64,000 bases of DNA. Origin: an uncultured Actinomycetes bacterium (GTDB taxonomy: Bacteria; Actinomycetota; Thermoleophilia; UBA2241). Shown here piece after piece: positions 1-64,000 of the stretch. Each line of letters starts with the position of its first letter. The stretch's first letter is position 1. The notes beneath the pieces are model-generated. The model did no database searches. It was not told the DNA's origin and saw only the letters and a list, made by a program, of their open reading frames with translations. Both the position numbers and the translations under genes were made by a program. The DNA lies in NCBI GenBank assembly GCA_963767005.1, contig CAVYCN010000002.1:32001-96000 (forward strand). Direction: 5' to 3'.

Positions 1-1867
1 CCACGAAGGCCTCGTCGAAGCTGGCCGGTACAACCCTCAGATGGGCCGCGACGCGGCGCGCGTCGAGGGCCGCGGCCACGCGCTCCGCGTCGCCGCCCGC
101 CACGCGAACGCGCCGGCCGGACAAGGCGGTCGGCAGGCCGGCGTCGTCGAGCGCGCGGAAGGCGTCGTCCCAGCGTTCGGCTTCGACCTCGACGGTGGTG
201 GCGTCGCCGACGATGTCGGCGATCGTGCCGGCGGCGACCACGCGGCCGGCCGCCATGAGGACGAGACGGTCGCACTGCTCGGCCTCGTCCATGGCGTGCG
301 TCGTGACGAGCACGCCGGCGCCGCCCGCGGCGGCACCCTGGATCGTCTCCCATAGGCGCGCCCGGGCGAGGGCCGCGACGCCCGACGTGGGTTCGTCGAG
401 CACGAGCAGCTCGGGCCGGTGGGCGAGCGCGGCGGCGAAGGCGAGGCGGCGGCGCAGGCCGAGCGGCAGGTCGCGCACCAGCGCACCGCCGCGCGCGGCG
501 AGCTCGGCATCGGGTGCGGCGGCGCACTCGTGCGCGGGCGCCGCCGGGTCGGCGAAGGCGCGGCGCGAGAAGGCCAGGTTCTCGTCGACCGTGAGGTCGT
601 CCCACACGCCCAGGCTCTGGGGGACGTAGCCCAGGCGCAGGCGGCCGGCGCGCGAGGGCGGCGCACCGAACAGATCGACCGCGCCCGCGCTGGGCCGCAG
701 CAGGCCGAGCAGGAGGCGGATCAGCGTCGTCTTGCCGGCGCCGTTGGCGCCGAGCAGGCCGACGGTCTCGCCGGGCCGCACGGTCAGGTCGACGCCGTCG
801 ACGGCGACGAAGTCACCGAACCGGCGCGTGACGCCGCGCGTGGCCGCGAGGGCCGTTTCGTCGCCGCGCGTCGGCAGAGGTGACGTCGGGGCGTGCGGCG
901 CTGCAGCGGCGGTCGCGGCCGCCCCCTCGTTGGACGGTGAGCCGGCGCCGCCGCGCGCCAGAGCGGCGACGATGACGGCGTCGGTCAAGTCGGCGGTGAC
1001 AGGGAGGGCGCCGGCCGGGGCGGCCGGCGCAGTCGCGGCGCGGTCGGGCGCGGCGGGGGGCAGCCAGAGGTGCAGGTGGCGGCCGCGGGGCCAGGCGGCC
1101 CAGCCGCCTGGCCCCGCGGCTGCCACCGTCTCGACGACGCGCCCCGGCAGTCGCGCGACGATCTCGTCGGGCGTGCCCGCGGCGAGCACGCGACCGTCGT
1201 CGAGCACGAGGACGGTCGCGGCTCGTTCGGCCTCGTCGAGGTAGGTGGTCGCCATGACGACGGCGGTGCCCGCGGCTGCGGCGCCGGCGATCAGCCGCCA
1301 GATGTCGGCGCGGCTCACGGGATCGACGCCGGTCGTGGGCTCGTCGAGCACCAGCAGCGCGGGATCGTGCACCGCGGCGAGGACGAAGGCGAGCTTCTGG
1401 CGCATGCCGCCCGACAGGTGCCCGGCGAGGCGGTCGCGGGCTGCGTCGAGACCGGCGCGGGCGAGCAGCGGCGCGGCCCGCGTCTCGAGCTGCGCGCCGA
1501 GCAGGCCGTAGGCGCCGGCGACGAAGTCGAGGTTCTCGGTCACGGTCAAGTCGTCGTAGGCCCCGGCGCCGGCCGACACGAAGCCGACGTCGCCGGCCGG
1601 CGGCCGCATGACGCGGCCGGCGGCGGGGGCGTGGAGACCGGCGAGCGTGCGCAGCAGGGTCGACTTGCCCGCGCCGTCGCCGCCGACCACGGCCGTCACC
1701 GCGCCGGCCGGAGCGTGCAGCGAGACGCCGGCGAGCGCGACACGGTGGCCGAACCGCACCTCGACGTGGCGCAGCCCCCAGGCGGGGTCTCCGGCGGTAG
1801 CCGGAGCCTCGGCTTGGGGCGCCGCCGGGCCGGCCCCGACCGTATCGATGGTCGGTCCGCCGCTCAC
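1..1867 (-). CDS. ABC transporter ATP-binding protein with two tandem ATPase domains (YbhF-like); C-terminus runs off the left edge
   Basis: GTG at 1867 overlaps the TGA of the permease. Two Walker A motifs (GGDGAGKST, GANGAGKTT), LSGGMRQK signature, two LDEPT Walker B motifs. Frame stays open to position 2. Confidence 0.9.
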   Translation of the reverse strand, partial: MSGGPTIDTVGAGPAAPQAEAPATAGDPAWGLRHVEVRFGHRVALAGVSLHAPAGAVTAVVGGDGAGKSTLLRTLAGLHAPAAGRVMRPPAGDVGFVSAGAGAYDDLTVTENLDFVAGAYGLLGAQLETRAAPLLARAGLDAARDRLAGHLSGGMRQKLAFVLAAVHDPALLVLDEPTTGVDPVSRADIWRLIAGAAAAGTAVVMATTYLDEAERAATVLVLDDGRVLAAGTPDEIVARLPGRVVETVAAAGPGGWAAWPRGRHLHLWLPPAAPDRAATAPAAPAGALPVTADLTDAVIVAALARGGAGSPSNEGAAATAAAAPHAPTSPLPTRGDETALAATRGVTRRFGDFVAVDGVDLTVRPGETVGLLGANGAGKTTLIRLLLGLLRPSAGAVDLFGAPPSRAGRLRLGYVPQSLGVWDDLTVDENLAFSRRAFADPAAPAHECAAAPDAELAARGGALVRDLPLGLRRRLAFAAALAHRPELLVLDEPTSGVAALARARLWETIQGAAAGGAGVLVTTHAMDEAEQCDRLVLMAAGRVVAAGTIADIVGDATTVEVEAERWDDAFRALDDAGLPTALSGRRVRVAGGDAERVAAALDARRVAAHLRVVPASFDEAFV

Positions 1868-3123
1868 GTCGTCGCGACCCCGCCGCCGGCCGCGGCCGGA
1901 CCGGCGCCGGCCGGCGGCGCGGGCGGCGCGCCCGGCACGTCGCTGCCGAAGGCCGCGGCGCTCGCCGCCCGCCCGGCCGGTGCCAGGTCGCGCCGGAAGC
2001 GCAGCACCGAGAGGCCGAAGATAGCCAGGCCGAGCACGGCCAGCATGAGCAGCGGGAACCAGAGCGCGCTCGCCGGTTCGCCGCGCACCATGACGCCGCG
2101 GGCGATCTTCACGAAGTAGGTGAGCGGCAGCACGTAGGGGATCCAGCGCACGCCGGCGGCCATCGCGTAGATGGGAAAGAAGAGGCCCGACAGCAGGATC
2201 TGCGGCAGGAGCGTCATCATGGCGAGCTGGATCGCCTGCCCCTGCGTCTGCGAGATGGTCGAGATCAGCACGCCGACCCCGAGGGTGACGAACAGGAAGA
2301 GCGCCGCGCCCAGCGCGAAGGTGAGCACCGAGCCGCGGAACGGCACGCCGAACAGCGCCATGCCGACGAGCACGATCACGACCATGTCGATGGCCGCGAT
2401 CACGAGGTAGGGCGCGATCTTGCCGACGAACACCTGCCAGGCCTTGAAGGGCATCACGGCGAGCTGCTCGAGGGTGCCGGCCTGGCGCTCGCGGACCACG
2501 CCGAGGGCGGTCGCGACGGTGCCGACGAAGACGAGGATGATGCCGCAGAGGCCCGGGATCATGATGACCGACGTCTTGAGCTCGGGGTTGAAGAGCACCT
2601 GGGGTGTCGGGAGCGTCACACCGCCGGCCGTCGTGCCGCTCACCGGCGTGCCGGCGGCCGTGCCTCCCACGACGCCGACGATGCCCGTGCTCCCCGACTC
2701 CGTGCCGCCGATCTTCGTGGCCTGGCCGCTCAGTGCGGCGGCGCTCGAAGCCTTCAGCTCGGTGAAGGCCGACACGGCGGCGCGCGCCGCGAACAGCTCG
2801 GTGCCGTCGATCAGGATGGCCGCTCGCCCGGTGGCGGATGCGGGCGTGACGATGGCGACGGTCGCGGTGCCGTCGCGCAGCGCCGCGCGCGCCTGCGCGA
2901 GGCCATCGCCCGGGCGCACCGCCAGCACGTCGAGCTGGCCCGGCAGGTGGGCGGCGACCGGCACGGCCAGCGGTCCGACGACGACGGTCGGCACGTTCTT
3001 CACGTCGAAACTCGCCGCGTAGCCGAACACGACGAGGAACAGGACGGGCAGCATGAACAGCAGGGCGACGGTGCGGCGGTCGCGGCGTAGCTGGCGGAAC
3101 TCCTTGACGACGATCGCCCACAC
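1864..3123 (-). CDS. ABC-2 type exporter permease
   Basis: KEFRQLRRDRRT N-terminus, VRERQAGTLEQL motif, several TM helices. GTG at 3123 with GGAGG RBS. Confidence 0.9.
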   Translation of the reverse strand: MWAIVVKEFRQLRRDRRTVALLFMLPVLFLVVFGYAASFDVKNVPTVVVGPLAVPVAAHLPGQLDVLAVRPGDGLAQARAALRDGTATVAIVTPASATGRAAILIDGTELFAARAAVSAFTELKASSAAALSGQATKIGGTESGSTGIVGVVGGTAAGTPVSGTTAGGVTLPTPQVLFNPELKTSVIMIPGLCGIILVFVGTVATALGVVRERQAGTLEQLAVMPFKAWQVFVGKIAPYLVIAAIDMVVIVLVGMALFGVPFRGSVLTFALGAALFLFVTLGVGVLISTISQTQGQAIQLAMMTLLPQILLSGLFFPIYAMAAGVRWIPYVLPLTYFVKIARGVMVRGEPASALWFPLLMLAVLGLAIFGLSVLRFRRDLAPAGRAASAAAFGSDVPGAPPAPPAGAGPAAAGGGVATT

Positions 3124-3185
3124 GGCCGGCCTCCAATTCCGCCGTCCTGACCGCCGCCGCGGCCGCACCCGGGCCCGGTGGCGAA

Positions 3186-3231
3186 GAACTCAACAGTTGG
3201 TGAATTCTACGCATGTTGAATTCTCTGTCAA
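3186..3231 (-). promoter_or_regulatory. Sigma-A promoter of the ABC exporter overlapped by two tandem palindromic operators
   Basis: Minus-strand TTGACA (3231-3226)-N16-TAGAAT (3209-3204). Two 22-bp near-palindromes of form GAATTCAAC-N4-GTTGAATTC at 3186-3207 and 3202-3223. Confidence 0.7.
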
Positions 3232-3434
3232 CCGTTCGCCACGGGGCTCCGACGCGCCCGCTGGGGGCCGCGGCGGCGGTGCCGCGGGACATCAAGTTCT
3301 GGCCCGCGCTTGTCGACTACCTACATAGGCGCGCGCGGGTGTGTGGGCAGACTGCTCCAGCCGGATGGACGCTGCGGATCGCGGGGCGATCGGCCGGCAC
3401 TCGCGCGCGAAACGATCGACGCAGGGATGCCTTC

Positions 3435-6400
3435 ATGGCAGGGAGCAGGCACGACGAGGAGACCGCCGAGCGGTTCCTCGTCGACGTCGAGCAGGACAAG
3501 CTGCGGGCGCAGGCCCTGCTGGCGCTCGTCGATGCCGCCCCCGGGGCCGTCGACGAGCTCGGCGCCGATCGCGCCCTGCCGCACATCTGCGCCCGCCTGC
3601 TGCGCGCCATGGACTGCACGACGGCGGTGCTCTCGCTCGTCGACTTCGGGCACGACACGCTCGAGTCGGTCGCCGGCTTCGACGTGAGCGGGGTCCGCAC
3701 CGCGGTGCGCGGCTCGCGCCCGCTGGCCGACGAACCCCTCGCGGCGCGCGTCATCGCCAATCGCGAGCCGCTCTTCGCCACACCCGACCCCGGCGCCGAG
3801 CAGCACCTGCGCAAGGCGCCGGCGGCACCCCTCGAGGGCGGCTGGCTCGCGCTGCCGCTCGTCGTGCACGGCGAGAGCGTCGGCATGATCGAGCTGCTCG
3901 CGGGGCGGCGTGAGCGGCGCTACACGACGGCTGAGCTCGTGCTGGCCCAGGGCGTCTGTGTGACGATCGCCCAGGCCGTGATCGACTCGCAGCTCTTCGC
4001 CGGCTTCCGGCGCGCGCCGGCCGACGCGGCCGTAGCCGGTGGCGTCGTTGCCGGCGAGGCCGGTCCGCGCGCCGCCGAGCGCACGCTGGCCGACATCGCC
4101 CGGCGCCTGGCCGAGGGTCTCGAGGTCGAGCACTGCGACGTGCTGATCCGTCAAGAGACGTCGGGGGCCGTCAAGGCCGTCGCGCGCTACCGGACCGGCG
4201 ACGGCGACCGGGACAGGAGCCTCGGCGACGACCAGATCTACGGTCTCGGCGACGTGGGCGCCCGTGCCCGCGCCGCCGCCGAGCGCCGCATCGCGACGGC
4301 CCACGACGACGACCTCGAGCTGCCGGCCGACGAGCGCGCCGAGATGATCGCCCGCGGTCAGCGCGCCGTCCTGTACGTGCCCATCGTCGCCGACGACGAG
4401 GTCGTCGGCTTTCTCTGCGCGATCGAGCGGCGTCACTCGCGGCGCTTCACCAAGGCCGACGAGACCTTCGCCGCGCGCCTGGCCGACGAGGCCGGCGTCG
4501 CGGTGCAGAGCGCCCGCATCATCGACAGCCTCGACTCGCAGAACCGCGAGCAGCGCCTGCTGCTCGAGACCGGGGCGGCGATCGCGTCGGCCGGCGACCT
4601 GCGGGCGACCCTGTCGACGATCACCGAGCGCCTCGTGCAGACCCTCGGCGTGGCCTGGTCGAACGTCTACGACTATCACGCCGACACGCAGGAGCTCGAG
4701 GTCATCGCCTACTACCAGGTGCCGAACCTGCCGGTCGACCCCGACTGGATCGGGCGGCGCTTCACGAGCAAGACGTGGCCCGACGGCCTCGCCGCCGTCG
4801 CCGCCAAGCGGCTGCAGACCCACTACTACGACTACTCGCGCCTGTCGTTCGAGGACTTCCAGTCGATGGTGGCCTGGGGCGAGAAGGCGACGCTGTCGGT
4901 CCCGCTGATCTACGGCGACGAGGTCTTCGGCGTGCTCGATGTGGCCGAGTCGCGCTACCCGCGACGCTTCACGGCCGACGAGGTCCGCCTCGCCGAGGCG
5001 ATCGGCGCGCAGGCCGCCGTGGCCCTGCACAACGCCCGCGCGATCGACGAGGCCGAGCGGCGCAACGCCGACCTGGCGACCCTGCTCGGAGTGGCCGCCA
5101 CGCTGAGCGCGGCCGACCGTGGGAGTGTGCCGTCGGCCGTCGCGCGCCACCTGCGCGAGGCCCTGGGCACGGCGACCGCCGAGGTCTACCAGTACGACGC
5201 GGCGCGGCGCGCCCTCGATCTGGTCGCCGCCGACGCCGCCGACGCGGCCGCGTCGCTCCTGCCCGAGACGTGGTCGGACCGCTACCGGCTGGCCGACGAC
5301 CCCTTGCTCGGGCGCTGCATCGACGAACGTCGAGTGACGGCCGTACAGGCCGACGACCCCGGGTTGCCCGGGCCGACCGTGGCCGGTCTCGAGCGCCGCT
5401 GCGACGCCGGCGAGCTCTGGGTGCCGATGGTCTACCAGGACGAGGTCCTCGGCCTACTCACGGCCACCGAGACGTCGGCCGGCCGGTGCTTCACAAGCGA
5501 CGAGCTGGAGCTCGCCGGGGGCATCGCCGCTCAGGGCGCGGCCGCGTTGCAGAACGTGCGCGCCTACGAACGCCTCGAACGCGAGCGCGCCGCCCTCGCC
5601 ATCCTCAACCAGCGGCTGTCGGCCTTCGTCGAGCTGTCGGGCCAGATGCGCGGCCTGCTGTCTGAGGAGCGGCTGCTCGACCTGCTCGGCCGCGTGCTGC
5701 ACGAGACCCTCGGCTTCAATCAGTGGGTGATCTACCTGCACGAGCCCGACCAGGAGCGCTTCGTCGTGGCCAAGTCGTTCGGCGGCACGCCCGAGATCGA
5801 CGAGCACTACCAGCAGACGCCGATCCCGGCACGGGTGATCGCGGGTCTGCTCGACGGGGCGCGGACCATCTCGCAGTCGCACTTCGTCGACCACCTCCTC
5901 CACACCTGGACGGCCGAGGAGAACTACTACCTGCCCGGCGAGGAGCTCGTCGGGGAGCGGCCCGAGGGCGAGTGGAACCAGTTCGACTCGCTCTTCGTGC
6001 CGATGCTCGGCCAGAAGGGCCAGGTGATCGGCTACATCGAGGCGTACGACCCGATCGACCGCCAGCGTCCGACCGACGAGGTCGTGCGCCTGATCGAGGT
6101 GTTCGCCAGCAAGGCGGCCAGCAACATCGAGCTGCAGCGGGCCTACGGCGAGCTCGAGCAGCAGTCGCGCACCGACGGTCTCACCGCCCTCTACAACCAC
6201 CGCTACTTCCAGGAGCGCCTGGCGTCGGAGATCGCCCGCGCGCAGCGCTTCGAGAAGCCGCTCGCCCTGCTCATGATCGACGTCGACAACTTCAAGGAGT
6301 TCAACGACGCCTTCGGCCACCCCCAGGGCGACCGTCTGCTCAAGTCGCTCGCCGACCTGCTCCTCGCCCAGACCCGGGCCCAGGTCGACGTGGTGGCGCG

Positions 6401-6716
6401 CTACGGCGGCGAGGAGTTCGTCGTGCTGCTGCTCGAGACAGCCCCCGGCGACGCCGCCGCGGCGGCCGAACGCCTGCAGGACCTGGTCGAGGGGCGCCGG
6501 CCGGCGGTGGCCGTCGCCGAGGCGATCCGCGAGGCGACCCAGGCGCAGATGTTCGACACCGCCGGCGGCAAGGCGGCCGGCGTCACGGTCAGCGTCGGCG
6601 TCGCCACGTTCCCCGATCACGCATCGACCGCCGACCAACTCGTCGCCAACGCCGACAAGGCGCTCTACCTGGCCAAGCGCCTGGGCAAGAACCGCACCTG
6701 CGTGTATCGTCAGTAG
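3435..6716 (+). CDS. Multi-GAF diguanylate cyclase
   Basis: About five GAF-like repeats (LxVPL...GEVxGxL...RRFTxDE), then TDGLTALYN, DVDNFKEFND..GH..GD and GGEEF. Confidence 0.9.
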   Translation: MAGSRHDEETAERFLVDVEQDKLRAQALLALVDAAPGAVDELGADRALPHICARLLRAMDCTTAVLSLVDFGHDTLESVAGFDVSGVRTAVRGSRPLADEPLAARVIANREPLFATPDPGAEQHLRKAPAAPLEGGWLALPLVVHGESVGMIELLAGRRERRYTTAELVLAQGVCVTIAQAVIDSQLFAGFRRAPADAAVAGGVVAGEAGPRAAERTLADIARRLAEGLEVEHCDVLIRQETSGAVKAVARYRTGDGDRDRSLGDDQIYGLGDVGARARAAAERRIATAHDDDLELPADERAEMIARGQRAVLYVPIVADDEVVGFLCAIERRHSRRFTKADETFAARLADEAGVAVQSARIIDSLDSQNREQRLLLETGAAIASAGDLRATLSTITERLVQTLGVAWSNVYDYHADTQELEVIAYYQVPNLPVDPDWIGRRFTSKTWPDGLAAVAAKRLQTHYYDYSRLSFEDFQSMVAWGEKATLSVPLIYGDEVFGVLDVAESRYPRRFTADEVRLAEAIGAQAAVALHNARAIDEAERRNADLATLLGVAATLSAADRGSVPSAVARHLREALGTATAEVYQYDAARRALDLVAADAADAAASLLPETWSDRYRLADDPLLGRCIDERRVTAVQADDPGLPGPTVAGLERRCDAGELWVPMVYQDEVLGLLTATETSAGRCFTSDELELAGGIAAQGAAALQNVRAYERLERERAALAILNQRLSAFVELSGQMRGLLSEERLLDLLGRVLHETLGFNQWVIYLHEPDQERFVVAKSFGGTPEIDEHYQQTPIPARVIAGLLDGARTISQSHFVDHLLHTWTAEENYYLPGEELVGERPEGEWNQFDSLFVPMLGQKGQVIGYIEAYDPIDRQRPTDEVVRLIEVFASKAASNIELQRAYGELEQQSRTDGLTALYNHRYFQERLASEIARAQRFEKPLALLMIDVDNFKEFNDAFGHPQGDRLLKSLADLLLAQTRAQVDVVARYGGEEFVVLLLETAPGDAAAAAERLQDLVEGRRPAVAVAEAIREATQAQMFDTAGGKAAGVTVSVGVATFPDHASTADQLVANADKALYLAKRLGKNRTCVYRQ

Positions 6717-6747
6717 CCCGCCGGCCGTGGCGACCAGAGGAGCGCAC

Positions 6748-7527
6748 GTGGAGCAGCTTGCCGTCGAGACCATCCTCGCCGAGCTTGCCGCGCAGGGTAG
6801 CGAAGCCGATCGCGCCGGCATGGCGCGCTACGGCATCCGGGTCGACGCGGCGGTCGGTGTCTCGGTGACCGTGCTGCGTCGCTTCGCCAAGCGGCTCGGG
6901 CGCGATCACGAGCTCGCCCTGGCCCTCTGGCGCTCCGGCGTGCACGAGGCCAGGCTGCTGGCCGCCTTCGTCGACGAGCCCGCCAGGGTCGACCCGGCGC
7001 AGATGGACCGCTGGGCGGCCGAGTTCGACTCGTGGGACGTCTGCGACGAGGTCACGACCGACCTGTTCGACCAGACCGCGTACGCCTGGGCCAAGGCGGC
7101 CGAGTGGGCGCGACGGCCCGAGGAGTTCGTCAAGCGGGCCGGCTTTGCCATGATGGCCGGCCTTGCCGTGCACGACAGGACCGCCGCCGACGACGCCTTC
7201 AGCGCGCTCTTCCCGCTCGTCGAGCGCGGCGCGTTCGACGAGCGCAACTTCGTGAAGAAGGCCGTGAGCTGGGCGCTGCGCAACATCGGCAAGCGCGACG
7301 CGGCGCTGCACGCGGCCGCGCTTTCGTGCGCGGAGCGCATCCGCGCCGCCGCCGACGAGCGCGCCGGCGGACCGCGCGGCGGCGACGCCGCCGCGCGCGC
7401 GGCGCGCTGGGTGGCAAACGACGTGACGCGCGAGCTGCGCTCGCCGAAGGTGCTCGCCCGGCTCGCGGGGAAGAGGGAGCGGGCGGGCAGGGGCTCGTCA
7501 GAGCCGCCGCCGCCCGCCGCCCCTTGA
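6748..7527 (+). CDS. DNA alkylation repair protein (AlkD-like HEAT repeat)
   Basis: DSWDVCD, EEFVKRAGF and DERNFVKKAVSWALRNIGK motifs. GTG with AGAGGA RBS. Confidence 0.85.
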   Translation: MEQLAVETILAELAAQGSEADRAGMARYGIRVDAAVGVSVTVLRRFAKRLGRDHELALALWRSGVHEARLLAAFVDEPARVDPAQMDRWAAEFDSWDVCDEVTTDLFDQTAYAWAKAAEWARRPEEFVKRAGFAMMAGLAVHDRTAADDAFSALFPLVERGAFDERNFVKKAVSWALRNIGKRDAALHAAALSCAERIRAAADERAGGPRGGDAAARAARWVANDVTRELRSPKVLARLAGKRERAGRGSSEPPPPAAP

Positions 7528-7621
7528 CCGCGGGCGTAAGCTGAGAGCTGCAACGGGAGCGGCCCCGGCTCGTGGCCGGCGCGCTCCGCGTCCGGCAGCC
7601 CCCACTGAGACGGACGGCCGC

Positions 7622-10276
7622 ATGTCCGACCAGACACCCGTGATGGTCCCGATCGAGCCGCGCTACCCGCGTCTGCTCGGCCTCATGCGCTGGTTCCAGC
7701 GCCACGCGGCGCTGACCGTCGCGGCGGCGGCGGCCCTGATGGCCGCCGTCTTCTTCTTCGACATGCACACCTCGTCGGGCTGGATCGCCGGCGGTTTCTA
7801 CCTCATCCCGCTGGCGTTCATCGCGCTGACGCTGCGGCGCCGCACGATCGTCGTCGCCGGGATCGTGGCGGTGGCGCTCAGCATCCTCGTGATGGCGACC
7901 CAGCACACGTTCACGAGCCCGCAACACCTGGTCTATCTGTACCTGCTGATCGCCGCGAGCGGCGGTCTCGTGCTGCTGTCCGACCTGCTCGCCCAGCTCG
8001 ACGAGGTCTCGAGCCGGGCCATGACGCGCGCCCGCCTGGCGCAGGCCGAGGCCGACGTCGTCAGCCAGTCGAGCGGGCGCCGCGAGCCGGGCGACCTCGT
8101 CGAGGGCGCGCTGCGGCGCATCGCCGCCGAGCTCGAGGCGAGCGTCGGCGTCGCCTTCTTCGTGCGCGACGGTCACTGGTGCGGCGAGGCCGCCCTGCGC
8201 CAGGGTGCGGCGCTTGCTCCGGACGCGCTGCGCTACCCGTACGACTCGCTCATGCTCCTGCGTCACGCTCTCGAGCAAGACGAGGTGCTCGCCGTGCCCG
8301 ACGTGACCGCCTGGTTCGCGGAGCGCGGGCTCACGCCGGCGCCGTACGTGCGGACCCTCGAGCTCGCGAACGTGTTGATCGTGCCGCTGCGGGCGCTCGG
8401 TGTCGCCCTCGGCGCGATGGTCTTCAGCCGGCCGCCGGACACGCCGCCCTACACCGGGGAGCTGGTGCGCTTCGCCGGCAGCGTCGGCGGCCACGTGGCC
8501 GTCGCCGTCGAGAACGCCCGCCTCGTGGCCGAGCTCGACGCCAAGCAGCGCGGCCTGTCGCTCGTCGTCGAGTCGAGCCTCGACTTCGCCGCGAGCCTCG
8601 AGCCCCGCAAGGTGATCGAGTCCGTCGTCGAACGGCTGGTCGCCCTGCTCGAGGTGAGCGCCTGCGACATCCACGTGCTCGAGGCCGAGCGCGGCGCCGT
8701 GCGCACGGTGGTGAGCTACGAGCACGGCCACTTCGAGTTCGGCGACGTGATCGGCCGGCTGTGGTCGCTCGCCGAGTACCCCGTGACCGGGCGGGTCGTC
8801 GCCGAGGGACGCCCGGTGGTGGTGCTGTCGCCCGACGATCCCGGGCTCTCGGACAGCGAGCGCCGGCTGCTGGCGCGCAACGGCAAGGTCAGCCAGCTCG
8901 ACGTGCCCCTGAAGGCGCGCGACCGCGTGGTCGGCGTGGTCGAGCTGTTCGACGACAAGCCGCACGACTACTCGCCCGAAGAGATCGAGCTCGTCGAGGC
9001 CATCTGCCAGTTCGCCGCCCTGGCCCTCGACAACGCCCACCTCTACGACTCCCAGCGCGAGATCGCCGGCCGCCTCGAGCGCCTCGCGACCCAGCTGCAG
9101 ACCTTGCAGGCCGTCTCGCTCAGGCTGGCCCGCCTGCGCGACGAGCCCGCCGTGATGCGCGAGGTGCTCGAGTCGGGGGCCGACCTGCTCGCAGCCGACG
9201 TCGCCGCCTACGCGGTGCGCGACGGTGATGTGGTGGCGGTCAGGGCCTTCCACGACCGCGACGGCTTCTCGGCGCCCGACGCGGCCGCCGCCGAGAAGCT
9301 CGTCGCCGTGCTGCGCGAGGTCACGCCCGACCTCGGCGGGCTCGAGATCGGCGACGGCGTGGCCCAGCAGGCGATGGCCGATCGCGCCTTCGTGCGGGGG
9401 CGGGCGTTGATCGTGCCGGTCAGGCGACAGCGGTCCGACGCCCTCGCCGCGCTCGTCTTCGAGCGCTCCCGGGCGGACTCGTTCAGCGACGACGACGGTC
9501 GCCTCGCGACGACCATGGCGGCCCAGCTCGCGCTCACCCTGCGCAACGTGCGCGCCTTCCAGCGCGAGCACGAGATCGCCGAGACGTTCCAGCAGGCGTT
9601 GCTCGTGCAGCCGCCGCTGCTGGCCGGGGCCGAGATCGGCGTGCGCTACCAGGCGGCGACGCGCGCGGCCCGCGTCGGCGGCGACTTCTACGACATCCTG
9701 CAGCTCGCCCCCGGCCGCGTGCTGATCGCCGTGGGCGACGTCTGCGGCCGCGGGCTGCAGGCCGCGGTCGAGACCGCCCTGCTGCGCTACACGCTGCGCG
9801 CCTACGCTCAGGAGAGCTCCCCGGGCGAGGCCCTGTCGCGGCTGAACGCGGCGCTCATCGCCCAAGACCCTGAGATGCCCTTCGCCACCATCGTCCTGGC
9901 CCTGCTCGACGTGCGCCGTCGCACGCTCGACTACGCCGTCGCCGGCCACCCGCGGCCGCTCGTGCTGGTCGGCCGCCGCCGGCTCCCCATCCCCCAGACC
10001 GGGGGGTTCCCCGTCTGCATGTTCGAGGGCGAGGCCTACCCGACCAACCGCTGCGTGCTGCCCGAGGACGCGACCCTCGTCTTCTACACCGATGGGTTGA
10101 CCGAGGCCCGCCGCGCCGGCCGCATGCTCGGCGAACGGGGTCTGCGCGAGACGATACGGCGTCACCTGGGCGAGCCGGCTCAGCAGCTCGCCGAGTCGCT
10201 CCTGGGCAGGGCGGCGCGCTTTGCCGGGGGCAGCGCCGACGACGACATGGCGGTCGTGGTCGTCAAGCTGCCCTGA
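7622..10276 (+). CDS. Membrane-anchored GAF-domain SpoIIE/RsbU-family PP2C phosphatase
   Basis: N-terminal TM helices, GAF domains, VGGDFYD, GDVCGRG, YTDGL and DDMAVV motifs. Confidence 0.9.
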   Translation: MSDQTPVMVPIEPRYPRLLGLMRWFQRHAALTVAAAAALMAAVFFFDMHTSSGWIAGGFYLIPLAFIALTLRRRTIVVAGIVAVALSILVMATQHTFTSPQHLVYLYLLIAASGGLVLLSDLLAQLDEVSSRAMTRARLAQAEADVVSQSSGRREPGDLVEGALRRIAAELEASVGVAFFVRDGHWCGEAALRQGAALAPDALRYPYDSLMLLRHALEQDEVLAVPDVTAWFAERGLTPAPYVRTLELANVLIVPLRALGVALGAMVFSRPPDTPPYTGELVRFAGSVGGHVAVAVENARLVAELDAKQRGLSLVVESSLDFAASLEPRKVIESVVERLVALLEVSACDIHVLEAERGAVRTVVSYEHGHFEFGDVIGRLWSLAEYPVTGRVVAEGRPVVVLSPDDPGLSDSERRLLARNGKVSQLDVPLKARDRVVGVVELFDDKPHDYSPEEIELVEAICQFAALALDNAHLYDSQREIAGRLERLATQLQTLQAVSLRLARLRDEPAVMREVLESGADLLAADVAAYAVRDGDVVAVRAFHDRDGFSAPDAAAAEKLVAVLREVTPDLGGLEIGDGVAQQAMADRAFVRGRALIVPVRRQRSDALAALVFERSRADSFSDDDGRLATTMAAQLALTLRNVRAFQREHEIAETFQQALLVQPPLLAGAEIGVRYQAATRAARVGGDFYDILQLAPGRVLIAVGDVCGRGLQAAVETALLRYTLRAYAQESSPGEALSRLNAALIAQDPEMPFATIVLALLDVRRRTLDYAVAGHPRPLVLVGRRRLPIPQTGGFPVCMFEGEAYPTNRCVLPEDATLVFYTDGLTEARRAGRMLGERGLRETIRRHLGEPAQQLAESLLGRAARFAGGSADDDMAVVVVKLP

Positions 10277-10279
10277 GGC

Positions 10280-11425
10280 CTACATGCCGACGGCGCCCGG
10301 CGCCGGCCGCGCGGCCCGGCCGGTCTGCACGTAGCTCACGATGCCGGTGCGGTCGACGAAGCCGATCAGGCGGCCGTCCTGGACCACCGCCAGGTAGTCC
10401 GCGTCGCTCGTGGCGAGGCGGTGGAAGGCGGCGGCGGCCGGCTCGTCGGGGCCGATCGTCTCCAGACGGGCGTGGGGTGTCATGGCATCGCGCACCTGGT
10501 CGACACCCCACGCGCTCTCGTCGGTGCGCTGCAGGTCCGACAAGCAGATCATGCCGGCCAGGACGCCGGCGCCGTCGAGCACCGGCAGGCAGCGCGCGTT
10601 GAACGGGGCGAAGTACCCGTTGACGGCCTGACGCAGGGTGACATCTTCGGGGATGCCGGTCGGCGGCACGGTCATCACCCGGCCGACCGGCACGCCGGCC
10701 AGGCTACCCTCGGCGCGGCTCTGGCGCACGGCCATCTGCGAGGCCTGCACCACGAACCAGCCGATGAAGGCCAGCCAGACGACGCTGACGTAGGCGTCGA
10801 GGCCGGTGTGGAACCCGACGAGCGAGGCCAGGCCCAGGGCGATCATGCCGTAGCCGACGGCGAGGCCGGCACGCGCAGCCCAGCGGGTCGCTTTGACCGT
10901 GTCGCGGGTCAACCACCAGAGGCCGGCGTGCAGCACCTTGCTGCCGTCGAGCGGGAAGCCCGGCAGCATGTTGAAGACGGCGAGCGCCACGTTGATGAAG
11001 CCGAGGTACACGAGCATGGCCTCGGCCACGCTCGAGGCCGGCGCCACCCGGGCGCCGAGCACGCAGGCCACGCCGATGACGAGACTCGAGAGCGGGCCGA
11101 CGCCGGCGAGGACCGCCTCGCGTCCAGGACTCGTCGCCTCGGACTCGATGGTCGAGACGCCGCCCAGCAGCCAGAGCGTGATGCCGCGCACCTCGATGCC
11201 CTGGGCGCGGGCCACGAACGAGTGAGCGAGCTCGTGCGCGAGCACCGACGCGAAGAACAGCAGTGAGCTCAGGACGGCGACCGTCCAGAGGGTCGCCGTC
11301 GACCATGGCTCATAGCGGAACGATGTCCCCACCGTCCAGGTCACGAGCACGAAGATCAACAGCCAGCTCGGCGACACGCTGATGTCGATGCCGAACAGGC
11401 GCGCTATCTTGAAGCCGGACCCCAT
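10280..11425 (-). CDS. Site-2 protease (peptidase M50) with C-terminal CBS pair
   Basis: HELAH zinc motif, FNMLPGFPLDG, CBS-like C-terminus. AAGGAGG RBS. Confidence 0.9.
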   Translation of the reverse strand: MGSGFKIARLFGIDISVSPSWLLIFVLVTWTVGTSFRYEPWSTATLWTVAVLSSLLFFASVLAHELAHSFVARAQGIEVRGITLWLLGGVSTIESEATSPGREAVLAGVGPLSSLVIGVACVLGARVAPASSVAEAMLVYLGFINVALAVFNMLPGFPLDGSKVLHAGLWWLTRDTVKATRWAARAGLAVGYGMIALGLASLVGFHTGLDAYVSVVWLAFIGWFVVQASQMAVRQSRAEGSLAGVPVGRVMTVPPTGIPEDVTLRQAVNGYFAPFNARCLPVLDGAGVLAGMICLSDLQRTDESAWGVDQVRDAMTPHARLETIGPDEPAAAAFHRLATSDADYLAVVQDGRLIGFVDRTGIVSYVQTGRAARPAPGAVGM

Positions 11426-11544
11426 GGTCCTCCTTGTTCGGGGCTCACCCCGGTTGTTCCCCCCGCGCCGACCGCCCGAACGACGGCCACGGGCAGGGGC
11501 CGGGCGGCGGTGCGGGCCGGCGGCGAGCTGCGGCCGCGGGACGC

Positions 11545-12858
11545 TCAGCCGCCGAGCTCGACGACCGTGTCGATGCCGTCGGCCACGGCCAGCACGCGGG
11601 CCCCGGGGCCGCGCACGCGGCGCGCCGCCGCGACGGCCTCGTCGATCGACTCAAAAGCGAGCAGGCCGCAGCCCTCGACGAGGTCGGGATCGCGCGCGCC
11701 GACAACGCCGACCCGGTACGTCGTCATGAGCTTGGCGACCATGTAGGCGCGCTGGCCGCCGGGGCCGAGCGGCTCGACGCAGCCGCGGGCGACCAGGTCC
11801 ATCGGCCGCCTGGTCTCGGCCAGGAGCGCGCCGAAGTTGACCTCGCCGGGGCCGTCGCCGACGCCGAGCGGCAGCTCGGCGCAGAACGCGATCAGGCCGC
11901 CCGGCACGAGCACCGGCCGGGCCGACAGGCCGACATAGGTGGCGGCTCGCGAGGCCTGGTAGAGGCTGCGGTCCTTGGGCTCCGGCACGCCGGCGACCAC
12001 CAGGTCGAACGGCGCGTCGTGGCGCCTCACCCAGGTGTCCCCGTGGTCGGCAACGAGGCGGCGCTGGGCGGCGGCGGGGTCGCCGGCGGCCACGCCGGCG
12101 ACCCCGCCGCCGCCGTCCACGACGACGTTCAGCGCGAAGCGCAGGGCGGTGGCGGCGGCGATCTCGCGCAGCGCCTCCTGGAACGGGTTGCCGTCGAGCC
12201 GGCAGAGACGCACCTCGGGGCGGTCGAGGAACACGGGGTGGTGGGTCCAGGCGATCGTCTCGCGGCCGGCGCAGCCGACCGCCACCGCCTTCACGCCGCC
12301 TGAGAAGCCGGCGTAGAGGTGGGGCTCGACGATGCCGACCGCCACCACGAGGTCGGCGCCCGCGACCGCCTCTTCGATCACGATGGGGCCGCGGCCGGCG
12401 ACCTCGCCCAGCGGCACGTTGCGCGGGCTCATGCCCTGGGCGTCGACCACACGCAGGCGCCGGGCGACGCCGGCGCCGACGAGGGTCTCGCGCTCGGCCG
12501 GGGTCGTCGTGCGGTGCAGCCCGCAGCCGATCACGACGCGGATGCGCTCGTCGCTCACCCCGGCCTGCGAGAGGCGCTCCAGCAGGGGCGGCAGGAGGGC
12601 CGCCACGGGGCAGCCACGGCTCGAGTCGGGCACCACGACGGCGACCTCGCGGGCGCCGGCGGCGAGGGCGGCGAGGGGTGGCGCCTGGATGGGCGCGTCG
12701 AGCGCCGCGGCCACCGCCGCCGGCAGGTCGCCGACCGCGGTCAGGAGCGCCGGTGGGTCGAAGGCGCAGGCCGCCGTCGCCGGCAGGCAGCGCCGGCCGG
12801 CCACCACCCAGGGGGCGCCGGCGAGGCCGTCCGCGCCGGGCGGCGGTGCGACGCTCAT
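11545..12858 (-). CDS. larA: LarA-family nickel-pincer (NPN)-dependent racemase/epimerase
   Basis: PDSSR, GCGLHR, EPHLYAGFSGGVK and SLYQA motifs. ATG overlaps the upstream TGA. Confidence 0.8.
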   Translation of the reverse strand: MSVAPPPGADGLAGAPWVVAGRRCLPATAACAFDPPALLTAVGDLPAAVAAALDAPIQAPPLAALAAGAREVAVVVPDSSRGCPVAALLPPLLERLSQAGVSDERIRVVIGCGLHRTTTPAERETLVGAGVARRLRVVDAQGMSPRNVPLGEVAGRGPIVIEEAVAGADLVVAVGIVEPHLYAGFSGGVKAVAVGCAGRETIAWTHHPVFLDRPEVRLCRLDGNPFQEALREIAAATALRFALNVVVDGGGGVAGVAAGDPAAAQRRLVADHGDTWVRRHDAPFDLVVAGVPEPKDRSLYQASRAATYVGLSARPVLVPGGLIAFCAELPLGVGDGPGEVNFGALLAETRRPMDLVARGCVEPLGPGGQRAYMVAKLMTTYRVGVVGARDPDLVEGCGLLAFESIDEAVAAARRVRGPGARVLAVADGIDTVVELGG

Positions 12859-13070
12859 GGCTCCGCCCGGCGCTGGGGCGGGCAGACCCAGAAGGCGACG
12901 AGCGCGGCGATCGCGCCCAGGGGCGGGAAGATCACGGCCAGCAGGAAGCCCCAGACGACCCAGGCCAGACGCGAGCGGCCGGTGCGCCGGGCGGTGCGCT
13001 GGCCGACGTAGAGGCAGACCGGGAGCTGGGCGGCGAACAGGAGCTGGGTGGCCATGGTCGAGAGGTGCAT
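12855..13070 (-). CDS. Small membrane protein (71 aa)
   Basis: Hydrophobic ORF filling the gap between pafBC and larA with tight start/stop coupling. Confidence 0.6.
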   Translation of the reverse strand: MHLSTMATQLLFAAQLPVCLYVGQRTARRTGRSRLAWVVWGFLLAVIFPPLGAIAALVAFWVCPPQRRAEP

Positions 13071-13072
13071 GG

Positions 13073-15316
13073 CTACGTGTATCGCCGCAGCAGCCGGGCG
13101 ACGAGGTCGCGCAGCGCGGCGACCGCCGGTTCGGGGGCGAGCGGCACGGCCGCGCCGGCGAAGTGCAGGAGCTCGTGGGTGAGCCAGCGCTCGTCGACGT
13201 AGGGTTGGGTCGCCAGGCAGGCGCCGCCCGGAACGGGTACCGCGGGCCCGCGCTCGGCCACGTAGCGTGCGACGTCGGGCGCGTACCAGACGAGCGCGCT
13301 GCGCGGCGCGTGGCGGGCTGCGCTGCGCACGCCCTCGCGGCGGTAGAGCTCGACCTCGACCTCGGGGCGCGGCGCGAAGCGCTCGCCGCGCAGCGCCGCC
13401 CGCTTGGTGGTGGCGATCCGGAAGGTGCGCGTGCCTTGCGAGCGCCGGCACCAGGCGACGTAGTACCACTCGCCCCGGGTGCGCACCAGCAGGTACGGCT
13501 CAACCGTCCGCGTCGTGGTCGTGCCGCTGCCCTCCGACCAGTACTCGATGTCGAGCAGACGGTGCTCGCCGACGGCCGCGCTCACCGCGTCGAGGATCGG
13601 CTCGGCGGTGGGCAGCCGCTCGCCGGCGGCGACCGACGACGGCGCCGCGTGACGGGCGCGGCGCAGCTTCTGCGCCGCGCTGCGCAGCGCGGCGCCGTGC
13701 TCGATCGGGAGCTGCCCGCCGAGCACCTCGACGGCCAGCAGCAGCGTGTCGACCTGTAGCGGCGACAGGCGGGCCGGCCGCGCGAACGCCGAGCTCGCCA
13801 CGTCGCAGGTGACGACCAGGTCCGGCCCCTTGACCTCGGCCCACACGAGGGTGCCCTCGCCGCCGAAGTTGACGAGGTTGAGGAGCCGCACGTCGGCGCG
13901 CAGCTCGGCCGGCGTGGTGTCGAGCCGGGCGCAGAGCTCGGCGACGGGCACGGGCGTCTCGTCGGCGCCGCCGGCCGCCCGGCAGACGTCGTGCAAATAG
14001 GTGAGCAGCGTGGTCAGGCGGGTGAAGCGGTCGGCTTCGACCTGCCAGTCGTCGGCGCCGCCGGCCGGTGCCGAGTCGGCGCGGGGAGTGGGCGAGCTGG
14101 CGGGCTCGTCGAGCCCGGCGGCGGCGAGCAGCGCGGCGGCGCGGCCGGCCTCGAGCGGCGGCCGCTCGAGCCGCCCGGCCAGGCGGCCGAGCTGGGCGCG
14201 CAGCTCGGCGCGCAGCGCCGGCGGCTCGACGAGCTCGGCCGCCGCCCCCATCGAGAGCACCCACTCGATGAGCTGCTGAGCCGAGTCGTAGGCGGTCGAG
14301 AACAGGATGTCGGTCTCGTCGCCGGCGCCGCCCGTGCCCGCATCACCGCCGTCGCCGCCCGCCCCGGAGCCGTCACTGCCGCCCGTGCCGGCGTCGCGGC
14401 CACCCTCGCCGGCGTTCAGGCGCGCGTCGTCGCCGGCCGGCGCGATCGTGCCGCAGCGCGCGAAGTGGGCCTCGACCCACCAGGCCATGCCGGCCGCCAC
14501 GCGCACGACGGCGTGGCCGACCGGCTCGCCGAGCTGCCAGGGCGGGCGGTCGAGGTAGCGGTCGATCGAGAAGTCGAGCGGCGCGCCGAAGTCGTGCGGC
14601 GCGCGCGTCGCGAAGGTCACGCGCGAGCGCAGGCGCGACAACCGGAAGGTGCGGATCGCCGTGCGCAAGTGGCAGAAGCCGACGAGGTACCACTCGTCGC
14701 CGACGAGCAGCAGGCCGTACGGGTCGACCGTGCGCTCGCGCTCCTCGTCGCGGCCGATCGAGTAGTAGAGGAAGGTCACCGTCTTGCCGGCGGCGACTGC
14801 CTGTTGCAGCTTGGGCAGGGCGCCGGCGGCGCGGCGCGCCTCGCGCTCGGGTAGCACGCTGATCGGTGTGGGGGCGGCCGGCGCGAGCAGCTCGGGCCGG
14901 CCGTGGGTCAGGCTGAGCAGGGCGAGGCGCAGCGGCTCGCTGTAGGCGAAGCGGTCCTCGAGCACGAACAGGCAGGCGGCGAGCGCCGAGAGCTCGGCCG
15001 GTGTGAGCTCGATGGCCGGCAGGTAGTAGGCCGACGCCGGCAGCGAGTAGAGCTCGGCCTCGCCACCCTCGCCGCCATCGGCGGCGATCGCGATGCCCAG
15101 GGCGGTGAGCTCGGCGCGGTCCTCGTAGAAGCGCCGCTTGAAGGCGTCGTCGCTCATGAGCGCATAGCCTTCGACGCGACGACGGATCTCGGCCGCGGTG
15201 GCGGGCCGCCCCGGGCGCGAGAGCAGGAAGGCGACGAGCGACAGCCGCCGGATCAGCTTGTCGGCGTCCTTCGAGAAGCCCTCCTCGCGGGGCGCGCCGC
15301 CCTGTCCGGGGCTCAC
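13073..15316 (-). CDS. pafBC: Fused PafB-PafC type transcriptional regulator with two HTH-WYL-WCX modules
   Basis: PafB-like N-terminus (AFKRRFYEDRAEL..LGI), first WYL (RTVDPYGL...WYLVG...RTFRLSR), second PafC-like module (RTVEPY...WYYVAWC...RTFR). GTG at 15316 overlaps the GNAT stop. Confidence 0.85.
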   Translation of the reverse strand: MSPGQGGAPREEGFSKDADKLIRRLSLVAFLLSRPGRPATAAEIRRRVEGYALMSDDAFKRRFYEDRAELTALGIAIAADGGEGGEAELYSLPASAYYLPAIELTPAELSALAACLFVLEDRFAYSEPLRLALLSLTHGRPELLAPAAPTPISVLPEREARRAAGALPKLQQAVAAGKTVTFLYYSIGRDEERERTVDPYGLLLVGDEWYLVGFCHLRTAIRTFRLSRLRSRVTFATRAPHDFGAPLDFSIDRYLDRPPWQLGEPVGHAVVRVAAGMAWWVEAHFARCGTIAPAGDDARLNAGEGGRDAGTGGSDGSGAGGDGGDAGTGGAGDETDILFSTAYDSAQQLIEWVLSMGAAAELVEPPALRAELRAQLGRLAGRLERPPLEAGRAAALLAAAGLDEPASSPTPRADSAPAGGADDWQVEADRFTRLTTLLTYLHDVCRAAGGADETPVPVAELCARLDTTPAELRADVRLLNLVNFGGEGTLVWAEVKGPDLVVTCDVASSAFARPARLSPLQVDTLLLAVEVLGGQLPIEHGAALRSAAQKLRRARHAAPSSVAAGERLPTAEPILDAVSAAVGEHRLLDIEYWSEGSGTTTTRTVEPYLLVRTRGEWYYVAWCRRSQGTRTFRIATTKRAALRGERFAPRPEVEVELYRREGVRSAARHAPRSALVWYAPDVARYVAERGPAVPVPGGACLATQPYVDERWLTHELLHFAGAAVPLAPEPAVAALRDLVARLLRRYT

Positions 15317-15792
15317 GGCGCGGCGCCGAGGTCGAGGGCGAGCAGCGTGCGGTACTCGTCGGCGAAGCCACGCCTGGCATAGAAGCCGCTGAGACCGTGG
15401 CTGAGCTCGCCGTCGGGCGTGACGGTGACGAGCAGCGCCTGGCAGCCCCGCTGCCGGGACCAGCGGGTCACGGCGCCGATGAGGGCGCCGGCGATCCCGT
15501 GGCCGCGCGCGGCCGGCACCACATAGAGGTCCTCGAGCTCGGCCGAGCGGGTGTACTCGACCGAGGCGGTCCAGGCGGCGGTGGCGATGCCGACCGCCCG
15601 GCGGGCGCCGCCGTCCTCGCGAAAGGCAAGGACGGCGGCGCAGTGCACCGGGTCGGCCAGCATCTCGGCGAGGCCGCGGCGCTGGGCGTCGGGCGGCGTC
15701 GTGAAGCCCTCCTCGCTGAAGAAGCGGCGCAGGAGGTCGACTGCGACCTCGACGGTCGCCTCGCCGACCGGTTCGATGACGACATCGGTCGT
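15313..15792 (-). CDS. GNAT-family N-acetyltransferase (start uncertain; ACG proposed)
   Basis: LEDLYVVPAARGHGIAG acetyl-CoA motif and FYARRGF. GNAT-like sequence extends upstream of the ATG at 15663 to an AAGGAGG RBS. Confidence 0.8.
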   Translation of the reverse strand, partial: TTDVVIEPVGEATVEVAVDLLRRFFSEEGFTTPPDAQRRGLAEMLADPVHCAAVLAFREDGGARRAVGIATAAWTASVEYTRSAELEDLYVVPAARGHGIAGALIGAVTRWSRQRGCQALLVTVTPDGELSHGLSGFYARRGFADEYRTLLALDLGAAP

Positions 15793-15843
15793 CGTGACCT
15801 CCTTCGGCTGTCCGCCGCCGGCCCGCCGGCGCGTCCGGCGTCG

Positions 15844-17301
15844 CTAGACGGCCTGGCGCTCGGCCGCGGCGATGATCGCGTCGAACTCGCGGCCGAGGTC
15901 GTCGGGAAAGCCGATCGGCTCGGCCGCCAGGATCTCGCGCACCTTGTCCTGCGCCTTTTCGACCGTGCTCTTGCCGCCGGCCGCCTTCCAGGCCTCGTAG
16001 TTGCCCGTCTCGCCGAGCTTGGCCTGCCAGAGCTCGCGCACGTGCTTGCGGGTGTGCCCGTCGAACAGGTAGTTGCCGTTGAAGCCCATCTTGACGATAA
16101 GGTCGCGGGCGATCGTCTCGTCGGTCACCTCGACGCCGCGCAGCATGCGCTTGACCATGCCGAGGATCTCGTCGTCGACCACCATGTTCTCGAGGCACAG
16201 GATGCGCGAGCCGTCGAGCAGGCCGGTGCCGAACGTCACGTCGGCGCCGTTGGCGTAGGCCATGAACATGGCGAGCGCGTTCTCGTAGGCGCTCTGGATA
16301 CCGGGCTCCTTGGCCGTGGTCGCACCGGCGCCGTACCAGGCCGGCACGCCGTAGAAGTCGGCCATGTGGCCCTGCACGGCGCGGATCAGGATGGCTTCGG
16401 GCGAGTTGCTCGCGTAGGCCCCGCTCCCCATGTACATCGCGGTCGGGCCGCCGCCGTGGATGACCGGCGCGCCCGGGCTGGCGAGCTGTACGAGCGTCGC
16501 GCCGCTCACGAACTCGGCGTTGTTCACGACGGCCGATCCAGCGATCGTGATGGGGCCGGTCGCGCCGAGGATCGGCATGGGGTAGAAGCTGATCGGGATA
16601 CCGGCGTCGGCGAGGGTGAGGGCGAGGTCCATGCCGAAGCGCTCCTGGTGGAGCGGGCTCACCGTGCAGATGATGGCGGTGAAGGTCGGCCGCAGGCGCA
16701 GCTCGTCGCGGCCGCCGGCGAGGGCGACGCCCATCTCGATCAGGCTGCGCGCCTCCCAGTCCTCCTTGATAGAGACGACGATGCTGTGCTTGGCCGAGTT
16801 GCGCACGCAGGCGTCGAACTCGTGCAGCACGCGGCTCTGGATGGGGCAGTCCTGGGCCGAGACGACCGCGCTCGTCGCACTCACATTGTCGAGCGCCTGG
16901 ACGACGCGGGCGCAGTTCTCGAGGTCTTCCTTGCGCGAGGGCCGTACCACGCCGGTGACCGGGTCGCGGTAGGACACGCCGCAGCCGTCGGACGAGATGT
17001 AGATGTGCTCGCCGTCGAGCGGCAGGTCGTACTCGGGCGTGCGGCCGCCCAGGGTGAACTCGTGCGGCACGCTGGCGAGCGCCCGCTCGACGACCGCGCC
17101 CGGGATCTTCGCGACCGAGGTCTCCCGGTCGACCGTGGCGCCGTGCTCCTCGAGCACGTCGAGCGCCCGCTGCGAGAAGAACATGACGCCGACGTTCTCG
17201 ATCACGTCGAGCGTCGCCTCGTGGATCTGACGGATCTCGGCGGCGTCGAGGAGATCGAGCTTGACGCGCTTGCCGACATAGCAGCCGTCTGCGTAGGTCA
17301 T
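15844..17301 (-). CDS. MttB (trimethylamine methyltransferase) superfamily protein, non-pyrrolysine
   Basis: IHEATLDVIENVG, VSPL, GATGPITIAGS..NNAE, AKEPGIQSAYE, GLLD, VVDDEI motifs. No in-frame TAG; the Pyl-equivalent position reads Ala by my alignment. Confidence 0.88.
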   Translation of the reverse strand: MTYADGCYVGKRVKLDLLDAAEIRQIHEATLDVIENVGVMFFSQRALDVLEEHGATVDRETSVAKIPGAVVERALASVPHEFTLGGRTPEYDLPLDGEHIYISSDGCGVSYRDPVTGVVRPSRKEDLENCARVVQALDNVSATSAVVSAQDCPIQSRVLHEFDACVRNSAKHSIVVSIKEDWEARSLIEMGVALAGGRDELRLRPTFTAIICTVSPLHQERFGMDLALTLADAGIPISFYPMPILGATGPITIAGSAVVNNAEFVSGATLVQLASPGAPVIHGGGPTAMYMGSGAYASNSPEAILIRAVQGHMADFYGVPAWYGAGATTAKEPGIQSAYENALAMFMAYANGADVTFGTGLLDGSRILCLENMVVDDEILGMVKRMLRGVEVTDETIARDLIVKMGFNGNYLFDGHTRKHVRELWQAKLGETGNYEAWKAAGGKSTVEKAQDKVREILAAEPIGFPDDLGREFDAIIAAAERQAV

Positions 17302-17527
17302 GGTGGTCGGTCCTTTCGGCGTGAAGGGGTGCGCGACGGGAGCGCTCGCGGCCGCCAGGCCCGGGCTCCCGCGCGTCCGACGGGACGGATGGTCCTACGC
17401 GGCGGGGTGGTCGCGCGCCGCCGACTTGAGGCGAGTCCGCGTCAAGAGCGCTCCTTCAGCTGGTGCCGGCCGCCCCGCTCCCTTCGCGGGGAGCGCCAGA
17501 AAGGTGTCGCCGACTGCCCAGAGTCTA
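17302..17527 (-). promoter_or_regulatory. Internal promoter and structured ~215-nt 5' leader of the downstream mttB-like gene
   Basis: Minus-strand TAGACT -10 at 17527-17522. Hairpins at 17476-17495 and 17425-17446. Long-range complementarity 17446-17454 with 17339-17347. Confidence 0.45.
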
Positions 17528-17542
17528 CATCGCCGCGAGCCG

Positions 17543-18988
17543 TCACTGGGCCGCCGCGGCGATGATCGCGTCGAACTCGCGGCCGAGGCCGGCGGGAAAC
17601 TCGGGCACCGGTGCGGCGAGCAGCTCCTCGACCCGGGCGTGGGCCACGTCGGCCGTGCCGCGCGCGCCGGCCGTCTTCCAGGCCTCGTAGGTGCCGGTCT
17701 CGCCCAGCCTGGCCTGCCAGAGCTCGCGCACGTGCTTGCGGGTGTGGGAATCGAACAGGTAGTCGCCCTTGAAGCCCATCCGGGCGATGAGGTCGACGGC
17801 CAGGTGCTCGCGGTCGACCGTCACGCCCTGCAGCAGGCGGCTCACCATGCCGAAGACCTCGTCGGCCACGACGAGTTCCTCGAGCGACATCTGCGTGACC
17901 GAGTCGAGCAGGCCGGCCCCGAACAGAAAATCGGCGCCGGCGAACAGCTCGAGCATGAGCCCGAGTGTGTTCTCGTAGGCCGCCTGCACGCCGGGCTCCT
18001 TGCCCTTCGTGCCGCCCCAGCCCAGGCCGGCGGGCATGCCGTAGAAGGCCGCCATCTGGCCCTGCACGGCGCGCAGCAGGAGCGCCTCGGGCACGTTGGC
18101 GAAGTAGGCTCCGGTGCGCATGAACAGGGCGGTCGGTCCGCCGGCGTGGATGAGCTTGGCGCCGGGGTGCGCGAGCTGGATCGCGGTGATGGCGCCCAGG
18201 ATCTCGGCGTTGTTGACGACCGCGGTGCCGGCCGGCGTCACCGGCGCCGTCGCGCCCAGGATCGGCATGGGGTAGAGCATCATCGGGATGCCGGCCTCGG
18301 CGAGGGTGAAGGCGAGGTCCATGCCGAAGCGCTCCTGGTGCAGCGGGCTTACCGTGCACAGGATGACCGAGAAGGTGGGGCGCTCGTCGAGCTCGCGGGC
18401 GCCGCCGGCGACCGCCTCGGCCATGCGGATCAGGCTGCGCGCCTCCCAGTCCTCTTTGAGTGAGACGACGATGGTGTGCTTGGCCGACGAGCGCATGCAG
18501 GCGTCGAACTCGTGCAGCACGCGCGTCTCGACCGGGCTGTCCTGGGCCGACACGAGGGCCGACGTGGCTGAGATGTTGTCGAGCCCCTGCACCACGCGGG
18601 CCGCCGCCGCGACGTCGGCCTTGGTCGAGGGCCGCACCGAGCCGTCGTGCTCGCGCACGAACGTGGCGCAGCCGTCGGAGGTGATGTAGGCGTGCTCGCC
18701 GTCGAGCGGCAGGTCGTACTCGGGGGTGCGGCCGCCGAGCGTGAAGCGCCGCGGCAGGGTGGCCAGGGCCCGCTCGACCACCTCGGGCGGCAGCTTGGCG
18801 ACCGTGGTCTCGTAGTCGACCTCGGCGCCGGCCTCGGCCAGCACGTCGAGGGCGCGCTTCGAGTAGTAGACGCAGCCGACCTCGTGCAGGATGTCGAGCG
18901 AGGTCTCGTGGATGCGGCGCACCTCGTCTGGCGAGACGATCTGGAGCGGCCGGCGCGAGCCGACGCGGCGGGTATCGGCGTGGGTCAC
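17543..18988 (-). CDS. Second MttB-superfamily methyltransferase paralogue, non-pyrrolysine
   Basis: Strongly similar to 15844-17301 (shared LGGRTPEYDLPLDGEH, VSPLHQERFGMDLA, TRKHVRELWQA). GTG at 18988 with AAGGAG RBS. Confidence 0.88.
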   Translation of the reverse strand: MTHADTRRVGSRRPLQIVSPDEVRRIHETSLDILHEVGCVYYSKRALDVLAEAGAEVDYETTVAKLPPEVVERALATLPRRFTLGGRTPEYDLPLDGEHAYITSDGCATFVREHDGSVRPSTKADVAAAARVVQGLDNISATSALVSAQDSPVETRVLHEFDACMRSSAKHTIVVSLKEDWEARSLIRMAEAVAGGARELDERPTFSVILCTVSPLHQERFGMDLAFTLAEAGIPMMLYPMPILGATAPVTPAGTAVVNNAEILGAITAIQLAHPGAKLIHAGGPTALFMRTGAYFANVPEALLLRAVQGQMAAFYGMPAGLGWGGTKGKEPGVQAAYENTLGLMLELFAGADFLFGAGLLDSVTQMSLEELVVADEVFGMVSRLLQGVTVDREHLAVDLIARMGFKGDYLFDSHTRKHVRELWQARLGETGTYEAWKTAGARGTADVAHARVEELLAAPVPEFPAGLGREFDAIIAAAAQ

Positions 18989-20088
18989 GGGTTCTCCTTG
19001 CGGTCGGGACGGACGACGGCGCCGGCGCTTGCCGGCGTACGGGTGACGAAGCGGCGGGAGACGAACGGCGAGGTCACGGCGCGCACGAGGGCGTCGTAGT
19101 CGACGGCGAAGGCAACGGTGTCGCCCGGGCGCAGCTCGCGCGGCGTGACGAGCACGGCCACGTCGCTCGTCATGCCGGCGACCCAGGCCCCGTCGAGCAG
19201 CGGCCGCAGGCCACCGGGCTCGCAGTCGCGCCGGCCGAGGGCGATCAGCGTGTACCAGGCGTCGTGGTCGGGCAGCGCCGTGTCGGGGGTGTGGCCGAAC
19301 GCGTCGCGGCCGGCGGGGCCGACCGGCGCCGGCGGCTTGCGCGACGACTCGAGCACGGTCGCGGTGAGCACGGGGTCGAAGCGTTCGAGGCCGGCGAGCG
19401 TCTCGCCCGAGACGAAATCGTAGCCGTAGAGGAGCCCGCCGCCGGCGCGCAGCTCGGTGCGAAACCGCGGCGTGAAGTCGTCGAGGCAGCTGAGGCAGAC
19501 GGTCCCGCCGACGGACAGCAGCGGAGCGTCGAGGTCGGCGGCGTCGGCGACCGTGGCCAGGACGTCCTCGGCCGCGCGCAGCAGCGCGACGCTGGGGAGC
19601 TGGCCCGACAGGCAGGCGAAGTTCACGGCGATGCCGCCGAGGGCGGTGCCGGGCAGGCCGGCGAGGCGGCTCGCCGCCTCGCCGGCCTGCCCGGGCAGCA
19701 CGCCCTCGCGGCGATCGCCGAGGTCGACGGTGAGCAGCAGCTCGATCGGCAGGCCTGGCGCGTGGCGGCCGAGCTCCTCGGCCGTGCCCGGGTCGCACAG
19801 CAGGATTCGTTCGGCGACCTGGGCCGCCGTCACGACGTCGTGGGGTCCGGGGGCGCGCAGCAGCGTGAGCGGCACGAGGGCGTGAGCGGCGAGCCGCACC
19901 AGCGCGGGCAGGCGCGAGTCGGCGAGGCCGGTGCAGCCGGCCTCGAGCATCGCCTGCCCGACGGCCGGCTCGCCGTCGACGGCCTTGGTCACGCCGACGA
20001 GCTCGATGCCGCGGGCGAGCAGGCGCGCGGCGAGGCTGCCCGTAGCGGCCGCGATGGCGTCGAGGTCGAAGGTCAGCTCAGGTTCCGT
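18985..20088 (-). CDS. Alanine/ornithine racemase family PLP-dependent enzyme (Orr-like); start uncertain
   Basis: GVTK PLP lysine, LADSR, VDLGDRREG, NFACLSG, GRDAFG and ALGRRD motifs. Confidence 0.8.
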   Translation of the reverse strand, partial: TEPELTFDLDAIAAATGSLAARLLARGIELVGVTKAVDGEPAVGQAMLEAGCTGLADSRLPALVRLAAHALVPLTLLRAPGPHDVVTAAQVAERILLCDPGTAEELGRHAPGLPIELLLTVDLGDRREGVLPGQAGEAASRLAGLPGTALGGIAVNFACLSGQLPSVALLRAAEDVLATVADAADLDAPLLSVGGTVCLSCLDDFTPRFRTELRAGGGLLYGYDFVSGETLAGLERFDPVLTATVLESSRKPPAPVGPAGRDAFGHTPDTALPDHDAWYTLIALGRRDCEPGGLRPLLDGAWVAGMTSDVAVLVTPRELRPGDTVAFAVDYDALVRAVTSPFVSRRFVTRTPASAGAVVRPDRKENP

Positions 20089-20138
20089 GGCGGTCCTGCG
20101 GTCGCGGAAACGCCGGCGGCGGCGCCGCCGGCGGGGAC

Positions 20139-20146
20139 AGTATAAT
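20139..20146. promoter_or_regulatory. Overlapping back-to-back -10 elements (bidirectional promoter)
   Basis: AGTATAAT reads TATAAT on + (20141-20146) and TATACT on - (20144-20139), between divergent genes. Confidence 0.6.
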
Positions 20147-20223
20147 CGGACGGCGACGACGCCCCCAAATCGGGCCCAACGGTCTCGGCCGGACGGCACG
20201 TGCGGCACGACACGACGAGGCAG

Positions 20224-21708
20224 GTGACGAGCGAGATGACCCAGCCCGACGGCGACAGCTCCGCACGAGGTGCTCACCTCGCGCTCGACGGCGACCTCAC
20301 CGAGCGGGACGGCCACCTCGTGCTCGACGGGGTCGACCTCGTCGAGCTCGCTCGCACCAACCCGACGCCGTTCTTCGTGTACTCGCCGCGGCGCATCCGC
20401 TGGAACGTGAGCAGCCTCGTGAACGCCTTCACCCGGCGTCACCTCGACACCGAGGTGTTCTTCGCCAGCAAGGCCTGCTCGAACCTCTGGTTCCTGGGCG
20501 AGGTGCGGCGTGCCGGCGTGAACGTCGAGGTGAACTCGGGCGGCGAGCTCTGGAAGGCGCAGCGTGCCGGCTTTGCCGGCCGCCAGATCGTGTTCAACGG
20601 CGTCGCCAAGACCCGCGACGAGATCGCCGCCGCGTTGCGCGCCGGCGTGCGCGGCTTGACCGTCGACTCGCTGTTCGAGCTCGAACGCATCGCCGAGGTC
20701 GCCGCCGAGCTCGGCCTTGCGGCGCCGGTCGACCTGCGCATCGACGTCGACGTGCCGACGCTCACACACCCCGGCCTCGTGACGGCCCACGGGGGCAAGG
20801 CCGGCATCGACTGGGACGACGCGCTCGACGCCTTCGCCTACGCGGCCGGCCACCGGGGGCTCGAGCCGCGCGGCCTCCACCTGCACATCGGCTCGCAGAT
20901 CACGGCGGTCGAGCCCTACCGCACGGCGGTCGAGAAGGCGCTCGACCTGATCGACGCGGTCGAGGCGAGCGGCGTGCGGCTCGAGCGGCTCAACACGGGC
21001 GGCGGTTTTGCCGTGCCGTACCGTGACCGGCCGGTCTGCGAGCCGGTCGACTACTTCTGCGCGCCGCTCACGATCGACGACTACGCCGAGGCCGTCTGCG
21101 AGCCGGTGGAGCGTCGCCGGCCCGGCTTCAAGCTCCTGCTCGAGCCGGGCCGCTTCATCGCCGGCTCCACCGCGCTGCTCGTGACGACGGTCGAGAGCGC
21201 CAAGGTGAAGGGTCGCCGCGATGAGACCGGGCGGCGCGTCGGCGACGAGCGCTGGCTCACGATCGACGCCGGCTTCAACACGCTGCTCGAGCACACCAAC
21301 TACCGCTGGTACTATCGCACGAGGGTGGCCAGCAGGGCGGGCGAGCCGGCCGACACGCCGTTCCGCCTGGCCGGGCCGCTGTGCGACGGTGGCGACGTGT
21401 TCGCCGGCGACGACGACACGCCGTACCGGCTCCTACCGGCCGCCACCGCGCCGGGCGACGTCGTCGTCTTCTTCGACGCGGGCGCCTACACCCTCGAGAT
21501 GATGAACCCCTACAACGCCCGTCCGCAGGCGGCGGCGTTCGCCGTCGAGCGCGGGGCGGCGCGTCTCATCCGCCGGGCGGACAGCCTCGAGGACCTCGTC
21601 GCCCACGACGTGCCGCTCCGGCGCTCGGGCGCGGTCCGCGGCAAGCCGGGCGCGGCGCGTGGCAAGCGGGGTGCGAAGGCCTCGCCCCAGGTCGCCGACC
21701 CGGCCTGA
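20224..21708 (+). CDS. lysA: Diaminopimelate decarboxylase-like fold III PLP decarboxylase
   Basis: FASKAC, NSGGE, HLHIGSQ, EPGR, GPLCDGGD and GAY motifs. Substrate is not certain. Confidence 0.75.
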   Translation: MTSEMTQPDGDSSARGAHLALDGDLTERDGHLVLDGVDLVELARTNPTPFFVYSPRRIRWNVSSLVNAFTRRHLDTEVFFASKACSNLWFLGEVRRAGVNVEVNSGGELWKAQRAGFAGRQIVFNGVAKTRDEIAAALRAGVRGLTVDSLFELERIAEVAAELGLAAPVDLRIDVDVPTLTHPGLVTAHGGKAGIDWDDALDAFAYAAGHRGLEPRGLHLHIGSQITAVEPYRTAVEKALDLIDAVEASGVRLERLNTGGGFAVPYRDRPVCEPVDYFCAPLTIDDYAEAVCEPVERRRPGFKLLLEPGRFIAGSTALLVTTVESAKVKGRRDETGRRVGDERWLTIDAGFNTLLEHTNYRWYYRTRVASRAGEPADTPFRLAGPLCDGGDVFAGDDDTPYRLLPAATAPGDVVVFFDAGAYTLEMMNPYNARPQAAAFAVERGAARLIRRADSLEDLVAHDVPLRRSGAVRGKPGAARGKRGAKASPQVADPA

Positions 21709-21816
21709 CCCGCCGCGCCGGCGTCGTGTGCCGGGCGCCTGACGAGCGCACCGGCCCGGCCATCTCCTTCACGAGGCGACGCTCGGCGACACTTGACTGT
21801 GCCGGGCGCGACTCGG

Positions 21817-22908
21817 TCAGACGGGCCGCGCGAGAACGCGCTCGGTGGTCGGTGCGACGGTGATCCGCAGGGCGACGTCGCAGTAGACCCGGGTGTTGGG
21901 CAGCGCGCGACGGTGGAGCTGCGCGGGCTGCGCGAACGTCGCGGCAGGCATGCTCACGTCGGCGCCGGCTCGCCGCCAGGCCGACACGAGCTCGTCTCGG
22001 CGCTCGCGCGAGGGCGCGAGCGCGATCAGGGACCGCCAGTTCGGACACGCGCCGACGCCGTCGGCACCCGCGCCGAGCACGGTGAGGCCGGCGGCCGTCA
22101 GACGCTCAGAGATCGCGGCCGCCAGATCGCGGCGACGGGCGACGACGTCGGCGAGCTCGGTCAGGGCGCGGGCACCGGCCGCGGCCGCCGCTTCGTCGAT
22201 GCGATAACCGTTGACCATGCCGTCGGCGCAGTCGTGCGAGAAGCACTCGTCGTCGGTGGCGATCACGGTCGAGCGGAGCGCGGTCAGGTGACGCTCGAGC
22301 TGCTCGGAGGCGGTCGAGACGAGCCCTCCCGAGGAGGGGCCGTCGCCGAAGGCGAACACGGCCAGCGCACCAGCGCCACCCACCGAGCGACCGTCGACGG
22401 TCGCCCCGAGCGCGGCCCGGCAGTCCTCGATGAGCGTGACGCCGCGGTCGTCGGCGACGCGCTGCAGGCCGTCGGTGAGCGCCGGATAGCCGGCCTCGTG
22501 CACGGTGAGGACGGCGCGCGTGTCCGGCCCGACGAGGCGGTTGGCGTCGGCGGCTTCGAGGAACGGGCGGTCGGGCGCTTCGATGTCGGCGAAGACGGGC
22601 CGCCCCCCGGCAAGGATGACCAGGTTGGCGGTCGCCGCCGGCGAGACGGCGGGCAGGATGACCTCGCCGCCGTCGCTCGCGTCGACTGCGAGCAGGGCCA
22701 GGTGCAGGCCGGCCGAGCCGCCGGCGACGGGCACGACGCGACGCCCCAGGAAGGCCTCGGCGGCGTCCTGCAGCCGCATGGCCGCCTGTCCCTGGGTGAG
22801 CCAGCCCGACTTGAGGGCGCCGGCCGCGAGGTCGTCGGCGCCCGACTCGACGTCGTCGCCGGCCCGTCTGCGTGGGAACCGCACTACCTTGTCGTCGCCG
22901 GAGTCCAC
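21817..22908 (-). CDS. DegT/DnrJ/EryC1/StrS aminotransferase-like protein, degenerate active site
   Basis: LKSGWLTQG, GSAGLHLAL, GGRPVFADI, LIEDC and NGYRIDE motifs, but no FSFxxxK lysine. Confidence 0.7.
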   Translation of the reverse strand: MDSGDDKVVRFPRRRAGDDVESGADDLAAGALKSGWLTQGQAAMRLQDAAEAFLGRRVVPVAGGSAGLHLALLAVDASDGGEVILPAVSPAATANLVILAGGRPVFADIEAPDRPFLEAADANRLVGPDTRAVLTVHEAGYPALTDGLQRVADDRGVTLIEDCRAALGATVDGRSVGGAGALAVFAFGDGPSSGGLVSTASEQLERHLTALRSTVIATDDECFSHDCADGMVNGYRIDEAAAAAGARALTELADVVARRRDLAAAISERLTAAGLTVLGAGADGVGACPNWRSLIALAPSRERRDELVSAWRRAGADVSMPAATFAQPAQLHRRALPNTRVYCDVALRITVAPTTERVLARPV

Positions 22909-23013
22909 ACTGACCGTCCCCTCGGAATGAGCCTGAAGTCCGCGCACGGACTGCGTACCCGTTCTCGCTGGAAACAAGGCGTACGACACCGTAGCCCTGG
23001 CGAGGCGTGATCG

Positions 23014-23055
23014 GCGGACGGCGGGGCCGGCCTTGAGGCCGGCCCCGCCGTCCGC
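23014..23055. terminator. 20-bp perfect GC-rich inverted repeat (terminator-like)
   Basis: GCGGACGGCGGGGCCGGCCT-TG-AGGCCGGCCCCGCCGTCCGC just downstream of the amidase stop. Confidence 0.7.
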
Positions 23056-23067
23056 ACGCGGCGATCT

Positions 23068-24288
23068 TCAGATGACGATACTAGCGCGCGTGTGCACGAA
23101 CCGATAGTGGGTGGATGAGGTGCCGAGCTTCCAGTAGACGTGGTAGTGGTCGGTGGTGTGGGCATCGACCACCCTCTGGCCGGCGCTGTTGGTGCCGACG
23201 AGCTCGGCGACGTGGTCCCAGGTGCCGTCGCCCGTCCAGTCGTAGTAGATGAAGTCGCCGGCGGAGAGGTCGGAGACGGTGGACACGACGTCGGTGTAGC
23301 GCAGGTTCCAGGCGCCTTGCTGGTTGGCCACCGCGATCCAGGCGTGGCTGTAGGTGTCGTTTCCGGGCGAGCTCGTGCCGGACTTGTCGTACCACCAGCC
23401 CGAGGAGTAGGTGTCGCCGAACTGTGGGTAGCCGCCGGCGTACATGACCTGGGAGCCGAAGTTGGCGCAGTCGCTGCTGAAGCTCACGTAGGTCGGGTTG
23501 TACGAGAGGGCGTAGCGGTCGGCGTAGGCCTTGGCCGCGCCGCGGTCGTAGCTGAGCTTGGCGACGTAGCCCGGCGCGGCGCCGGCGGGCGCCGCGCCCG
23601 CGGACGCGGTCGCCGGGGCCGTGGCGTACGGGGGCATGGCCACGGCGGCCGGCCGGACCGCGGCCGCGGCGGTCTTCTCGAGGCCGCGAGCGGCGCTGTC
23701 GACGACGGAGCGGGGAGCGCCGGCGGCCTGCAGGAGGCGCGGCGTGAGGTCGGAGGTGTAGCGGTCGGCGGCGACGAGCCAGCGGCCGGCGCGGCGGACG
23801 AGGATTACGACGTGATCGATGCCGTCGCCCTCGGTGTCGGTGCGACCGTCGGCCGCGGTCCAGGCGACGATCGTCACGGCGCGAGCGGCGACGACGGCCG
23901 TGCGGCCGTCGGCCGACAGCCGCACCCGGCCGACGGCGACGCGGCACGACACGCCGGTGACGCGGTGCCCGAGCTGAGCGGCCAGGCGCCGTCCGCCGCT
24001 CGCGAGCAGCAGTTCGCGAGCGGCGACCGGCGCGCCCGGCAGGCAGCGAGCGGCCAGGGCGTGACCGGCGGCCGGTGCGAGCAGGCAGCGGGCGCGCAGC
24101 CGCAGGTAGGCGGTCGCGGCGCCGGCCGGACCGCCGGTCGCGGCGGCGGGCTGCGTCGCCCGCGTCGCACAGCCGCCGCCTGCCCCGGCGGCAGCCACCG
24201 GGGCAGGCCCGGCGGCGACCGGCGCGGCCGCGAGCGGCAGCGCGAGCAGCGCGAGCAGCGCTGCGCGCGGTCGAGGGAGGTGGAGCAT
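23068..24288 (-). CDS. Secreted Amidase_6 (NlpC/P60-CHAP-like) domain protein
   Basis: Signal peptide, then YDRGAAKAYADRYA, DCANFGSQ, GDFIYYDW..DG..DH and DAHT motifs. Confidence 0.8.
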   Translation of the reverse strand: MLHLPRPRAALLALLALPLAAAPVAAGPAPVAAAGAGGGCATRATQPAAATGGPAGAATAYLRLRARCLLAPAAGHALAARCLPGAPVAARELLLASGGRRLAAQLGHRVTGVSCRVAVGRVRLSADGRTAVVAARAVTIVAWTAADGRTDTEGDGIDHVVILVRRAGRWLVAADRYTSDLTPRLLQAAGAPRSVVDSAARGLEKTAAAAVRPAAVAMPPYATAPATASAGAAPAGAAPGYVAKLSYDRGAAKAYADRYALSYNPTYVSFSSDCANFGSQVMYAGGYPQFGDTYSSGWWYDKSGTSSPGNDTYSHAWIAVANQQGAWNLRYTDVVSTVSDLSAGDFIYYDWTGDGTWDHVAELVGTNSAGQRVVDAHTTDHYHVYWKLGTSSTHYRFVHTRASIVI

Positions 24289-24311
24289 GGGGGACCCCCT
24301 TTCGGGTCGGG

Positions 24312-24860
24312 TTACGGGCTCGTGGTGACGGCTGTGATCAGCCAGTCCCCCGCGCTTCGCACCCTCCCCAGGGTGAAGAAGAGCGTCGTGCGGCCGCTCG
24401 GCAGCGGCGCGCCGCGTCGTGTGAACAGGCGCACGGTCGCGACGATCGTGATGGCGTCGGGGCCGGGCCCTCCCCGGACCCGAGCCGAGATGAGGTCGAT
24501 ATGGCGGATGCCGGCGAGCTCGCGGCACGGCCGGCAGCGCGGCCGGGCCAGCAGACGCCGGGCGTCGGCGAAGCGATGACGGTCGACGAAGCGCACCAGA
24601 CGTGCCACCGTGCAGGCCGCGAGCAGGCGCGCGGCGATGGGCGTCGTGGCCGCCGGCGGGGGCGCCGGCGAGGCGCTGCCGGCGAGGGGTGACGGGGTCG
24701 CGGCCGGCGACCGCGACCCCGCCACCGTGACGCCGCCGGCGGGCGCCGGCGTGACGGGTGCCGTCCGACCGCAGGCCGCCCAGACCGCGACCACCGCGAG
24801 CGCGGCCGCCGCCACGGCGAGCCGGCGGGCGATGCGGGTGCGGTGGGAGCGCGACGTCAT
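24312..24860 (-). CDS. Putative lipoprotein, DUF4829-like C-terminus
   Basis: Lipobox-like WAAC after a hydrophobic stretch, Pro/Ala linker, C-terminal TLFFTLGR..GDWLI. Confidence 0.55.
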   Translation of the reverse strand: MTSRSHRTRIARRLAVAAAALAVVAVWAACGRTAPVTPAPAGGVTVAGSRSPAATPSPLAGSASPAPPPAATTPIAARLLAACTVARLVRFVDRHRFADARRLLARPRCRPCRELAGIRHIDLISARVRGGPGPDAITIVATVRLFTRRGAPLPSGRTTLFFTLGRVRSAGDWLITAVTTSP

Positions 24861-24966
24861 GGCCTGATGCTGCGCGGCGGCCGCCCCGGCCTCAAGGATG
24901 ACGACAGCCACTCGGCGGTGACGTTGTCGTCGCGGCCGCCGGGCCGCCTGTGACACAATCGCCGGC

Positions 24967-25455
24967 GTGACCGGCGAGCCCCCCGACCTGCCCGATCTGC
25001 TCGGCGACCACCCGTCGCTCGGCCTCGTGCTGCGCCGCGACCTGGTGCGTGGCCTGCGCGCCGGCCTGGCGACCTTCTGGAGCCTGGCCAAGGCGATGAT
25101 CCCGGCCTACGCCCTGGCGCTCGTCCTCGAGAAGCTCGGCGCGGTGCGCGCGATCGCCCACGTCGCCCAGCCGGTGATGTCGCTGGTCGGCCTGCCGGGC
25201 TCGGCGGCCGTGCCGCTCGTGCTGGGCTGGGTGCTCAACGTCTATGCCGCCGTCGGCGCCATGACGGCGCTCCACCTGGACGCGCGCCAGATCACGGTGC
25301 TCGCCCTGGCCGTGCTGATCGGCCACAACCTGCTGGTCGAGGGCGCCGTGCTGCGCCGCGCCGGCATGAGCGGCGTCGGCTTCGGCGTCCTGCGCGCGGT
25401 CAGCGGCCTCGCCGCCGCCGGCCTCGCCAACCTGCTCATGAAGGCGCTGTCGTGA
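24967..25455 (+). CDS. Nucleoside recognition (Gate) domain membrane protein, part 1
   Basis: PVMSLVGLPG, NVYAAVG and HNLLVEGA motifs. Confidence 0.7.
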   Translation: MTGEPPDLPDLLGDHPSLGLVLRRDLVRGLRAGLATFWSLAKAMIPAYALALVLEKLGAVRAIAHVAQPVMSLVGLPGSAAVPLVLGWVLNVYAAVGAMTALHLDARQITVLALAVLIGHNLLVEGAVLRRAGMSGVGFGVLRAVSGLAAAGLANLLMKALS

Positions 25456-25943
25456 GTGCGCTGCTGTCGGAGTTCCTGCGCGGCTCGTTCAGCCTGCTGT
25501 GGCGCGTCTTCGTCATCGTCGTGCCGATCATGGTCGTGCTCGAGCTCTTCGAGGGCTCGCGGCCCTTCCGCGTGGTCGTGCGACTCTGGGCGCGCGTCAT
25601 GGCGCCGCTCGGCATGACCGACGAGATCGCCACCCCGACGCTGGTCGGCTTTCTGTTCGGCATCGCCTACGGCGGCGGCGTCATCATCCGCGAGACCGCC
25701 CGTCACAGCCTGCCGCGCCGGCAACTGTTCCTCATGAGCGTCTTCCTGAGCGAGGTGCACGCCATCTTCGAGGACTCGCTCGTGCTCATCGCCGTCGGCG
25801 CGTCGGCCGTGTGGGTGGTCGGCTTTCGCCTGGTCTGGGCCGCCGCGCTGACCGCGCTCCTGGGCGCGGGCGCGGCCGCCGTCGCGCGCCGCCGCGGCGG
25901 CGCGCGGCCGGACCGGCGCGAAGGCGAGCCGGGGAGCGAATGA
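25452..25943 (+). CDS. Nucleoside recognition (Gate) domain membrane protein, part 2
   Basis: GFLFGIAYGGGVII and HAIFEDS motifs. GTGA coupling to part 1. Confidence 0.7.
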   Translation: MSALLSEFLRGSFSLLWRVFVIVVPIMVVLELFEGSRPFRVVVRLWARVMAPLGMTDEIATPTLVGFLFGIAYGGGVIIRETARHSLPRRQLFLMSVFLSEVHAIFEDSLVLIAVGASAVWVVGFRLVWAAALTALLGAGAAAVARRRGGARPDRREGEPGSE

Positions 25944-25965
25944 AGCGCTTGCGACAGGGGTATTG

Positions 25966-25995
25966 TTGACAAGTCTTATCGGTTTCCGCTACCAA
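25966..25995 (+). promoter_or_regulatory. Probable promoter of the Rrf2-cys operon
   Basis: TTGACA at 25966-25971 within an AT-rich patch. The -10 is poorly matched. Confidence 0.4.
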
Positions 25996-26063
25996 TCAGA
26001 TGACTGCGCGCACCGGGTCCGCCCGGGACCGCTGCCGCGGCAGGCGACGACGAGCGAGCGACG

Positions 26064-26507
26064 ATGAACATCTCCGCCAAGAGCAAGTACGCGGTGCGCG
26101 CGCTGGTCGAGCTGGCCGAGCGTACGCAGGGCCAGCCCGGCCAGCTCGTCCGGCTCACCGACGTGGCCAAGGCGCGCAGCATCCCGCTGCAGTTCCTCGA
26201 GCAGCTCTTCGCCGGGCTGCGCCGGGCCGGCATCGTCAAGAGCCGGCGCGGCGCGAGCGGCGGCTTCGTGTTCGCGCGTCCGCCCGGCCAGGTCACGGTG
26301 CTCGACGTGGTCGAGACCCTCGACGGGCTCGTCTCGCCGGCGATCTGTACGCAGGGCGAGTGCGAGCGCATCGAGGAGTGTGGCGCGGCGGCGGTGTGGC
26401 TCGAGGCCAAGGAGGCGCTCGAGCAGGTGCTGCGTCAGACGACGATCGCCGACCTCGCCGAGCGCGAGCTCGCCCGCGCCCCCCACGAAGCCATGTACTA
26501 CATCTGA
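26064..26507 (+). CDS. Rrf2-family regulator (IscR/CymR-like) with three Cys
   Basis: [24 protein letters not shown]-x4-C-x5-C and a C-terminal MYYI tail. Confidence 0.88.
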
Positions 26508-26526
26508 CAGCCAGCCGGAGGACCGT

Positions 26527-27480
26527 GTGAAGATCGCAGACGACATCACCCAGTTGATCGGCGCTACGCCGCTCGTGCACCTGCGCGCCCTCTCGGAGCG
26601 CAGCGGCGCCACCATCGTCGGCAAGCTCGAGTCGTTCAACCCGGGTGGCAGCGTCAAGGACCGCATCGGCCTGTCGATGATCGAGGCGGCCGAGCGCGCC
26701 GGCATGATCGCGCCGGGTCGCACGACGATCGTCGAGCCGACCAGCGGCAACGCCGGCATCGCCCTGGCCATGGTCACCGCCGCGCGCGGGTATCGCCTGA
26801 TCATCACCATGCCGGAGACCTTCAGCGTCGAACGTCGTACGCTGCTACGCGCGTACGGTGCCAAGCTCGTGCTCACGCCCGGTCCCGAGGGCATGCGCGG
26901 CGCGATCGAGCGCGCCGCCGAGGTCGTCGCCGAGACGCCCGACAGCTTCATGCCGCAGCAGTTCGAGAACCCGGCCAACCCCGCGATCCACCACGACGCG
27001 ACCGGCGACGAGATCTGGCGCGACACCGAGGGCGCCGTCGACGTCTTCGTGGCCGGCATCGGCACCGGCGGCACCATCACCGGCGTGGGTCGGCTCCTCA
27101 AGGAGCGCAAGCCCGCGGTCAGGGTCGTAGGGGTCGAACCCATCGAGTCGACCGTCCTGGCCGGAGGGCAGCCGGGGCCGCACCGCATCCAGGGTATCGG
27201 CGCCGGCTTCGTGCCCGCCGTGCTCGACACCGCGGTCTACGACGAGGTGCTCGCCGTGACCGGCGAGCAGGCGTTCGAGACGGCGCGCGCCCTGGCGGCC
27301 GGCGAGGGCCTCCTCGTCGGCATCTCTGCCGGCGCGAACGCGTTCGTCGCCGCCGAGGTCGGTGCCCGACCGGAGAACGCGGGCAAGCTCATCGTCACCA
27401 TCCTGTGCGACACCGGCGAGCGCTACCTGTCGACCACCCTGTTCGCCGAGCAGAGCGCCTCGGCGATGATCGGCGGCTGA
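26527..27480 (+). CDS. cysK: Cysteine synthase A
   Basis: SVKDRIG PLP lysine, [28 protein letters not shown]. Confidence 0.95.
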
Positions 27481-28355
27481 TGGCCGACGCCGTGCACGAA
27501 GGCGCCGTGGGCGCCTCGCTGATCGCCGCCGTCGGCGCGCTGCTCGAGCCGCTCGAGCGGGCGCTGCGGCCGCTCGAGCACGTCTGCGTCGCCTTCTCCG
27601 GCGGCGTCGACTCGAGCGTCGTGCTGGCGGTCGCCGTGCGCGTGCTCGGAGCGTCGCGGGTGCTCGCCTTTACGGCCGTGTCCGAGACCTACCGCGACGA
27701 CGAGCTCGTGGCGGCCCGCGCCCTCGCGGACTCGCTCGGCGTGCGTCACCTCACCTGGCAGACCCGCGAGCTCGACGACCCGCGCTTCGTGGCCAACACG
27801 CGCGATCGCTGCTACGCGTGCAAGGCGACGCTGCTCGAGGCCATGGAGCGGGCGGCGGCCGAGGCCGGTGCGACCGCCCTGGTCGACGGCGCCAACCGCG
27901 ACGACCTGGGCGACGAGCGCCCCGGCATGCGGGCCGCCGCCGAGCGCGGCGTACGGCACCCGCTGATCGAGGCCGGGCTCGGCAAGGCGGCCGTGCGCAC
28001 CCTCGCCCGTGCCCTCGACCTGCCGGTCTGGAGCAAGCCCGCCGAAGCCTGTCTGGCCTCGCGCGTCGCGTATGGCGAGGCCGTCACGGCCGACAAGCTG
28101 CGTCAGGTGGCGGCGGCCGAGGACGTGCTGCGCGAGCTCGGTCTGGGCCCTGAGCTGCGCGTCCGTCACCACGGCGACGTCGCCCGTGTCGAGGTGCCGG
28201 CCGAGCAGGTCGAGCGCGCCGCCGGCGCCGAGGTGCGGACGGCCGTCGACCGCCGCCTGCGGGCGCTCGGCTTCACGTACGTCGCCCTCGACCTGCAGGG
28301 CTTTCGCTCGGGCAGCATGAACGAAGCCCCACGACCCGAAAGGAGCGCCCCGTGA
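27480..28355 (+). CDS. larE: ATP-dependent sulfur transferase LarE (PP-loop)
   Basis: SGGVDS, RCYACK, DG.N.DD...RPG, ACLASR, RVRHH, GFRSGSMN. Confidence 0.9.
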   Translation: MADAVHEGAVGASLIAAVGALLEPLERALRPLEHVCVAFSGGVDSSVVLAVAVRVLGASRVLAFTAVSETYRDDELVAARALADSLGVRHLTWQTRELDDPRFVANTRDRCYACKATLLEAMERAAAEAGATALVDGANRDDLGDERPGMRAAAERGVRHPLIEAGLGKAAVRTLARALDLPVWSKPAEACLASRVAYGEAVTADKLRQVAAAEDVLRELGLGPELRVRHHGDVARVEVPAEQVERAAGAEVRTAVDRRLRALGFTYVALDLQGFRSGSMNEAPRPERSAP

Positions 28356-29155
28356 ACCGCCCGCTCGCCACGATGGCCGATGCCGCCGAGGGCGCGTGGT
28401 GCGCCGTGCGGGGCGGCCGGCTGCGGCACTTCGTGGCGCGCATGCGCCGCGACGTGCAGGCCGTCAAGGAGCGCGATCCGGCGGCCACCAGTTCGTTCGA
28501 GATCGTCACCTCGTACTCGGGTCTGCACGCCCTCTGGCTGCACCGCGTCGCCCATCCTCTGTACCGCTGCGGTGTGCCGATCGTGCCGCGCTGGCTCTCG
28601 CAGTTCAACCGGTTCCTGACCGGCATCGAGATCCACCCCGGGGCGCAGGTCGGCGAGGGCTTCTTCATCGACCACGGCTCGGGTGTCGTGATCGGCGAGA
28701 CCACCGAGATCGGCGACAACGTCACCCTCTACCAGGGCGTCACCCTCGGCGGCACAGGCAAGGAGCACGGCAAGCGCCACCCCACGCTCGGCGACAACAT
28801 CGTGGTGGGCTCGGGAGCGAGCGTGCTCGGCTCGATCAGGATCGGCGACAACGCCAAGATCGGCTCGGGCAGCGTGGTCGTGCACGACGTGCCGGCCAAC
28901 GCCACCGTGGTCGGCAACCCGGGTCACCCGGTGGTGGTCGACGGTCAGCGCGTCGGCATCCCCGACATCGACTACACCCACCTGCCCGACCCGGTGGCCG
29001 AGGCGCTCAAGTGCGTCGTCGATCGCATCATCGCCCTCGAGCAGGAGCTCGACGAGATCGACCCGGCGCGCAAGGATCGCCGCCGCTCGCGCATTGCCGT
29101 CAACCAGGCGACCCTCGACCGCCTGCTGCACTTCAGCGACGGGGCCGGGATCTAG
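28352..29155 (+). CDS. cysE: Serine O-acetyltransferase
   Basis: RDPAA, TGIEIHPGA, IDHG.GVVIGET, GGTGKE.GKRHP. Confidence 0.95.
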   Translation: MNRPLATMADAAEGAWCAVRGGRLRHFVARMRRDVQAVKERDPAATSSFEIVTSYSGLHALWLHRVAHPLYRCGVPIVPRWLSQFNRFLTGIEIHPGAQVGEGFFIDHGSGVVIGETTEIGDNVTLYQGVTLGGTGKEHGKRHPTLGDNIVVGSGASVLGSIRIGDNAKIGSGSVVVHDVPANATVVGNPGHPVVVDGQRVGIPDIDYTHLPDPVAEALKCVVDRIIALEQELDEIDPARKDRRRSRIAVNQATLDRLLHFSDGAGI

Positions 29156-29242
29156 CCGGCGCACCCGCCGCGCGCCGGCCGGGGGCCGTGGTGGGTATGC
29201 TACTATCGCCGCATCAGCAAGCAGAGGGAGAGTGACCTCGCC

Positions 29243-29551
29243 GTGAGCCACGTCCGACGTCTTGTCCTCGACGTCCTCAAACCCCACATGCCGACCATGC
29301 TCAACCTGGCCGACAAGCTCGGCGACCTCGAAGGCATCGCCGGCGTCGACATCACGCTCTTCGAGATCGACAACAAGGTCGAGAACATCAAGATTACCCT
29401 CGAGGGCAGCGACATCGACTACCAGGAGGTCGCCGAGGTCATCCAGGATTCCGGCGGCAGCATCCACTCCATCGACAAGGTGTCCACCGGCCGCCAGCTC
29501 ATCGACGAGGCCGAGACACCTCAGGACGCCGGCGCCCGCTGGATGCGGTGA
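29243..29551 (+). CDS. DUF211 family protein
   Basis: RRLVLDVLKPH..P, KITLEG, GGSIHSID motifs recognised from this family. Confidence 0.75.
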   Translation: MSHVRRLVLDVLKPHMPTMLNLADKLGDLEGIAGVDITLFEIDNKVENIKITLEGSDIDYQEVAEVIQDSGGSIHSIDKVSTGRQLIDEAETPQDAGARWMR

Positions 29552-29573
29552 CCGCCGCCTCGTCGCGTAGCAG

Positions 29574-30194
29574 GTGAGCCCCATGACGGCCTCCGGTCCG
29601 GCGGGCTGGCTGCGCCGCACGGTCGCCACCCTGCGCCACTACCACCACCTCGCCGAGGTGGGCGAGATCGCCCGCCGCTACTTCGCCATGAACGCCTTCG
29701 ACGGCGTGCTCACGACGCTCGGCGTGCTGGTCGGCAGCTCCATCGCCCACGTGCGCTCGGCCCACCAGGTCATCGCCGTCGGGCTGGGCGCAGCCGTGGC
29801 GATGGGCGTCTCGGGCTTCTACGGCTCGTACCTGATCGAGCGCGCCGAGCGCGACCGCTCGTTGCGCGAGCTCGAGGACGTCACCCTCTCGAGCCTAGAG
29901 GACTCCGATATCGCGGCGGCCTCGACCTATGCCACCATCGTCATCGCTCTGGTCGACGGCGTGTCGCCCTTCCTCGCCGCGCTGCTCGTGCTGCTGCCGT
30001 TCCTCGGCGGCTTCATGGGCATCCACGCCGCCTACGTGACCGGCGTCGCGATCGCCTTCGTCGAGCTCTTCCTGCTCGGGCTGTTCCTGGGCCGCGTGTC
30101 GCGCCAGCGTCTCGTGTGGTCGGGCGTCAAGCTCGCCGTGGCCGGCGTGCTGTGCATCGCCCTGAGCGCCCTGCTCGACTACGGCCTGCGGTGA
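29574..30194 (+). CDS. VIT1/CCC1-like (TIGR00267-type) membrane protein
   Basis: ARRYFAMNAFDGVLT, AMGVSG..G.YLIERAE, VDGVSP motifs. Confidence 0.75.
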   Translation: MSPMTASGPAGWLRRTVATLRHYHHLAEVGEIARRYFAMNAFDGVLTTLGVLVGSSIAHVRSAHQVIAVGLGAAVAMGVSGFYGSYLIERAERDRSLRELEDVTLSSLEDSDIAAASTYATIVIALVDGVSPFLAALLVLLPFLGGFMGIHAAYVTGVAIAFVELFLLGLFLGRVSRQRLVWSGVKLAVAGVLCIALSALLDYGLR

Positions 30195-30201
30195 GCCGCC
30201 G

Positions 30202-32541
30202 ATGAGCGGCACCGATCGCGAGGCGCGCGCGGCGCGCTCGGCCGTGGCCGAGGCGCTCCTGCGTGGCCTGAACGAGCCGCAGCGCGAGGCCGTCGAGCAT
30301 TTCGAGGGGCCGCTCCTCATCCTGGCCGGCGCCGGCTCGGGCAAGACGCGCGTGCTCGCCCACCGTGTCGCCTACCTCATCAAGGTGCGCCGCGTGCGTC
30401 CCGACGAGGTACTCGCCATCACCTTCACGAACAAGGCGGCGGGCGAGATGCGCGAGCGCATCGGCGCCCTGGTCGGCCCGATGGTGCGCGTCATGTGGGT
30501 GTCGACCTTCCACTCCATGTGCGCCCGCATCCTGCGGCGCGAGGCCGAACGGCTCGGCTACCGGCCGGGCTTTTCGATCTACGACGCGGACGACGCCAAG
30601 CGCCTGGTCAAGCGCTGCCTGGCCGAGCTCGACCTCGACGACAAGCGCTTCACGCCCGACGCCGTGGCCCGGGTCATCTCCGACGCCAAGAACCGCCTGC
30701 AGGACCCGGTCGCCTTCCGCGAGCAGCTCGGCCGCGGCCATTTCAACCGCGCGACGGCCGATGTCTACGAGCTCTACGAGAAGAAGCTCGTGGAGATGAG
30801 CGCCATGGACTTCGACGACCTGCTCATGAAGATGGTGAACCTGCTCGAGATCTGTCCCGACCGCCTCGAACACTATCGCCGCACGTTCCGCTTCATCACG
30901 GTCGACGAGTATCAGGACACGAACCACGCTCAGTACCGCATCGCCAACCTTCTGGCCGGCGAGCGCGGCAACCTGGCGGTCGTCGGCGACGACGACCAGT
31001 CGATCTACTCGTGGCGCGGCGCCGACATCCGCAACATCCTCGAGTTCGAGCGCGACCACCCCGACGCCAAGGTGATCCGCCTCGAGCAGAACTACCGCTC
31101 GACGACGAGCATCCTCGACGTGGCCAACGCCGTGGTGTCGAACAACCGCCGGCGCAAGGGCAAGCGGCTGTGGACCGCGCGCGGCACCGGCCGGCCGGTG
31201 CGCGTGGCCGAGGTCGCCGACGAGCACGCCGAGGCGCGTTTCGTGGCAAGCGAGGTGCGCCGCGTGCTCGACGAGGGCGTCGGGGGCGAGGGGCAGGGCG
31301 ACGCCCTGCCCCTCGCCCCGCGCGACATCGCCGTGCTCTACCGCACGAACGCCCAGTCGCGCGTGCTCGAGGAGGAGTTCGGGCGCTACGCGATCGCCTA
31401 CCAGGTCATCGGCGGCACCCGCTTCTACGAGCGCGCCGAGGTGAAGGACGCGCTCGCCTACCTCGCCGTGGTCGCCAACCCGGCCGACGAGCAGCGGTTG
31501 CTGCGCATCGTGAACACGCCGCGCCGCGGCCTGGGCCAGACGACGATGGCGCGCCTGCAGAACGAGGCCCTGACGACGGGAGAGACCCTGTGGAGCGTGA
31601 TCGAGCGCGCCGACGACGTGCCGGGGCTGACGGCGGCCGCGCAGGTCTCGCTCGCGTCGCTGCGCGCGCTGATCGACACCTGGCGCGCGCTCTCGCCGCA
31701 GCTCACCTCGGTGGCCGCCTTCGTGCGCCGCGTGCTCGACGAGAGCGGCTACTCGGCCATGCTCGCGGCTCAGAACACGCTCGAGGCCGAGGGTCGCGTC
31801 GAGAACCTCGAGGAGCTCGTCGGCGTGGCGGCCGAATACGACCAGCGCACCGAGGAGCGCACGCTCGACGGCTTTCTGCAGGAGATCTCGCTGTACTCCG
31901 ACGTCGACGCCATGGCCGACACCAGCGAGCTCATCACCTTCATGACGCTGCACAACGCCAAGGGCCTCGAGTTTCCCGTCGTGTTCATCACCGGCATGGA
32001 GGAGGGGGTGTTCCCGCACCAGCGTGCGCTCGACGAGCAGAACCTCGAGGAGGAGCGCCGCCTGGCGTACGTCGGCATCACCCGCGCCATGGACCGGCTC
32101 TACCTGCTCCACGCGCGCGCCCGCACCCTGTGGGGCGGCAGCATGTACGGCCTGCCCTCGCGCTTTCTGACCGAGATCCCTGCCGACCTCGTCGAGGTCA
32201 CTCGCGAGGCCGGGCCCGCCTACGGTGGCGGCTGGTCGGGCGGCGGCGCACGTCGCGGCCGGGAGCGGGGCGGCTGGAGCGACCGCGACGAGTGGCGTGA
32301 GCGCGACGACGAGGGCATCGCCGGTTCGGGACGGCGCATCACGGGCCTGGAGGACAGGTCGGCGGGCGCCGTGGTCGAGCAGTTCTTCGCGCCCGGCGAC
32401 CGGGTGCTGCACGCCACGCTCGGCGAGGGCACCGTGACGGCCGCCGAGGAGAGCGGCATCATCGTGGTGCGCTTCGAGAACGACGGCTCGGAGCGTCGGC
32501 TGATGGCGACCATCGCGCCGCTGCGCAAGCTGCGCGCCTGA
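30202..32541 (+). CDS. pcrA: ATP-dependent DNA helicase PcrA/UvrD
   Basis: AGAGSGKT, TFTNKAA, VDEYQD, GDDDQSIY, QNYRS, HNAKGLEF, EERRLAYVGITRA, C-terminal Tudor-like domain. Confidence 0.95.
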   Translation: MSGTDREARAARSAVAEALLRGLNEPQREAVEHFEGPLLILAGAGSGKTRVLAHRVAYLIKVRRVRPDEVLAITFTNKAAGEMRERIGALVGPMVRVMWVSTFHSMCARILRREAERLGYRPGFSIYDADDAKRLVKRCLAELDLDDKRFTPDAVARVISDAKNRLQDPVAFREQLGRGHFNRATADVYELYEKKLVEMSAMDFDDLLMKMVNLLEICPDRLEHYRRTFRFITVDEYQDTNHAQYRIANLLAGERGNLAVVGDDDQSIYSWRGADIRNILEFERDHPDAKVIRLEQNYRSTTSILDVANAVVSNNRRRKGKRLWTARGTGRPVRVAEVADEHAEARFVASEVRRVLDEGVGGEGQGDALPLAPRDIAVLYRTNAQSRVLEEEFGRYAIAYQVIGGTRFYERAEVKDALAYLAVVANPADEQRLLRIVNTPRRGLGQTTMARLQNEALTTGETLWSVIERADDVPGLTAAAQVSLASLRALIDTWRALSPQLTSVAAFVRRVLDESGYSAMLAAQNTLEAEGRVENLEELVGVAAEYDQRTEERTLDGFLQEISLYSDVDAMADTSELITFMTLHNAKGLEFPVVFITGMEEGVFPHQRALDEQNLEEERRLAYVGITRAMDRLYLLHARARTLWGGSMYGLPSRFLTEIPADLVEVTREAGPAYGGGWSGGGARRGRERGGWSDRDEWRERDDEGIAGSGRRITGLEDRSAGAVVEQFFAPGDRVLHATLGEGTVTAAEESGIIVVRFENDGSERRLMATIAPLRKLRA

Positions 32542-32576
32542 CCGAGAGCCGCAGCCGCGCGGCGTTTCGGCGCGCG

Positions 32577-33203
32577 TCAGGGGCCGCTGCCGGCGTCGTA
32601 GACCAGCCAGCGTCCGCCGGCGTGCCGCAGGCACATGAAGACCAGGGTCTCGCCGTCGTTCCAAGCCGACACTGAGCTCGGCCGGATGTCGATCGTCATG
32701 GTGAACTCGAGCGTGGTGAGCGCCGGCGGCGCGGGGTCGACCTGACGCACGTACGACACGACGCGCGCGCGCTCGATGCCGAAATAGGCGGCGGCGCGGC
32801 CGCCGCGGACGGCGGCGGCGCAGGTGGAGTCGGACGTGACCACCGCGAGCAGCCCGGCGTAGCGGTGCTCGTCGATCAGCCGCCAGTAGCGCGTCGCCGC
32901 GCGCAGCGCACCGGCGGGGACGGGGCCCGACGTGACGACGGCGCCGGGCGCGGGCGCGGTGGCGCCGGCGCCGGGCGCGCCGGGCGACGTGACGCCCGGC
33001 GTGGGGGAGGCGACCACGAGGTTCGCCGGCGAGCCGCAGGCGGCGAGCCACGTGGCGGGGGCGCAGGCTGCGAGGGCGGCCGCCGCAACGACGGCCGCCG
33101 CGAGCGCGACGCTGGCGACGCCGGCGCCGCGTGCGCGGCGCCGGCGCGTAAGCACGGCGCCGCGGCCGCGGTACGGCGCCGGTGCTGGAGATGCCTTGCT
33201 CAT
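32577..33203 (-). CDS. Putative lipoprotein, DUF4829-like
   Basis: LAAC lipobox-like motifs, Pro/Ala linker, C-terminal WNDGETLVFMCLR..GGRWLV. GGAGG RBS. Confidence 0.55.
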   Translation of the reverse strand: MSKASPAPAPYRGRGAVLTRRRRARGAGVASVALAAAVVAAAALAACAPATWLAACGSPANLVVASPTPGVTSPGAPGAGATAPAPGAVVTSGPVPAGALRAATRYWRLIDEHRYAGLLAVVTSDSTCAAAVRGGRAAAYFGIERARVVSYVRQVDPAPPALTTLEFTMTIDIRPSSVSAWNDGETLVFMCLRHAGGRWLVYDAGSGP

Positions 33204-33380
33204 GCGGTCCTCCCGGGGACGGTCGGGCGATGCGCCAAACCCCACCACAGCGGCCCCGCGCTGTACAGGATGACAATGTCCGGCCCGCGCGCTTGCTGCG
33301 CGTCCTGCGCCGCAGAATGTTCGATTGTGTTGGCCGCTGTGAGCGGAAAGCGTGCGGCGCTCGTCGTCGAGCTGGGAGAC

Positions 33381-33429
33381 AAACGAAAATAAATGCACGA
33401 TTGACCACACATTCGCGCAGGGCTACAAT
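33381..33429 (+). promoter_or_regulatory. Strong sigma-A promoter with UP-like A-tract
   Basis: AAACGAAAATAAAT (33381-33394), TTGACC (33401-33406)-N17-TACAAT (33424-33429). Confidence 0.8.
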
Positions 33430-33435
33430 GTGGGT

Positions 33436-33745
33436 CGTCGAGCACGCTTGGCTGTCGGCCCCGTCGCGGTGAGCGCGGGACGATCGAAGCGCGCGAGCGG
33501 CGGACGCGAGTGGGATGTACTCGTACGACGCGGTTGCTTGCAGGATCTGTGCGAGCAGGATGTTCACGCGTCCGCCGAGCGCGATCGTCGCCCGGGACCA
33601 CCCGGGACTGCGGCGCGCCGACGCGAAAGAGTCCGCGGCAAGACTCGTTCTCCCCCCGAACGAGCCGAGCCCCCCTCGGGCCGCGGATGTCACGAGGGCC
33701 GGGGCCGGAGGCGCACCAGCGCCGACCCCCCGGCCCTCGTCTTGT
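33436..33745 (+). ncRNA. Putative ~310-nt structured RNA: Ms1/6S-like long hairpin domain plus 6C-like double C-loop domain
   Basis: Nested helices 33454-59/33617-22, 33462-70/33607-15, 33479-86/33582-89, 33498-508/33567-77, 33535-42/33550-57. Junction 33632-39/33680-87 encloses two C-rich-loop hairpins. Own promoter and terminator. Confidence 0.7.
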
Positions 33746-33746
33746 T
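33692..33746 (+). terminator. Intrinsic terminator-like hairpin
   Basis: ACGAGGGCCGGGG (33692-704) / CCCCGGCCCTCGT (33728-740), followed by CTTGTT. Confidence 0.7.
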
Positions 33747-33867
33747 CCACGATCCCAGCGCCGGCGCCCGGCCCGCGGCGTAGTAGAGTTGCGCTGCGCC
33801 CACCCCGGGCCACGCGCGTGGGCCACTCCGTCGCCCGCACGCCGCAAACGACCAGGAGGGTCCGTTC

Positions 33868-34644
33868 ATGGCAGTCGAGGTCAGTCGCGACGGCGCCGTC
33901 GCCGTCGTCACGGTCGCTCGTCCCGAGGTGCTGAACGCGCTGAACTCGGCGACCAACGAGGAGCTGCTGCGCGTCGCCGGCGACCTCGGCCGCGACCACG
34001 AGGTCCGCGCCGTCGTTCTGACCGGCGCCGGCGACAAGGCCTTCGTGGCCGGCGCCGACATCAAGGAGTTCCGCGGCATGAGCCCCGAGGAGGCGCGCCA
34101 GTCGTCGTGGCTCGGGCGCCAGGCGATGGCCGCGATCGGGGCCGCCCCGCAGCCCTGGATCGCCGCCGTCAACGGCTTCGCCCTGGGCGGCGGCTGCGAG
34201 CTCGCCCTCGCCTGCGACATCCGCTTCGCCGCCGAGAACGCCCGCTTCGGGCAGCCCGAGGTCACCCTCGGCATCACGCCGGGCTGGGGCGGCACCCAGC
34301 GTCTGCCGCGCGAGGTCGGCAACGGCTGGGCCTCGTACCTGTGCCTGAGCGGCCGCCTGATCGACGCGGCTGAGGCGCTGCGCATCGGCCTCGTGCAGCG
34401 CGTGGTCGCGCGCGACGAGCTCATGCCGGCGGCGCTCGAGCTGGCCGCCGAGATCGCCGCGCGGCCGCCGCTCGCCGTGCGCTACATCAAGTCGCAGATC
34501 CACTACGCCCTGAGCGTCGACATCGAGGCCGGTCACGAGATCGAGCGCGACCTCTTCGCCCTGACGTTCGCCAGCGAGGATCGCGCCGAGGGCATGGACG
34601 CCTTCCTCGAGAAGCGCGCGCCGCGCGGGTTCGAAGGCCGTTAG
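33868..34644 (+). CDS. Enoyl-CoA hydratase (crotonase family)
   Basis: AFVAGADI, NGFALGGGCELALACD, FGQPE, PGWGGTQRL. AGGAGG RBS. Confidence 0.92.
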   Translation: MAVEVSRDGAVAVVTVARPEVLNALNSATNEELLRVAGDLGRDHEVRAVVLTGAGDKAFVAGADIKEFRGMSPEEARQSSWLGRQAMAAIGAAPQPWIAAVNGFALGGGCELALACDIRFAAENARFGQPEVTLGITPGWGGTQRLPREVGNGWASYLCLSGRLIDAAEALRIGLVQRVVARDELMPAALELAAEIAARPPLAVRYIKSQIHYALSVDIEAGHEIERDLFALTFASEDRAEGMDAFLEKRAPRGFEGR

Positions 34645-34723
34645 GCCGTCGAGCGACTGCGTCGTCGCCGCTCGGTCAGGCGTCAGGTCGTCGTCGCTCA
34701 GTCAAACGTGACGGTGTCGCCGC

Positions 34724-35638
34724 TCAGGCGCCCGTCGCCCGCCGCAGGCGGCGCAGGACCTCGGCGATGCCGGGCGTCGCGGCGACCCAGACGTCGGCCT
34801 CGTCTCTCACCTGGGGCGGCGTCTCGTCGGTGAGGGCGGCGACGGCCAGGCCGCGGCGTCCCTCGCGCGCGCGCGCCCAGTCGTGCACGGCGCCGAAGCC
34901 GTGGCAGTCGGTCAGGTCGTCGCCGAGGAACAGCGCCACGCCGACCGGGCGGCCCGAGCTTTCGGTGCCCGCCAGGAGCGACAGCACGGCGGTGCCCTTG
35001 TCGACGGGCTCGGGCGGGCGCAGCTCCACGAGGCGGTGGCCGGTCGTTACCGCGAGACCGAGCTCGCGCGCCGGCGCGAGGATCCGCTCCTCGAGGACGG
35101 CGAGCGTGGCCGCGGGATCGGACGCGCGGCGATAGTGGAGGTCGAGCACCGGCCCCTTGTTCTCGACGACGAGGCCGAGGCGCGCGGCGTCGAGCTCGCC
35201 CAGGCGGCCGGCCATGAGCTGCACCGCGTCGACGTAGGGCTCGGCCGACGGGTCGCGCGCGATGGTGCCGTCGGCGGAGAGGACGTCGAAGCCGTGCAGG
35301 CCCACGTAGGCGGCCCCGTCGACGTCGACCATGGCGCGCGCCTGGCGTACGTCGCGCCCGGTGACGAAGGCGAGCAGCGCCAGTCGTGGCACGAGCGCGG
35401 CCAGCGTCGCGCGGAACGCCGCCGGCACCACGGCCGCGTAGGGATCGGCGACGATGGGGGAGACGGTGCCGTCGACGTCGCAGAAGAGGGCCGTCGCGCG
35501 TGGCGTGAGGGCGACGGCGTCGAGCGCGGCGGCGAGTGCCTCGCCGCCGCACAGGATCGCGCCGTCGCCCCCGCGCCGCGCGTCTCGGCCGCGGCGCGGG
35601 CCGTCGGCCTGCTGCGCGTCGCCGCCCCGCCCGTCCAT
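34724..35638 (-). CDS. otsB: Trehalose-6-phosphate phosphatase
   Basis: DVDGTVSPIV, VTGR, GLHG, ENKG, LHYR, ELRP..DKG, GDDLTD. Confidence 0.88.
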   Translation of the reverse strand: MDGRGGDAQQADGPRRGRDARRGGDGAILCGGEALAAALDAVALTPRATALFCDVDGTVSPIVADPYAAVVPAAFRATLAALVPRLALLAFVTGRDVRQARAMVDVDGAAYVGLHGFDVLSADGTIARDPSAEPYVDAVQLMAGRLGELDAARLGLVVENKGPVLDLHYRRASDPAATLAVLEERILAPARELGLAVTTGHRLVELRPPEPVDKGTAVLSLLAGTESSGRPVGVALFLGDDLTDCHGFGAVHDWARAREGRRGLAVAALTDETPPQVRDEADVWVAATPGIAEVLRRLRRATGA

Positions 35639-35756
35639 GCATCCAGCCTACCCGAACCGGCGGCGCTCGTCGCGGGCGCCGCCCGTCACCGGGGTTTGTC
35701 TTGCCTTTCGGGCATGGAGTAAGGTTCTCGCGTTGGCGGCGATAGCCGGGGGAGGC

Positions 35757-36479
35757 ATGGCGGACACGACAGGTTCGGACGCAAGCGGGTCGACGGCGCC
35801 GCGTGGCGCCGGGTCGGCCGACAACCTGCGGCAGGGCCAGGGGGCCGACCCCTATCTCAAGTCCATGCTCCTCGGCCTGATCGAGGACAGCTACCTGCAC
35901 ACCGGCAGCTTCACGCAGTTCGCCGCCGAGATCCTCCAGGTGATCGCCTACGCGGCGACCGTGCCGGTGGCCTTCACCGAGGGCTTCCTGCGGGCCTACC
36001 TGTCGATCGACCGCATCGAGGAGACCTCCGAGGGCCGCATCAAGATCGTCCCCAAGGCGGGCGCGAGCGAAGAGGACTGGATCAGGGACGTCGACGAGAT
36101 CACCGCCCAGGTCGATCCGAGCGCCGTGTTCAACCCGGTCGTGCGGTCCAAGCTGACCGCGGTGCACGAGGCCTCGAGCAAGGTCATGAAGTACGACCTG
36201 AACACGCTGACGAGCATGGACGACGACCAGCTCATGGACGTGCTGCGCCAGATGCAGCACGAATCCGAGGAGCTCGAAAAGCAGGAGCCCGAGGCGGCCA
36301 CGACCGACTCGTCGCGCGACTACATCAGGGCGCGGCTCGACACCATCCGTAGGAACGTCCGCGCCTTCCAGGCGCAGCAGCGCGCCAAGTCGGGCGCGGG
36401 CGACGGGCCCGGCGAGCCCGGCCCGGCGGACGCAGGCAAGGTCGGCGACGGGCCGGGCGCCGACGGCACACCCTCGTAG
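35757..36479 (+). CDS. Hypothetical protein (240 aa)
   Basis: GGAGG RBS and coding-like GC3 bias. No family recognised. Confidence 0.7.
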   Translation: MADTTGSDASGSTAPRGAGSADNLRQGQGADPYLKSMLLGLIEDSYLHTGSFTQFAAEILQVIAYAATVPVAFTEGFLRAYLSIDRIEETSEGRIKIVPKAGASEEDWIRDVDEITAQVDPSAVFNPVVRSKLTAVHEASSKVMKYDLNTLTSMDDDQLMDVLRQMQHESEELEKQEPEAATTDSSRDYIRARLDTIRRNVRAFQAQQRAKSGAGDGPGEPGPADAGKVGDGPGADGTPS

Positions 36480-36544
36480 CGGTCGGGGCCGACGGGAGGG
36501 CACGCGCGCCCTCCGCCGCGGCCGACCGGGACAGGCGGGTGAGA

Positions 36545-37459
36545 GTGGAGAGGTTCTCCGACAGGCTGGCCGCGAGCATCCTGCGCCGGCGTAGCGTGGT
36601 CTGCGTCGGCATCGACCCCGACCTCGCGCGGCTGCCCGACGACCTGCGTGCCGCCTGGGCGGCCCGCGTCGGCGAGCTCGGCGAGGCGGGCGCGGCGGCG
36701 GCCTGCTGCGCCGACTTCGCGACCGGCCTGATCGACGCGGTCGCCGAGCTGGCCGCCTGCGTCAAGCCGCAGGCCGCTTTCTTCGAACAGTACGGGGCGC
36801 CCGGCTGGGAGGCCCTGCGCCGCGTCGTGGCCTGCGCCCACGAGCACGACCTGCCGGTCATCCTGGACGTGAAGCGCGCCGACATCGGCTCGACCTCGAC
36901 CGCCTACGCGGCCGCCTGCTTCGGCGGGGCGCCGTCGCTGGCCGGCGCGCCGCTGCCCGGCCTCGACGCCGACGCCGTAACCGTCAATCCGTACCTCGGG
37001 GCCGACGGCCTCACGCCGTTCGTCGAGCGCTGTGACGAGGGTCGCGGAGTGTTCGTGCTGACGCGCACGAGCAACCCCGGCGGCGTCGAGCTGCAGGAGC
37101 GCGACTGCGAGGGGCGGCCGCTCTACCTGCGGGTGGCCGACATGATCGCCCGTCTCGGCGCCGCGCGGCTCGGCGCGCACGGGTACAGCGACGTCGGCGC
37201 GGTGGCCGGCGCCACCGCGCCGGAGCCGCTTGCCGCCGTGCGCGCGGCTTTGCCGCACGCCTTTCTGCTCGTCCCCGGGTTCGGGGCACAGGGCGCCGGG
37301 CCCGAAGCGCTGGCCGGCCTCGCGTCGGGCGAGGCGGCCGGTTTCGTGGTGAATGCGTCACGGTCGATCATCTACGCGTGGCGGGAGCGCGGCGGCGACT
37401 ATCGCAGCGCCGCCGCCGCGGCGGCGGCCGAGATGCGTGACGCGATCGGGGGGCTCTGA
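36545..37459 (+). CDS. pyrF: Orotidine-5'-phosphate decarboxylase (subfamily 2)
   Basis: CVGIDP, KPQAAFFE, DVKRADIGST, NPYLG, RTSNPG, PGFGAQG, NASRSI. Confidence 0.93.
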   Translation: MERFSDRLAASILRRRSVVCVGIDPDLARLPDDLRAAWAARVGELGEAGAAAACCADFATGLIDAVAELAACVKPQAAFFEQYGAPGWEALRRVVACAHEHDLPVILDVKRADIGSTSTAYAAACFGGAPSLAGAPLPGLDADAVTVNPYLGADGLTPFVERCDEGRGVFVLTRTSNPGGVELQERDCEGRPLYLRVADMIARLGAARLGAHGYSDVGAVAGATAPEPLAAVRAALPHAFLLVPGFGAQGAGPEALAGLASGEAAGFVVNASRSIIYAWRERGGDYRSAAAAAAAEMRDAIGGL

Positions 37460-38100
37460 TGAACGACGAGACGAACGGACGGGACCGGCACGACCCCGAG
37501 GCGACGGGCCCGCTCTGGCCGCTGCCCGACGATCCCGCGGCCGACGACGACCGCACACGGCGGGCGCGCGGCGTTCCGTCCGCGGAGGAACTCACGGCGG
37601 TCGGCGCCGCTCGCGGTCGGGCGCCCGACGGCGCCGAGACGGTCGTGCTGTCGCAGCAATCGACTCGCCGCGCGACCGCCGAGCCCACGCGCGTGGCCGC
37701 CGACGGCGCTCGCGACTGGCTCGACGAGACTCGGATCGATGCGCCGCCGCCGGTGGCGCCCAGGCGGCGCGCCGGGCGCCCGCGGGCGCCGCGCCGCGGT
37801 CCGGCCTGGCCGCGCATCCTGGCGCCGGTCGTGCTCCTGGTCGCCGTGCTCGCCGTCGTCACGATCGGCGTGCACACCGGCATGCTCGGTCACAAGCCGG
37901 CGAGCAGCCCTTCGCCGACCACCGTCGCCACCCACAAGGCCGCGTCGAAGTACGTCTACTACCACGTGCGCAAGGGCGACACGGTCTCGACGATCGCCGC
38001 CAAGTACGGCATCTCCGTCGAGCGGCTCATGACCCTCAATCCCAAGGCCTCGACCACGATCGTCGTGGGCCAACGGCTGAAGGTGCCCAGGCTGCAGTGA
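37459..38100 (+). CDS. Membrane-anchored LysM-domain protein
   Basis: Single TM helix, then YHVRKGDTVSTIA...LN...VGQRLKVP. Confidence 0.85.
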   Translation: MNDETNGRDRHDPEATGPLWPLPDDPAADDDRTRRARGVPSAEELTAVGAARGRAPDGAETVVLSQQSTRRATAEPTRVAADGARDWLDETRIDAPPPVAPRRRAGRPRAPRRGPAWPRILAPVVLLVAVLAVVTIGVHTGMLGHKPASSPSPTTVATHKAASKYVYYHVRKGDTVSTIAAKYGISVERLMTLNPKASTTIVVGQRLKVPRLQ

Positions 38101-38310
38101 CCGGCTGACGGCGCGCCTCGCGCCGCGGTCTCACCCGTTTGAGCGGCCGCGCGCCCGCGGCCTTCACCCGCCCGAGCACGGCACGCACGGCCGGCACTGG
38201 CCGCGCGTCACGCCGTCACGCGACGCCTGCTCATCGGCGTCCCCGACGACCTCGTTTCCATCCGTTGCCGACCCGCCGCTGCGCGTGCATCGCGGCGGAT
38301 CGACGTCGCG

Positions 38311-38390
38311 GTGGGGCTGGGGGCTCAAGAGTGGGGAGTAATGGCCGATAAGTATTGCAAAGTGGGGAATGGTGGGTTAGAGTGGCGGCC
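38311..38390 (+). promoter_or_regulatory. dcw promoter with MraZ-binding GTGG direct repeats at 10-bp period
   Basis: AGTGGGGAAT/GGTGGGTTAG/AGTGGCGGCC (38361-38390) plus GTGGGG at 38311 and 38331. TTGCAA (38355)-N17-TAGAGT (38378). Confidence 0.75.
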
Positions 38391-38831
38391 ATGCAGCGCT
38401 CGGTGCTTCTGGGGGAGTTCGATTTCACGCTCGACGCGAAGAACCGCGTCGCCATCCCCGCACGCCTGCGGCCCGTCTTTGCCGAGGGCGTCTTTCTCAC
38501 CCGTGGCTTCGATCGCTGTCTCGCCGCCTTTCCGCCCGAGGAGTGGGACCGTTTCGTCGCCGATCAGACAGGGGACCTGCCGGCGATGAGCGAGAAGGGC
38601 AGAGAGGTCCGGCGCTTCCTCTTCGCCGCCGCCACCTTCGACGAGCTCGACCGTCAGGGGCGCATCACCGTGCCGGGGAACCTGCTGGGGTTCGCCGGGA
38701 TCTCGAAGGACGTGACGATCATCGGCATGCACGACCACCTTGAGATCTGGGAGCGCGGGGCGTGGGCGAAGTACCGCAAGCAGATGGAGGAGGGGGCCGA
38801 TGCTGCCGCAGACCAACTTGCACGTCAGTGA
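38391..38831 (+). CDS. mraZ: Transcriptional repressor MraZ
   Basis: LDAKNRVAIP and LDRQGRI repeats, IGMHDHLEIW. Confidence 0.95.
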   Translation: MQRSVLLGEFDFTLDAKNRVAIPARLRPVFAEGVFLTRGFDRCLAAFPPEEWDRFVADQTGDLPAMSEKGREVRRFLFAAATFDELDRQGRITVPGNLLGFAGISKDVTIIGMHDHLEIWERGAWAKYRKQMEEGADAAADQLARQ

Positions 38832-38838
38832 GTATGAG

Positions 38839-39771
38839 ATGGCGCTGGCTCACATACCGGTCCTGCTCGATGAGCTCGTGGACCTGCTCGAGCCGGCGCC
38901 CGGCGAGACCGCGATCGACGCCACCTTCGGCGCCGGCGGCCACGCTGCCGCCGTGGCGGCTCGCCTTGGCGCGGACGGCCTGCTGATCGCCTGCGACCGC
39001 GACCCGTCGGTCGCCGACTACGTCCGCGACGTCGCCGCCGAGGCTCCTTGCCGCACCGAGTTCTACCACGGCGACTTCGCCGACGTGCTGGCCGCGCGGC
39101 CCGACGCCTCGGCCGACATCGTGTATCTCGACCTCGGCGTGTCGTCGATGCAGCTCGACCGCCGCGAGCGCGGCTTCTCGTACGCCTGGGACGCGCCGCT
39201 CGACATGCGCATGGACCCCTCGCAGGGCGTGACCGCGCGCGACCTCGTGAACGAGCTCACCGTCCAGGAGCTCACCGACGTCTTCCGCCGCTACGGCGAG
39301 GAGCGCTACGCGGTCGAGATCGCGCGCCGCATCGACCGGCAGCGGGCCCTGCAGCCGTTCGAGAGCACCGGCCAGCTCGTCGACGCGATCAAGTGCGCGA
39401 TCCCGACGCCGGCCCGCTTCGGCGCCGGCAACCCGGCGCGCCGCGTCTTCCAGGCGCTGCGCATCAAGGTCAACAACGAGCTCGAGTCGCTGGCGCGCGG
39501 CCTGGAAGAGGCCTATCGGGTGCTGCGCCCGGGCGGCCGCCTCGCCGCGATCTCGTTCCACTCGCTCGAGGACCGCACGGTCAAGGAGTTCTTCAAGGGA
39601 CACGCCGCCGGCTGCATCTGCCCGCCGGGCCTGCCGGTGTGCGTCTGCGGTCACGAGCCGACGATGCGCGTCCTCACGCGCCGGCCGGTCACGCCGCGCG
39701 CACGCGAGATCGACACCAACCCGCGCGCGAAGGCGGCCAAGCTGCGCGCGGCGGTCAAGCTAGGGGCCTGA
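38839..39771 (+). CDS. rsmH: 16S rRNA m4C1402 methyltransferase
   Basis: HIPVL, DATFGAGGH, DLGVSSMQLD, PLDMRM, FHSLEDR. Confidence 0.95.
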   Translation: MALAHIPVLLDELVDLLEPAPGETAIDATFGAGGHAAAVAARLGADGLLIACDRDPSVADYVRDVAAEAPCRTEFYHGDFADVLAARPDASADIVYLDLGVSSMQLDRRERGFSYAWDAPLDMRMDPSQGVTARDLVNELTVQELTDVFRRYGEERYAVEIARRIDRQRALQPFESTGQLVDAIKCAIPTPARFGAGNPARRVFQALRIKVNNELESLARGLEEAYRVLRPGGRLAAISFHSLEDRTVKEFFKGHAAGCICPPGLPVCVCGHEPTMRVLTRRPVTPRAREIDTNPRAKAAKLRAAVKLGA

Positions 39772-39772
39772 G

Positions 39773-40192
39773 ATGGCGCCCGCCGGTGCGTCGGCGCGCG
39801 CCCTGCCGGCGCCCGACAGGCGTGAGATCGAGCGCCCCCCGGCGCGCCCGCAGCGCCGCCCGGAGCGGGCGCCGTCGCGCGCCACCCGCCTCAGCCATCG
39901 CTCGCTCACCACGCGGCTCATCGTCTTCGGCGTGCTCGTCGCCGCACTCGGCGCCGGTCGCGTCGCGCTCAGCTTCGCGGTGGTGCAGAAGAACCTGGCG
40001 ACCGACACGGTCGCCGGTCAGGTGCGGGTGGTGCAGGCCCGCAACCAGCAGCTCTCCGAGGAAGCGGCCACCCTGTCGTCGGCCCTCACCGTGCGCAACC
40101 TGGCTCAGAAGAAGTACCACCTGATCGTCGCTCCCGACGTGCAGTTCATCATGCTGCACGCGCACCACCCGGCGACCCACACGAGGCCCTAG
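39773..40192 (+). CDS. ftsL: Cell division protein FtsL-like
   Basis: TM helix plus coiled coil, positioned between rsmH and ftsI. Confidence 0.7.
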   Translation: MAPAGASARALPAPDRREIERPPARPQRRPERAPSRATRLSHRSLTTRLIVFGVLVAALGAGRVALSFAVVQKNLATDTVAGQVRVVQARNQQLSEEAATLSSALTVRNLAQKKYHLIVAPDVQFIMLHAHHPATHTRP

Positions 40193-41944
40193 GTGCCGGC
40201 CGGCGAGCGGCGCGGCGGCGGGCCGGGCAGCGGCGCCCGCGGCGGCGCGCGCCGACCGGCCCGTCGCCGCGCCGCTCGCGATGCCGCGAGCGTGCGCCGC
40301 ACCCTCGACGGCCGCGTGCGGCTGCTGCGCATCGGTTTCGTCGTCGCCTTCCTTCTGATCGGAGGCAAGGCCGTCGCCCTCACCGTGAGCGACGGCCACC
40401 TCGCCGCGATCGCCCGCGAGCAGCAGGTGCGCACCATCGCCCTGCCGGCCCACCGCGGCGCCATCGTCGACCGCAACGGCGTCGACCTGGCCGTCGCGCG
40501 TACGGCCAAGACGGTCTACGCCACGCCGTACATGCTGGCCGACCCGCTCACTGCCGCCAGGGAGCTCGCGGCGGCCCTCAAGCTCAAGTGGCGCCCCATC
40601 TACCGGGCCATCGACCACCCCAGGAGCGGCTTCGCCTACGTCGCTCGGCAGGCCGACCCCGCGCTCGCCGACAGGGCCACGGCGCTTGCCCTGCCGGGTG
40701 TCGGCAGCTACGTCGAGGAGAAGCGGGTCTACCCGCTGGACTCGGCGGCCGCGCAGGTGGTCGGCTACGCCGGGACCGACGGACACGGCCTCGCCGGCAT
40801 GGAGTACCGCTACGACCGCGAGCTGGCCGGCAAAGCGGGCCGGCAGGTCGTGATCGAGGACCCCGCCGGCCAGGCGCTGCGCACCATCCAGTCGGTGTCG
40901 CCGGTGTCGGGGAAGGACGTGCGCCTGACGATCGACAGCGGCATCCAGCTCGTCGCCGACAGCGTCCTCGCCACCACCGTGCGCCAGTTTCACGCCAAGG
41001 GCGGCACGGCGATCGTCGAGAACCCGAAGACCGGCGAGATCTACGCCCTCTCCAACGTGCCGCTGCTCAACGCCAATCACTTCGGCAGCGCGCCCCGCGA
41101 CCAGGGTAACCAGGCGGTGATCTACACCTATGAGCCCGGCTCGACCTTCAAGATGGTGACGGTCGCCGGCGCCCTGTCGGACGGCGTCGTCGCGCCCGGC
41201 ACCTCGTTCCTGCTGCCGCCGGCGCTCAAGGTCGGCGACCGCGTCATCCACGACGCCGAGACGCGCGGCACCGAGCGCATGACGGTACGCAAGATCCTCG
41301 AGGTGTCGAGCAACATCGGCGCCGTCACGATCGGCGAGCAGCTCGGCAAGGACCGCCTGCTCGACTGGATCGACCGCTTCGGCTTCGGCCGGCTCACCGG
41401 CATCGACTTCCCGGGCGAGGTGCCCGGCTTCGTCCTGCCCGCCGACAAATGGTGGTCCTCGACGATCGGCAACGTGCCGATGGGACAGGGGATCTCGGTC
41501 ACGCCCATCCAGATGGTCGCCGCCTACGGCGCGATCGCCAACGGCGGCGTCATGATGACGCCGCACCTGACCGCCCAGGTCGGCACGCATGTGATCAGGC
41601 CCGCGACGGGGCGCCGCGTGGTGTCGGCCGCGGTGGCGGCCGAGCTGCGCGCGATGCTCTCCGACGTCGTCGCCGACGGCACCGGCGTCAAGGCGCAGAT
41701 CCCCGGCTACAAGGTGGCCGGCAAGACGGGCACCGCCCAGAAGGCGCTGGCGAACGGGCTCGGCTACTCCAAGGTGAACTACGTCGCTTCGTTCATCGGC
41801 ATGGTGCCGGCCCGCGACCCGCAGCTCGTCGTGGCCGTGGTGGTCGACGAGCCGCGGCCCGACTACTGGGGCGGCGACGTGGCGGCGCCGGCCTTTCGCC
41901 AGATCGCAAGCTATGCCCTGCAGCGCCTCGAGATCGCGCCGTGA
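40193..41944 (+). CDS. ftsI: Division class B penicillin-binding protein
   Basis: RGAIVDRNG, EPGSTFK (SxxK), SSN, KTGT. Confidence 0.93.
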   Translation: MPAGERRGGGPGSGARGGARRPARRRAARDAASVRRTLDGRVRLLRIGFVVAFLLIGGKAVALTVSDGHLAAIAREQQVRTIALPAHRGAIVDRNGVDLAVARTAKTVYATPYMLADPLTAARELAAALKLKWRPIYRAIDHPRSGFAYVARQADPALADRATALALPGVGSYVEEKRVYPLDSAAAQVVGYAGTDGHGLAGMEYRYDRELAGKAGRQVVIEDPAGQALRTIQSVSPVSGKDVRLTIDSGIQLVADSVLATTVRQFHAKGGTAIVENPKTGEIYALSNVPLLNANHFGSAPRDQGNQAVIYTYEPGSTFKMVTVAGALSDGVVAPGTSFLLPPALKVGDRVIHDAETRGTERMTVRKILEVSSNIGAVTIGEQLGKDRLLDWIDRFGFGRLTGIDFPGEVPGFVLPADKWWSSTIGNVPMGQGISVTPIQMVAAYGAIANGGVMMTPHLTAQVGTHVIRPATGRRVVSAAVAAELRAMLSDVVADGTGVKAQIPGYKVAGKTGTAQKALANGLGYSKVNYVASFIGMVPARDPQLVVAVVVDEPRPDYWGGDVAAPAFRQIASYALQRLEIAP

Positions 41945-41977
41945 GCACGGCCGGCCGGTCTGATACCATTGGCCGGC

Positions 41978-43513
41978 ATGGACCTCGCCGCTCTCGTCGC
42001 CGTTCTTGACCAGTCCCGCGTCAACGGCGACCCCCACGTCGAGATCGGATCGCTCTCGAGCGACACGCGCGACGTCGCACCCGGGTCGCTCTTCTTCTGC
42101 GTCCCCGGACTCAAGGCCGACGGCCACGACTACGCGCCGCAGGCGGTGACCGCCGGAGCCGTCGCGCTCGTCTGCGAGCGGCCGCTCGCGCTGCCGGTGC
42201 CCCAGATCGTGGTGGCGAGCGCGCGCCGCGCCATGGCGCTCATGGCGGCGCGGTTCTGCGGCGACCCCACGCGCGCGCTGCGCGTGGCCGGCATCACCGG
42301 CACCAACGGCAAGACGACCACGGCCCATCTGCTGGCCGGCGTCTTCGCCGCCGCCGGCCTGCGGCCGGCGCTGCTCGGCACCGTCGCCAACCGCATCGCC
42401 GGCGTCGAACGCCCGGCCCGGCTCACCACGCCCGACTCGCTCGAGCTGCAGCGCCTGTTCGGCGAGATGGTCGACGGTGGCGACCGGTCGTGCGTCATGG
42501 AGGTCTCGTCGCATGCCCTCGCCCTCGACCGCACGACCGGCATCAGCTTCGCCGCCGTCGTGTTCACCAACCTCTCGCGCGACCATCTCGACTTCCACCC
42601 GTCGCTCGACGCCTACTTTGCCGCCAAGCGCACGCTCTTCCTGCCCGACGAGCGCCGTCGCGAGGGCGCCGTCGCCGTGGTGAACGCCGGCGACGAGCAC
42701 GGCCGGCGTCTGATCGCCGACTGCCGGCCGCTCTACGGCGACGACCTCTGGACATATGCGCTCGAGGATGACGGCGGCGCCGAGGGAGAGGTCGACTGCG
42801 CGGCAGCCGACCTCGCCCTCGGCGCCGCCGGCTCGACCTTCAGGCTGCGCGCGCCTCGCCTCGGACTCGACGAGGTGTTCACCATCGCGCTGCCGGCGCG
42901 CTTCAACGTAGCCAACGCCCTGACCGCCGCGACCGCCGCCCTCGCCATGGGCCTGCCCCTCACGGCGGTGCGCGAGGGGCTGAGCGGCGCCCGCGTCGTG
43001 CCGGGGCGCGTCGAGCCCGTCGATGCCGGTCAGCCCTTCAGCGTGCTCGTCGACTACTCGCACACTCCCGACTCGCTTGAGAACGTGCTGCGGGCCGTGC
43101 GAGCCGTCACCGGCGGCCGCCTGCTCACCGTGTTCGGCTGCGGCGGCGACCGCGACCGCGGCAAGCGGCCGCTCATGGGCGCGGTCGCCGCCGGCCTCGC
43201 CGACCTCGCCGTGCTCACCTCCGACAACCCGCGCGGCGAAGACCCCCTGGCGATCATCGCCGAGGTCATGACCGGCGTGCCGGCCGCGGCCGCCGGCCGG
43301 GTGCTGATCGAGCCCGACCGGCGCGCGGCGATCCGCCGCGCCCTCGCCGCGGCGCGCGCCGGCGACGCCGTCGTGATCGCCGGCAAGGGGCACGAGACCT
43401 ACCAGATACTGGGGCCGCGCACGATCCACTTCGACGACCGCGAGGTGGCCACCGAGGAGCTCACCGCGCTCGGCTACGGCGCCGGCGCCGCGGCCGCGGA
43501 GGGTCGATCGTGA
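41978..43513 (+). CDS. murE: UDP-MurNAc-dipeptide--meso-DAP ligase
   Basis: GTNGKTT, EVSSH, DYSHTPD, DNPR (meso-DAP specificity), AGKGHE. Confidence 0.95.
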   Translation: MDLAALVAVLDQSRVNGDPHVEIGSLSSDTRDVAPGSLFFCVPGLKADGHDYAPQAVTAGAVALVCERPLALPVPQIVVASARRAMALMAARFCGDPTRALRVAGITGTNGKTTTAHLLAGVFAAAGLRPALLGTVANRIAGVERPARLTTPDSLELQRLFGEMVDGGDRSCVMEVSSHALALDRTTGISFAAVVFTNLSRDHLDFHPSLDAYFAAKRTLFLPDERRREGAVAVVNAGDEHGRRLIADCRPLYGDDLWTYALEDDGGAEGEVDCAAADLALGAAGSTFRLRAPRLGLDEVFTIALPARFNVANALTAATAALAMGLPLTAVREGLSGARVVPGRVEPVDAGQPFSVLVDYSHTPDSLENVLRAVRAVTGGRLLTVFGCGGDRDRGKRPLMGAVAAGLADLAVLTSDNPRGEDPLAIIAEVMTGVPAAAAGRVLIEPDRRAAIRRALAAARAGDAVVIAGKGHETYQILGPRTIHFDDREVATEELTALGYGAGAAAAEGRS

Positions 43514-44910
43514 TCGGCCTGACGCTCGACGAGGTCGCGGCCGCCTGCGGCGGCCGCCTCGAGACGCGCGACTCCCTGGCCGTGGCCACCGGCGTGGCGA
43601 TCGACAGCCGCGAGGTGAAGCCCGGCGACCTGTTCGTCGGGCTGCCCGGCGAGAACTGCGACGGCGGCGACTTCGCCGCCGTCGCCCTGGCCGCCGGCGC
43701 CGTCGCCGCGGTCGTCACTCCGCGTGCCGCCGGCGCGCTGCGGGCCGGCACGTCGCGCGTCGTGGTCGACGACACGGGCCGCGCGCTGCGTGCCCTGGCC
43801 GCCGCGGTGCGGCGCCGTTCGGGGGCCGCGGTCGTGGCCATCACCGGCAGCGTCGGCAAGACCTCGACCAAGGACATCCTCGCCGCACTGCTCGCACCGG
43901 TGGGGCGCGTGGTGGCCACGAGCGGCAACCACAACAACGAGATCGGCGTGCCGCTCACCGTCTTCGAGCTCGACCGCAGCACCGAGGTGCTCGTCTGCGA
44001 GCTCGCCATGCGCGGCCGTGGCCAGATCGCCGAGCTCGCCGCCATCGTCAGGCCCGACGTCGGCGTGATCACCAACATCGCCCCGGTCCACCTCGAGCTC
44101 ATGGGCACCATCGAGGAGGTCGCCGCCGCCAAGGCCGAGCTCATCGCCGAGGTGGGCAAGGGCGCGCTCGTGGTGCCGTCCGACGAGGCCCTGCTCGAGC
44201 CCCATCTGCGCTACCACACGGGGCGGCTCGTCACCTTCGGCGGCGAGAGCGGCAACGTGACCGTCGCCGAAGCCGAGGTCCGCGGCCACGGCACCCACGC
44301 CCTGATCGACGCATTCGGGCGGCGCGCCGCCTTCGACTTCAACTTCAGCGGCGGCCACTACCTGCAGGACGCCCTCGCGGCGATCGGCGCCTTCATCGCC
44401 CTCGGCTACAACCTCGAGGACGCCAAGAAGGGCGCCGCTGCGGTCGAGTTCTCGGCGCTGCGCGGCCGTGTGACCGAGCTGCCCGGCGGCGGCTTGCTGC
44501 TGAACGACGCCTACAACGCCAGCCCGCTGTCGATGAAGGCCGCGATCGACCATCTCTGCGCGCTGGCCGGCGAGCGGCCGCTCGTGGCCGTGCTGGGCGA
44601 CATGTTCGAGCTCGGCTCCGGGGCGGTCGCCTTTCACCGCGACATCGGCCGGTACGCCGCCGAGCACGGCGTCCGTGTGATCGCCGTCGGCGAGCTCGCC
44701 CGCGCCTATGTCGCCGACGCCGCGACCGGCGACTGGTACGGCACGGTCGAAGAGCTGCTGGCGGCGCTGCCGGGGGCGGTCGCCTCCGGCAGCGCCGTCC
44801 TCGTCAAAGCCTCGCGTGCCGCCCGCCTCGAGCGCGTCGCCGACGCCATCCAGGCTCCGCCCGCGGCCCCCGCGACGCCCGCGGCCCCCGCCGCTCCCGA
44901 GGCGTCCTGA
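43510..44910 (+). CDS. murF: UDP-MurNAc-tripeptide--D-Ala-D-Ala ligase
   Basis: GSVGKTSTK, NNEIG.P, DAYNASP, GDMFELG, KASR. Confidence 0.95.
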   Translation: MIGLTLDEVAAACGGRLETRDSLAVATGVAIDSREVKPGDLFVGLPGENCDGGDFAAVALAAGAVAAVVTPRAAGALRAGTSRVVVDDTGRALRALAAAVRRRSGAAVVAITGSVGKTSTKDILAALLAPVGRVVATSGNHNNEIGVPLTVFELDRSTEVLVCELAMRGRGQIAELAAIVRPDVGVITNIAPVHLELMGTIEEVAAAKAELIAEVGKGALVVPSDEALLEPHLRYHTGRLVTFGGESGNVTVAEAEVRGHGTHALIDAFGRRAAFDFNFSGGHYLQDALAAIGAFIALGYNLEDAKKGAAAVEFSALRGRVTELPGGGLLLNDAYNASPLSMKAAIDHLCALAGERPLVAVLGDMFELGSGAVAFHRDIGRYAAEHGVRVIAVGELARAYVADAATGDWYGTVEELLAALPGAVASGSAVLVKASRAARLERVADAIQAPPAAPATPAAPAAPEAS

Positions 44911-45896
44911 TGTTCACCGCCCTCGCCGCCGGCATCACGTCGATGGTCGTCATCCTGGTCGTCGGGCCCTGGTTCATCGAGTGGCTGCGCCGCAACGAGT
45001 TCGGCCAGACGATCCGCGAGGAGGGGCCCGAGGGGCACAAGACCAAGGAGGGCACGCCGACCATGGGCGGCGTGCTCATCTGGCTCGCGGTGCTCGTGCC
45101 GTTCTTCATCTTCAGCCAGCTCTCGGTCGCCTCGTTCTCGGTGCTCGTCATCGCCCTCGGCTGCGCCTTGATCGGCTTCGCCGACGACTGGATGAAGATC
45201 ATCAAGGGGCGCTCGCTGGGGCTCTCGGCGCGCTGGAAGCTGCTGCTGCAGCTCGCCCTCGGTCTGCTCGCCGGCTTCATCGCCCTGCACTTCGCCGGAC
45301 TCACGACGAGCGTCACCATCCCCTTCTCGCACGCCCAGTGGCACCTCGGCACGGTCGGCTTCTACGCGCTCGTCTTCCTCGTGATCGCCTCGGCCAGCAA
45401 CACGGTCAACCTGACCGACGGCCTCGACGGCCTGGCCGCCGGCAGCGCGGCCATCGTGCTGCTCGCCTACGCCGGCATCGCCTTCATCATCGGTCGCCAC
45501 GAGCCCGACCCCGGCATCCTCGACCTCTCCGTGCTGTCGACCTGCATCGTCGGCGCCTGTCTGGGCTTTCTGTGGTTCAACACCTTCCCCGCCGACGTCT
45601 TCATGGGCGACACCGGCTCGCTCGGCCTGGGCGGCGCGATCGCCGGCCTCGCGATCCTCACGCGCACCGAGCTCCTGCTCATCGCCGTCGGGGGCATCTT
45701 CGTGATCGAGGGTCTGTCGGTGATCCTCCAGGTCGCGTCGTTCAAGCTCACCGGCCGGCGCATCTTCCTGATGGCGCCGCTCCACCACCACTTCGAGCTG
45801 CTGAACTGGTCGGAGACCAAGGTGATCGTGCGCTTCTGGATCGTCACGGCGATCCTCGCCGGCCTCGGTTTCGCGATCTACTACGCGACGTTCTGA
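44910..45896 (+). CDS. mraY: Phospho-MurNAc-pentapeptide translocase
   Basis: GTPTMGG, NLTDGLDG, FMGDTG, MAPLHHHFE. Confidence 0.96.
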   Translation: MFTALAAGITSMVVILVVGPWFIEWLRRNEFGQTIREEGPEGHKTKEGTPTMGGVLIWLAVLVPFFIFSQLSVASFSVLVIALGCALIGFADDWMKIIKGRSLGLSARWKLLLQLALGLLAGFIALHFAGLTTSVTIPFSHAQWHLGTVGFYALVFLVIASASNTVNLTDGLDGLAAGSAAIVLLAYAGIAFIIGRHEPDPGILDLSVLSTCIVGACLGFLWFNTFPADVFMGDTGSLGLGGAIAGLAILTRTELLLIAVGGIFVIEGLSVILQVASFKLTGRRIFLMAPLHHHFELLNWSETKVIVRFWIVTAILAGLGFAIYYATF

Positions 45897-46157
45897 CGGC
45901 GGGCTCCGCCGCGATGCCTCAAGCACGACTCGACCCCGCCGCCGCGCGCCTTCGCGGCGGCGCCCGGCTCGACTGGACCGCCGTCGTGCCTGACCTCGAG
46001 GAAGGGTCGAGGGGGACCCTCAAGTGACACGAGAGACTGTCTCGACCACAGGTCGAGGCCGGCGCTGCAGGGTTCGGCCCCGCGGGCCCGGAACAGCGAA
46101 GAAGAGGTCCGGACGACGCGGTCACGCGCGGCGTCCGGCCGACGGGAAGGAAGGACA

Positions 46158-47603
46158 GTGACCGGCAGCGCCATCGACGCTCGCGCCATCGCCGTGATCG
46201 GGCTGGGCCGATCGGGCCTCGCCGCCGCGCTGCTCGCGCGGCGCGAGCTGCCCGGCGCGACGCTCACCGTGATCGACCAGAAGCCCGCTGCCGCGCTCGG
46301 CGAGGCGCCGGTCCGGCTGCGCGCGGCTGGCGCCGACCTGCTGCTCGGCGAGGCGGCGCGGCTGCCGGCCGGCGTCGACCTCGTCGTCAAGAGCCCCGGC
46401 GTGCCCAACAGCGCGCCGGCGGTCGCCGCCGCCCTGGCGGCCGGCGTGACGATTTGGAGCGAGGTCGAGTTCGCGGCGCGTTTCCTCACCAACCGCTGGA
46501 TCGCGATCACCGGCACGAACGGCAAGACCACGACCACCGAGCTCACCGGCCAGATCCTGCGCGACGCCGGGCGCCCCGTCGAGGTGGCCGGCAACGTGGG
46601 CCGGGCGCTCGCCAACCTGCCCGGCGCGATCGACCCCGGGGCGGTCGTGGTCGCCGAGCTGTCGAGCTTCCAGCTCGAGCACATCGTGCGCTTCCGACCC
46701 GATGTCGCCGTGTTGCTCAACCTGACCGAAGACCACATCGACCGGCACGGCAGCTACGACGGCTACGTCGCCGCCAAGCTGCGCGTGTTCGAAAACCAGG
46801 GGGCCGCCGACCTCGCGCTCGTGAACCTGGACGACCCCGGCCTCGCCGCCGTGCTCGGCGACCTGCCGGGCCGCGCGCGCCGCGGCGGCTTCACGCTGGG
46901 CGCCCCGGCGGGCGCGGCCGGCACGCGGCCGGGCGCGGCCGCGGCCGGCATCGAGGCGCTGGCAGGCGTCGACGACGGCACGGTCTGGCTGCGCAGCGCG
47001 GCCGGTCGCGAGCCCCTCTGTGCGACCTCCGAGCTCGCCCTGAAGGGCGACCACAACCTGGCCAACTCGCTCGCGGCGGCGGCCGCGGCCACGGCGGTCG
47101 GCGTGGTCGCGGCCGACGTCGCCCACACGCTGCGCACCTTCGCCGGCGTCGCCCATCGCCTCCAGGTGGTCGGCACGGCCGGCGGCGTGACCTGGGTGAA
47201 CGACTCCAAGGCGACCAACGTCGACGCCGCCCTCAAGGCGCTCACGGCGTACTTCGGACCGGTGCACATGATCCTCGGGGGCTCGCTCAAGGGCGCCTCG
47301 TTCGACCCGCTCGCGGCCGGCACCGAGGGGCGTGTCAAGGAGGCCATCCTGATCGGCCAGGCGGCGGCGCCGCTGCGCGAGGCCTTCGAGCGGCGCGCCG
47401 CGGCGGGGGAGAGGGCGACGCCGTTCATCGTGCTGCCCGACCTGGCGGCCGCCGTGGCCCACGCCGCGGCGACGGCGGCGCCCGGCGACGTCGTGCTGCT
47501 CAGCCCGGCGTGCGCGAGCTTCGACCAGTATAGGAACTTCGAGGAACGGGGCGAACACTTCGCCGACCTGGTCAAGCGCCTCGAGGAGCACCGTCCGTCA
47601 TGA
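46158..47603 (+). CDS. murD: UDP-MurNAc-L-Ala--D-Glu ligase
   Basis: GLGRSG, SPG, GTNGKTTT, ELSSFQL, NDSKATN, LSPACASFD. Confidence 0.95.
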   Translation: MTGSAIDARAIAVIGLGRSGLAAALLARRELPGATLTVIDQKPAAALGEAPVRLRAAGADLLLGEAARLPAGVDLVVKSPGVPNSAPAVAAALAAGVTIWSEVEFAARFLTNRWIAITGTNGKTTTTELTGQILRDAGRPVEVAGNVGRALANLPGAIDPGAVVVAELSSFQLEHIVRFRPDVAVLLNLTEDHIDRHGSYDGYVAAKLRVFENQGAADLALVNLDDPGLAAVLGDLPGRARRGGFTLGAPAGAAGTRPGAAAAGIEALAGVDDGTVWLRSAAGREPLCATSELALKGDHNLANSLAAAAAATAVGVVAADVAHTLRTFAGVAHRLQVVGTAGGVTWVNDSKATNVDAALKALTAYFGPVHMILGGSLKGASFDPLAAGTEGRVKEAILIGQAAAPLREAFERRAAAGERATPFIVLPDLAAAVAHAAATAAPGDVVLLSPACASFDQYRNFEERGEHFADLVKRLEEHRPS

Positions 47604-49087
47604 CCGCCGGCCGGCCGCGCAGCGAAGGGGAGAGCCGCAGCCGCCGGGCGGCGCCCGGCGGCGCCGCGCGCGGCGCCGGCCGCCCCGACGAGCTCGCGGT
47701 GCCGCACTGGCTCGAGGAGCCCATCCCCGAGCGGCGCCGCGGCGAGCGCCGCGCCGCGCCGCGGCGCGATGCCGAGGCGCCGGCGCCGTCGCGCGCGACC
47801 GCGTCCGCGCGCCGCGCCGCCGCCGAGCCGCCGCCCGAGCGCCGGCGCTCAGTCGAACGGCGCTCGGCCGCCCGCCGCCGCGTCGGCGCCCCCGGCCTCG
47901 TCGAGCGCCGCATCCTGCTGACCACGACCGTCCTTCTGCTGCTCTTCGGCCTCGTCATGGCCTACAGCGCCTCGACCTACAAGGCCTACGACCTGTACAA
48001 GTCGAGCTGGTACATGATCGAGCGCCAGGTGTTCTTCGCCGTGCTCGGGGTGATCGCCATGGTGGTGCTCGCTCGCGTCGACTACGCGATGTGGCGCACG
48101 TTCGCCAAGCCGCTCTGGATCTTCGCCCTCTTCAGCCTGCTCGTCGTGCTCGTGCCGGGGGTCGGCACCGAGGTGAACGGGGCGCGACGCTGGATCGTCG
48201 TGGCCGGCTTCTCGTACTCGCCGAGCGAGCTCGCCAAGCTGGCCTGCATCTGCCTGGTCGCGGGTCTCGCCGTGAAGCGGCCGGCCGACGTGCTCACCGC
48301 CGGCGGCTTCGCTCGCCTCGTCGCGGTCGGCGTGGGGCCGGCCGCCGTGCTCATCATGGCCGAGCCCGACCTCGGCACGACCATCATCCTGGCGCTGGCC
48401 GTGCTGACCGTGATCGTCGCCGCCGGCGCCCGGGTGCGCCATCTCGTCACACTGGGCTCGCTCGCCGTGGCCGGCGTCGCCCTCGCCATCGTGACCGAGC
48501 CCTACCGGATGGCGCGCCTCACCGCGTTCGTCCACCCCTGGAAGGACCCGCGCGGCGCCGGCATGCAGACCGTGCAGTCGCTCATCTCGATCGCCTCGGG
48601 GCATGTGTTCGGCGTGGGCCTCGGCAACTCGGTGCAGAAGTTCGGCTTCCTGCCCGAGCAGACGACCGACTCGATCACGGGTATCATCGGCGAAGAGCTC
48701 GGTCTGGTCGGGCTGCTCGTGCTGATCGCCCTGTACGTCGTGCTGGTGTGGACGATCCTGCACATCGCCCTGCGCAGCCGCGAGCCCTACGGCAAGCTGC
48801 TGGCCGCCGGCATCGGCAGCGCGATCGGCGTGCAGGCGGCCTTCAACATCGGCGCGGCCTTCGGCGTGCTGCCGCTCACCGGCGTGCCGCTGCCACTCGT
48901 GTCGTTCGGCGGCACGAGCCTGGTCGTGGTGCTCGCCGGCGTCGGCATCGTGGCCAACATCGCAAGCAACCGCAGGAGCTACATCGTTGCCAGCACCTCA
49001 CACCCGAAACGCACTGCACGACATCCGCGTCCTCGTGGCGGCGGGGGGGACCGGCGGGCATCTCACGCCGGCGCTCGCGGTCGCTGA
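47600..49087 (+). CDS. ftsW: SEDS peptidoglycan polymerase FtsW with long Arg-rich N-terminus
   Basis: NGARRWI, PSELAK, EPDLG, GEELG, PLTGVPLPLVSFGGTS. Confidence 0.93.
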   Translation: MTAGRPRSEGESRSRRAAPGGAARGAGRPDELAVPHWLEEPIPERRRGERRAAPRRDAEAPAPSRATASARRAAAEPPPERRRSVERRSAARRRVGAPGLVERRILLTTTVLLLLFGLVMAYSASTYKAYDLYKSSWYMIERQVFFAVLGVIAMVVLARVDYAMWRTFAKPLWIFALFSLLVVLVPGVGTEVNGARRWIVVAGFSYSPSELAKLACICLVAGLAVKRPADVLTAGGFARLVAVGVGPAAVLIMAEPDLGTTIILALAVLTVIVAAGARVRHLVTLGSLAVAGVALAIVTEPYRMARLTAFVHPWKDPRGAGMQTVQSLISIASGHVFGVGLGNSVQKFGFLPEQTTDSITGIIGEELGLVGLLVLIALYVVLVWTILHIALRSREPYGKLLAAGIGSAIGVQAAFNIGAAFGVLPLTGVPLPLVSFGGTSLVVVLAGVGIVANIASNRRSYIVASTSHPKRTARHPRPRGGGGDRRASHAGARGR

Positions 49088-50123
49088 CGAGCTCACCGCG
49101 CGGGGCGCGCTCGTCACGTTCGTCACCACGCCCTCGCAGGTCGAGCGCGTGGGCGAGCGCTATCGCGCCTACGCTCTCGAGATGCGCGGCTTCGAGCGGC
49201 ACCTGCTGGCCCGGGCCAACGTGGTCACGGTGCGGCGTCTCGCCGCCGCGGCGCCGCGCGCCTGGCGGATCGTCTCCGAGGTGCGGCCGCGGGTCGCGGT
49301 CGGGGGTGGTGGCTACCTGAGCGGCCCCGTGGTCGCCCTGGCAGCCGTGCGCGGCGTGCCCTCGCTGGCGATCGAGGCCGACGCTCACCTGGGGGTGACC
49401 AACTGGCTGCTCTCGCCGCTCGTCTCCCGCGTCTGCCTGAGCTTCCCCATCAAGGGGCACAAGCCGCCGCGCTACGTGGTCACGGGGCGGCCGCTGGCGG
49501 CCGCCCAGATCGACGCCGATCCGCTGGCCGGGCGCGCGGCGTTCGGCTTGCCGGCCGACGCGCCGGTCGTGCTCGTCTTCGGTGGCAGCCAGGGCGCTCA
49601 GACGCTGAACCGCGCCTGTCTCGAGGCCTTCGGCTCGGGACCGCTCGAGCTGCAGCTCCTGCACATCTGCGGACCGCGCCACTTCGACGAGACCGCGGCC
49701 GCCCTCGCGGCGGGCGGTGCCGACGTTGAGCACTACCACCTGCTGCCCTACACTGACGACCTGGCGCACGCCATGTCGGCGGCCGACCTCGTGGTCGGCC
49801 GGGCCGGCGGCTCGGTCGCCGAGATCGCGGCGCTGGGTCGCCCGGCGGTGCTGGTGCCCTATCCTCATGCCACCGCCGACCACCAGAGCAAGAACGCCGC
49901 CTGGATGGCGGCGGCGGGGGCCGCGGTCGTCGTCCCCGACGCCGAGCTCGACGGGCCCCGGCTCGGCGGCCTCGTACGCGAGTTGCTGGCCGACAGGGAG
50001 CGCCTGGCGCGCATGGCGGCGGCCAGCCGCACGGCGGGCCGGGCCGACGCCACGCAGCGGGTGGTCGACGAGATCGAGGGCCTGCTCGACGAGCGGGTGC
50101 AGGAGCAGCGCACATGGTCTTGA
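48987..50123 (+). CDS. murG: Lipid II GlcNAc transferase
   Basis: AGGTGGH, GGY, GGSQGA, GRAGG, DHQSKNA. TTG start with AGGAG RBS. Confidence 0.93.
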   Translation: MPAPHTRNALHDIRVLVAAGGTGGHLTPALAVADELTARGALVTFVTTPSQVERVGERYRAYALEMRGFERHLLARANVVTVRRLAAAAPRAWRIVSEVRPRVAVGGGGYLSGPVVALAAVRGVPSLAIEADAHLGVTNWLLSPLVSRVCLSFPIKGHKPPRYVVTGRPLAAAQIDADPLAGRAAFGLPADAPVVLVFGGSQGAQTLNRACLEAFGSGPLELQLLHICGPRHFDETAAALAAGGADVEHYHLLPYTDDLAHAMSAADLVVGRAGGSVAEIAALGRPAVLVPYPHATADHQSKNAAWMAAAGAAVVVPDAELDGPRLGGLVRELLADRERLARMAAASRTAGRADATQRVVDEIEGLLDERVQEQRTWS

Positions 50124-51604
50124 GCAGCGACGCGATAGCGGGGCCGCGGCCCCAGACGGGCATCCCCCAGCCGGTCCACTTCATCGGCGTGGGCGGAGCC
50201 GGCATGAGCGGCATCGCCGCCGTGCTGGCACGACTCGGCGTGGCCGTCACCGGCTCCGACCTCAAGGCTTCGCGTTACACCCGCCACCTTCAGGAGTGCG
50301 GCGTGCCGGTGTGCATCGGCCACGACGCCGCCCAGGTCGGCGAGGCCGCCCTCGTCGTGATCTCCTCGGCGATCCCGCCGGGCAACCCCGAGCTGCAGGA
50401 GGCGCGGCGCCGCGGCCTCCCCGTGCTGCAGCGCGCCGAGATGCTGGCCCGCATCATGGCGACGCGGCGCGGCATCGCCGTGGCCGGCACGCACGGCAAG
50501 ACGACGACCTCGTCGATGATCACCCACGTGCTGCTGCGCTGCGGCCGGCGACCCACGTTCCTGGTCGGCGGCGACCTCAACGACGTGGGCTCGAACGCCG
50601 GCGTCGGCGACGGCGAGTGGCTCGTGGCCGAGGCCGACGAGAGCGACGGCAGCCTGCTGTTCCTGCGGCCCGAGGTCGCGGTCGTCACCAACGTCGAGCT
50701 CGACCACCACGCCAACTACCGCTGCCTGGCCGACGTGCGCGACGTCTTTCGCCGCTTCGTGGCGCTGCTGCCGCCCGGCGGCCGCCTGGTCGCGGCGAGC
50801 GCCCCGGGCGTCGGCTTTCTGGCCGGCGAGACCGAGGCCGGCGTCGTCTGGTTCGGTCTCGAGGCAGGCGACGGCGCGGCGGGGGCGGGCGCCCCCGGGG
50901 CGCCCGCCCCCGCCGCGCCGCCCGCCGATCTCACGGCGCGCGTCGACCGGGTCGACGACCGCGGCAGCGCCTTCACGGTCTTCGAGCACGGCGAGCGCCT
51001 GGGCAGCGTCGAGCTGCGCGTGCCCGGCGAGCACAACGTGCTCAACGCGCTCGCCGCCCTGGCGGCCCTCTCGCACGTCGGCGTGAGCTTCGCCGAGGCG
51101 GCACCGGAGCTCGCCACGTTCAGCGGCGCCGCGCGCCGGTTCCAGGAGATCGGCCGCCACGACGGCGTGGTCGTGATCGACGACTACGCCCACCATCCCA
51201 CCGAGGTGGCGGCCACGCTCAAGGCGGCCCGGGCCGGCTCGTACCGGCGCATCATCGCCGTCTTCCAGCCGCATCTCTTCTCGCGCACGCGCTACCTGCA
51301 GCGCGAGTTCGGACGCGCCCTCACGCTGGCCGACGAGGCGATCGTGACCGACATCTTCCCGGCTCGCGAGGAGCCCGAGCCGGGCGTCACCGGCAAGCTC
51401 GTGGTCGACGCCTACCTCGTCGAGCGTCCCGGCGGTCCTGTCTTCTACCTCCCGCGCCTCGGCGACGTCGTGCGGCACCTGCGCACTCGCGTGCGCCCCG
51501 GCGACCTCGTGCTCACGATCGGCGCCGGCGACGTGCTGCACGCCGGCGAGCGGCTGCTCGCGGCCCTCGCCGACTCGCCCCAGGGCGCCGGCGCCGCGCG
51601 ATGA
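50114..51604 (+). CDS. murC: UDP-MurNAc--L-Ala ligase
   Basis: HFIGVGGAGMSG, GTHGKTTT, EADESD, DDYAHHP, FQPH. Confidence 0.95.
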   Translation: MVLSSDAIAGPRPQTGIPQPVHFIGVGGAGMSGIAAVLARLGVAVTGSDLKASRYTRHLQECGVPVCIGHDAAQVGEAALVVISSAIPPGNPELQEARRRGLPVLQRAEMLARIMATRRGIAVAGTHGKTTTSSMITHVLLRCGRRPTFLVGGDLNDVGSNAGVGDGEWLVAEADESDGSLLFLRPEVAVVTNVELDHHANYRCLADVRDVFRRFVALLPPGGRLVAASAPGVGFLAGETEAGVVWFGLEAGDGAAGAGAPGAPAPAAPPADLTARVDRVDDRGSAFTVFEHGERLGSVELRVPGEHNVLNALAALAALSHVGVSFAEAAPELATFSGAARRFQEIGRHDGVVVIDDYAHHPTEVAATLKAARAGSYRRIIAVFQPHLFSRTRYLQREFGRALTLADEAIVTDIFPAREEPEPGVTGKLVVDAYLVERPGGPVFYLPRLGDVVRHLRTRVRPGDLVLTIGAGDVLHAGERLLAALADSPQGAGAAR

Positions 51605-52659
51605 CCGCGGGCGGCGCCCGCCGTCGCCGGACCCTCGTCGCCGTCGTCCTGGCCGCGCTCATCGTCGGCGTGCCGGCCGGCGTATGGGCCTGGGGCCGCA
51701 GCTCGAGTGCCTTCGACGTGCGCCACATCGTGCTCACCGGTGCGCGCCCGGCGCACGCCCCGGCGGTGCGCCGCGCCCTCGAGCGGCGCCTGCTCGGCGT
51801 GAACCTCTTCCGCGTGAGCAGCGCCCGCGTGCGCGCCGCCCTCGCGACCTTCCCGTACGTGGCCGACGTCACGATCGACCGCGACTTTCCCGGTACGCTC
51901 AAGGTGCGCATGAGCGAATACGTGCCCGCGGCACTCGTGCTGGCGAGCGACGGCTGGTTCGTGGTGGCCGGTGAAGGGCGCGTACTGGCCGTCGGCGTCG
52001 AGCGGTCCGGCGTGCCGACCCCGTCCTCGACCGCGCTCGCCGCCTCCGCTTCGCCGTCGCCCGGCACGACGACGGCGACGGGGTCGCCGTCCGCCTCCGC
52101 CTCGCCGTCGCCGGGCGTCTCGCCCGGCGGCCGCGCCTCGCCGTCGCCCGCGCCGTCGGTGACGGCCCTGCCGCGACCCGACACCGGCGTGAAGCTGCCG
52201 CGCGGCACGCGCAGCCTGCCCGTCCTCGTGACGACGACGCGACTCGTGGTCGGCACGAGCGTCGGCGACTCGCACACGCTCGCCGCCCTGCGCGTGCTGG
52301 GCGCCCTGCCGCGCGCGCTGCGTCGCAAGGCCCTGGGAGCCACGGCGACCGGCACGAGCATCAGGGTCGCGATCTCCGGCGGCCCGGTCGTCGAGTTCGG
52401 CGACGCGAGCCGGCTGCGGGCCAAGGTCCTGGCCCTGAAGGCCGTCCTGCAGCGGTATCGCGCCAAGCACGTGACCTGCACGTTCGTCGACGTGTCGGTG
52501 CCCGACCGCCCGCTGGGCACGCCCCTGCTGCCCGCGCCGGACACCCAGTCGGGCACGTCGTCGACGACGACGGGCGCGACCGGCACTGTCGGGTCGACGG
52601 GCACGGCGACGTCAACGCCGACGGGGAAGTCCAGCGCCTCGCCGACGACCAACCCGTGA
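51601..52659 (+). CDS. ftsQ: Cell division protein FtsQ/DivIB with Ser/Pro/Thr-rich insertions
   Basis: TM helix, POTRA domain (RDFPGTLKVRMSE), C-terminal DVSVPDRP, position before ftsZ. Confidence 0.8.
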   Translation: MTAGGARRRRTLVAVVLAALIVGVPAGVWAWGRSSSAFDVRHIVLTGARPAHAPAVRRALERRLLGVNLFRVSSARVRAALATFPYVADVTIDRDFPGTLKVRMSEYVPAALVLASDGWFVVAGEGRVLAVGVERSGVPTPSSTALAASASPSPGTTTATGSPSASASPSPGVSPGGRASPSPAPSVTALPRPDTGVKLPRGTRSLPVLVTTTRLVVGTSVGDSHTLAALRVLGALPRALRRKALGATATGTSIRVAISGGPVVEFGDASRLRAKVLALKAVLQRYRAKHVTCTFVDVSVPDRPLGTPLLPAPDTQSGTSSTTTGATGTVGSTGTATSTPTGKSSASPTTNP

Positions 52660-52731
52660 GCCGGTCTCTGAGGCCGCCGGAGGGTCGTTCGCGAGCACTC
52701 GCGCGGCCCCCGTCCCCGGTCGCTTCGTCGT

Positions 52732-52761
52732 TTGACACTCCAAGCGACCGGCCCATATGCT
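52732..52761 (+). promoter_or_regulatory. Probable ftsZ promoter
   Basis: TTGACA (52732-37)-N18-TATGCT (52756-61). Confidence 0.55.
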
Positions 52762-52933
52762 ACGAACGTGGCGTGGTCTCATGTCGCTGTCAAGGGTTTG
52801 TGAGCATGAAAGTGCGAGCAAATAGGGTCTTTTTGGGGCGACGGTCCACAGCTTTTCAACAAGTCTCAGGGGCCGCTCGACGGTGGTCGCCGACCAGGAA
52901 TAAGTCTCGAGTTCAACAGGAGGGTTAGGCCCC

Positions 52934-54010
52934 ATGATCGAGTCTTCAGGCAACTACCTCGCGGTCATCAAGGTCGTCGGCGTGGGCGGCGGCGGTACCA
53001 ATGCCGTCAATCGCATGGTCGACGCCGGCCTGCGCGGCGTCGAGTTCATCGCGGTCAACACCGACGCCCAGGCGCTGCAGATGTGCGACGCGGACGTGAA
53101 GATCCACATCGGCAGCAAGATCACGAGGGGCCTGGGGGCGGGAGCCAACCCCGACATCGGCTATCAGGCCGCCGTCGAGAGCAAGGACGAGCTGCGTGAC
53201 GCCATCAAGGGCGCCGACATGGTCTTCGTGACCGCCGGCAAGGGCGGCGGCACCGGCACGGGCGCCGCGCCGGTCATCGCCGAGCTCGCCAAGGAGCTCG
53301 GCGCCCTCACCGTGGGCGTCGTCACGCGGCCCTTCATGTTCGAGGGCAAGCGGCGCGCCCGCCAGGCCGAGGACGGCATCCGCGAGCTGCGCGAGAAGGT
53401 CGACACCGCGATCATCATCCCCAACGACCGCCTGCTGCAGGTGGTCGAGCGGCGCACGTCGATCATCGACGCCTTCAAGGTCGCCGACGACGTCCTGCGC
53501 CAGGGCGTGCAGGGCATCACCGACCTGATCACCGTGCCCGGCCTCATCAACCTCGACTTCGCCGACGTGCGCACGGTCATGCGCGACGCCGGCTCGGCCC
53601 TCATGGGGATCGGCGTGGCGAGCGGCGAGAACCGCGCCGTCGAGGCCGCCAAGGCGGCGATCAGCTCGCCCCTGCTCGAGGCGAGCGTCGAGGGCGCGAT
53701 GGGCATCCTGCTGAACATCACCGGCGGCAGCGACCTGGGCCTGTTCGAGGTCAACGAGGCCGCCGAGATCATCTCGAGCGCGGCCGACGCCGACTGCAAC
53801 ATCATCTTCGGCGCCGTGGTCGACCCTGCGCTGGGCGACGAGGTCCGGGTCACCGTCATCGCGACCGGCTTCGACGGTCCGCGCGGGGCGGCGCAGCGTC
53901 CGGCCGAGAAGGCCCAGGCGACGCCCGGCGTGTTCGGCGCCGAGCCCAAGCCGTCGTTCGACGTGAGCGACGACGTGCTCGACATCCCGAGCTTCCTGAA
54001 GGACCGCTGA
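52934..54010 (+). CDS. ftsZ: Cell division protein FtsZ
   Basis: [29 protein letters not shown]-terminal DIPSFL. Confidence 0.98.
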
Positions 54011-54229
54011 GGTCCGCCGCCGAACTAGCAATGTGAGACCTTCGGTCCCGCGGCGCCGCCCGGCGCGGCCGGCGGGCGTGTCGGTGCCGCGCGGCGGACC
54101 CAACCACCGAAAGTGCTCGTTTGCAGGTAAACTAGTGGTGCGACCCGATCGCGGTCCGATTGCAATGAGAGCATCGATTCTCTATGCTGTTGCGCTTGGC
54201 AGGCCCGCCGCGGGCCCGGCCTTACTCGC

Positions 54230-55864
54230 ATGAAAAACCACAAGCAAAGAAACATCGTCATCCTGCTCGTCGTGGCGGCGCTGCTCGTCGGCTCGGTGCT
54301 GTACATCTATCCGCCCGGCAAGAAGACCCACCTCGGCCTCGACCTGCAGGGCGGCCTCGAGATCATCTACAAGGCCAGCCTGCGCACCGGCGGCAAGGTC
54401 ACGCAGGCGCAGATGACCCAGACGCAAGGCATCATCAACCGGCGCGTCAACTCGCTCGGCGTCACCGAGGCCCAGGTGCAGGTGCAGGGAGCCGACCAGA
54501 TCTCGGTCGCGCTACCCGGCATCAAGAACGTCGCCCAGGCCCTGAGCACGATCGGCCAGACCGCCCAGCTGCAGTTCTTCGTCGACTACAAGCAGCGCAT
54601 AGCCGGCCCGAGCACGAGCGTGGCGGCCGCCGTCAAGCAGGCCGAGACGGCGTCGCTCATCCCGCTCCCGAAGGGCGCCAAGGCCGAGCTCGACAAGCTC
54701 GCCAAGGGGCAGGCGTCGACCAAGTACCTCGTCGTCGAAGCGGCGAAGGGCGTCTACGGCAACCCCAACGGATCCGTGTACTTCATCTACACACTGCCGC
54801 CGGCCATGAACGGCAGCGCGATCAAGAGCTCGCGGCAGTCGTACCAGCAGAGCGGCCGGCCCAATGTGCTGATCAGCTTCACGAGCGCGGGCGGCACGCA
54901 GTTTGGCGACATCACGCGCGAGCTCGCCACCGAAGGCACGATCACCGGCACCAACCAGACGTTCGCCATCGTGCTCGACAACCAGATGGAGTCCGACCCC
55001 TACGTCGACTACAGGGAGAACCCGAGCGGCATCCAGGGCGGTAGCGCCGAGATCGACGGCAGCTTCACGGTGCAGCAGGCCAAGGATTTGGCCCTCGTGA
55101 TCAACACCGGCGCCCTGCCGGTCAACCTCACGCAGATCGAAAGTCAGGAGGTCTCGGCCACCCTCGGCAAGGACTCGCTGCACGAGGCCCTGATCGCCGG
55201 CATCGCCGGCCTCGGCCTGCTCCTGCTCTACATGATCTTCTACTACCGGTTCCTGGGCCTCGTCGCCGACATCGCCCTCATCATCTATGGCGTGCTGCTC
55301 TGGGGCCTGTTCAACGCCATCCCCGTCACGCTCACGCTGCCCGGCATCGCCGGCATGATCCTCACGATCGGGGTGGCGGCCGACGCCAACGTGGTCATCT
55401 TCGAGCGCATCAAGGAGGAGGTGCGCCGCGGGCGCACCGTGCGCTCGGCTGTGAACTCGGGCTACGCCCGCGGCTTTCGCACCATCCTCGACGCCAACGT
55501 GCTCACGCTGCTGACGGCCGCCGTGCTGTTCGAGTTCGCGAGCGCCGAACCCAAGGGCTTCGCCTTCACGCTGATCCTCGGCGTGCTCGTCAGCATGTTC
55601 ACCGCGGTGGTCGCGACCCGCGCCCTGCTCGGGCTGCTCGCCGACTTCACGTTCTTCAGCCGCCCCGCCTTCATGGGCGTCAAGGCCGAAGACATCCACG
55701 CGGTGGTCGATGAGGGCGAGGCCGGGCGCCGCCCGCGGCGCCGCCCGGCCTCGCCCGGCGCCTCGAGCACCGCCGGCGTGCTGCAGACCGACGGCGCCGT
55801 GTCGCGCTCGATCACCGGCACGCGGCCGCGCCGCCGTCCGACGTCCCGCAAGAAGAAGAAGTAG
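54230..55864 (+). CDS. secD: Protein translocase subunit SecD
   Basis: LGLDLQGG, GALP, VSATLG, TLPGIAG, DANVVIFERIKEE. Confidence 0.95.
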   Translation: MKNHKQRNIVILLVVAALLVGSVLYIYPPGKKTHLGLDLQGGLEIIYKASLRTGGKVTQAQMTQTQGIINRRVNSLGVTEAQVQVQGADQISVALPGIKNVAQALSTIGQTAQLQFFVDYKQRIAGPSTSVAAAVKQAETASLIPLPKGAKAELDKLAKGQASTKYLVVEAAKGVYGNPNGSVYFIYTLPPAMNGSAIKSSRQSYQQSGRPNVLISFTSAGGTQFGDITRELATEGTITGTNQTFAIVLDNQMESDPYVDYRENPSGIQGGSAEIDGSFTVQQAKDLALVINTGALPVNLTQIESQEVSATLGKDSLHEALIAGIAGLGLLLLYMIFYYRFLGLVADIALIIYGVLLWGLFNAIPVTLTLPGIAGMILTIGVAADANVVIFERIKEEVRRGRTVRSAVNSGYARGFRTILDANVLTLLTAAVLFEFASAEPKGFAFTLILGVLVSMFTAVVATRALLGLLADFTFFSRPAFMGVKAEDIHAVVDEGEAGRRPRRRPASPGASSTAGVLQTDGAVSRSITGTRPRRRPTSRKKKK

Positions 55865-55874
55865 GCGATAGAGC

Positions 55875-56834
55875 TTGGCCTGGTTCCGACGCATCTACAC
55901 GTTCGATTACATGAGCCACAAGTACCTGTGGTTCACGATCTCGGGCACGATCATCGCGATCGGTCTCATCTCGATGTTCGTACGCGGCGGCGGCGACCCG
56001 CTCAAGGGCTTCAATTATGGCCTCGAGTTTCGCTCCGGCACGCGTATCCAGGTGAGCTTCGTCAAGCCGGCGTCGACCGCCCAGGTGCGCGGCGTCGTCT
56101 CGGCCCAGGGCTACGCCGACGCCGTCGTCCAGCAGCTCAAGGCCGGCCGTCAGGCGAGCTTCCAGATCTCGACGGCCACGCTGTCGGCCGACCAGCAGCT
56201 CGCCCTTCAGAAGGCCCTGAACAGCAGGTTCCAGATCGCGCCGACGTCGAACGGGGGCTCCGACTGGAACGTCAACACGGTGGGTGCGACGTTCAGCCGC
56301 GAGGTGATCACGTCGTCGTACAAAGCGATCGTGATCGCCCTGATCCTGATCCTCGTCTACGTGTCGCTGCGCTTCTCGTGGAAGTTCGCGATCGGCGCGA
56401 TCGCGGCCGAGTTCCACGACCTGTTCGTGGTGATCGGCATCTACTCGCTCACAGGGCGGCAGGTCACGACCGATACGATCGCGGCGGTGCTCACGATCCT
56501 CGGCTATTCGCTCTACGACACGGTCATCGTCTTCGACCGCATCCGCGAGAACGGGCCGAAGATGACGCGCGCCACCTACGGCGACATGGTGAACCGCTCG
56601 ATCTGGGAGACCCTGACGCGCTCGATCAATACCACGCTGATGACCCTCATCCCGGTCGTCTGCCTGCTGCTCTTCGGCGGCTCGACCCTCAAGGACTTCG
56701 CCTTCGCGCTGCTCGTCGGCGTGGCCTCGGGCGCCTACTCGTCGATCTTCATCGCGAGCCCGGTCCTCACGCTCCTCAAGGAGCGCGAGCCGCGCTACCG
56801 CAAGCTGGCCGCCAAGGCCGGCGAAAGCGCCTGA
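55875..56834 (+). CDS. secF: Protein translocase subunit SecF
   Basis: GLEFRSG, HD, GYSLYDTVIVFDRIREN, RSINT, GAYSSIFIASP. Confidence 0.95.
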   Translation: MAWFRRIYTFDYMSHKYLWFTISGTIIAIGLISMFVRGGGDPLKGFNYGLEFRSGTRIQVSFVKPASTAQVRGVVSAQGYADAVVQQLKAGRQASFQISTATLSADQQLALQKALNSRFQIAPTSNGGSDWNVNTVGATFSREVITSSYKAIVIALILILVYVSLRFSWKFAIGAIAAEFHDLFVVIGIYSLTGRQVTTDTIAAVLTILGYSLYDTVIVFDRIRENGPKMTRATYGDMVNRSIWETLTRSINTTLMTLIPVVCLLLFGGSTLKDFAFALLVGVASGAYSSIFIASPVLTLLKEREPRYRKLAAKAGESA

Positions 56835-56968
56835 CCGGCGCGGGCGCCGGCGGCGCGCCTCGACCTGTCTCACCCTCCCGCGGTGGTCGAGGTCGAGCTC
56901 ACGAGGCCGGCTCTTCAGGCTCCTGCAGAGAATGAGGCCGGCGTGTGTCGGAAGCGGCCACCGGCGCC

Positions 56969-56997
56969 TTTACAAGCCCCGGCGGGCGTCCTATCCT
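56969..56997 (+). promoter_or_regulatory. Probable sigma-A promoter of the STAS gene
   Basis: TTTACA-N17-TATCCT. Confidence 0.45.
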
Positions 56998-57133
56998 TCG
57001 CCCCTCGACATCGTCGACCCGGGTCCGGCAGACGCCTCGCCGCCGGTCCAGGGGGCGGCGCCGGCCGGAGGCCACGGGCCTGCTGCGGGCGTCGGGGTCG
57101 CGAGGCACGTCATCCGATCAAAGGGGGGTCGCC

Positions 57134-57625
57134 GTGAGCGCTCGGCCGAAGGACCGTGGCGAGACGTCGTACCGCGCGATGTCGCTGGGCGGCGGCAGCG
57201 GGGGCCTGCAGCTGAGCTTCGCGGGGGCCGGCGAGGTGCCGGTCCTCACGCTCTCAGGCGAGTTCGATCTCGACAACGTGCCCGAGATCGAGCGCTTCTT
57301 GCGGCGTCACCTGGGACCGTTCTTCTTCAAGACCCGCGACCTCGTCCTCGACCTGGCCCAGGTCGACCTCGTCGACTCGTCGTTCGTGGGGCTCGTGGTG
57401 TCGCTCGTGGTGCGCCTGCACCAGCATCGTCGCGAGCTGCTGATCACGCGGCCGGCGGGGTACGTGCGTCGCACCATCGCGCTCGTGGGGCTGCCCAACG
57501 TGGTGCCCGTCTTCGAGTCGCTCGAGGCGGCCCTCGAAGCCCTCGCCGGTGGCGGCCCGGTGATCCCGCCGCCCTTCGCGGCGACGCCGCGCGGCGACGC
57601 GCCGCGCGTGCCGGCGCTCTCGTAG
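57134..57625 (+). CDS. STAS-domain anti-sigma-factor antagonist
   Basis: LSGEFD, LVLDL..VD..DSS..G motifs. Confidence 0.8.
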   Translation: MSARPKDRGETSYRAMSLGGGSGGLQLSFAGAGEVPVLTLSGEFDLDNVPEIERFLRRHLGPFFFKTRDLVLDLAQVDLVDSSFVGLVVSLVVRLHQHRRELLITRPAGYVRRTIALVGLPNVVPVFESLEAALEALAGGGPVIPPPFAATPRGDAPRVPALS

Positions 57626-57638
57626 CTGCCGGGTCGGC

Positions 57639-58025
57639 CTAGCTCGCCCGCCGCGCCAGGGTCTCGCTGAGCTCGGCCTGGCGGGCGGCGATCGCTCTGG
57701 CCTGGAAGGCCTTCATGCGGCAGGCGTCGCTGCAATACTTCTTGGCGGGGTTGCTCGTCACGAACTCACGGCTGCACGGCTCGTAACTGCAGTAACGGGT
57801 CATCTCCTCGCGCGGACGCTGCTTGCGCGAGGGGCGCTTGAGCTCGTCCTTCCAGCCGCCGCTGTGCAGCGCGCAGATGGTCGAGGGGTTGTAGGTGGAG
57901 AGGCGCGTCTCGCAGCCCGCCACAGAGCAGACCCGGCCGCCGCCGTACTGTTTGCTCTTGGACATGTCGTCGACCTGCACCGACAGTCGGCGACCCCTCA
58001 GCCCTCTGGTGGTCCGATACTCCAT
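57639..58025 (-). CDS. Small two-zinc-finger protein (C-terminal CGNR-like finger); start 58025 or 57965
   Basis: C-x4-C...C-x2-H (GRVCSVAGCETRLSTYN..TICALH) and C-x4-C...YCSDACR. Confidence 0.7.
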   Translation of the reverse strand: MEYRTTRGLRGRRLSVQVDDMSKSKQYGGGRVCSVAGCETRLSTYNPSTICALHSGGWKDELKRPSRKQRPREEMTRYCSYEPCSREFVTSNPAKKYCSDACRMKAFQARAIAARQAELSETLARRAS

Positions 58026-58079
58026 GCCAGAACACCCCTTGTCGCTCGATGCCGGCCTGCGGCCGGCGCTGAAACCTCG

Positions 58080-58439
58080 CTAGACCGTCGTGCTCTCGAG
58101 TGCCTTCTCACGGGTGGGATAGATGCCGAAGATGCGGTCGAGCCCCGTGATCTCGAAGATCCGCGTGATGTTGTCGTCGTGACAGACGATGTCGAGGGTC
58201 CCGTTCTGGGGACGGACGCGCTTGGCGCCACTCACCAGCACGCCCAGGGCGGTCGAGTCGATGAACGTCACGGCTGCGAGGTCGACGACGATGTGCTTCG
58301 CACCCTCGTCGATGCTCTGGATCATGACCTCCTTGAACTGCGGCGCCGAGTAGATGTCGACCTCGCCCTGCAGCGCGACGACGGCGACTTCGTCGCCCAC
58401 GCGTACGAGCTCGACGCCGAACTGTGGCCTGTCGTCCAT
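58080..58439 (-). CDS. RsbV/BldG-like anti-anti-sigma factor (STAS)
   Basis: GEVDIYSAP, VDL..VTFIDSTALGVLV, IFEITGLD. GGGGAG RBS. Confidence 0.9.
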   Translation of the reverse strand: MDDRPQFGVELVRVGDEVAVVALQGEVDIYSAPQFKEVMIQSIDEGAKHIVVDLAAVTFIDSTALGVLVSGAKRVRPQNGTLDIVCHDDNITRIFEITGLDRIFGIYPTREKALESTTV

Positions 58440-58750
58440 TCGCTCCCCTTCTCGCCCCCAGTGACCTGCGCTATCGCCGGGCCGGCTCCGGTGCCGGACC
58501 CCTGTCCGGCGGCGCCCGCCGATGTCACGGTTATGGCCATGGCGTTTCGCGCCTAAACGCCCGCCGGCTGGGGGTGTCGCCTCAGGCGGCGCGCAAACGG
58601 CGCTCCCCATGGCGGGGCAGCAGATCGGCCGCTAGAGTCTCAGGGAGGAGAGTGGCGGCCGCCGCGGCGCGGCGGCTCGAGGCGCTCGGGGGGCGGAGTG
58701 ACGATGGACTGCAGACGCGGCGAGGGGCGCAGCCGGCCGGGAGCGGGACG

Positions 58751-59254
58751 GTGAGCGCGGCGCTCGCCACGCTCGGCGCGGCGCTCGCCGTGCCCGCTGC
58801 TGCGGCGCGCGTGGCGACCGTCGCCGCACCGCCGGGCGCGCGCCTCACCCTCGCCGTGACCATCGTCGGCCTCGTGGCGCTGACCGTCGGCTGGCGCCTG
58901 GCGGTGGCCCGTCGCTACACCGCGCACGCCTTCGTGCAGACCGGCGCGGTGGTCGCCATCAGCGCCACCGTCGTGCTCTGGATGATCGTGTCGCTCGTGC
59001 GCAACGTGCTGCCCGAGATCCCGGCGCGCCTCGGCCAGGCGACCTATGCCGTCGACACGGTCCACGCCGCGATCGGCGCGGTGGCCGCCGTCTTCGGCGT
59101 GTTCGTCGTGCTCGCCGCGGGCAAGGTGCTGCCGGTGCGGCTGCGCTTTCGCGCCTTTCGGCCGTTCATGCGAGCCGCCTACGGGCTCTACGCCGTCGCT
59201 GCTGCAGGGGGCGTGATCCTGTTCGTCGTCGCCTACGGCGCCGGCCCGCGCTAG
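58751..59254 (+). CDS. DUF420-like four-helix membrane protein
   Basis: Four hydrophobic helices with conserved-looking His residues (TAH, TVHA). Family call tentative. Confidence 0.55.
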   Translation: MSAALATLGAALAVPAAAARVATVAAPPGARLTLAVTIVGLVALTVGWRLAVARRYTAHAFVQTGAVVAISATVVLWMIVSLVRNVLPEIPARLGQATYAVDTVHAAIGAVAAVFGVFVVLAAGKVLPVRLRFRAFRPFMRAAYGLYAVAAAGGVILFVVAYGAGPR

Positions 59255-59272
59255 GCGGGTGGGGGGGCGGCG

Positions 59273-60595
59273 TTGGCCGGGCCGGACGGCGGCGGGTACG
59301 ACCGTCGCGTGCTCGTGGCGAGCCTCGTCCTGCAGTTCGCGGCGGGGCTGCTGCTGGGCCACTCCTACGACACCCGCGTGTTCCTGGCCACGGGCTACCT
59401 CGTGGGCCACGGTCTCGACCCGTACGTCGCCCGCGATCTCGCCGCGGTGTTCCCCCACGCCGGCTTCGGGGCGAGCGCCACGATCGGCTACCCGCCGCCC
59501 TGGCCGCTCGCGCTCGGCCTGATCGAGCGCATCGTCGCGGCGCTGACCGGGTCGCTGCTCGTCTACGACCTGGCGATCAAGCTGCCGGTGATCGCCGCGA
59601 ACGTCGGCCTTGCGTACCTGGCCGCGGCCGTCCTGCGCCGCCGCGGCGCGGCGGTCGCGGCGCGGCGCGCCTGGACCTTTCTGCTGCTCAACCCGCTCCT
59701 GCTGTTCGTCGGGGCGGGCTGGGGCGAGATCGACGCGATCGTCGCGTTTTTGTCGCTCGCGGCGCTCTGGCTGCTCGAGCGGCGCCGCGCCGACGCCTCG
59801 GCCCTGCTGCTCGCGCTCGCCGTCTGCGTCAAGCCGATCGCCCTGCCGCTCGTGCCCGCGGCGCTCGCCTGGATCGCGTTCGGCGGCCGCGCCGCCCGCG
59901 ACGAGCAGGCGGCGCTGCGGCCGCGACTCGGCCGGGCGGCGCGCTACGGCGCGCTCTGGCTGGGTGGCGTGCTGCTGCTCTACGTGGCGCCCTTCTTCGC
60001 CTTCGGTTGGAGCCGGGCGCCCTTCACCCAGCGTCTGAACGCGCACTTCGTGAGTCGCGGCGGCCTGTCGTTCATGACCGTCGTGCGGCTCGTGCGCGAC
60101 CCGACGCTCATGCAGGGCCGCTGGTGGCTCCTCGGCCTGCTCTGGGTGCCGGCCCTCGTCCTTGCGACGGTCGCCTTGCGGCGCGGCGACGGCGACCTCG
60201 AGGACCTGCTCCGCAAAGGCAGCGCCCTCGTGCTCGTCGTCCTGCTCGCGCGCGCCTGGGTGGCCGAGCCCAACACCGTGCTGCCGCTGGCGCTCCTCAC
60301 CGTGCTCGCCGGGCTCGGCGCCCTGGACCATCGCGCTCTCACGGCGACCTGGGTGCTGCCGCTCGCCTTCGCCGTGCTGAACGCGGCGCCGCTGCAGCTC
60401 CTCTGGCTGTCGTGGCCGGGCCTCATGGCACGCCTGCTCGGCGACGTCGGCCGCTACGGTCAGGCGACCCTCGTGGCGCGCGCGGCGGTCGTCGTGGCCT
60501 GGCAGGCCGCCGGCTGGTGGATCGTCTGGCGGTGCCTGCGGCGACCGCGGGTCGCCGTCGCACCGGTCCCCGGTGCGCGTGAGGCGGCCGCGTGA
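59273..60595 (+). CDS. GT-C superfamily (GT87-like) polytopic glycosyltransferase
   Basis: GHSYD, YPPPW, KLP, LLNP, GWGEIDA, ALA..VKP motifs with many TM helices. Confidence 0.65.
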   Translation: MAGPDGGGYDRRVLVASLVLQFAAGLLLGHSYDTRVFLATGYLVGHGLDPYVARDLAAVFPHAGFGASATIGYPPPWPLALGLIERIVAALTGSLLVYDLAIKLPVIAANVGLAYLAAAVLRRRGAAVAARRAWTFLLLNPLLLFVGAGWGEIDAIVAFLSLAALWLLERRRADASALLLALAVCVKPIALPLVPAALAWIAFGGRAARDEQAALRPRLGRAARYGALWLGGVLLLYVAPFFAFGWSRAPFTQRLNAHFVSRGGLSFMTVVRLVRDPTLMQGRWWLLGLLWVPALVLATVALRRGDGDLEDLLRKGSALVLVVLLARAWVAEPNTVLPLALLTVLAGLGALDHRALTATWVLPLAFAVLNAAPLQLLWLSWPGLMARLLGDVGRYGQATLVARAAVVVAWQAAGWWIVWRCLRRPRVAVAPVPGAREAAA

Positions 60596-61509
60596 GCTGG
60601 TCGGCGGAGATCGGCGAGGGACTGTCGCTGGTGCTGGCGCGCGCGGCGCCGGGACCGCCGCGCGCGGCCGGCGCGGCTGCGCTGCCGGGCGCTGCCGGCT
60701 CACCGGCCGGTGAAAGCCCCAGCTCGCCCGGCACGACCGCTCCGTACTCGACCGCGCGGCTGCGCCGCGGACTGCTGCTGATGGACGGCGGCGCGGACCT
60801 GTCGGAGGAGGGCGTCGGGTTCGGCGTGCCGGTGGTCAAGCGCGGCCGCGAGACGCTGTTCCCGGGCGCGCTCGAGGTGATCGAGCTGTCCTTTGGGTCG
60901 CGGCCGCGGCTCGTCGCGCTGTACACGCTCGACCTCGTCGAGCGTCTGCGTGGGGCGGGCGGCGATGTGGTGGATCGGCGCGGCCTGTACGGCGCCAAGG
61001 ACGCGCTGGCCGCGCTGCACCGGCGGGCGCCGGCTCTGCGCGGCCCGCTCACGACGGTCTCGAGCCTGCTGCGCGCCAGCCTGGGCTGGACGACGGTGTA
61101 CGAGCGCGCCGGCGCCACCGCGGGCACGGTCGCCGTCGCCTGGGTGGTCGACCCGGCCGGCGGCGTGCTCACGGTGGACGTCGACCTGACCGGTCTCGCG
61201 CCCGACGTCGGTGAGGCGGTCGTGATGAACGAGCAGGGCGCACGCTGCTTCGACGGCTACGTCGAGGACGGCGGTGCGCCGCGCGACGCAGCCGGAGTCG
61301 CCACCTGGGACAGGGTCCGGGCGCCACGGGCCGCCTTCGTGAGCGGCGGCCGCCGGGTCGCCTTCTGGGCCCTGCCGGCCGACGGCGCCCGCCTGTACCG
61401 CGGTCGCGAGCTGGTCGGCGCGCGCCTGGCGTGGGCGGGCTTCGGCTACTCGGTATCGCCCGCGGTCGGCCGTCTGCGCTACGAGATCGCCGTGGAACGG
61501 CTGGCGTGA
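60592..61509 (+). CDS. Hypothetical protein (beta-rich)
   Basis: GTGA coupling to the GT-C gene; motif-like EEGVGFGVPV, MNEQGA and GRE..GARLAWAGF segments. Confidence 0.65.
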   Translation: MSWSAEIGEGLSLVLARAAPGPPRAAGAAALPGAAGSPAGESPSSPGTTAPYSTARLRRGLLLMDGGADLSEEGVGFGVPVVKRGRETLFPGALEVIELSFGSRPRLVALYTLDLVERLRGAGGDVVDRRGLYGAKDALAALHRRAPALRGPLTTVSSLLRASLGWTTVYERAGATAGTVAVAWVVDPAGGVLTVDVDLTGLAPDVGEAVVMNEQGARCFDGYVEDGGAPRDAAGVATWDRVRAPRAAFVSGGRRVAFWALPADGARLYRGRELVGARLAWAGFGYSVSPAVGRLRYEIAVERLA

Positions 61510-61564
61510 TGCCCGCCGACCGACGTCCGCGTGGCGAGCGCCGCTCCCGTCCGGGCCGGTCGGC

Positions 61565-62941
61565 GTGACCTCGGTGCTGCTCATCTATCCGTTCTTCCGG
61601 CCGCGGCGCGACCGCTCGCGCTTTCGCTTTCCGCCGCTGGGCCCGGCCTACGTCGCGGCGGCCCTGCGCGCGGCGGGCCACGAGGTCGACCTGCTCGACT
61701 GCACGTTCCTGACCCGCGACCAGGCGCTCGCCAGGGCGCGGGCGTCGGGGGCGAGCGTCGTGGGCGTGTCGACGCTGGCGACGCTCGCCTCCGACGCCCT
61801 CTGGTTCGCCGAGCGGCTGCGCGGTCGCTGCGACCTGCTCGTGGCCGGCGGCCCGCTTGCGACCTGCGAGCCCTGGTCGTTCCTGACCCGCTTCGACGCC
61901 ATCGTGCGCGGCGAGGGCGAGACGACGATGTGCGAGCTCGTGGCCGCGTTCGCCGCTGGTCGCGACCTCGCTGGGGTGCCGGGCGTCGTGACCGCGGCGG
62001 GCGCGGCGGGCGCCGCCGGTGACCCTGAGCCCGCTACCCAGCCTCCGGCCGTGCCCCGTCCGCTCGCCCCGGACCTCGACGCGCTGCCGTTCCCGGCGCG
62101 CGACCTGCTGCCCAACGCCGACTACATCGCCAGCGCCCGCGCGCACCGCGGCGCCGCCGTCACGACGGTGATGAGCACGCGCGGCTGTCCGTTTACCTGC
62201 GAGTTCTGCAGCAACGTGGTGTTCGGCCGCACGTACCGTGCGCGCTTGCCGGGCGGCGTGGTCGACGAGGTCGAGCAGGCGCTCGCCCTGGGTTACGACC
62301 GCATCGCGTTCGCCGACGACGTCTTTACGCTCGACCACGGCCGGGTGCGCGCGATCTGCGACGAGATCGCCCGCCGCGGTCTGCGCTTCGCCTGGGAGTG
62401 CCTGGGCCGGGCCGACACGGTCGACGACGAGGTCGCCGGCCGGCTGGCCGCGGCCGGCTGCGACACGATCTTCTTCGGCCTCGAGTCGGGCAACGACGGC
62501 GTCCTGCGGCTCATGGACAAGCGGATCACGACGGCCCAGGGGCGCGTCGCCGTGGCGGCCGCGCGGCGCGCCGGCCTGAAGGTCGGCGCCTTCTTCATCC
62601 TCTACTATCCCGGCGAGTCCGACGACACCGTGCTGGACACGCTGCGCTACGCCCGCTCTCTGCCGCTCGACTACGTCGGCCTGAGTATGCCGTATCCGCT
62701 GCCGAGCACCCGCCTCGCCGAGCGCGTCGGCCGGCCGACGCGCCAGTGGCGTCAGCGCGGCGGCCTGCTCGGCGACCACAGCCTGCTCTTCGACACCGGC
62801 GTGCCGGCCGCCAGGGTGCGGGCCGCGATCGCCAAGGGCCAGGTCGAGCACCTCATCGCACGCCGGCTCGGGCCGCTCTCGCCGCTCGCCCTGCGGGCGT
62901 TCGCGGCACCGACCGACGCGCTGCTGCGCCGCGTTCCCTGA
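61565..62941 (+). CDS. B12-binding radical SAM protein
   Basis: PPLG..YVAA B12 domain, VAGGP, VRGEGE, RGCPFTCEFC, ADDVF, GLESG. Confidence 0.9.
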   Translation: MTSVLLIYPFFRPRRDRSRFRFPPLGPAYVAAALRAAGHEVDLLDCTFLTRDQALARARASGASVVGVSTLATLASDALWFAERLRGRCDLLVAGGPLATCEPWSFLTRFDAIVRGEGETTMCELVAAFAAGRDLAGVPGVVTAAGAAGAAGDPEPATQPPAVPRPLAPDLDALPFPARDLLPNADYIASARAHRGAAVTTVMSTRGCPFTCEFCSNVVFGRTYRARLPGGVVDEVEQALALGYDRIAFADDVFTLDHGRVRAICDEIARRGLRFAWECLGRADTVDDEVAGRLAAAGCDTIFFGLESGNDGVLRLMDKRITTAQGRVAVAAARRAGLKVGAFFILYYPGESDDTVLDTLRYARSLPLDYVGLSMPYPLPSTRLAERVGRPTRQWRQRGGLLGDHSLLFDTGVPAARVRAAIAKGQVEHLIARRLGPLSPLALRAFAAPTDALLRRVP

Positions 62942-62944
62942 AGG

Positions 62945-64000
62945 TCAGGAAGCCGCCGAGGGCGACCCGGCGCGCCGGCGCGCCGCTCGCCCTGAGCGCC
63001 GCGCGGCGAACGCGGCCATGGTCTCGGCCACGCGGCGGCGCAGCCAGGCCTCGTCGAACGCGGAGTTGTACACGAAGGTGATGTCGTTCTCCTCGCGCCA
63101 GTCGCGGCCGTCGTCGGGGCCGCCGAGGCGCGTGAACAGCGCCGAGCCCGGCAGCGGGTAGGGCACGTTGAACGAGATCTCGTCGAGCGGCAGGCGCAGG
63201 GCCAGCTCGAACGTCTGTTCTACCTCGGTGCGCGTCTCGCCCGGATAGCCCACGATGAAGAAGGCGGCGACCTCGATACCGGCCGCGCGATACAGGCGCA
63301 CCGCGCGCTTGCCGTCGGCGACACTGACCCGCTTGTTCATGAGCTCGAGCGTCGCCGCGCTGCCCGACTCGAGGCCGAGGTAGACGCGGCGGCAGCCGGC
63401 CTCGTGCATGAGGCGCGCGGTGCCGGGCGCGAAGCCCTCGGCGCGCGCGAGGCACGACCAGGTCATGCCGCGGCCGATCATGCCGCGGCAGAAGGCTTCG
63501 AGGTACGCCCGGCTCAGGGTGAACGTGTCGTCGGCGATCCAGAGGCCGTCGTACCCGAGAGAGCGGAGGTCTTCGATCTCCGCCAGGACGCTGTCGAGCC
63601 GGCGGCGGCGCACGACGTCGCCGAAGATCGGCTTGGAGCAGAAGTCGCACGAGAACGGGCAGCCGAGCGTGGCGATGATCGAGGTCGTGCGCACGCCGGT
63701 CGTGCGCAGCCACTCCGCCTGGTAGGCGGCGTGGTCGAAGTCGCTGCGATCGGGCGTGGGGAAGCCGTGCAGCTCGGCCTCGCCGAGGTGCACGGCGGGG
63801 TTGTCGACGGGCCGGCCGTGGTCGGGGACGAAGAGGCCGTCGTAGCCGTCGAGCGGCAGGCGGGCCAGCGCCGCCGCCGTCGAACGCCGGCCCGGCCAGT
63901 CGGCGCAGAACCGCGGGAAGCTCAGGTCGGCCTCGCCGCGGAAGACCGCGTCGAAGCGCGCGCCGAAGCGCCGCGGGAACACGGTGGGGAGGGGGCCACC
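62945..64000 (-). CDS. Second B12-binding radical SAM protein; N-terminus beyond the right edge
   Basis: GGPLPT, FRGEAD, GCPFSCDFC, ADDTF, GLESG, GYPGET. Confidence 0.88.
   Translation of the reverse strand, partial: GGPLPTVFPRRFGARFDAVFRGEADLSFPRFCADWPGRRSTAAALARLPLDGYDGLFVPDHGRPVDNPAVHLGEAELHGFPTPDRSDFDHAAYQAEWLRTTGVRTTSIIATLGCPFSCDFCSKPIFGDVVRRRRLDSVLAEIEDLRSLGYDGLWIADDTFTLSRAYLEAFCRGMIGRGMTWSCLARAEGFAPGTARLMHEAGCRRVYLGLESGSAATLELMNKRVSVADGKRAVRLYRAAGIEVAAFFIVGYPGETRTEVEQTFELALRLPLDEISFNVPYPLPGSALFTRLGGPDDGRDWREENDITFVYNSAFDEAWLRRRVAETMAAFAARRSGRAARRRAGSPSAAS

Follow-up and report, generated by a model that had tools for sequence, protein, structure and literature searches.

Does the non-coding DNA upstream of the enoyl-CoA hydratase (crotonase) gene ech in this uncultured actinobacterium encode an RNA and, if it does, to which family would that RNA belong and how might it act? 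The source genome is 3.4 Mb long with 71% GC, and the window, that is, the whole stretch of 64,000 nucleotides analysed here, corresponds to C2:32001-96000. The original prediction placed in a 660-bp gap between pcrA and the crotonase gene an unannotated RNA of about 310 nt with its own promoter, in which an Ms1/6S-like domain was joined to a 6C-like domain. The crotonase side of this description is right, but on the other side pcrA is separated from the RNA by a divergent ORF. The order is pcrA (+), a divergent hypothetical ORF (-), a gap of 664 nt with the RNA and ech (+). The pcrA/uvrD helicase gene occupies 30202-32541 on the forward strand (Pfam UvrD-helicase, UvrD_C and Tudor), and ech occupies 33868-34644, also on the forward strand (Pfam ECH_1). 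The ORF between them (32577-33203, reverse strand) encodes 208 aa from an ATG at 33203 and has no Pfam match. Its residues from about 93 to 208 are kept in 9 of 10 related genome loci, its Atlas look-alikes are hypothetical proteins, mostly from Actinomycetota, and its N-terminus, by reading, looks lipoprotein-like. A trehalose phosphatase lies one gene beyond the immediate neighbours of the RNA locus. A further element, at 33245-33277 on the reverse strand, can be seen by eye in most loci of the genus. It lies outside the RNA gene and is also present in two other genera without the RNA, and it is likely to be the promoter or operator of the divergent ORF.

The comparative evidence comes from relatives of the source genome. 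In BLAST searches the element was found at 75-95% identity in 10 of the 11 other genomes of the genus, the one without a match being 56% complete. In homologous intergenic regions, which the original prediction had suggested collecting, the structured element is thus kept at a single locus in 11 of the 12 genomes of the genus, and in all 11 it lies upstream of ech. A motif scan added 17 metagenome loci. We searched for homologues with two covariance models, one per domain; the C-loop model gives more than 90 bits at all 17 loci, and the core model more than 85 bits at 16 of them. The loose contig motif pattern yielded 2 true loci among 120 matches and covered 10 of 64 parts. Altogether 28 loci were examined, 26 of full length and 2 cut at contig ends; after removal of 8 duplicates, 18 distinct copies remained. 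No ORF start or length is common to these 18 copies, so the check for a conserved translated ORF speaks for an RNA. A mobile or repeated element was also considered and rejected, as the source genome has a single copy. Phages and viral contigs gave no match to the element and plasmids only two chance matches of 34 nt.

Outside the genus the picture changes. The core model has no match in 77 genomes from other genera of the family or in 147 genomes of the class outside the genus (the two sets overlap), and the C-loop model has only matches of 20-24 bits, in 4 of the 77 and 1 of the 147 genomes, none of them a full homologue. Only 27-50 candidates per genome, out of several thousand, were scored in these searches, which may therefore have overlooked distant homologues. 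The other 10 genera of the family supplied 20 regions lying downstream of pcrA, and in these neither model exceeds 21 bits. In 12 of these 20 regions ech follows; among the 11 gaps displayed from other genera, ech is only about 70-130 nt from pcrA in 6, and 3 have the divergent ORF but lack the RNA. Because the pcrA-ech gaps of other genera are without the RNA, its gene was likely gained at this site within the genus or else lost in other genera. One locus of genus g11 (L080:3280-3400, G021) has, between the divergent ORF and the ech promoter, a hairpin resembling the RNA terminator, with the RNA absent; the terminator may predate the RNA gene, or the hairpin may be a remnant of it. A different gap of about 330 nt separates pcrA and ech at a locus of genus g8 (G018, L078:3717-4047), where the sequence after a TATAAT folds strongly and possibly represents a leader or another RNA.

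A strong promoter was claimed for the RNA, and a near-consensus promoter sequence is indeed present. The sigma-70-type promoter TTGACC-N17-TACAAT at 33401-33429 (forward strand) is the sole such site in the 1.6 kb scanned, compared to 0.0 +/- 0.2 sites in shuffles, and the RNA is predicted to start near 33436. It is one of 47 sites in the genome with at least 10 of 12 promoter matches, and its upstream 25 nt are the second most A/T-rich among them (16 of 25). Both hexamers are kept in all 11 genomes, and the promoter was found in 15 of the 17 metagenome loci, the remaining 2 ending at contig edges. On the same strand, the A-tract at 33381-33393, largely kept in the 11 genomes, is likely an UP element, judging by its sequence; the stretch 33381-33400 has 30% GC versus 71% for the genome. 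Farther upstream a conserved 14-nt motif (33317-33330, forward strand) is the best motif match in each of the 18 distinct loci and precedes the -35 element by 79, 82-84 or 94 nt. It is likely a regulator site. An inverted look-alike with 9-13 of 14 identical positions is present in the promoter spacer (33407-33420), and the two are possibly paired operator sites. A genome scan with the upstream motif for a regulon gave nothing clear.

The region 33430-33750 folds at z = -4.3, and the 18 copies agree on a consensus of four parts: a 5' hairpin, a 92-nt core, a C-loop three-way junction and a terminator. This consensus is paired in 91% of cells, compared to 34-43% for slid controls, and its covariation score is 0.138 versus at most 0.047 in those controls. 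The covariation check proposed for the RNA thus favours the structure by the score but not by the count of both-sided changes, which occur in 13 of 96 consensus pairs and reach 14 in one slid control. Since, in addition, the structure was derived from the same alignment that was used to score covariation, we regard covariation support as modest. Single-sided changes in helices are mostly from G-C to G-U, which fits the forward strand.

The four parts, all on the forward strand, differ considerably in conservation. Among the 11 genomes, the C-loop module is on average 90% identical and the core 81%, followed by the terminator (74%), the 5' hairpin (65%) and the variable part (56%). For comparison, 6S reaches 92.5%, four-fold sites of ech reach 74%, and the flanking spacers, when gaps are counted, only 23-27%. 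In other words, the C-loop module is the best-conserved part of the RNA and comes close to 6S. The 5' hairpin (33441-33495, consensus pairs 33445-33461 with 33477-33491) is paired in 88% of cells, has 3 of 14 pairs altered on both sides, and forms at least 9 pairs in 13 of 18 single-sequence ensembles, competing for shared bases with long-range pairings. A hairpin predicted earlier at 33437-33452 appears in folds of the source genome but is absent from the consensus. The conserved core (33492-33583) comprises a closing stem, a small hairpin with a GGGA-type loop, a purine-rich internal loop and an apical hairpin. Its helices are 91-100% paired, and its register is ambiguous in that the MFE and centroid structures differ. 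It is followed by a variable side hairpin (33591-33606), which lies in the 56% identical region, and by an A-rich linker (33623-33630), which is A-rich in the alignment, predicted to be mostly unpaired and conceivable as a processing site.

The two C-rich loops and the 13-bp terminator stem described before are both present. The C-loop module (33631-33688) consists of a 9-bp closing stem and two hairpins with loops at 33651-33657 and 33670-33674. Its helices are 94-100% paired and almost invariant, and for this reason give little covariation. In all 18 copies the module is more stable than its shuffles (mean z -3.5), whereas for the 5' domain stability is unremarkable (mean z -0.9). The C-runs of both loops are invariant in 18 of 18 copies. 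Loop 1 is predicted to be unpaired at 0.81-1.0 in every copy, and loop 2 at 0.81 or more in 16 copies and at about 0.5 in the other 2. The terminator-like hairpin (33692-33740; -42.5 kcal/mol) is 90% paired, with 3 of 17 pairs altered on both sides. It has a weak tail: the scan accepts no U-run after the 13-bp stem.

Is this RNA a member of a known family? The expectation that it would fall outside them agrees with an Rfam 15 scan of the 64-kb window, which produced no match over cut-off. Within 32900-34100 there are 8 chance-level Rfam matches, none of them on the 5' or C-loop domains, and 33430-33630 has no match at E up to 10. When 33620-33705, a query stretch chosen after the fact, was compared with 4227 Rfam families at E up to 10, the sole match was 6C (17.7 bits, E 1.2), for which the gathering cut-off is 47 bits (RF01066). 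In this match the UCCCCCC loop of the model is aligned with loop 1. The 6C-like domain of the original prediction thus holds as far as the two C-loop hairpins and the alignment of loop 1 are concerned, but not at the level of the cut-off. The RNA locus is not among the matches listed in genome-wide 6C searches, in which 150 of 1434 and 47 of about 1300 candidates were scored. The better matches of the 6C model within the taxonomic family, at 26-41 bits and all below cut-off, are at other loci, in 12 of 89 genomes. For the proposed Ms1/6S-like domain the outcome is negative. Neither the Ms1 nor the 6S model matches the RNA locus; the Ms1 model is described as missing distant members (PMC9130861), and the Ms1 gene neighbourhood is absent here as well. 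Canonical 6S is found over cut-off at other loci in 12 of 12 genus genomes, and a profile of these 6S genes matches none of the 18 RNA copies. Other candidates were also rejected. A permuted tmRNA was considered because ARAGORN called none, and a normal tmRNA turned out to be elsewhere in the genome. SRP RNA and RNase P RNA have no match at the locus, and each is found above cut-off elsewhere. A CsrB/Rsm-type sponge, suggested by GGA motifs, was dismissed since a search of the genome, whose completeness by markers is 100%, found no CsrA (PF02599). Literature searches at the level of titles and abstracts yielded no description of the RNA; Ms1-candidate lists and motif catalogues in supplements could bear on whether it is new. 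We conclude that the conserved element is real and likely an RNA gene, apparently uncatalogued and not a member of 6C, Ms1 or 6S.

While searching for relatives we came across several other elements. A separate dispersed family in the genus, to which many of the better 6C-model matches belong, consists of short (about 70-90 nt) two-C-loop elements with 28-41 bits on the 6C model (cut-off 47). The source genome has two copies, both on the reverse strand (C4:226110-226233 and C18:111837-111968), other loci being L229, L230, L234, L235, L238, L240-L242 and L245-L247, and one genome has 7 sub-threshold 6C matches. Most copies follow a common upstream stretch with repeated TTAA and end in a U-run; they are likely multi-copy 6C-like small RNAs. 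Sister genus g10 (L231, L233, L236/L244) has a second 6C-like two-hairpin element, present as a tandem pair in one genome. G072 carries two copies (L056, L060) of an element of about 150 nt with terminal inverted repeats and a repeated pyrimidine-rich C-run, scoring 21-22 bits on the C-loop model. Elsewhere in the source genome there is a second smpB copy in two overlapping frames (C6:244079-244503, reverse strand), the intact gene being on C15. A pyrrolysyl-tRNA synthetase domain above cut-off (298 bits; C3:236183-236905, forward strand) and a tRNA with a CUA anticodon called as tRNA-Pyl (C3:242986-243058, reverse strand) suggest that this actinobacterium likely uses pyrrolysine; a tRNA-Sec was called, too.

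How might the RNA act? By analogy with 6C, the explanation that we prefer, and to which we assign about an even chance, is that of an independent small-RNA gene whose 3' C-loops pair in trans with G-rich ribosome-binding sites and thereby repress translation. The RNA would be transcribed from about 33436 to 33745, presumably under a regulator acting at the upstream 14-nt motif. Its 3' module would keep both C-rich loops open, so that other mRNAs could be bound at their G-rich ribosome-binding sites, in the case of loop 1 through pairing of its invariant CUCCCCCC with GGGGGGAG, and their translation blocked. The 190-nt 5' part (hairpin plus core) would likely serve as a protein-binding or stabilising domain, and cleavage at the A-rich linker may remove it, leaving a 6C-sized RNA of about 115 nt. 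The model for such action is 6C itself, described as repressing mRNAs through C-rich loops that pair with G-rich leaders without a chaperone (PMC6486639).

In line with this explanation, GGGGGGAG lies 2-12 nt before a coding-like start in 16 of its 71 genomic copies, compared to 0 of 71 for a C-rich control. Among the 16 candidate genes are six for transport proteins and 3 without a Pfam match; others include those for a transketolase, a DeoR regulator, an MTTB methyltransferase and a UbiE-family methyltransferase. As targets they should be taken as leads only, and G-rich ribosome-binding sites are expected even without a C-loop RNA. Just before the transketolase gene, at C2:166440-166475, there is an inverted repeat that holds both the majority loop-1 sequence of the homologues and, over the ribosome-binding site, the loop-1 complement. 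Two individual genes were considered as targets and set aside. The gene dnaB is a validated 6C target; in the source genome it ranks among the 25 best loop-1 candidates out of 2266 crude genes, but a strong G-rich site is present in only 2 of the 9 genus genomes inspected, so that it is not a conserved target. The other, ech, ranks 1552 of 2266. The short 6C-like elements elsewhere in the genus could serve the same G-rich sites. It is worth pointing out that the trans-pairing model leaves the conservation of the 5' core unexplained.

Two alternatives come next in probability. According to the first, which we find unlikely, a long bulged 5' hairpin binds RNA polymerase as Ms1, 6S and CoRP do and is joined to an mRNA-pairing C-loop domain, possibly with switching between rod and hairpin. 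The size of about 310 nt and the strong promoter recall Ms1, reported to be 304 nt long (PMC4191392). All five nested helices of the predicted rod are fully complementary in the source genome, and the rod is within about 2 kcal/mol of the best fold. Across the 18 homologues, four outer pairs are kept in most copies, and rod covariation (0.173) is higher than in all 500 shuffles, a control that ignores kinship. Nonetheless, the outer helices (33454-59/33617-22, 33462-70/33607-15 and 33479-86/33582-89) are paired in only 66% of cells. Long-range pairing outweighs the 5' hairpin in 9 of 18 single-sequence ensembles, clearly in 4, but the rod is nearly absent in 8. Rod duplexes are no better than shuffles, the mean z values being +0.23 and -0.45 compared to -1.65 for the 5' hairpin and -2.86 for the core, and cognate pairs of the outer helices are no better than cross-species pairs. 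The predicted long hairpin of about 170 nt is therefore not the conserved fold. The rod is not a requirement common to all copies, and the 5' hairpin with the 92-nt core fits the homologues better; a two-state 5' domain may, according to the folding models, exist in part of the genus without being a shared requirement. Also against polymerase binding are the short conserved stem of 92 nt, the canonical 6S in every genus genome, the lack of a 6S or Ms1 match and the missing flanking gene for an HAD-IB hydrolase (PMC9130861). What keeps the idea open is the precedent of CoRP, described as a genus-restricted polymerase-binding RNA that escaped structure and synteny searches (PMC11077062).

An extension that merges this alternative with our preferred one is, in our opinion, quite unlikely: one RNA with two levels of control, in which a 5' domain alternates between a local hairpin and a rod that binds polymerase while the C-loop module silences G-rich mRNAs, all beside a canonical 6S. 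If true, such a switchable rod and C-loop RNA would represent a third type among the actinobacterial RNAs that bind polymerase, and one fused to a base-pairing regulator.

The second of the two alternatives, a compact fold, seems improbable as well. Here the C-loops would pair internally with G-rich loops of the core; the RNA would act as a scaffold that binds a protein or ligand, and it would not target mRNAs. The GGG of the core hairpin loop, the GG of the internal loop and the C-runs are all invariant in the 18 copies, and invariant junction bases are typical of tertiary folds. On the other hand, each contact allows only 3-4 pairs, and invariant columns have no power to reveal covariation; the folding tools used here cover nested pairings, not pseudoknots.

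Could the RNA instead be a cis-acting leader of ech, a riboswitch or attenuator that permits read-through when its second C-loop hairpin pairs with the terminator's 5' strand? Its position upstream of ech in matching orientation at all genus loci, the resemblance of the core to a junction-based aptamer and the weak terminator tail would suit such a leader. However, at 33784-33789 (forward strand) there is a TAGAGT, likely ech's own -10 element as judged by sequence, which is kept in 22 of 22 genus loci displayed, two of them repeats. In these loci it lies about 55-85 nt before the ech start and 86-262 nt past the C-loop module. Where a genus lacks the RNA, TAGA[G/C]T is still present, in 9 of 11 gaps. 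The spacer toward ech is unconserved, ranging from 33 to 173 nt among the 11 genomes. Moreover, the duplexes that C-loop and terminator could form do not surpass shuffled ones (mean z +0.03 and -1.04, with none of 18 below -2). With ech having its own -10 element, the RNA is likely not its leader, and together with the chance-level pairing of C-loop and terminator this favours an independent gene; we therefore consider the leader very unlikely. Finally, it is highly improbable that one transcript gives rise to two independent RNAs, a 5' RNA and a 6C-like 3' RNA: the mostly unpaired A-rich linker, the differing conservation and stability of the domains and the Streptomyces arrangement with 6C and Ms1 as separate genes flanking one gene (PMC8539372) would fit, but the region has a single promoter as far as found, and neither domain was found alone, save at one locus cut at a contig end.

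What would the preferred reading, a trans-acting C-loop RNA, mean more broadly? A well-bounded putative RNA family, absent from Rfam 15, is added for one actinobacterial genus. The results suggest that C-loop regulation of the 6C type extends beyond the Mycobacterium-Streptomyces-Corynebacterium group and that it can be joined to a larger structured domain. The narrow taxonomic range limits the weight of the finding; its importance would grow considerably should the 5' domain bind RNA polymerase or a ligand. The C-loop module is short and portable, so its action is testable in a laboratory host.

The RNA can be compared with several known systems. Like RNAIII and RsaE of Firmicutes, it is a multi-domain RNA with C-rich loops that could pair with ribosome-binding sites, but those belong to another phylum, the RNA here has no Rfam match to them and it encodes no peptide. 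With 6S RNA (RF00013) it has in common a rod with internal loops that can be drawn in the source genome and some relatives, whereas 6S binds the RNA polymerase holoenzyme and templates pRNA, and its rod spans about 160-200 nt and mimics an open promoter; the conserved stem here has only 92 nt, and there is neither a model match nor sequence similarity to the 6S of the genus. Ms1 (RF02566) is closer in its length of about 300 nt, its sigma-A-type promoter and its organisation as a single-gene unit with terminal hairpins. Yet Ms1, which binds the RNA polymerase core, is described as defined by a long hairpin, with a bubble and adjacent stems as the most conserved part (PMC4191392), and also by the flanking HAD hydrolase gene (HAD-IB; PMC9130861). 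The RNA here has neither the conserved long hairpin with a central bubble nor that gene, and its most conserved part is an added C-loop module. CoRP of Corynebacterium is likewise genus-restricted, long, structured and missed by family models, but it has 516 nt, is flanked by tRNA genes, comes from a genus without known 6S or Ms1 and was shown by experiment to bind RNA polymerase. The nearest counterpart is 6C RNA (RF01066; B11/scr3558). Differences from it include the score, 17.7 bits where the cut-off is 47, the three-way junction into which its shorter stems are closed, different neighbours, the 190-nt 5' extension and the presence of a closer 6C-like family elsewhere in the genus. Furthermore, 6C is a stand-alone RNA of about 75-95 nt (93 nt in PMC6486639), whereas the sole promoter found here lies about 200 nt upstream of the module. 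Nevertheless, the defining feature of 6C, two stem-loops with conserved cytosine runs, is found in this RNA too, and the two share adjacent C-rich-loop hairpins, an actinobacterial host and a promoter and terminator of their own.
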